IMG/VR virus record: IMGVR_UViG_2537561689_000015
Reading direction: 5' to 3' (one strand)
From: a virus
Taxonomy: Duplodnaviria > Heunggongvirae > Uroviricota > Caudoviricetes
DNA length: 24,759 nt
Position numbers and translations under genes: made by a program. Numbering within the stretch: the stretch's first letter is position 1; each line of letters opens with the position of its first letter. Below are positions 1-24,759 of the stretch, piece by piece. The notes below the pieces were generated by a model that saw only the letters and a program-made list of their open reading frames with translations, was not told where the DNA came from and did no database searches.

Positions 1-1119
1 TCAAATAACCAACTTAACCCATTCCTGACCTCGAGTATCGTTATAGCGATCGGTGGTTGCCTGGACTTTATGTCCTAGTAATGTTTTTGTATCGATACCC
101 TGTGCACGGTACAGCCGTTCTGATAGAGAGCGTTGTTCATGAAATGTTGGCGGAGTTTTTCCTGCTGGTGGAATTATCCCAGCCAGATCCCGTGCTTTGG
201 CAAAGTAGTCGCTCAGGTTGTCTTTACTCATCGGCTTCGGTTGTTTCTGGTGCCGACTATGGATTAGATATGGACTTAATATTCTGTCTCGGCACCCATC
301 AATAACTTCTTTTAACGTTATCCCAATGGCATCACAGCGTAGTGTAAGCGGTAACGCCAGACGCATTCCGGTTTTTCCCTGGGTGATATGCAAGTGTTCG
401 TTCCACACATCTGAAAAACGCATGTGGCAAATGTCATCACGGCGCTGACCAGTAACAATCGCAAGAAGCATTGCGTTACGGATAAAGTGTTTTTCAGGCG
501 TTGCATTGTAAATTTTTTGCCAGTCTTCCATGGTGAGCCTGGCTCTGGTTACTTTAGGGATCGGTTTACGGGTAGCCTCCGGAGGATTCCATCCAGGAGG
601 AACTTCCCCTGCATGCTGTGCTTCTTTATAAATATCAACCCATAATCCACGATTTACTCTCGCTGTGCTGACCATGTCTTTATCCAGCCACTCATCCAGT
701 ATTAATGCAAAGTCTCTTACTTCCAGTTCTTTCAATGGGTGGTTTCCCAGACGGGAAACCAGGTATGCAGCCATTCGGGCTTTTTCTTTGTGAGTTGTAG
801 TTGCAATATCCCCATTTTTCAGTCGCGTGTCCTGTATTTTCAGATATCGATCAACCCATGCCTTTAATCTGATACCCCGACGTTTTGTTGCTGACGGACT
901 TTCATCAATTTTGCGCATGAAATATTCAGCTTCTGCTGCAGCTATTCGCTGATTGGCTGTGGAAGCGATTTTTTCTGCTTTGCCTTTGTCTGTTCCGAGA
1001 CCGTGAAATTTTCCAGTCACAGGGTTTTTATACTGGTAGTAAACCCTGCCAGTTCTGCGATCAAACTTTTCGTAAAGACCGGTTACGTCAGTGCTGTTTT
1101 TTCGTGGCCTCGGTGACAT
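1..1119 (-). CDS. int: Phage integrase (tyrosine recombinase)
   Basis: 372-aa ORF on the minus strand; its stop codon is at window positions 1-3. Terminal position in the prophage with an excisionase-like gene overlapping its start, and a C-terminal catalytic-type region (His/Arg/Tyr-containing) typical of lambda-type integrases. Assignment by resemblance and context. Confidence 0.9.
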   Translation of the reverse strand: MSPRPRKNSTDVTGLYEKFDRRTGRVYYQYKNPVTGKFHGLGTDKGKAEKIASTANQRIAAAEAEYFMRKIDESPSATKRRGIRLKAWVDRYLKIQDTRLKNGDIATTTHKEKARMAAYLVSRLGNHPLKELEVRDFALILDEWLDKDMVSTARVNRGLWVDIYKEAQHAGEVPPGWNPPEATRKPIPKVTRARLTMEDWQKIYNATPEKHFIRNAMLLAIVTGQRRDDICHMRFSDVWNEHLHITQGKTGMRLALPLTLRCDAIGITLKEVIDGCRDRILSPYLIHSRHQKQPKPMSKDNLSDYFAKARDLAGIIPPAGKTPPTFHEQRSLSERLYRAQGIDTKTLLGHKVQATTDRYNDTRGQEWVKLVI

Positions 1120-1357
1120 GAGTTAAAATCTCCTTCAGTGCATCATCATCGCCAGTATGAATTTCCGGCGCAATTCCCGTTTCACCAGGTCCAACAAATA
1201 CTGCCCGGCGATCTATCAGCCAACGCCCACGAATTTTTTGTGGTCTTGGAACGATGTATCCTAGTTTTCCGTATTTCACCAGGGTAGTGTTTGTTATTGG
1301 GAGACTGAACCGTTTTGGTTTCCACTCGTCGAGCGTTATCAGGTACTGTTCGCTCAT
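1088..1357 (-). CDS. xis: Excisionase-like small protein
   Basis: Start taken at the ATG at 1357, preceded by a GGAGTGA Shine-Dalgarno-like sequence (ORF track extends to 1366). Its 3' end overlaps the integrase start by about 30 bp, as xis and int do in lambda. Not similar to lambda Xis by eye, so the function is inferred from position. Confidence 0.55.
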   Translation of the reverse strand: MSEQYLITLDEWKPKRFSLPITNTTLVKYGKLGYIVPRPQKIRGRWLIDRRAVFVGPGETGIAPEIHTGDDDALKEILTHVTEATKKQH

Positions 1358-1418
1358 GGCTATCACTCCGGAACACGCCAGTTGCAGAATACCAACGACA
1401 ACTGGCGACGGTTGAACA

Positions 1419-3890
1419 TTAAAAATCAGCCTGACTCGGGATCAGTTTTTGCCAGATTGCTGAAACGTATTTTGCCTGGTAACGGGCGTCATCAAGTGCA
1501 TTATGGCGCTCACCTTCGAATGGAATAGCCGTTCTGGCATCGAAGTCTATGGCTTTCCCCAGCTCAACGATTGTGCGTACATCGCGATCGTTGTAGTAAC
1601 GCCACGGGCAGGGGATCCCCTGCCGTTCGTATGAACGGCGCAAAATCGTGTTGTCGAAGTTGGCTCCATTTCCCCAGACCTGAACAAAAAATTCGCCGGA
1701 GTTTTCGTCGATAAATTCCCGCAATTGTAACAGTGCATCATCTAACGGGATTTCATCGGTCATAATAGCAGATTGCGCTTCGCGTGATTGCTTAAGCCAC
1801 CATTTAATGGTGTCCCGATCAATGACTCCGCCAGCAGTTTCCAGATCGATAGTCTTACTAAATTCCGGTCCCATATCTCCGGTTTGCGGATCGAAAAATA
1901 TTGCACCTATTGAGATGATCGGGGCATCGGGATTTTTTCCCATGGTTTCAAGGTCGATCATTAGATGGTCACACGTCCTGCTGGTGGATGTGATAACGCG
2001 ATGACCGTTCACCGTAATTAAGGGATCTGCCGTCTCGCCAGTTTCACTATCGCTGGCGTGATCCTGAGCGCTGCCAGCATTCTCCTTGTGTGGATGTTCA
2101 GCGCCTTCCATTTTCTCCGAATCGTCTTCCTGAACTTCAACCTGGTTCTTGTCATCGAATGTTTCCTGGTATGTTGCGTCGCCCATCACCGCGCCACAAT
2201 CAGGGCAGTTGCCGCCGCCGGTCTGGCCGCAGGCGGTGCAGATCTTTTCCGGTTCCTGTTGCACTACTGGTTCAGGTTGTTTCGTTTCTTGCTCGTTTTG
2301 TAACGCATTTGGGCTGTTTTGTTCCGCTTTCTGGCCGTTCTGTTCCGTTTCTTGCTGGTTCTGGTTCACAGAATCGCGGGTTTCCATCCCCTTAACCCAT
2401 TTCGGATCATTCGGGTCGCTAATCCCTTCAATAAATTCACCACGTGATGCAGCAAGCAACTTATCGGCGTCAGGCTGGCTGATATTGGCTGCCTGCATAA
2501 TTTTGTTTACTTCGTCAGCGGTAACTTTTACCGGTTCTGGCTGTGCGGTCGTGTCAGATGCACCAGTATTTTGTTGTGAACCTGAGTATGTACTGTTTTT
2601 GCGGGCGAAATATTCTTCTTTCGTGATTTCAGTAGCCCCGGCAGCCAGCGCCTTATCCAGACCAGAAAGTTTGTTTGCGCGACCGTATTTTTCGCCATCC
2701 TTGTCGGTGAAGAGGAAGTAGAACGGCCCCTCACGCTCTACAGATGGTTCGACTTCCACTTTGCATTCGGTTTTTTCGTTGTCCGGAATTGCCGTTTCCA
2801 CTGCATCAGTTTCTGGTACTGGCGACGAGAGAGTATCAGTTGCGATCTGATTTGTTCCTTCATCTTCAAACACGCCCTTTGTAGTCAGGTATTCAGTAAT
2901 GTATTTGTTCAGTACCACAGGGTCTTTGTGAATGTCGATCGGACGCTCACGGACAAGGCCAAAAATAGTCTGGCGGTCGTAGCGAAGGGCATCAGGCTGT
3001 TTGCGTATTGATGCTGAGATACGCTTCCAGTCTTCGCGGTCGTTGTTGATAACTTCATTTTTTGCCCAGCGATGGATGCTGCCGTCAATGTTTCCGGCAT
3101 CAATGTCACCAGGCCACAGAGCGTAGGCCAGTTCATCATCCAGTGTTTTCCATGTCTGCTTATATTCGCGACGAATGACTGCAGTGACAGGGGGGATATT
3201 TTCTGCTGAGTTTTCAGTGTGCTGTCGGTTGACTCTGGCGCGGGCGAGATCAACAGCAGACGTGTATTTTCCAGTCTCTTTGCGCTCTGCGTCCTGCCGT
3301 TTTTTCCAGTTACGTAATTCAGCCTGAATTTCGGGCCATTTGGCACCCGGATTACATTTGTGTTTAACCCATCCGATAGCGAACAGTTTGCGTTCCGGAT
3401 ACATAGCGTTAATTTCAGGCGTTTTCATCAGTGCTTCAACGATATGCCCGTCAAAGGTAGCAACGTCTTCCTGCAGTAATTCCTGCGCGTCAATCGCCAT
3501 ATCAACGGTGATGTTTTCACATGTACCGAACTTAACCAGGACCGCGTTCTGTACTTCAAGGGACAGCTTGTCAAAATTGACGTTCATCGGATCGGATTCT
3601 GGTTCGACCGGAATAAAGGAAGCGGATTCCTCATCCCAGCGGTTTTCCTGCATATATTCAGCATCCCAGGAATCGAGGGCAGGGCGGGGTATACCGGGTT
3701 TATCCTCGCAAACAAGAAATTTATAAGCGCAGTCCTGAGCAGCCGGATAATGTTCCAGGAATTGCCAGTGAAATTTTGCGCGGGCGCGACGTTCATCACC
3801 GGCTTCAATGGCAGTGGCTACAGCGACGGCACCTTCTTCCTTTATTGCCTGTTCGTCCGGAATAGCGGCGCAAATAAAGACTTTACTCAT
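1419..3890 (-). CDS. Large exonuclease-family protein with C-terminal DnaQ-like DEDDh 3'-5' exonuclease domain
   Basis: 823-aa ORF. C-terminal region carries the three exonuclease motifs DLETMG, WGNGANFD and HNALDDARYQAKY. The central part has a CxxC...CPDC zinc-ribbon-like motif and a Q/E-rich low-complexity stretch. Confidence 0.85.
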   Translation of the reverse strand: MSKVFICAAIPDEQAIKEEGAVAVATAIEAGDERRARAKFHWQFLEHYPAAQDCAYKFLVCEDKPGIPRPALDSWDAEYMQENRWDEESASFIPVEPESDPMNVNFDKLSLEVQNAVLVKFGTCENITVDMAIDAQELLQEDVATFDGHIVEALMKTPEINAMYPERKLFAIGWVKHKCNPGAKWPEIQAELRNWKKRQDAERKETGKYTSAVDLARARVNRQHTENSAENIPPVTAVIRREYKQTWKTLDDELAYALWPGDIDAGNIDGSIHRWAKNEVINNDREDWKRISASIRKQPDALRYDRQTIFGLVRERPIDIHKDPVVLNKYITEYLTTKGVFEDEGTNQIATDTLSSPVPETDAVETAIPDNEKTECKVEVEPSVEREGPFYFLFTDKDGEKYGRANKLSGLDKALAAGATEITKEEYFARKNSTYSGSQQNTGASDTTAQPEPVKVTADEVNKIMQAANISQPDADKLLAASRGEFIEGISDPNDPKWVKGMETRDSVNQNQQETEQNGQKAEQNSPNALQNEQETKQPEPVVQQEPEKICTACGQTGGGNCPDCGAVMGDATYQETFDDKNQVEVQEDDSEKMEGAEHPHKENAGSAQDHASDSETGETADPLITVNGHRVITSTSRTCDHLMIDLETMGKNPDAPIISIGAIFFDPQTGDMGPEFSKTIDLETAGGVIDRDTIKWWLKQSREAQSAIMTDEIPLDDALLQLREFIDENSGEFFVQVWGNGANFDNTILRRSYERQGIPCPWRYYNDRDVRTIVELGKAIDFDARTAIPFEGERHNALDDARYQAKYVSAIWQKLIPSQADF

Positions 3891-3969
3891 GTTGTTTTAA
3901 CCTCATTACAGATTTAAGGGTGAACAAATCCCTGCCATTGCTGGCATATAAAATGAAACTGGATATTAA

Positions 3970-4173
3970 TTACGGCGCTGTTTTAAGTCCTGCCGGGATT
4001 TCGTTATTATCCATGTGAATAACTTTATCGACCGGATAGCAGTTACCGGGGATTTTTTGTTCTGCTGCGGCAGCCATGCATTCTTTCATTGAACCGTAAA
4101 TGTCAATAACCATGTCAACAGGCTCGCCAGTATTAAGAAAAACAGTCAGAGTGAGGGCAATAGCAGTATTCAT
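3970..4173 (-). CDS. Hypothetical small protein with N-terminal hydrophobic segment
   Basis: Start taken at the internal ATG at 4173, preceded by AAAGGA at good spacing (ORF track extends to 4227). Hydrophobic stretch AIALTLTVFL near the N-terminus. The start overlaps the stop of the upstream ORF as ATGA. Confidence 0.45.
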   Translation of the reverse strand: MNTAIALTLTVFLNTGEPVDMVIDIYGSMKECMAAAAEQKIPGNCYPVDKVIHMDNNEIPAGLKTAP

Positions 4174-4358
4174 TGCCAGTATCCTTTTTGCATCGGGCGT
4201 AAACGTGCCAGCATTGAAAGAATGCATATTTTATTTAATAGCTCCCGTTCGTATTTTCTCTTATTAATGGCATCTTCAGTAAATACTGGGTTACTGATAG
4301 TGACACCAATTTCAAAACAACCTTCAGACGTATTGACGTTTGGTAATAACGTTTCCAT
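4170..4358 (-). CDS. Hypothetical protein (62 aa)
   Basis: Start taken at the internal ATG at 4358, preceded by GAGGA (track ORF 4170..4454). Its stop overlaps the start of the downstream gene (ATGA), suggesting translational coupling. Confidence 0.4.
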   Translation of the reverse strand: METLLPNVNTSEGCFEIGVTISNPVFTEDAINKRKYERELLNKICILSMLARLRPMQKGYWQ

Positions 4359-4547
4359 TATCGCGTCCTCAACAATGAATTTTGTGATGCGGTGCCTGGT
4401 GCCTCCAGGTGACGTTAACCAGTTAATAATTAACGCCGGATACAGAGAACCCACCCATAAGAACCAATACGGAAGTCAACTGGCCTTTTTAACTGTTCCG
4501 CGTGCGCTGAGCCGCATTCACCGCATCACAAAATTCACTTTAAAAGG

Positions 4548-4584
4548 GGCGGGTATCATGGGAAAAACAAAACGGATACCCGCC
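4548..4584 (-). terminator. Perfect 10-bp-stem hairpin, candidate leftward terminator or RNA structure
   Basis: GGCGGGTATC and GATACCCGCC form a perfect inverted repeat around a 17-nt loop. On the minus strand it is followed by CCTTTTAAA, which is only a short T-run. Confidence 0.3.
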
Positions 4585-4924
4585 AAAAGGTAATCAACAT
4601 GGGTTGTTGCAGCGGGATTGTCACTCAGGCGTATGGTCAACCTGACAACCCGGTGGACATTTGCGAGGAACGGAGAACCCCCGCCATACTTACCGCCGCG
4701 CCATTTCGCGGAGTGCCACAACCGGAAGCGCACGGTCGACGAAAATTTAACGACAGGCTATCTATGAACCAGCAACCTCGCCGTGCGCTTTCGCGTTATG
4801 CTCTGACTTTTCAGAGAAATATCCTTTCAGTAAACTGTCAGTGCCGGATGCTCACCCGTGTCCGGCGCACACACTCCACCTCACCCGTGGAGAACTCCTT
4901 AATTACCAACCCTCAGGAGGGTGA

Positions 4925-5158
4925 ATGTTAAAATCAACGCTTATTGCTAAATGCCTTTATCAAAATCGCATGGTAAGCAGCATTTCAATAGGCGAGTCTG
5001 CAGTTAAAAGTATTTTCGAAGAGTACTTTCCCGGGCATGATTTTAATAAATGGAATACCAAATTACCGCCAGCAGTTTCAACGCGTATTCTGAAAGCAAC
5101 TGAAAGAGCAAGTACAATTCGCGTTAACTATTTCATTAAAGATTTGTGGGATCTTTGA
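4925..5158 (+). CDS. Hypothetical protein (77 aa) in an AT-rich segment
   Basis: ATG preceded by AGGAGGGTGA. The gene is AT-rich compared with its flanks and is convergent with the 135-aa gene, with 23 bp of 3' overlap. No recognisable motif. Confidence 0.5.
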   Translation: MLKSTLIAKCLYQNRMVSSISIGESAVKSIFEEYFPGHDFNKWNTKLPPAVSTRILKATERASTIRVNYFIKDLWDL

Positions 5159-5543
5159 TATCCACAGAGCCTAAAGTATGTGCATATGGATGTGCTATTG
5201 TGCGCCCTCGCAGATTTGCATCATTTTCTAAATTCACTGAACGAAACAGGGCATCAACAAGGCTCTGTACAATGCAAAGGCAATCGAAGACTGTCGCCGT
5301 TTCTGTTTTGATTGATGAAAGAACATGGCCATTCACGCAAACAGAAATTACCCGTTTATTAACATCGCTTTCCTGCTTTTGATTATCAGAACCATATAGC
5401 CCTGAAAAAGCATTGCGCACATTACGAACCATATTATCGATGGTTTCTTTTTTGGTGTATGCCGGGTCAATTTTCACCAGACTATCACCGAGTGTCGTTG
5501 CAGCAATTATCTGGATTTCTTTTGGTAAATCTTTAAATTCCAT
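5136..5543 (-). CDS. Hypothetical protein (135 aa)
   Basis: ATG preceded by ACGAGG. AT-rich, and the last gene of the leftward early gene chain. No recognisable motif. Confidence 0.6.
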   Translation of the reverse strand: MEFKDLPKEIQIIAATTLGDSLVKIDPAYTKKETIDNMVRNVRNAFSGLYGSDNQKQESDVNKRVISVCVNGHVLSSIKTETATVFDCLCIVQSLVDALFRSVNLENDANLRGRTIAHPYAHTLGSVDIKDPTNL

Positions 5544-5565
5544 TATTAGCCTCGTTGGTTAACCA

Positions 5566-5784
5566 TTAACGTGGGTATGTAATCATTCTGGCAATGCTTA
5601 ATGCCGCTGCTTTTTCCAGATTGGTGATATCCTGCTCCAGAGCGGACAGATTTTCAGCCTGCTTAGCCCTGGCTTCATTGGCCCATTTCAGGTCCTGCGC
5701 AGCCTTAATTTTCTGGTGCATCCACTCATAAAGTTCATCATCGGTATAGTCTGGCGCGATGATGACGGGTTCTCGTTTCTGCAT
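5566..5784 (-). CDS. Hypothetical coiled-coil protein (72 aa)
   Basis: ATG preceded by GCGAGGAA. Lies 22 bp upstream of the 135-aa gene on the same strand. Confidence 0.55.
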   Translation of the reverse strand: MQKREPVIIAPDYTDDELYEWMHQKIKAAQDLKWANEARAKQAENLSALEQDITNLEKAAALSIARMITYPR

Positions 5785-5813
5785 ACTGATTCCTCGCGGT
5801 GCTGCTTCGCTTA

Positions 5814-5942
5814 TCAGCCGTTAGATTTTGCCGGGCTGGAAAGCGCCTGTATAAACTCACTGAAGCTGAGAGTTTCTTCGCCTTTGGCAAGGCCTTCGAA
5901 GTATTCTTCGTAAGCCTTTTCCATGATTGTGTCGAAATCCAT
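5814..5942 (-). CDS. Hypothetical acidic mini-protein (42 aa)
   Basis: Not in the ORF track because it is under 60 aa. Hand translation gives MDFDTIMEKAYEEYFEGLAKGEETLSFSEFIQALSSPAKSNG. Preceded by GGTGAG, and it begins one codon after the stop of the upstream 55-aa ORF. Confidence 0.4.
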   Translation of the reverse strand: MDFDTIMEKAYEEYFEGLAKGEETLSFSEFIQALSSPAKSNG

Positions 5943-5943
5943 A

Positions 5944-6109
5944 TCACTCACCTGAGTTTCTTTCCAGCCAGCGACGGGCACCATTTTCGGTTTTAAACGT
6001 TTTGCTTTTGGTATACGTCATCGCGGTGAACGTGCCGTCCTGGTTGGGAAACACGCCGTACACCAGAGATTCGTTGTTACCAAGATCGATAGTATCCATG
6101 TTGACCTCA
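5944..6109 (-). CDS. Hypothetical protein (55 aa), first gene of the leftward early operon
   Basis: Start taken at the internal ATG at 6109, preceded by GAGG. The track start at 6204 would lie inside the predicted pL promoter and operator, so it was rejected. Confidence 0.45.
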
Positions 6110-6175
6110 TTTCCCCTTAACGCCGGGTAGCGGAACTGTTTGCTGAGAACACCGTGCGGTGTCTTGATGGGTGGT

Positions 6176-6228
6176 AATTTAGTTTTCTCATGAGTGTTGG
6201 TCAAGTGCTTTTAATGAGAAAACTCAAT
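6176..6228 (-). promoter_or_regulatory. Predicted leftward early promoter (pL-like) with operator repeats (OL)
   Basis: On the minus strand: TTGACC (plus 6199-6204), a 17-bp spacer, then TAAATT (plus 6176-6181). Operator-like TGAGAAAACT(C/A)AA copies lie at about 6178-6191 (minus orientation) and 6215-6227 (plus orientation); the first sits in the promoter spacer. Confidence 0.5.
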
Positions 6229-6288
6229 ATTTAATGCAAAATAAAGCCAATACATTGAAATGTAAGGCTTTAAAATTTGTGAAGGGGA

Positions 6289-6696
6289 TTACTGATGTTT
6301 GTTACGTTTGCGAGCTTCTAGTAGCTCGGTGAATAGGCGATTAAAATTCTCAACGCGGGCACGGAGTTCGCTGATTTGTGCTTGCTGCTCTGATTTTGGA
6401 AGTGCGCGATACAATCGCAACATCTCCAACTCATCTTCCGATAAGTCTAAGGCGCTGTTGAGTGCAACTGGTGGATCTGGTGTTTTATCCTCGTCACCAA
6501 ACAGTATCCAAGTTGGTGAACATTGCAATACCTCAGCCAGGCGATGCAAATTTTGCCCACGCGGGGCTGTATGGTCGCTTTCCCATAGTGAAATTGATGA
6601 GCCAGATACGCCAGCGGCTTTGCTTAAATCGTTTTGACTTAAACCAACCTGTTTGCGTCTTTCTCTAATTCGTTGACCTAAAGTTTTCTCGTTCAT
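6289..6696 (-). CDS. Prophage repressor, XRE/cI-type helix-turn-helix, without a peptidase domain
   Basis: 135 aa. N-terminal HTH region (QRIRERRKQVGLSQNDLSKAAGVSGSSISLWE) followed by a helical C-terminus. Too short to carry a LexA/S24 autocleavage domain. Divergent from the Cro-like gene. No Shine-Dalgarno sequence before its ATG, so it may be leaderless. Confidence 0.85.
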   Translation of the reverse strand: MNEKTLGQRIRERRKQVGLSQNDLSKAAGVSGSSISLWESDHTAPRGQNLHRLAEVLQCSPTWILFGDEDKTPDPPVALNSALDLSEDELEMLRLYRALPKSEQQAQISELRARVENFNRLFTELLEARKRNKHQ

Positions 6697-6714
6697 ATTT
6701 AGATATCTTAATAA

Positions 6715-6761
6715 CCCTTGACTTGAGATTCCTTGAGTGATTACTATTGAGAAAACTCAAT
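6715..6761 (+). promoter_or_regulatory. Predicted rightward early promoter (pR-like) with operator repeats (OR)
   Basis: TTGACT at 6718-6723, an 18-bp spacer, then TACTAT at 6742-6747. Operator TTGAGAAAACTCAA at 6747-6760 overlaps the -10 and start region. Further TTGAG half-sites at 6723 and 6733. Confidence 0.5.
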
Positions 6762-6773
6762 TTTGGAGGGGTG

Positions 6774-7001
6774 ATGTTTAAATCAGACGTAATTAATTTT
6801 TATGGGACGAAAGCCAAAGTAGCGAAAGCTGCTGGTGTTGATCCATCTGCTGTTTCTCAATGGGGGGAACTGGTTCCTGAAGGTCGCGCGATGCGCCTGC
6901 AAGAGGCATCCGACGGGGAACTTCAGTACGACCCCAAAGTTTATGACGAATATCGTAAGGCAAAGCGGGCGGGGCGGTTGAACAATGAAAATCACCCCTG
7001 A
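6774..7001 (+). CDS. Cro-like small DNA-binding regulator (YdaS-like family)
   Basis: Start taken at the ATG at 6774, preceded by GGAGGGG (the track start at 6747 is a TTG inside the promoter). HTH-like segment with the VSQW motif common to Cro/YdaS-type proteins. Divergent from the repressor. Confidence 0.7.
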   Translation: MFKSDVINFYGTKAKVAKAAGVDPSAVSQWGELVPEGRAMRLQEASDGELQYDPKVYDEYRKAKRAGRLNNENHP

Positions 7002-7506
7002 ACAGGTTTGTGAGGCTCTGGATGCCTGGGTATGTCGACCAGGAATGACACAGGAGCAGGCGACGATATTAATCACGGAAGCATTCTGGGCTCTGAAAGA
7101 ACGCCCGAACATCGATGTTCAACGCGTCACGTTTAATGATGGCGAGGTTGATCAACGGGCGCTGGGCGTTAACCGGGTGAAGATATTCGAACGCTGGAAA
7201 GCTATCGACACCAGGGATAAGCGGAAAAAATTCACGGCGCTGATTCCGGCAATTATGGAGGCTATCCGGATTAATGATTTCAGGTTGTATCGTGAAATTA
7301 CTGACGGAAAAAGCATTACGTACATGATCGCCGGGTTAAATAAAGAATATGGCGATGTGGTGGAATCCGGACTGCTTTTTGCAGATCCAGCTGTAGTGGA
7401 TCGTGAAACTGACGAACTTATAGAAAAAGCAATTGCTTTCAAGCTTGCGTATCGACAGCAATACCAACAAAAAGCTGGATGGAATTATGAGTCTTCTTTT
7501 TGCTGA
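6985..7506 (+). CDS. YdaT-like protein (proposed CII-type regulator family)
   Basis: 173 aa, immediately after the Cro-like gene and before the O-like gene, the position YdaT occupies in Rac-type prophages. Overlaps both neighbours. Assignment by position and general resemblance, not a verified alignment. Confidence 0.7.
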   Translation: MKITPEQVCEALDAWVCRPGMTQEQATILITEAFWALKERPNIDVQRVTFNDGEVDQRALGVNRVKIFERWKAIDTRDKRKKFTALIPAIMEAIRINDFRLYREITDGKSITYMIAGLNKEYGDVVESGLLFADPAVVDRETDELIEKAIAFKLAYRQQYQQKAGWNYESSFC

Positions 7507-8452
7507 ACGCCCACTGGTTATAAACACGCAGCTGGCAATGAAAATTGGCTTAAACGAAGCCATTGTTTTGCAACAACTGCACTACTGGTTGAGAGATACC
7601 AACTCCGGCATGGAATGTGATGGTGTTCGCTGGGTTTATAACACAACGGAACAATGGCTGGAACAGTTCCCGTTCTGGTCAGAGTCAACGTTAAAGCGCG
7701 CGTTTGCAAGTCTGAAAACGCTGGGGCTTTTGCGTTGTGAAAAGCTCAATAAATCAAAGCGCGATATGACCAATTTCTACACGATCAACTACGGGAACGA
7801 GCTTTTAGATGGTGGCAAAGTGAGCGAATCCATCGGTTCAAAATGCGCCGCTCCATCAGGTCAAAATGACACGATGGAAGAGGCTAAAATGGCACGTTCC
7901 ATTGGTTCAAAACGACTCAATGTCATCGGGTCAAAATGGCCTGATGATCTTACAGAGAATACAACAGAGATTACTACAGAGAATAAAAACACTTCTCGTC
8001 CGGAAGCTTCGCAACCGGACCCGCAGACGGTTGAACGGGATTTTTTAACCCGACACCCTGACGCGGTTGTGTTCAGTGCAAAAAAACGCCAGTGGGGCAA
8101 CCAGGAAGATTTGGCGTGTGCGCAGTGGATCTGGGGGCGAATCGTGAGTCTTTACGAGCAGGCCGCCAGCGATGATGGCGAGATTTCGCGACCGAAAGAA
8201 CCCAACTGGACCGCATGGGCCAACGACGTGCGCACAATGCGGATGCTGGATGGCAGAACTCACAGACAAATTTGTGAAATGTTTGGTCGGGCGCAGCGGG
8301 ATCCATTCTGGGTAAAAAATATCATGAGTCCGTCAAAGCTTCGCGGAAAATGGGATGAACTGGTTATCCGCCTGGGGCGTTCGTCTGTACAGCGTTGTGT
8401 GAATCATATTTCTGAGCCGGATACCGAAATTCCGCCGGGGTTCAGGGGGTAA
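7487..8452 (+). CDS. Replication initiation protein (lambda O-like, origin-binding)
   Basis: Start taken at the ATG at 7487 (track 7433, same frame). N-terminal DNA-binding-like region. Iteron repeats lie inside the gene and encode a repeated IGSK peptide. Followed by a DnaC-like loader gene. Confidence 0.8.
   Translation: MSLLFAERPLVINTQLAMKIGLNEAIVLQQLHYWLRDTNSGMECDGVRWVYNTTEQWLEQFPFWSESTLKRAFASLKTLGLLRCEKLNKSKRDMTNFYTINYGNELLDGGKVSESIGSKCAAPSGQNDTMEEAKMARSIGSKRLNVIGSKWPDDLTENTTEITTENKNTSRPEASQPDPQTVERDFLTRHPDAVVFSAKKRQWGNQEDLACAQWIWGRIVSLYEQAASDDGEISRPKEPNWTAWANDVRTMRMLDGRTHRQICEMFGRAQRDPFWVKNIMSPSKLRGKWDELVIRLGRSSVQRCVNHISEPDTEIPPGFRG
7829..7938. repeat. Replication-origin iterons inside the O-like gene
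   Basis: Four copies of about 17 bp, TCCATCGGTTCAAAATG-like, at 7829, 7852, 7898 and 7923. Spacing is in multiples of about 23 bp, with a degenerate copy near 7875. Followed by an A-rich stretch at about 7945-7995. Confidence 0.6.
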
Positions 8453-8457
8453 CGGCC

Positions 8458-9204
8458 ATGAAAAATATCGCGGCAGGTGGTGTTCTTGAGCGTATCCGTA
8501 AGCTGACCCCGCAGCATGTAATCGCGCCGTACCGGACAGTGGATGAGTGGCGCGAGTGGCAACTGGCTGAAGGGCGAAAACGTAGCGAGGAGATCAACCG
8601 CCAGAATCGCCAGTTGCGGGTGGAAAAAATCCTGAATCGTTCGGGCATCCAGCCTCTGCACAGCAAATGCTCGTTTGCGAATTATCAGGTGCAGAACGAC
8701 GGGCAAAAACATGCGCTGAGCCAGGCAAAATCCATCGCTGACGAACTGATGACCGGGTGCACGAATTTTGTGTTCAGCGGTAAGCCGGGTACCGGAAAGA
8801 ACCACCTTGCAGCCGCCATTGGCAATCATCTTCTGGCGAAAGGTCGCAGCGTGATTGTGATAACGGTGGCTGATGTGATGCTGGCGTTACACAACAGCTA
8901 CGACAACAAAAACTCAGGCGAAAAATTTTTACAGGGGTTGTGTGATGTTGACCTGCTTGTCCTGGATGAAATCGGAATGCAGCGGGATACGCGCAACGAG
9001 CAGGTCACACTGAACCAGATAGTCGACCGCAGAACGGCTTCGATGCGTAGTGTCGGAATGCTGACGAACCTGAACCACGTAGCGATGAGTACGCTTCTTG
9101 GCGAGCGTGTGATGGACCGCATGGTCATGAACGGTGGTCGCTGGGTGAATTTTAACTGGGAGAGCTGGCGTTCGAATGTCAGACACCTGAGGGTTGTGAA
9201 GTAA
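8458..9204 (+). CDS. DnaC-like / IstB-like AAA+ helicase loader (replication protein)
   Basis: Walker A motif GKPGTGKNHLAAAIG and Walker B-like LLVLDEIG. Lies immediately downstream of the O-like gene. Preceded by AGGGGG. Confidence 0.9.
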   Translation: MKNIAAGGVLERIRKLTPQHVIAPYRTVDEWREWQLAEGRKRSEEINRQNRQLRVEKILNRSGIQPLHSKCSFANYQVQNDGQKHALSQAKSIADELMTGCTNFVFSGKPGTGKNHLAAAIGNHLLAKGRSVIVITVADVMLALHNSYDNKNSGEKFLQGLCDVDLLVLDEIGMQRDTRNEQVTLNQIVDRRTASMRSVGMLTNLNHVAMSTLLGERVMDRMVMNGGRWVNFNWESWRSNVRHLRVVK

Positions 9205-9225
9205 TTTTGTCCGGAGGAAATTTTA

Positions 9226-9987
9226 ATGGAAACCGTTTTTGACGCACTGAAAGCAATGGGAAAAGCCACATCGGTAGAACTGGCCGCGCGACTTGATATC
9301 AGTCGTGAAGAGGTTCTCAACGAGCTGTGGGAACTCAAAAGAAATGGCGTCGTTGATAAAACTGGTCACACCTGGTTTCTGGCTGGCGAAGGTGAATCCC
9401 TGGTAACCGAAGAGCGGCCAGTAAAATCTGAAGCACAGGATATGCTGACCGGGGAGGTCGAACAAAAAGTTACAGCAGACATGATGATTGAGTTTATCGG
9501 TCAGGATGGGGCTAAAACGTGTGAAGAACTGGCGGGTAAGTTCGGCATCAGTACTCGCAAGGTTGCTTCCACGCTGGCGGTGGTAACTGCAACGGGGCGA
9601 CTGGCACGCGTTAATCAGAGCGGTAAATTTCGTTACTGCATGCCGGGCGGTAATTTACCAGCAGAGCCGAAAGCAGCATCGGTAACGGAAAATGATGGTA
9701 AGGCCTTTCCTCAGCCAGCAGGTGTTGCGTTACCAGTCCGGGAAGCCGCAACACAGGAAGAAATTAAAACAGAAACTGTAGCGGGCATTGTGCAGTCGCT
9801 GCCATCGTTTACTGAAACGCGAGCGGATGACCTGATTTTACCATCGCTGCATATGGCAAACCTCGAACTGCGTCGGGCGAAAAGTCATGTCCAGAAGTGG
9901 GAACGAGTCTGCGCCGCGCTGCGGGAGCTGAACAAGCACCGGGATATTCTTCGTGATATTACCGCGACCGGAGAGCTGCAGCGGTGA
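9226..9987 (+). CDS. Hypothetical protein with two winged-helix-like segments
   Basis: 253 aa, preceded by GGAGGA. Two HTH-like segments (around residues 15-45 and 100-130). Function unknown. Confidence 0.7.
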
Positions 9988-10301
9988 GTGGCTGGAAGAA
10001 GTGGTACGAGGCTGAAATCATGATACTCCGGCAGTGTGCGGGAACGATGACGGTCGAAAGCATTGGGAGGCTGACCGGTCGTACAGGTGATGCTGTCAGA
10101 ACGAAAGCGCGGGAACTGGGTGTCAGCCTGATGTTACGGGGTGATTATCACCAGTCAACAAAATATCCGCAGAGTGATATTGAACTGGCGCGACAGCTGC
10201 ATCAGCGTGGCGTACCCAGGAGAGAAATCGCCAGAAAATTTGGAATGCCGTTGCGCACAGTGAATAACTACGTTTATTTCGACAGGAGAGTTCAGGAGTG
10301 A
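9984..10301 (+). CDS. Hypothetical protein with C-terminal HTH-like region
   Basis: Track ORF starting at a GTG that overlaps the upstream stop; an alternative ATG lies at 10020. HTH-like stretch [19 protein letters not shown]. Start uncertain. Confidence 0.55.
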
Positions 10302-10648
10302 GGGTGAGAGTTTATATTGCCGGTCCAATGACCGGGTATAAAAATTTCAACCGTGAGGCGTTCCACAAGGCGGAAGAGGAACTGAAACGGGAAGGGCATA
10401 CAGTCTTGAACCCGGCAGTACTTCCGGACGGGCTGACACAGCAGCACTACATGGATATCTGCATGGCAATGATACGTAGCGTGGATGCGATTTATATGCT
10501 GAAAGACTGGCAACGGTCAGCAGGCGCTAAAGCGGAACTGGCTCTGGCGGAGAAGCTAGGGCATGTGGTTGTTTTTCAGAGGGGGGCGATATGCCGATTC
10601 TCTGGTTTCAGGAGGTGTGGGAAAAAGAAATGTGGGAAGGTCTTGTGA
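10298..10648 (+). CDS. DUF4406-like protein (nucleoside 2-deoxyribosyltransferase-like fold family)
   Basis: GTG start preceded by AGGAGA. N-terminal motif VYIAGPMTG...NF is typical of this family. The C-terminal 30 aa are atypical and overlap a small hydrophobic ORF. Confidence 0.6.
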   Translation: MRVRVYIAGPMTGYKNFNREAFHKAEEELKREGHTVLNPAVLPDGLTQQHYMDICMAMIRSVDAIYMLKDWQRSAGAKAELALAEKLGHVVVFQRGAICRFSGFRRCGKKKCGKVL

Positions 10649-10716
10649 TTGTGGCCGAAACAGTTCTTTTATTATGGTCTGTGATTGCGTGTATTTTTAT
10701 GATTTATTGTGAATGA
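10591..10716 (+). CDS. Possible small hydrophobic peptide (41 aa)
   Basis: ATG preceded by GAGGGGGGCG. Hand translation MPILWFQEVWEKEMWEGLVIVAETVLLLWSVIACIFMIYCE contains a single predicted transmembrane helix. Overlaps the 3' end of the DUF4406-like ORF in another frame. Confidence 0.3.
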   Translation: MPILWFQEVWEKEMWEGLVIVAETVLLLWSVIACIFMIYCE

Positions 10717-10819
10717 TGTGAATCTCGCGGTGGCCACTGAATTGCAACCATTACCCCCTGTGATGTAATTGTGGGGTAATGGTTGCGCAGGCATAGCGAC
10801 AGGACTGGATGAGAAAAAT

Positions 10820-11242
10820 ATGACGAAATTTACCAGAGAGCAATTGATTGCTCATGCTAATGAAAGTGTGAAATCCATGAAATTTGCTGCGCGACAGACC
10901 GTGTTTAAGACTTCAAGAGTTGCCATTGAAATGGATCTTGCGCTTGCCCGTATTGCGCTTGCCTCACTTGAAGCAATGCCAGTTGCATGGTCCTGTGCTC
11001 ACAATATGGTTTTGTTCAATGCTGAATCTGTTGCGGCATACGCAAAACACTCAGCCATTGCGCCAAAACCCCTGTACGCTGCGCAACCGGCATCACTTTC
11101 ACATGAGGAAGAGTTGGTAATGCTGGTTAAACAATTGGTAAGTCAGTTGAAAAAAGCGAAACCAGATTGCAAATTACCGGATATGGCGATGGGGTATCTG
11201 GAGCGGAATGGGCTGATAAGCGCGGAGGATGTTTTACGATGA
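10820..11242 (+). CDS. Hypothetical protein (140 aa)
   Basis: Start taken at the first ATG (track starts at a TTG at 10769). No recognisable motif. Its stop overlaps the ATG of a 27-codon hydrophobic ORF. Confidence 0.55.
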   Translation: MTKFTREQLIAHANESVKSMKFAARQTVFKTSRVAIEMDLALARIALASLEAMPVAWSCAHNMVLFNAESVAAYAKHSAIAPKPLYAAQPASLSHEEELVMLVKQLVSQLKKAKPDCKLPDMAMGYLERNGLISAEDVLR

Positions 11243-11322
11243 CCTGGCCGGAGGCATTCACAACGAAAGGAATTGCAATGGCGGCAGCACTTGTTGTGTA
11301 TTCGATTTGCAGCTGGGGATAA
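11239..11322 (+). CDS. Possible small hydrophobic peptide (27 aa)
   Basis: ATG overlaps the upstream stop as ATGA and is preceded by GGAGGA. Hand translation MTWPEAFTTKGIAMAAALVVYSICSWG. Confidence 0.25.
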   Translation: MTWPEAFTTKGIAMAAALVVYSICSWG

Positions 11323-11533
11323 AAACGGTTTGCGGGGAAATCTTAGTTAAGTAGAATGACTGTGGGTGCTTGAGGCTATCTGTCTCAGGCATGAACACCA
11401 AAAGGCAGATAGAGAAAAGCCCCAGTTAACATTACGCGTCCTGCAAGACGCTTAACATTAATCTGAGGCTCAATCCATGCTGAACACATGTAGGTTAGCC
11501 TCTTACGTGCCGAAAGGCAAGGAGAAGCAGGCT

Positions 11534-11689
11534 ATGAAGCAGCAAAAGGCGATGTTAATCGCCCTTATCGTCATCTGTTTAACCGTCATAGTGACGGCAC
11601 TGGTAACGAGGAAAGACCTCTGCGAGGTACGAATCCGAACCGGCCAGACGGAGGTCGCTGTCTTCACAGCTTACGAACCTGAGGAGTAA
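11534..11689 (+). CDS. hok: Hok/Gef-family type I toxin (small membrane toxin)
   Basis: 51-aa product MKQQKAMLIALIVICLTVIVTALVTRKDLCEVRIRTGQTEVAVFTAYEPEE, which I recognise as Hok-family (closest in my memory to HokD/RelF). Strong AAGGAGAAG Shine-Dalgarno. An in-frame upstream extension from 11477 may be a Mok-like leader reading frame. Structured leader and a terminal hairpin as in hok mRNAs. Confidence 0.85.
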   Translation: MKQQKAMLIALIVICLTVIVTALVTRKDLCEVRIRTGQTEVAVFTAYEPEE

Positions 11690-11757
11690 GAGACCCAGCG
11701 GGGGAGAAATCCCTCGCCGCCTCTGATGTGTCAGGCATCCTCAACGCACCCGCACTT

Positions 11758-11778
11758 AACCCGCTTCGGCGGGTTTTT
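11758..11778 (+). terminator. Rho-independent terminator after hok
   Basis: AACCCGCTTCGGCGGGTTTTT: a GC-rich stem with a TTCG loop and a T-run. Confidence 0.6.
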
Positions 11779-11904
11779 CGTCGCATTATGAGGTTGTAAT
11801 TTTAGCTACCATGAGACTATCCTAAGGATCTCAAACAGATCTATTTTGTATCAAATTTGGTGCATGGCTTTGCCAATAATCGGAAAACAAAAGGACTCAT
11901 TAGT

Positions 11905-12084
11905 ATGAGCTGCCCACTCAAAAAACACACGCGGTTGAGTATTCCGCCTCGCGATAAAAGCGTTGTGGCAGTCCCTCGCCCAGTGATTGATGAAAACTGC
12001 GCACATCGTGAACAAGTGAAAAATGCTTTTGATTTCGGTTTTTCTCGTTATGAGAAAGCCATGGAAGAACTTTCAAAAGTGTAA
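11905..12084 (+). CDS. Putative antitoxin partner of the Doc-family toxin (59 aa)
   Basis: Start taken at the ATG at 11905, preceded by AAGGA (track 11857). Immediately upstream of the Doc-like gene, the usual antitoxin position. Not Phd-like by eye. Inverted repeat GATCTCAAACAGATC lies in the upstream region. Confidence 0.5.
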   Translation: MSCPLKKHTRLSIPPRDKSVVAVPRPVIDENCAHREQVKNAFDFGFSRYEKAMEELSKV

Positions 12085-12102
12085 TGATGGGTATTGTACT
12101 CT

Positions 12103-12588
12103 ATGGCTGAGATTGTTGAAGGAGTGCATTACCTTACGGTTGATGATCTTGTTGAAATCAATCATTCCCTAATTGAATTACAGACGCCAGATGAGCCCGT
12201 TGGTGTTCTGAGTCCAGATAACTTAAGTTCTTCTCAGGCCCGTCCCAGCATGGTTCGATGGTATGAACAGACTAATGACATGTTTGTACTGGCATCGGTA
12301 TTGATTGAAAGTCTGATTCAGAATCATCCGTTTGCTAATGCGAACAAACGAACAGCTATGATGGCTGGTTACGTCTTCTTGTTGTTGAATGGCTATGAGT
12401 TAACAGCACCAGGCGATGAAATCGTGGAAATGGCAGAGGGACTGGCCTGCAAAACCTATACTCGAGAAGATCTCGAGAACTGGTTGTGTTATTGGTCTCG
12501 CGCGTATGACAGCCGGGAATTATGTAAAACAAGCGCAACTATTGTTTTGTATGAAACTATCAAGCTTAAAATAGAACAGCAAAACTAA
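12103..12588 (+). CDS. Doc/Fic-family toxin (Doc-type kinase motif)
   Basis: Motif HPFANANKRTAMMAG fits the Doc-type signature HxFx(D/N)(A/G)NKR. Start taken at the ATG at 12103 (track starts at a TTG at 12094). AT-rich gene. Confidence 0.8.
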   Translation: MAEIVEGVHYLTVDDLVEINHSLIELQTPDEPVGVLSPDNLSSSQARPSMVRWYEQTNDMFVLASVLIESLIQNHPFANANKRTAMMAGYVFLLLNGYELTAPGDEIVEMAEGLACKTYTREDLENWLCYWSRAYDSRELCKTSATIVLYETIKLKIEQQN

Positions 12589-12604
12589 AGGTGCTTCCAA
12601 TGAA

Positions 12605-12627
12605 AACCCGCTTCGGCGGGTTTTTTA
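12605..12627 (+). terminator. Rho-independent terminator after the Doc-family gene
   Basis: AACCCGCTTCGGCGGGTTTTTT: the same hairpin sequence as the terminator after hok. Confidence 0.6.
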
Positions 12628-12785
12628 TTTTAATGGACTAAATTTTAGCCAATTCTTCTATTTAACCGACCAGGGTTTGTTGATTAGCTGGTATGCCTGA
12701 CTAGAATCGATGCACTTAAGTAGCGCGCAGGGAGAAGAGGGATGGACCCCAAACAGGGGAGTGCTATTTATCTGGAAGGATTCTG

Positions 12786-13049
12786 TTGATGAAAATCAGA
12801 GAATTACGTGAAATTTTTAGTGAAGATGGCCTCTATACTGTGCGCGTTGAGAATGGCGCAATTGTCAGCCACTGCCGTATTAAATGTTTACAGTCTCAAC
12901 AAAGGAAGAGTGGAGCTGCGTTAATTCATTTGGTGGATGGGCTTGTGACGGATGGTTTTATTTTGCGTGCAAATGAATTTGTCACATCGTTGCCGTCTCT
13001 GAAAGAAGCTGGGATTAAGGCTGGTTTTTCTGCTTTTGAAGATGAGTGA
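12786..13049 (+). CDS. Hypothetical protein (87 aa)
   Basis: ATG preceded by GGAAGGA. No recognisable motif. Confidence 0.5.
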   Translation: MMKIRELREIFSEDGLYTVRVENGAIVSHCRIKCLQSQQRKSGAALIHLVDGLVTDGFILRANEFVTSLPSLKEAGIKAGFSAFEDE

Positions 13050-13115
13050 ATTCATCTACAATTCAGCGCAGGGCTGAACCCCTGTTGAGTAACACTGTGC
13101 CACCGGAGAAAGCCG

Positions 13116-13394
13116 ATGGCGCAAAATTCCAGACTACACAATTCTGATAATTCAGCCGCCTTTGCCAGCAGGCACGGGCGGCGCTCTCATGCATTCAAAT
13201 ATGACTGGTATCAGCACGATCCCTGCACCGAAGAACAGGCTGAATGGCTGATTCAGCGCTACCGCAGACACGGATACGAGATTAAGAAAGCCCTCAGCCT
13301 CGATTATCGTCTCTGGATAATCTACGTCAGACTCCCTTATTCCGAACGCCCACCGCGTCCGTCCCGCACATTCCAGCAACGCATCTGGAGGTAA
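13116..13394 (+). CDS. Hypothetical basic protein (92 aa)
   Basis: ATG preceded by GGAGAAAG. Its stop lies 1 nt before the GTG start of the DUF968-like gene, suggesting coupling. Confidence 0.45.
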   Translation: MAQNSRLHNSDNSAAFASRHGRRSHAFKYDWYQHDPCTEEQAEWLIQRYRRHGYEIKKALSLDYRLWIIYVRLPYSERPPRPSRTFQQRIWR

Positions 13395-13395
13395 C

Positions 13396-14451
13396 GTGCG
13401 GGTATTACTTCGACCTGTTCCGGTACCGGAACTTGGGCTGGTGGTGCTAAAACCGGGCCGTGAATCCATGCAGGTATTTCATAACCCTCGAGTTCTGGTG
13501 GAGCCGGAACCGAAAAGCATGCGCGGTCTGCCGTCCGGAGTCGTTCCTGCCGTTCGCCAGCCATTGGCGGAGGATAAATCACTACTGCCATTTTTCAGCG
13601 ATGAGCGGGTGATTCGTGCTGCTGGTGGTGCTGGTGCACTGTCTGACTGGCTGTTACGCCACATTAAATCCTGCCAGTGGCCTCATGGTGACTACCATCA
13701 CAGCGAAACCGTCATACATCGTTACGGTACCGGTGCAATGGTGTTGTGTTGGCACTGCGACAACCAGCTGCGTGACCAGACTTCCGAATCACTCGGGCAG
13801 CTTGCTCACCAAAATTTGTCAGCATGGATGATTGACGTCATACGCCATGCAATGAATGGCACGCAGGAGCGGGAATTATCGCTGGCTGAATTATCCTGGT
13901 GGGCAACCATAAATAACGTAGCGGACGCACTACCGGAGACGGTATTACGTCGTTCTCTGGGGTTACGTGCGGAAAAAATCCGCTCGGTGTACCGCGAAAG
14001 CGACATCATACCGGGAGAGCAGACAGCCACCAGCATCCTGAAACAGCGCACAAAAAATCTTGCGCCGCTGCCTCACGCCCACCAGCAAAACCCGCCACAG
14101 GAAAAGACGGTGGTCAGCATTGCCGTTGATCCGGAGCCACCGGCTCAGTATCTCCAGCGCCAGAAACCACAACGGGAAGATATGCCTGTATACACGCGTT
14201 GGGTAAAAACGCAGAAATGCATGACGTGTGGCAATCAGGCAGATGATCCGCATCACATCATTGGTCATGGACTGGGAGGGATGGGAACAAAGGCTGATGA
14301 TTTGTTTGTTATTCCGCTGTGCCGTAAATGCCATAGCGAACTACACGCCGGGGTAAAAGATTTTGAAGAAAAACACGGCAGCCAGCTGTTGTTGCTGATT
14401 CGTTTTTTAATGCACGCGAGAAATTCGGGTGTCCTGAAGTGGAAAGCATGA
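13396..14451 (+). CDS. DUF968-family prophage protein with C-terminal Cys/His-rich (HNH-like) region
   Basis: GTG start preceded by TGGAGGT. C-terminus carries CMTCGN...HHIIGH...CRKCHSELH, a zinc-finger or HNH-like cluster. Position upstream of rusA and Q matches the nin-region DUF968 genes of lambdoid prophages. Confidence 0.75.
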   Translation: MRVLLRPVPVPELGLVVLKPGRESMQVFHNPRVLVEPEPKSMRGLPSGVVPAVRQPLAEDKSLLPFFSDERVIRAAGGAGALSDWLLRHIKSCQWPHGDYHHSETVIHRYGTGAMVLCWHCDNQLRDQTSESLGQLAHQNLSAWMIDVIRHAMNGTQERELSLAELSWWATINNVADALPETVLRRSLGLRAEKIRSVYRESDIIPGEQTATSILKQRTKNLAPLPHAHQQNPPQEKTVVSIAVDPEPPAQYLQRQKPQREDMPVYTRWVKTQKCMTCGNQADDPHHIIGHGLGGMGTKADDLFVIPLCRKCHSELHAGVKDFEEKHGSQLLLLIRFLMHARNSGVLKWKA

Positions 14452-14817
14452 ATGACTGAACGCATAGAATTTGTTTTGCCTTACCCGCCAACGGTGAACA
14501 CTTACTGGCGACGTCGTGGCAGCACATATTTTGTATCAAAAGCCGGTGAGCGTTATCGCCGTGATGTGGCGCTTATTGTTCGCCAGCAGCGGCTGAAATT
14601 AAACCTGTCCGGAAGGCTGGTGATAAAGATTATTGCAGAGCCACCGGATAAACGTCGTCGTGACCTGGACAATATCCTGAAAGCACCACTGGATGCGCTG
14701 ACGCATGCCGGACTTCTCATAGACGACGAGCAGTTTGATGAAATCAATATTGTGCGCGGTCAGCGCGTTCCTGGGGGGCGGCTGGGCGTGAAGATTTACA
14801 AAATTGAGAGTGAGTGA
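14452..14817 (+). CDS. rusA: RusA-type Holliday junction resolvase
   Basis: 121 aa. Start overlaps the upstream stop (ATGAATG). Sequence LPYPPTVNTYW...RRRDLDNILKAPLDAL is characteristic of the RusA family, and it sits in the nin-region position before Q. Confidence 0.9.
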   Translation: MTERIEFVLPYPPTVNTYWRRRGSTYFVSKAGERYRRDVALIVRQQRLKLNLSGRLVIKIIAEPPDKRRRDLDNILKAPLDALTHAGLLIDDEQFDEINIVRGQRVPGGRLGVKIYKIESE

Positions 14818-14825
14818 TCGTAAAT

Positions 14826-15368
14826 ATGATATACCCGGAAATTACAGGCAAAAGCGGCGAGCATTTACGTCTAAAAACGCTGGAAGCCGTCTGGATCCAG
14901 GGGAAATTACGGATGTGGGGGCGTTGGTCGTATATAGGTGGTGGCAAACCAGGAAATATGTTCAATCAGTTGCTGGCATCCAAAAAACTGACAAAAACCG
15001 CAATCAATGAAGCCCTGCGTAGAATCAGGGAGTCAGGGATTGATAAACCAGAGCTGGAAGCATTCTTGCGAGAGATGATCGCTGGCAGACAGAAGAGCTG
15101 GTTGTCTCACTGTACTGATGCAGAGGCGTTACGCATTGATGGGGTGATAAGTAAAGCGCTTGCACGTTATCCTGGATTGATTGATATCCTGCGGCAAAGG
15201 TACGAAGGGCGGGGGATGAGTAAACGCAAAATGGCTGAATTGTTGAATGAGGTTCACCCTGAGTGGTGCTATGCAACATGCCGCAATCGTATAGATATGT
15301 GGCTGAGAATAGCTGAGTTTATTCTGTATCCACTGATGCGAGATGCATTTTCTTTTACTGACGCTTAG
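14826..15368 (+). CDS. Late-gene antiterminator Q-like protein
   Basis: Start taken at the ATG at 14826 (track starts at a GTG at 14814 overlapping the rusA stop). Position directly upstream of a late promoter and terminator region and the lysis genes. Contains an MWGRW segment reminiscent of Q-family proteins. Assignment mainly by context. Confidence 0.7.
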   Translation: MIYPEITGKSGEHLRLKTLEAVWIQGKLRMWGRWSYIGGGKPGNMFNQLLASKKLTKTAINEALRRIRESGIDKPELEAFLREMIAGRQKSWLSHCTDAEALRIDGVISKALARYPGLIDILRQRYEGRGMSKRKMAELLNEVHPEWCYATCRNRIDMWLRIAEFILYPLMRDAFSFTDA

Positions 15369-15533
15369 AATCTGGAGGGCGTTTGTTGTTGCACGAAGAG
15401 GATTTTTGGCTGGTAGTAAGGTTTGTGCAGTTTTAGAAAAAAAGCTTGTATTTTTAGCCATAAACTGTTTCAATCCAGCTACGCTTCGCAAAGCTGTACC
15501 GCGAGGCGAATAGCAGACATGGACACCTGAAAG

Positions 15534-15557
15534 AACCCGCTTTATGCGGGTTTTTTT
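15534..15557 (+). terminator. Rho-independent terminator, tR'-like, downstream of the Q gene
   Basis: AACCCGCTTTATGCGGGTTTTTTT, about 165 bp after the Q stop, the classic place for the short late leader transcript ended at tR' in lambdoid phages. The pR' and qut site should lie within 15369-15530 but I could not place the hexamers confidently. Confidence 0.6.
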
Positions 15558-15680
15558 ATGCCTGAAAAACGGCACAGAACATTAAACGCGCTGGTAGTTG
15601 TGAATACTGGTCTTTCAGCTTGCTGGCTTTTTCGACAAGAGGTATTGGTATGTCACGTTAACCAGAAAAGGGAAAAAGGC

Positions 15681-15878
15681 ATGCTAAAACAGCAGGATAT
15701 GACCGAAACCGCCAGAGTGGTGTTTAATGAATTAAGCGTCACCGAACCGGCGACCGTCGGGGAAATTGCGCAGAATACTTACCTTTCACGCGAACGCTGC
15801 CAGTTAATACTGACTCAGCTTGTTATGGCGGGTCTGGCAGATTATCAGTTCGGTTGTTACAGACGCCTTCCGCAGTGA
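15681..15878 (+). CDS. Hypothetical small winged-helix-like protein (65 aa)
   Basis: Start taken at the internal ATG at 15681, preceded by AAAAGGGAAAAAGG (track starts at 15558, inside the terminator). HTH-like segment VGEIAQNTYLSRERCQLIL. Confidence 0.45.
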   Translation: MLKQQDMTETARVVFNELSVTEPATVGEIAQNTYLSRERCQLILTQLVMAGLADYQFGCYRRLPQ

Positions 15879-16028
15879 AGGCTTTTTAATTTGTGGTAAT
15901 GGGCGGCTGGTGGGTGTTAGCGGCACCTGCCAGCCATCTGCTCATGCGTTGGGGTCACAAGCAAACCTCAGGCCCATCTGCTTTGCGCAAAAGCGGTATG
16001 AGCCTATCAGAGAAGTGCTTATTGATCT

Positions 16029-17078
16029 ATGATTAATACTGTAAAAATATCCAGTTGTGAGTTAATCAACGCTGATTGCCTGGAGTTTATCCAGACCTTA
16101 CCGGAAAACTCTGTCGATCTGATAGTCACAGACCCGCCATACTTTAAAGTGAAGCCCGAGGGCTGGGATAACCAGTGGGAGGGCGACGATGATTACCTGA
16201 AATGGCTGGACCAGTGTCTGGCGCAGTTCTGGCGGGTACTGAAGCCTGCCGGAAGTCTTTACCTGTTCTGTGGTCATCGCCTGGCATCTGACACCGAAAT
16301 CATGATGCGTGAGCGCTTTAATGTGCTGAACCACATTATCTGGGCGAAGCCGTCCGGACGCTGGAACGGGTGCAATAAGGAAAGTCTGCGGGCGTATTTT
16401 CCGGCAACAGAGCGCATTCTGTTTGCAGAACATTATCAGGGACCGTATCGCCCGAAAGATGATGGCTATGTGGCACAGGGGCGCGAGCTAAAACAGCACG
16501 TCATGGCCCCGCTGATTTCTTACTTTCGTGATGCGCGTAAATCACTGGGAATAACGTCAAAACAGATAGCGGAAGCCACCGGAAAGAAAAACATGGCTTC
16601 GCACTGGTTTGGTACCAGTCAGTGGCAGTTACCGAACGAGGGTGATTACAACAAATTGCAGGCGTTGTTTGCGCGTGTTGCGGCAGAAAAACATCAGCGC
16701 GGGGAACTGGAAAAGCCACACCACCAGCTGGTCAGCACATACAGTGAGCTGAACCGGCAGTATACGGAACTGCTGAGTGAATATAAAAATTTGCGGCGGT
16801 ATTTCGGTGTGACGGCGCAGGTTCCGTACACCGATGTCTGGACGCATAAACCGGTGCAGTACTATCCAGGGAAACATCCGTGCGAAAAACCGGCAGAAAT
16901 GCTGCAGCAGATAATCAACGCGAGCAGTCGTCCGGGAGACCTGGTTGCAGATTTTTTTATGGGTTCAGGTTCAACGGTAAAAGCGGCGATGGCACTGGGG
17001 CGTTGTGCGATTGGTGTTGAGCTGGAGACCGGACGTTTTGAACAGACAGTCAGGGAAGTTCAGGATTTAATCGTTTGA
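16029..17078 (+). CDS. DNA methyltransferase (N6-adenine or N4-cytosine, beta-class motif order)
   Basis: Catalytic motif IV DPPY near the N-terminus and AdoMet-binding motif I FFMGSGST near the C-terminus. 349 aa. No adjacent restriction endonuclease, so it is probably an orphan phage methyltransferase. Confidence 0.9.
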   Translation: MINTVKISSCELINADCLEFIQTLPENSVDLIVTDPPYFKVKPEGWDNQWEGDDDYLKWLDQCLAQFWRVLKPAGSLYLFCGHRLASDTEIMMRERFNVLNHIIWAKPSGRWNGCNKESLRAYFPATERILFAEHYQGPYRPKDDGYVAQGRELKQHVMAPLISYFRDARKSLGITSKQIAEATGKKNMASHWFGTSQWQLPNEGDYNKLQALFARVAAEKHQRGELEKPHHQLVSTYSELNRQYTELLSEYKNLRRYFGVTAQVPYTDVWTHKPVQYYPGKHPCEKPAEMLQQIINASSRPGDLVADFFMGSGSTVKAAMALGRCAIGVELETGRFEQTVREVQDLIV

Positions 17079-17127
17079 AACGGATGAGATTGCAGAATTA
17101 ATTACGCACCATTATTATTCTGCTCCC

Positions 17128-17203
17128 GGCCCTTTAGCTCAGTGGTGAGAGCGAGCGACTCATAATCGCCAGGTCGCTGGTTCAAATCCAGCAAGGGCCA
17201 CCA
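17128..17203 (+). tRNA. tRNA with CAU anticodon (Ile2/lysidine-type or Met)
   Basis: Hand-folded cloverleaf: acceptor GGCCCTT/AAGGGCC, D-stem GCTC/GAGC, anticodon loop CTCATAA, T-loop TTCAAAT, 3' CCA encoded. Resembles the ileX/ileZ-type tRNA of E. coli. Confidence 0.85.
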
Positions 17204-17210
17204 TCACATA

Positions 17211-17287
17211 CCGCCATTAGCTCATCAGGATAGAGCGCCAGCCTTCGAAGCTGGTTGCGCGGGGTTCGAGTCCTCGATGGCGGTCCA
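17211..17287 (+). tRNA. tRNA-Arg (anticodon UCG)
   Basis: Hand-folded cloverleaf: acceptor CCGCCAT/ATGGCGG, anticodon stem CCAGC/GCTGG with loop CTTCGAA, T-loop TTCGAGT, CCA encoded. Confidence 0.8.
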
Positions 17288-17300
17288 TTATCTGTACCCT

Positions 17301-17377
17301 GCGTTGTTAGCTCAGCCGGACAGAGCAATTGCCTTCTAAGCAATCGGTCACTGGTTCGAATCCAGTACAACGCGCCA
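17301..17377 (+). tRNA. tRNA-Arg (anticodon UCU)
   Basis: Hand-folded cloverleaf: acceptor GCGTTGT/ACAACGC, anticodon stem ATTGC/GCAAT with loop CTTCTAA, T-loop TTCGAAT, CCA encoded. Confidence 0.8.
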
Positions 17378-17569
17378 CGCTTATTTTTCCAGGCTCGCTA
17401 CGGCGGGTCTTTTTCATATCCGCGTCACGTCAGGCGCACATCAAACAAACACAGAATCTTTCAGGGGGCGGGATAGTCAGTGTGACGTTCTCTGGGGGCC
17501 TGTCACTTCCGGGGATAGGTGTTTTTACGGGCTGCTGGTGGCCCTTTTTTATTTACAGGAGAAAGAAGT

Positions 17570-17962
17570 ATGTCTGAACCCTTATCCGGTTCCGGTACGG
17601 CTGCGGCGCTCGGCGGGGCGACGGTATTCGGGCTGTTTACCGGAATGGATTTCGGGATTGTGTTTGGCGCGTTCGCCGGGGCGTTATTTGTGGCAACGAT
17701 GCCACAGTCACTTTCAGTCTGGCGCGTGGTGGCACATTTTCTGGTGTCGTTTATTGTCGGCGTGCTGGGAGCGCGTGTGCTGTCAGCCTGGATTGCATCA
17801 AAAACAGGGTATGACGGTACATCAGCAGATGCGCTTTGCGCGGTGCTGGTCTCGGTGGTGTCGGTGAAGATTCTCTCGTTCATCCACCAGCAGGATATTG
17901 CATCGCTGGTGTCCGGTGTGTTCTCCCGCCTGCGGGGTGGAGGAGGCGGCAATGTTAAGTAA
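17570..17962 (+). CDS. Putative holin (multi-pass small membrane protein)
   Basis: Start taken at the ATG at 17570, preceded by AGGAGAAAG (track 17519). Several hydrophobic helices and a charged Gly-rich C-terminus. First gene of the lysis cassette, upstream of the endolysin. Confidence 0.65.
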   Translation: MSEPLSGSGTAAALGGATVFGLFTGMDFGIVFGAFAGALFVATMPQSLSVWRVVAHFLVSFIVGVLGARVLSAWIASKTGYDGTSADALCAVLVSVVSVKILSFIHQQDIASLVSGVFSRLRGGGGGNVK

Positions 17963-18227
17963 CCTTCCCGGATTGCTGAATGTGGCGTTATGCACGGTTA
18001 TCGTGCTGACGCTCTTTTTTTATCGTCGCCGTGATTCCAGACATAAACCGCTGGTGTCATGGCTGGCCTGGCTGCTGATGCTGCTGTATGCCTTTGCGCC
18101 CCTCAGCTATCTGTGTGGTCGCCCGTTAGCAACGGGCTGGCTGGAAGTGTTTTTTAATCTGCTGTTCTGCGTGCTGGTGATACGCGCACGCGGGAACGTC
18201 ACAAAAATCTTTCCATTGTTGAGGTGA
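17952..18227 (+). CDS. Second holin-like small membrane protein
   Basis: Start taken at the ATG at 17952, preceded by GGAGGAGG and overlapping the end of the first holin. Three hydrophobic segments. Lies between the holin and the endolysin. Confidence 0.55.
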   Translation: MLSNLPGLLNVALCTVIVLTLFFYRRRDSRHKPLVSWLAWLLMLLYAFAPLSYLCGRPLATGWLEVFFNLLFCVLVIRARGNVTKIFPLLR

Positions 18228-18229
18228 AT

Positions 18230-18607
18230 ATGCCGGGTAAATTCAGATTCAGCCGTCGCAGTGAAAAAAATCTGGAGGGTGTCAAACCTCAGCTGGTTGC
18301 TGTAGTTCGCCGTGCGCTGGAGCTGACGGAGGTTGATTTCGGTATTACGGAAGGCCTGCGCAGTAAGTATCGCCAGAAACAGCTGGTTGCGGAAGGGAAA
18401 AGCCAGACCATGAACAGCCGCCACCTGACCGGTGATGCGGTGGATGTTGTGGCCTACATCGGCAGCCAGGTGTCATGGGAGTGGCCTCTGTACGAGAAAA
18501 TCGCACAGGCATTTAAGCAGGCTGCCGCAGAGCTGGGGATCGCTATCGAATGGGGCGGGGACTGGAAAACGCTGAAAGACGGACCTCACTTTCAGCTGAA
18601 GCGATAA
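18230..18607 (+). CDS. Endolysin, peptidase M15-like (L-alanyl-D-glutamate peptidase type)
   Basis: Start taken at the ATG at 18230, preceded by GAGGTGA. Motif SRHLTGDAVDV and the overall size match zinc-peptidase M15 endolysins. Follows the holin genes. Confidence 0.8.
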   Translation: MPGKFRFSRRSEKNLEGVKPQLVAVVRRALELTEVDFGITEGLRSKYRQKQLVAEGKSQTMNSRHLTGDAVDVVAYIGSQVSWEWPLYEKIAQAFKQAAAELGIAIEWGGDWKTLKDGPHFQLKR

Positions 18608-18614
18608 GTAAAAC

Positions 18615-18655
18615 AAAACCCCGGCTGGGGGAACAGTCCGGGGTTTTTAGTTTTC
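18615..18655 (+). terminator. Rho-independent terminator after the endolysin
   Basis: AAAACCCCGG ... CCGGGGTTTTT stem with a following T-rich stretch. Confidence 0.55.
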
Positions 18656-18739
18656 ACGTCAAAGGGGAAATTGTGATTAGTGAGTACGGAGAAAATCCTC
18701 GTGGGAAAGTATAAAAGATTCTTTTTGAGGTTGTCCATT

Positions 18740-18853
18740 ATGAAAGGTATTGAAATGGAAACTCCCGCGAGCCTTGATTTGACAAGGGCTGCGGCCTTTG
18801 CAATTCGCCTTGTGGCGGTCGCTGTTCTGATTTGGGCTGTGCGTTGGTGGTGA
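18740..18853 (+). CDS. Possible small transmembrane peptide (37 aa)
   Basis: Hand translation MKGIEMETPASLDLTRAAAFAIRLVAVAVLIWAVRWW. Its stop overlaps the start of the following lipoprotein gene. Not in the ORF track. Confidence 0.3.
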   Translation: MKGIEMETPASLDLTRAAAFAIRLVAVAVLIWAVRWW

Positions 18854-18854
18854 T

Positions 18855-19037
18855 ATGGCGCGAAAACACTGGACACACAGAATGCCGCGAACGGCGGTGA
18901 AACGGGCACTGGTAGCGATACTGGTGCCTTTTTTATTGGTGGGGTGCGTCAGCCTGGATAAGGCGCGCCAGCTTTTCGATACCGCGTCTCAGGTCTGTGA
19001 AATTGTCGACGGTGTTCGGCAGTGTCTGCAGAACTGA
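18855..19037 (+). CDS. Putative lipoprotein (60 aa), possible spanin-like or Bor-like lysis accessory protein
   Basis: N-terminal signal with a lipobox-like LVGC sequence (MARKHWTHRMPRTAVKRALVAILVPFLLVGC). Located after the endolysin. Confidence 0.5.
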   Translation: MARKHWTHRMPRTAVKRALVAILVPFLLVGCVSLDKARQLFDTASQVCEIVDGVRQCLQN

Positions 19038-19208
19038 TCGCCTGTAAGAGCAGAATATTTTGCTGAAAAATGAAGGATGCGCCAGCGTCCGGTAAGCATG
19101 AAATTCTGTGTTTGTGGCTACTCAATAAAATAAATTCTTTCTGTCGCCGCGAATACTCAAATGTTGATCAGTGCCCGGTGCGGCGACGGGCTTCGATATC
19201 AGGAGACG

Positions 19209-19604
19209 ATGATGGAAAAAACAGAAAACAAACCGATTGTAATTGGTGCTGATGCTGCTCCGTTTAAGTTTGAGTTGTCTCAACTGGTGGAGATGCGTAT
19301 CAGTGATGAATGGGGTGAGGTTAAAGCCCGCGCGCAGTATGCGGATGGCGAAAACCAGTACTTGATCCACTACAAAGCAGCTGATGGTCGCGCCACGACG
19401 GAGTGGTTTGGTGAGTCAATGCTGGAAGCAACAGAAGATGATCGTCATCCGGGTTGTCCGGTATTTGCCGGTATGAAATTACCGGAAGGTGCAGTTGAAC
19501 TGCAGCCGGGTGAGGTGTTCGTAATGACAGACATCATTGATGGTAAACCGCAGTATTCGCGTATTGAAATGAATAGTAAGAGTGCTCGCCTGATTCGTGA
19601 GTAA
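19209..19604 (+). CDS. Hypothetical protein (131 aa)
   Basis: ATG preceded by AGGAGA (track 19161). No recognisable motif. Followed immediately by a 14-bp-stem hairpin. Confidence 0.6.
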   Translation: MMEKTENKPIVIGADAAPFKFELSQLVEMRISDEWGEVKARAQYADGENQYLIHYKAADGRATTEWFGESMLEATEDDRHPGCPVFAGMKLPEGAVELQPGEVFVMTDIIDGKPQYSRIEMNSKSARLIRE

Positions 19605-20196
19605 CAGGCATTACAGCAGCCCTTCACTCTAAGGGGTTGCTGTAATGTGAGAAATAAAAAACCGGTCACAGGGAGCAGCTACACAGAAGCGGCCGGCGAA
19701 GACCGCCAATACCACCCATGCATTGATGCAACATACTAATGACAATAGCCGCTATTGATGTAAATGCAATGTTATGCATCGACGAAAATAAAAAACCGGC
19801 AGGGGAAATCCATTGAAGATTTGCCGGTGGCAAAAGAGGGCCATGTTTTTAACCTTAGTCGCAGAGTTACGGAGTGCAACTACGAATGCTGCCGGTATAT
19901 GGCTGAATGGCGTTTCAATGATGTACGTCATCTTATCTGTAAATGTTAATGACAAACGCTCTCATTTGTGCGGGTCCTTCCGGTGGGGTGGCCTGCCACG
20001 GGGCGGGAGCGTCGCGGAAAAAGGCTAGTTTTTGCATTTCCATGGCGGCGGCAGCATGTTTGGTAATTTATTGATAATTAAAAGTTATTTCTCTTTTCAC
20101 CTGTACAATATTTTTTTCTCCCTGTCATTAGACCAGTTTGCAATTAATTGAAATATATAAATAAACCTGATTTTCACCTGCCAGATGGAGTTGCTT

Positions 20197-20724
20197 ATGT
20201 CAAATGTGAGCGGGATCGGTGATGCTTATTACTGGAGTGTTTTTAAAATCGCCGAGGCCTTTGGGCTTCACCGGGACACAGTAAAAAAACGGCTCCTCGC
20301 GGCCAACACTCCTGTGGCTGCGACTGTCAGGGGGAACCCCGTTTACGCCCTGCAGCATGTCGGGCCTGCCCTGTTTAGTGTGAAGCATGAGGCAGCAGAC
20401 TCTGTTCATGATCCATCCCGTATGGAGCCGAAAGAGAGAAAGGACTGGTACCAGTCTGAAAATGAAAGGATCAAGCTGGAAAAGGAGCAGCGAAAACTCA
20501 TCCCCGTTGATGAAGTAGTCATCGTCTATTCGTCCATGAGAAAGGCTGTCGTCCAGGTTCTGGAGACAATTCCGGATGTTCTTGAACGCGATTGCGCCCT
20601 GACTCCTCAGGCCGTCGGCGTTGTACAGCAGGCCATTGATGACCTGCGATACACTCTTCAGGAAAAATCCTACGAGGCTTGTGCTGCTGAAATAATTCCT
20701 GATGAGGAAGGAGAGAGTCTCTAG
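20197..20724 (+). CDS. Terminase small subunit (Nu1-like)
   Basis: Start taken at the ATG at 20197, preceded by GGAG (track 20185). N-terminal HTH-like segment and a central WYQSENERIKLEKEQ region resembling lambda Nu1 architecture. Directly upstream of the large terminase subunit. Confidence 0.75.
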   Translation: MSNVSGIGDAYYWSVFKIAEAFGLHRDTVKKRLLAANTPVAATVRGNPVYALQHVGPALFSVKHEAADSVHDPSRMEPKERKDWYQSENERIKLEKEQRKLIPVDEVVIVYSSMRKAVVQVLETIPDVLERDCALTPQAVGVVQQAIDDLRYTLQEKSYEACAAEIIPDEEGESL

Positions 20725-20732
20725 GAGGAATA

Positions 20733-21560
20733 ATGGGTTTTTCATCAGCCCGAAATTTGGGAAGGGACATATCGGCAGGATTTTCCCCACCACGTCGCAT
20801 GCCGATTTCGGAGGCTGTTAAAAAATTCATGCGTGTTCCCAAGGGGGCTGGTAACTCGGTGCCATGGGATCCTGAACTGACACCCTACATCATTGAGCCC
20901 ATGAACTGCCTGGCATCGCGTGAATACGATGCGGTGATTTTTGTTGGTCCTGCGCGAACAGGGAAGACCATTGGTCTGATCGATGGATGGATTGTCTATA
21001 CCATCGTTTGCGATCCTTCGGACATGCTCGTTGTGCAGATGACCGAAGATAAGGCCCGCGAGCATTCTAAAAAGCGCCTCGACAGAACGTTCAGAAGCAG
21101 TGCGGCGGTAAAGAAAAGAATGAGTCCACGTCGTAACGACAATAATGTCCATGATAAGACGTTCAGGGATGGCTCGTTCCTTAAAATTGGTTGGCCCTCG
21201 GTCAACATTATGTCGTCGTCGGATTACCGGTTTGTCGCCTTAACCGATTACGACCGTTTTCCGGAGAATATCGACAGCGAGGGTGATGGTTTCTCCCTGG
21301 CCTCAAAACGTACCACCACATTTATGTCCGCCGGGATGACTCTGGTGGAGAGCTCGCCGGGACGTGACATCTGCGACAGCAAATGGCGACGTAAGTCGCC
21401 TCATGAAGCGCCACCGACGACTGGTATTCTTTCCCTTTACAATCGTGGTGACCGCCGCCGCTGGTACTGGCCATGTCCGCACTGCGGTGAATATTTTCAG
21501 CCAGCCATGGATGCCATGACCGGCTACCGTAATGAACCGGATCCCTTTAAAGCCAGGTAA
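20733..21560 (+). pseudogene. Terminase large subunit, N-terminal fragment truncated by IS insertion
   Basis: ATG preceded by AGGAGG. P-loop-like FVGPARTGKT and a CPHCGE zinc motif. The frame ends at a TAA created by the first bases of the IS element (GTAAGCG). Confidence 0.8.
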
Positions 21561-21586
21561 GCGACTCGTCAGAACCGTATTGATAT

Positions 21587-23158
21587 TTACTGAGAGCTCA
21601 GATCAACTTTCCAGGGCAACAGATCGCGTACCCGGTTTGCCGGCCAGTCCTGGATATGTTCAATGACGTAACGCAGCCACTTTTCTGGCTCCACATTGTT
21701 CAGACGGCATGTGCCGATCAGCGAGTACAACACCGCCGCATGTTCACCACCGCTGTCGGAACCCGCGAACATCCAGTTTTTCCGGCCTACGGCCACTCCC
21801 CGTAAGGCGTTCTCTGCGATGTTGTTGTCGATTTCCACCCAGCCATTACTGCAGTACACGTTCAGTGCATCCCACTGTTTCAGCAGGTATGCGAACGCTT
21901 TTGCCGTATCTGAGTGACGCGACAGTGTTTTCATCTGTTGCTGTATCCAGTCATACAGTGACTGCATCAGTGGCGCGGCTCTGGCTTTTCTTGCCGCCAG
22001 ACGCTGTTCTGCTGAACAGCACCGGACCTCTGCCTCGATGGCATACAGTTCACCGATACGCTGCAGGGCTTCCGTGGTGATGTAGGTGGGCGCTCTTGCA
22101 TGCACATCGTGGATTTTTCTCCGGGCATGAGCCATACACGCGGCTTCCGTTATTCTGCCGGATTCGTATAACGCCCGGTAACCACCGTAAGCATCGGCCT
22201 GAAGCACACCGCTGTAACCGGCCAGGTGATTTTGTGGATGGATACCTTTCCGGTCCGGACTGTACGCGAACCAGACCGCCGGGGGCATCTGTGAACCGGC
22301 GTTACGGTCATCACGGACGTAGACCCACAGCCGGGCTGTCCGGGTTTTACCGCTGCCCGGCTCCTGGACCGGGACGGGGATATCATCAGCATGGACTTTA
22401 CCGGGCATCAGCACATACTGGCGCAGGACGTCATACAGCGGCTCCAGTAGTTCAGCAACGGCACCTGTCCAGCGCCCCAGTGTGGCACGGCTCAGCTCCA
22501 CACCCTGACGGCGGTATATCTCTGACTGGCGGTATAACGGCAGATGGTCTGCATATTTCCCGGTGACGACATGGGCCAGGAGCCCCGCTCCGGCATAACT
22601 GCGTGCAATGGGTTTTGAAGGTACTGGTGCCTGCACGATATGGTCGCACCGACAACAGGCCAGTTTCGGACGTTGTGTTTCGATAACCTTAAAGGCGCTG
22701 CTGATAAGCTCCAGTTGCTCTGACACATCACATCCCAGAGAACTGAGTTCACCACCACAGGCAGGACAGCATTCCTCTTCCGGCCGGATAACCCGGGTTT
22801 CACGGGAAAGTGAGGCCGGTAACGGTTTACGGGCTGAAGACTGGCGCAGGGCGGATGGCAGTACCGGGTCATATTGCTCACCCAGCGTTTCCGCCATTTC
22901 TTCCTGAAGTGCGCTGATTCGCTCCTGTGCTTCCTGTATCTGCCGTTCGGTTTTTGCACGAAGTTTTTCTGAGCTTTTACCGAACTGCATACGTTGCAGT
23001 TTCGCAACCAGCGCCTTCAGCCGGTTGATTTCGGAAGCATAAGCCGCCACCCGCTGTGAGAGCAGGCGGTTGTATTCAGCCATCTGGCGTATGGTGTCCT
23101 GTTGCGTCTGCAACAGTGCCCGCAGGCGGGCGTTCTCATGAGCAAGTGAGGTGTCCAT
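21587..23158 (-). CDS. tnpC: IS66-family transposase (TnpC/Orf3)
   Basis: 523 aa with an N-terminal coiled-coil or leucine-zipper region and a Cys-rich zinc motif (CPACGG...CCRC), the typical size and layout for IS66 transposases. Confidence 0.9.
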
Positions 23159-23177
23159 ATCCTCACTTTACAACGGG

Positions 23178-23525
23178 TTATATGCGGATTCCAGCGCGTT
23201 CCGTTCGTTTCGGGTGCTTCCAGTTGATACCTTCAAGAAGCATGGATAACTGAGCCGGAGTAAGGTGCACCTTGCCGTCACGGGTGACTGGCCAGACGAA
23301 GCGGCCCCGCTCCAGGCGTTTGGTGAAGAGGCACAGTCCGTCACTGTCAGCCCACAACACTTTTATCTGGTCACCCCGGCGTCCGCGGAAGATGAACAGG
23401 TGTCCGGAGAACGGGTCATCCTTCAGGACGTTCTGAACTTTTGATGCCAGGCCGTTAAAGCCATTTCGCATATCGGTGATACCTGCAACCAGCCAGATAC
23501 GCGAACCTGCAGGGAGAGATATCAT
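23178..23525 (-). CDS. tnpB: IS66-family accessory protein TnpB (Orf2)
   Basis: 115 aa, between the Orf1 and transposase genes. The sequence MISLPAGSRIWLVAGITDMRNGFNGL is characteristic of IS66 Orf2. Confidence 0.9.
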   Translation of the reverse strand: MISLPAGSRIWLVAGITDMRNGFNGLASKVQNVLKDDPFSGHLFIFRGRRGDQIKVLWADSDGLCLFTKRLERGRFVWPVTRDGKVHLTPAQLSMLLEGINWKHPKRTERAGIRI

Positions 23526-24202
23526 CAGTGGCTGCTCCCTTTTATTTCGCGGATAAGTGTCTGTAATAACGCCGGCGTCAGTTTACCTTTAAGCCTGAGA
23601 GTTCCGGCCGGCAGAACCAGCTCACAACACAGACTGTCGGACGGTGTATTTATCTGCTCTGGTTCCTGTGCGGGGGCCGGGATTTTATTATCCGGCTCCG
23701 GCGTTAACGTCACGGGAAGCAGTGCCGGCATATTTTTTCCGGAAGGCAGCAGGCCACCTTTCCGGTATTGATGGCGCCAGTTGAAGAGCAGGTTATCGTT
23801 GATTCCGTTTTCCCGGGCGATCTGCGCCACACAGGCTCCGGGCTGCAGTGACTGCTCCACTAAGGCGATTTTAAACTCATAAGGGAAGTTGGGCCGCCGG
23901 GGACGTTTTTTTACCACGGGGGCTTCGGATATAACGGTGCTTTCAGGACGTACGACTGGTACCGTGGAAAATTGTCCGTAAAGGCAGGCATCAAGTTCCT
24001 GCTCCGACATGCCTGCGGGCAAAGGCCACGAAAGGCCAGCTCTCCGAAAGCGCACGAACATACTACAAACAGTTGATTTTGGTACACCCAGGCGACGCCC
24101 GGCCACAACCCGGGGTAAATGTTCTTCAAAGTGAAGACGTAAAGCTTCAGTGATCCAGGTCCGGTGTTTCATACGATAGTGTCCATTAAAAATGATGGAC
24201 AT
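23525..24202 (-). CDS. tnpA: IS66-family accessory protein TnpA (Orf1); start uncertain
   Basis: Track ORF of 225 aa; the true start may be internal (for example the ATG at 24172). HTH-like region. Its stop overlaps the TnpB start. Confidence 0.75.
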   Translation of the reverse strand: MSIIFNGHYRMKHRTWITEALRLHFEEHLPRVVAGRRLGVPKSTVCSMFVRFRRAGLSWPLPAGMSEQELDACLYGQFSTVPVVRPESTVISEAPVVKKRPRRPNFPYEFKIALVEQSLQPGACVAQIARENGINDNLLFNWRHQYRKGGLLPSGKNMPALLPVTLTPEPDNKIPAPAQEPEQINTPSDSLCCELVLPAGTLRLKGKLTPALLQTLIREIKGSSH

Positions 24203-24254
24203 TATTTTTGTAGAGCCGGAGGAAACAGACCAGACGGTTTAAATGAGCCGGTTA

Positions 24255-24759: not shown

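Follow-up and report, generated by a model that had tools for sequence, protein, structure and literature searches.

An orphan lipoprotein as a candidate for the outer-membrane step of lysis in a phiP27-type prophage of E. coli

The late lysis genes described here form a phiP27-type cassette and belong to a lambdoid prophage of ETEC (E. coli); they are carried on the + strand of a 24,759-nucleotide window, that is, the whole stretch of DNA that was analysed. The last gene of the cassette encodes a 60-aa prolipoprotein, and our results somewhat favour the reading that this lipoprotein is an orphan which serves the outer-membrane step of lysis. We are more tentative about the mode of action. Its family, phrog_7528, could be a stand-alone outer-membrane disruptor, in which a 30-residue lipid-anchored helical peptide would finish lysis without an inner-membrane subunit; this we hold to be possible rather than probable.

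Results

All five open reading frames of the original prediction were found at their expected places on the + strand. Holin-like gene 1 (17570..17962, 130 aa) belongs to Phage_holin_8 (PF16931; Pfam E-value 3.3e-23, 82.6 bits against a curated cut-off of 26.4) and matches the PHROG holin family phrog_198 (2.8e-42). Holin-like gene 2 (17952..18227, 91 aa), which overlaps the first by 11 nt, belongs to Phage_holin_3_7 (PF05449; 1.2e-21, 76.9 bits against 25.4) and matches phrog_217 (1.5e-38). Hydropathy indicates 3–4 membrane segments in holin-like protein 1 and 3 in holin-like protein 2, and with both families above their cut-offs the expected pair of overlapping genes for small multi-pass membrane proteins stands. 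The second protein has a basic first loop and a basic C-terminus and is predicted to be N-out/C-in. Among the 118 loci with an intact lipoprotein gene, which like our other locus samples were chosen by similarity, come mostly from closely related Enterobacteriaceae prophages and include many near-duplicates, holin-like gene 1 lies upstream in 117.

The endolysin gene (18230..18607, 125 aa) encodes an M15 L-Ala-D-Glu endopeptidase of the ChiX/T5 type. It matches Peptidase_M15_4 (7.5e-13, 49.3 bits against a cut-off of 25) and phrog_465 (3.6e-75), and among PDB sequences 5opz (ChiX, 6.6e-44), 8q2g (2.7e-43) and 2mxz (T5 endolysin, 7.8e-24). The zinc-ligand motif SxHxxGxAxD ... H is present: SRHLTGDAVD and DGPHFQL align with ChiX, and H65, D72 and H120 are identical in the two proteins. 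The profile match and the conserved motif bear out a zinc-peptidase-type endolysin, and the Pfam, PHROG and PDB matches taken together support the reading as a lysis cassette that combines a pair of holin-family genes with an M15 endolysin. Judged from its sequence, the endolysin is soluble and has no signal or SAR segment. Maximum 15-residue hydropathy (KD15) is 0.77 for the M15 endolysin and 0.58 for the GH108 endolysin that replaces it in other loci; neither has a hydrophobic segment, at the N-terminus or elsewhere. The pinholin-type system that had been considered is unlikely because both endolysin types of these cassettes are predicted to be soluble and not SAR proteins. An Rfam search of the cassette gave no match.

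The prolipoprotein gene (18855..19037) encodes a precursor with the lipobox LVGC, the lipidation residue Cys31 and Val at position +2, which is Val or Ala across the family. A long basic n-region (+6) with the conserved motif RKHWTHRxPRTAAKW precedes an h-region and lipobox that are invariant (LVAILVPFLLVGC). The mature part of 30 residues is predicted to be helical, contains two conserved Cys and is not proline-rich; it is moderately amphipathic (muH 0.35), with a net charge of about -1. The only hydrophobic segment of the protein is the signal peptide (residues 13–37), and there is none at the C-terminus. The AF2 model is a single low-confidence helix (pLDDT 64.7). The match to phrog_7528 (1.5e-35) and the pooled dN/dS of 0.22 over 78 distinct nucleotide versions (0.18 for the mature part, 0.18–0.30 for the signal peptide) set this reading frame apart from a chance ORF: it is a real gene under purifying selection. 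It occurs in 352 of 5426 complete E. coli genomes. A disruptin-like antimicrobial peptide was considered as a reading of the lipoprotein and rejected, since its hydrophobic moment is no more than moderate and it carries no net positive charge.

Similarity searches do not place the lipoprotein in any family of assigned function. In Pfam, NCBIfam, PHROGs and PDB sequences it matches only PHROGs without assigned function, and its best Pfam/NCBIfam match is a chance-level hit to QseG (E 0.089, 12 bits against a 234-bit cut-off). Neither Bor/Iss nor another non-lysis family turned up in Pfam or NCBIfam (E <= 0.1), which argues against the Bor-like lipoprotein that had been suggested; the colicin lysis (Lysis_col) and entericidin families gave no Pfam match at the same threshold. 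Similarity to PHROG spanins is sub-threshold (E 0.015–0.08) and confined to the signal peptide, and hhalign against the phrog_1275-type o-spanins of sister cassettes gave a probability of 1.9%, with nothing aligned beyond the lipobox. A profile search of 1.84 billion representative proteins returned 22 clusters only. Since all of them are 44–71 aa long, save obvious fusions or frameshifts, the lipoprotein has no longer, more informative relative among them.

No inner-membrane partner was found for the lipoprotein. The whole window contains no Rz-like match and no second lipobox ORF, and no + strand ORF of at least 25 aa overlaps the lipoprotein gene in the manner of the embedded Rz/Rz1 frames. 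With the gene order ChiY-ChiZ as a model, no type II membrane ORF was found downstream of the lipoprotein in minimal cassettes. The lipoprotein has the lipobox and the non-Asp residue at +2 of a two-component o-spanin; it has neither a cognate i-spanin nor homology to a recognised o-spanin family. Its 30 mature residues, with no partner domain to add, fall short of the 62–300 residues published as the range of combined periplasmic domains (Kongari et al. 2018, PMC6139136). It also differs from unimolecular spanins, which combine a lipobox with a C-terminal TMD.

The small membrane-protein gene just upstream most likely starts at GTG 18701 and ends at 18853 (50 aa), to go by its homologues. Both the original prediction and PGAP have a 37-aa ORF from ATG 18740. 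The codon corresponding to 18701 is GTG, ATG or TTG in 129 of 129 homologues, GGAG lies 9 nt 5' of it, and the related family phrog_1115 has ATG at the homologous position. Moreover, the match to phrog_4493 is 9e-24 for the 50-aa form and 1.8e-16 for the 37-aa form. A still longer form of 57 aa from GTG 18680 was rejected because one homologue has GTA there. The gene had been described as overlapping the start of the lipoprotein gene. It does not: 18853 is the last position of its stop codon, and the ATG of the lipoprotein gene follows at 18855. The possibility that this short ORF is not translated had also been raised; its dN/dS of 0.13–0.15 (17 versions) and its PHROG family speak for more than a chance ORF. 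In Pfam, NCBIfam, PHROGs and PDB sequences its matches, too, are only PHROGs without assigned function.

It had been proposed, as the leading idea of the original prediction, that the two small genes form a minimal two-component spanin with the membrane peptide as its inner-membrane subunit and the lipoprotein as its outer-membrane subunit. In the window 1 nt separates the genes, purifying selection acts on both, and a TM57/TM60-type gene is present in 92 of the 118 lipoprotein loci. We nevertheless consider such a spanin very improbable. The first 15 residues of the membrane protein are strongly basic (+5) and an N-in orientation is therefore predicted; its only hydrophobic helix (residues 27–49) ends within one residue of the C-terminus, so that no periplasmic domain is left. 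As foreseen, this makes the peptide unfit as a normal i-spanin, and even in an N-out orientation the combined periplasmic length would be below 60 residues. The distribution of the genes points the same way. The lipoprotein gene directly follows the endolysin gene, without the membrane ORF, in 26 of 118 loci (28/60 in the holin-sampled set), and phiP27 itself has no membrane ORF. Conversely, the membrane ORF and its relatives are also found directly upstream of canonical Rz/Rz1: the ORF in phage GER2, its relatives in 41/80 loci. More specifically, the gene after a TM60+TM44 module is Rz in 41 loci and that of the lipoprotein in 35. Hence the membrane ORF and the lipoprotein gene do not make up one module.

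A terminator-like GC-rich hairpin followed by a U-run was found by RNA folding at 18610..18654 on the + strand (-24.9 kcal/mol, z = -3.9, with 0/200 shuffles as stable), and phage GER2 and locus L085 have an analogous hairpin in the corresponding position. Comparison of these sequences indicates that the hairpin belongs to the small-membrane-gene module and travels with it, not with the lipoprotein. The promoter scan gave no + strand promoter before the small genes. We propose that the 50-aa tail-anchored membrane protein and the upstream hairpin are a separate mobile accessory module, which many lambdoid cassettes carry as an insertion between their endolysin gene and their outer-membrane gene; the protein is not the partner of the lipoprotein. 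The membrane protein possibly has a role in lysis timing.

The spanin position of the lipoprotein gene was confirmed to the nucleotide: the junction TGGTGGTGATATG stands before the lipoprotein gene here and before Rz in GER2. The gene is linked to the rest of the operon in more than one way. It starts 18 nt past the stop codon of the M15 endolysin, with an AGGTG Shine-Dalgarno sequence, in about 26 of 80 loci; it overlaps the GH108 endolysin gene by ATGA in locus L086, overlaps an ant-like gene in locus L170 and follows the membrane ORF in the window. It is kept when the endolysin type is swapped (70 loci with M15, 48 with GH108). Intact lipoprotein and Rz genes occur together in none of about 180 loci (136 with the former, 47 with the latter). 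In two loci that have both, the lipoprotein gene is decayed, probably by a single evolutionary event. In the sample of 67 cassettes picked by holin 1 alone, the lipoprotein gene comes last in 60 and a canonical Rz/Rz1 pair in 3; no cassette has both. More distant cassettes of Trabulsiella, Enterobacter and Buttiauxella with the same holin pair have PHROG-confirmed i-/o-spanin pairs after the endolysin.

The interval between the lysis genes and the terminase genes is a cargo hot spot, and position alone is therefore no proof of a lysis role. The lipoprotein might be a moron that serves superinfection exclusion, Bor-like serum resistance or another form of lysogenic conversion. If this is true, it merely resides in the lysis/packaging hot spot and the phages manage without an outer-membrane disruptor. 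Phages can lyse shaken laboratory cultures without spanins, and some phage lipoproteins, such as T5 Llp and Cor, serve in exclusion. In Rac-SA53 the slot is filled by LT-IIa toxin genes, with neither lipoprotein nor Rz present, and in the window the hairpin parts the endolysin from the two small genes. We find a cargo role unlikely, however. The hairpin is assigned above to the membrane-ORF module, the lipoprotein matches neither Bor nor any other Pfam or NCBIfam family, and no promoter-like site is seen upstream on the + strand; the minimal cassettes, with their 18-nt gap or ATGA overlap, leave no room for one. The gene also alternates strictly with Rz/Rz1 at an identical junction and is decayed where Rz is present.

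A homologue of the lipoprotein already has a place in the literature. In the spanin census of 2018 phiP27 is listed with a 'separated two-component spanin' (o-spanin 20706-20861, i-spanin 20348-20542), its pair being the shortest known (62 periplasmic residues) and both members being singletons in the family tables (PMC6139136). The phiP27 cassette is like that of the window in having holin, holin and M15 endolysin, and its o-spanin is the direct homologue of the window lipoprotein (92% identical), called from its internal Met. The proposed i-spanin is a 64-aa TTG-start ORF without family match. Antisense to it, on the minus strand, runs a 90-aa ORF with a match to phrog_36812 (5e-20), and neither the window nor any of the other architectures has this i-spanin. 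By these comparisons it looks spurious. The assignment of a two-component spanin to phiP27 is thus probably wrong, which leaves the lipoprotein an orphan there as well. The published minimum of 62 residues comes from this same system, counted with the doubtful i-spanin. In the same census spanins were missing from about 13% of the phages that infect Gram-negative hosts, and in 31 genomes a lipoprotein was present without an i-spanin candidate (PMC6139136).

Discussion

Based on the results obtained, lysis may proceed as follows. The genes would be transcribed on the Q-dependent late transcript of a phiP27-like lambdoid prophage. As family and topology suggest, one or both of the translationally coupled holin-family proteins would open the inner membrane at a set time and release the cytoplasmic L-Ala-D-Glu endopeptidase, which would then destroy the murein. 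The outer-membrane breach is assigned, from genomic context, to the 60-aa lipoprotein. After export and lipid modification at Cys31, this protein would be sorted to the outer membrane, as its Val at +2 predicts, and would accumulate there as a moderately amphipathic helical peptide of 30 residues with two conserved cysteines. It would stand in for Rz/Rz1 without a phage-encoded inner-membrane subunit that spans the periplasm, and for want of such a subunit it could not act as a classical membrane-bridging spanin. The likeliest mode of action, on which we can only speculate, is local destabilisation of the outer membrane after loss of the wall, by analogy with colicin lysis proteins and entericidin B. 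By the same analogy, the unusually conserved signal peptide may contribute to disruption. What counts against disruption is that an anchored peptide of 30 residues with a charge of about -1 has no obvious membrane-disrupting chemistry.

Alternatively, the lipoprotein could be a true o-spanin whose partner is not dedicated to it: one of the two holin-family proteins, a protein of the host envelope or the lipoprotein's own precursor before processing. The last of these would be a type II membrane protein bearing the same 29-residue periplasmic helix. In 117 of 118 loci the lipoprotein gene comes after the pair Phage_holin_8 + Phage_holin_3_7, whereas Rz/Rz1 is found with either holin type, and this near-exclusive tie could mean that an unrecognised partner is needed; it may equally reflect simple co-inheritance. 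The conservation of the signal peptide (invariant h-region, conserved basic n-region, low dN/dS) suggests a role beyond targeting. Lambda Rz1 forms intermolecular disulfides, and the two conserved Cys of the lipoprotein could do likewise. Nevertheless, we regard a non-dedicated partner as quite unlikely. No periplasmic domain of more than about 13 residues is predicted in either holin-like protein, the Cys of holin 2 that faces the periplasm is missing from the Salmonella homologue that keeps the lipoprotein, and a normal periplasm is too wide for 30–60 residues to bridge.

Our preferred reading, an orphan lipoprotein that serves the outer-membrane step, bears on the question of how phages without recognisable spanins pass the outer membrane. 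A stand-alone disruptor, if that is what the lipoprotein is, would add a further class of phage outer-membrane lysis protein to two-component spanins, unimolecular spanins and disruptins. In E. coli itself the family makes a clean test case, with a gene of 60 aa, natural sister cassettes as controls in which it is swapped for Rz/Rz1, and an existing complementation assay. It is important to note that this cassette is the release machinery of toxin-converting prophages, namely the Stx2e phage phiP27, an Stx2k phage and ETEC prophages, in the last of which LT-II genes can take the slot of the lipoprotein; the efficiency of the outer-membrane step thus bears on toxin and phage release. The literature that was searched on lysis in Stx2k and LT-II prophages added nothing further on the cassette. 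Our analysis also corrects the published spanin assignment and the mis-framed annotation of phiP27 (L32).

Several known systems resemble this cassette in part. In lambda Rz/Rz1 and other two-component spanins, too, the gene of an outer-membrane lipoprotein closes the cassette, in a nucleotide-identical slot. The lipoprotein differs from them in having no i-spanin, no detectable homology and a mature part of 30 residues that is not proline-rich and cannot span the periplasm. The unimolecular spanin gp11 of T1 is also encoded by a single gene in the spanin position and has an N-terminal lipobox; the lipoprotein lacks the C-terminal TMD that defines u-spanins and is far too short to be one. Lambda Bor, another phage lipoprotein, has its gene close to where the lysis region ends. 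It has about 97 aa and lies on the opposite strand under its own promoter, whereas the lipoprotein has no sequence match to it and is co-oriented with, and translationally coupled to, the endolysin.

Colicin lysis proteins (BRP, Lysis_col) and entericidin B are made as precursors of about 45–60 aa that carry a lipobox of the LVGC type and yield mature lipopeptides about 30 residues long. The lipoprotein differs from them in being phage-borne and without a Pfam match to them; in size, in lipobox and in being encoded by the last gene of a release operon it appears analogous. Finally, the ChiWXYZ cluster of Serratia marcescens (type 10 secretion; PMC4259817) has one holin and a type II membrane partner, ChiZ, beside its lipoprotein, in contrast to the two holin-family genes and the missing ChiZ equivalent here. 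The order of functions is nevertheless the same in both, with a holin, then an L-Ala-D-Glu endopeptidase (ChiX being a close homologue of the window endolysin) and then an outer-membrane lipoprotein (ChiY).

Genomic setting and composition of the lysis cassette

The window comes from a lambdoid ETEC (enterotoxigenic E. coli) prophage. The region is 100% identical to several ETEC chromosomes, and the late region shows 93% identity to the Stx2e phage phiP27. Upstream of the lysis genes are a Q-like gene, a DNA methylase and, directly 5' of the holin, three tRNA genes (17128-17570) with anticodons CAT, TCG and TCT, the ileZ/argN/argO set of Stx phages; five co-oriented genes follow. The stx2e A and B genes of Stx2e phage phiP27 lie between the three tRNAs and the same holin, which makes the window a toxin-less counterpart of that late region. 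The terminase large subunit gpA (20733-21560) is broken 3' of its ATPase domain by a minus-strand IS66-family element (21587-24202; TnpC of 523 aa, TnpB of 115 aa and an HTH transposase ORF), and this prophage copy is predicted to be unable to package DNA despite its intact lysis cassette; the terminase is intact in NZ_CP025847, whose prophage is otherwise identical. Further upstream, in the early/late junction region, is a type I toxin-antitoxin module: a sok antitoxin RNA (11364-11539; Rfam RF01794, 118.9 bits, E 7e-27) with a toxin gene of the hokD type, which is annotated at the corresponding position in the identical ETEC prophage.

The genes named in the original prediction are all present and family matches agree with it. 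Holin-like 1 (17570-17962, 130 aa; Phage_holin_8, 3.3e-23) overlaps holin-like 2 (17952-18227, 91 aa; Phage_holin_3_7, 1.2e-21) by 11 nt and is followed by the endolysin (18230-18607, 125 aa; Peptidase_M15_4), a small hydrophobic ORF ending at 18853 (phrog_4493; "membrane ORF") and the lipobox ORF (18855-19037, 60 aa; phrog_7528; "lipoprotein"). The endolysin is closely homologous to ChiX, an L-Ala-D-Glu endopeptidase of known structure (5opz, 6.6e-44), and to the T5 endolysin (2mxz, 7.8e-24), and it retains the zinc-ligand residues. A hydrophobic segment is absent from this enzyme and also from the GH108 endolysin taking its place in sister cassettes; thus we are dealing with a canonical holin/soluble-endolysin system, and the pinholin-type pair that had been suggested is unlikely. 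The finding holds up and is largely ordinary: a cassette of the known phiP27 type with annotated holins and endolysin.

The lipoprotein occupies the Rz/Rz1 slot

The lipoprotein belongs to the lysis operon rather than to the packaging region. Of 118 distinct loci with an intact lipoprotein and enough upstream sequence, it follows the Phage_holin_8/Phage_holin_3_7 pair in 117, whichever of the two endolysins stands in between (70 M15, 48 GH108). The conserved ORF on its 3' side (19161-19604; phrog_1935, 3.6e-69), which has no hydrophobic segment and for which PGAP uses an internal Met as the start (130 aa), is found in only 85 of 127 loci, about two thirds. Judging from start spacings, the lipoprotein appears translationally tied to whichever gene precedes it: the gap is 18 nt, or 1 nt after the membrane ORF and 4 nt after TM44, or else the gene overlaps its predecessor, by ATGA with the GH108 endolysin (locus L086) and elsewhere with an ant-like gene.

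The slot is exactly that of the spanins, as originally proposed. The junction ...CGTTGGTGGTGATATG leads into the lipoprotein in the window and into Rz in the Stx phage GER2, and the two replace each other in sister cassettes. When cassettes were picked solely via holin 1, 60 of 67 ended in the lipoprotein and 3, whose holins are 95% identical and whose endolysin is the same M15 enzyme, in canonical Rz with Rz1 embedded; 2 carried LT-IIa genes, 2 were degraded, and none of the 67 had both lipoprotein and Rz. More distant cassettes with the same holin pair (Trabulsiella, Enterobacter, Buttiauxella) have PHROG-confirmed i-/o-spanin pairs 3' of the endolysin. Counting every locus, an intact lipoprotein (136) is never found alongside Rz/i-spanin (47). 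The only two loci with both, GER2 (L088, 3988-4170) and L167, hold a frameshifted, stop-containing remnant: the decayed end of the membrane ORF and the lipoprotein gene lie 3' of intact Rz/Rz1, a footprint of past cassette exchange.

In Rac-SA53 (L168, 4798-5938) and two further loci (L325, L326) heat-labile enterotoxin IIa genes lie directly 3' of the GH108 endolysin in the same holin-pair cassette. They hold the slot otherwise taken by lipoprotein or Rz/Rz1, neither of which is found within the stretches examined. LT-II genes in this slot support the rival view that the lipoprotein is cargo, which we regard as unlikely.

The membrane ORF is not the partner of the lipoprotein

The membrane ORF was initially described as a 37-aa peptide overlapping the lipoprotein start. 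Its stop codon ends at 18853 and the lipoprotein ATG is at 18855, and comparison of homologues suggests that it is probably 50 aa long, beginning at codon 18701. This codon is GTG, ATG or TTG in 129/129 homologues and has GGAG 9 nt upstream; its phrog_1115 relatives begin with ATG at the equivalent place, and the two families share the N-terminal KYKxxxLRL motif. A start at codon 18680 was rejected, one homologue having GTA there. The dN/dS of the ORF is 0.13-0.15 (n = 17 nucleotide versions; dN/dS values here are pooled pairwise counts over related sequences and are indicative, not exact). With a charge of +5 over the first 15 residues and a sole helix (27-49) extending to the C-terminus, the protein is predicted to be N-in with essentially no periplasmic part.

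Pairing of the two small genes, as first envisaged, does not hold: the ORF is often missing, it also precedes Rz/Rz1, and its topology is unfit. It is lacking in 26 of the 118 loci, where the lipoprotein ATG stands 18 nt past the endolysin stop behind an AGGTG Shine-Dalgarno, in 28 of the 60 lipoprotein cassettes sampled via holin 1, and in phiP27 itself. In GER2 the same ORF lies directly 5' of canonical Rz/Rz1 in a class II holin/lysozyme cassette. The related small membrane-gene pair TM60+TM44 (phrog_1115, phrog_4906) is followed by Rz in 41 loci and by the lipoprotein in 35, and in L307 another tail-anchored ORF precedes Rz.

A strong terminator-like hairpin with a U-run (18610-18654; -24.9 kcal/mol, z = -3.9) lies within the late operon between endolysin and membrane ORF and may serve as terminator or processing site or mark the edge of a module. 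A similar hairpin accompanies the small-membrane-gene module in the Rz/Rz1 cassette of GER2 and in Cronobacter (L085). Since the ORF travels with the hairpin also in the Rz context, it represents an independent small module inserted between endolysin and outer-membrane gene. In lambdoid cassettes, very small membrane proteins from at least three unrelated families recur directly 5' of the outer-membrane lysis gene: phrog_4493/1115, phrog_4906 and a 45-aa ORF ending IRWW (L307, 4966-5103), with further instances in L085 (3862-3996) and L310 (5334-5468).

An orphan in the spanin position

There is no i-spanin candidate for the lipoprotein. The window has no Rz-like match, no other lipobox ORF and no + strand ORF overlapping the lipoprotein, and minimal cassettes lack a type II membrane ORF 3' of it. 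Previously, phiP27 has been listed as a 'separated' two-component spanin, the shortest of the census with 62 periplasmic residues, both subunits being family singletons (Kongari et al. 2018, PMC6139136). The published o-spanin (20706-20861) is the homologue of our lipoprotein begun at an internal Met. The published i-spanin (20348-20542; 5242-5436 in our phiP27 locus, L001) is a 64-aa TTG-start ORF without family match, antisense to a 90-aa ORF whose entire length matches phrog_36812 (5e-20), and is absent from the window and every other architecture. Hence, the lipoprotein has been noticed and labelled before, and the two-component assignment probably fails. In the phiP27 record the lipoprotein gene itself is unannotated and gene L32 crosses it in the wrong frame (L001, 5524-5679). 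The lipoprotein probably belongs among the 31 'lipoprotein without i-spanin' cases left open in the same census (PMC6139136).

That the lipoprotein is an orphan occupant of the spanin slot is well supported. Its near-exclusive link to one holin pair supports the rival idea of an unrecognised partner, which we consider improbable. A 30-residue anchored helix is too short to bridge the periplasm, which excludes fusion by bridging unless such a partner exists.

The family is narrow in range (Escherichia, Salmonella, Citrobacter, Cronobacter), falls into 22 clusters (50% identity) within 1.84 billion representative proteins and is uniformly short when intact (about 44-71 aa). Of 5426 complete E. 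coli genomes, 352 carry it. Over 78 distinct nucleotide versions, synonymous divergence is 0.197 and non-synonymous 0.050, an indicative dN/dS of 0.22 (n-region 0.30, h-region 0.18, mature part 0.18), consistent with selection on all three parts. The h-region and lipobox are invariant (LVAILVPFLLVGC) and the +2 residue is Val or Ala. The mature part comprises 30 residues with two near-invariant cysteines, is moderately amphipathic and near-neutral, and the AF2 model of the lipoprotein is one long helix of low confidence. The n-region (residues 1-18; 18855-18908), missed by the PGAP start at an internal Met (51 aa), is basic (+6, two His; RKHWTHRxPRTAAKW) and conserved from E. coli to Cronobacter under purifying selection; n-regions of ordinary lipoproteins are far shorter and more variable. 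So conserved a signal peptide may mean that the precursor, or the peptide once cleaved off, has a role.

Comparison with known systems

From family membership and topology, the holin-family proteins would gate the soluble L-Ala-D-Glu endopeptidase, and the lipoprotein carries a predicted outer-membrane sorting signal. Its context suggests that it performs, or is needed for, the outer-membrane step usually done by Rz/Rz1. Natural sister cassettes with Rz/Rz1 swapped in make the lipoprotein directly testable. It has no detectable homology to known o-spanins, nor to colicin lysis proteins, entericidins or Bor, a likeness to which had been raised. Speculatively, small bacteriolytic lipoproteins such as colicin lysis proteins and entericidin B are its closest functional analogies. 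The endolysin, in turn, resembles ChiX, the peptidoglycan hydrolase of the Serratia type 10 secretion system, more closely than it resembles the T5 phage enzyme, which shows how close such prophage cassettes stand to domesticated secretion systems.
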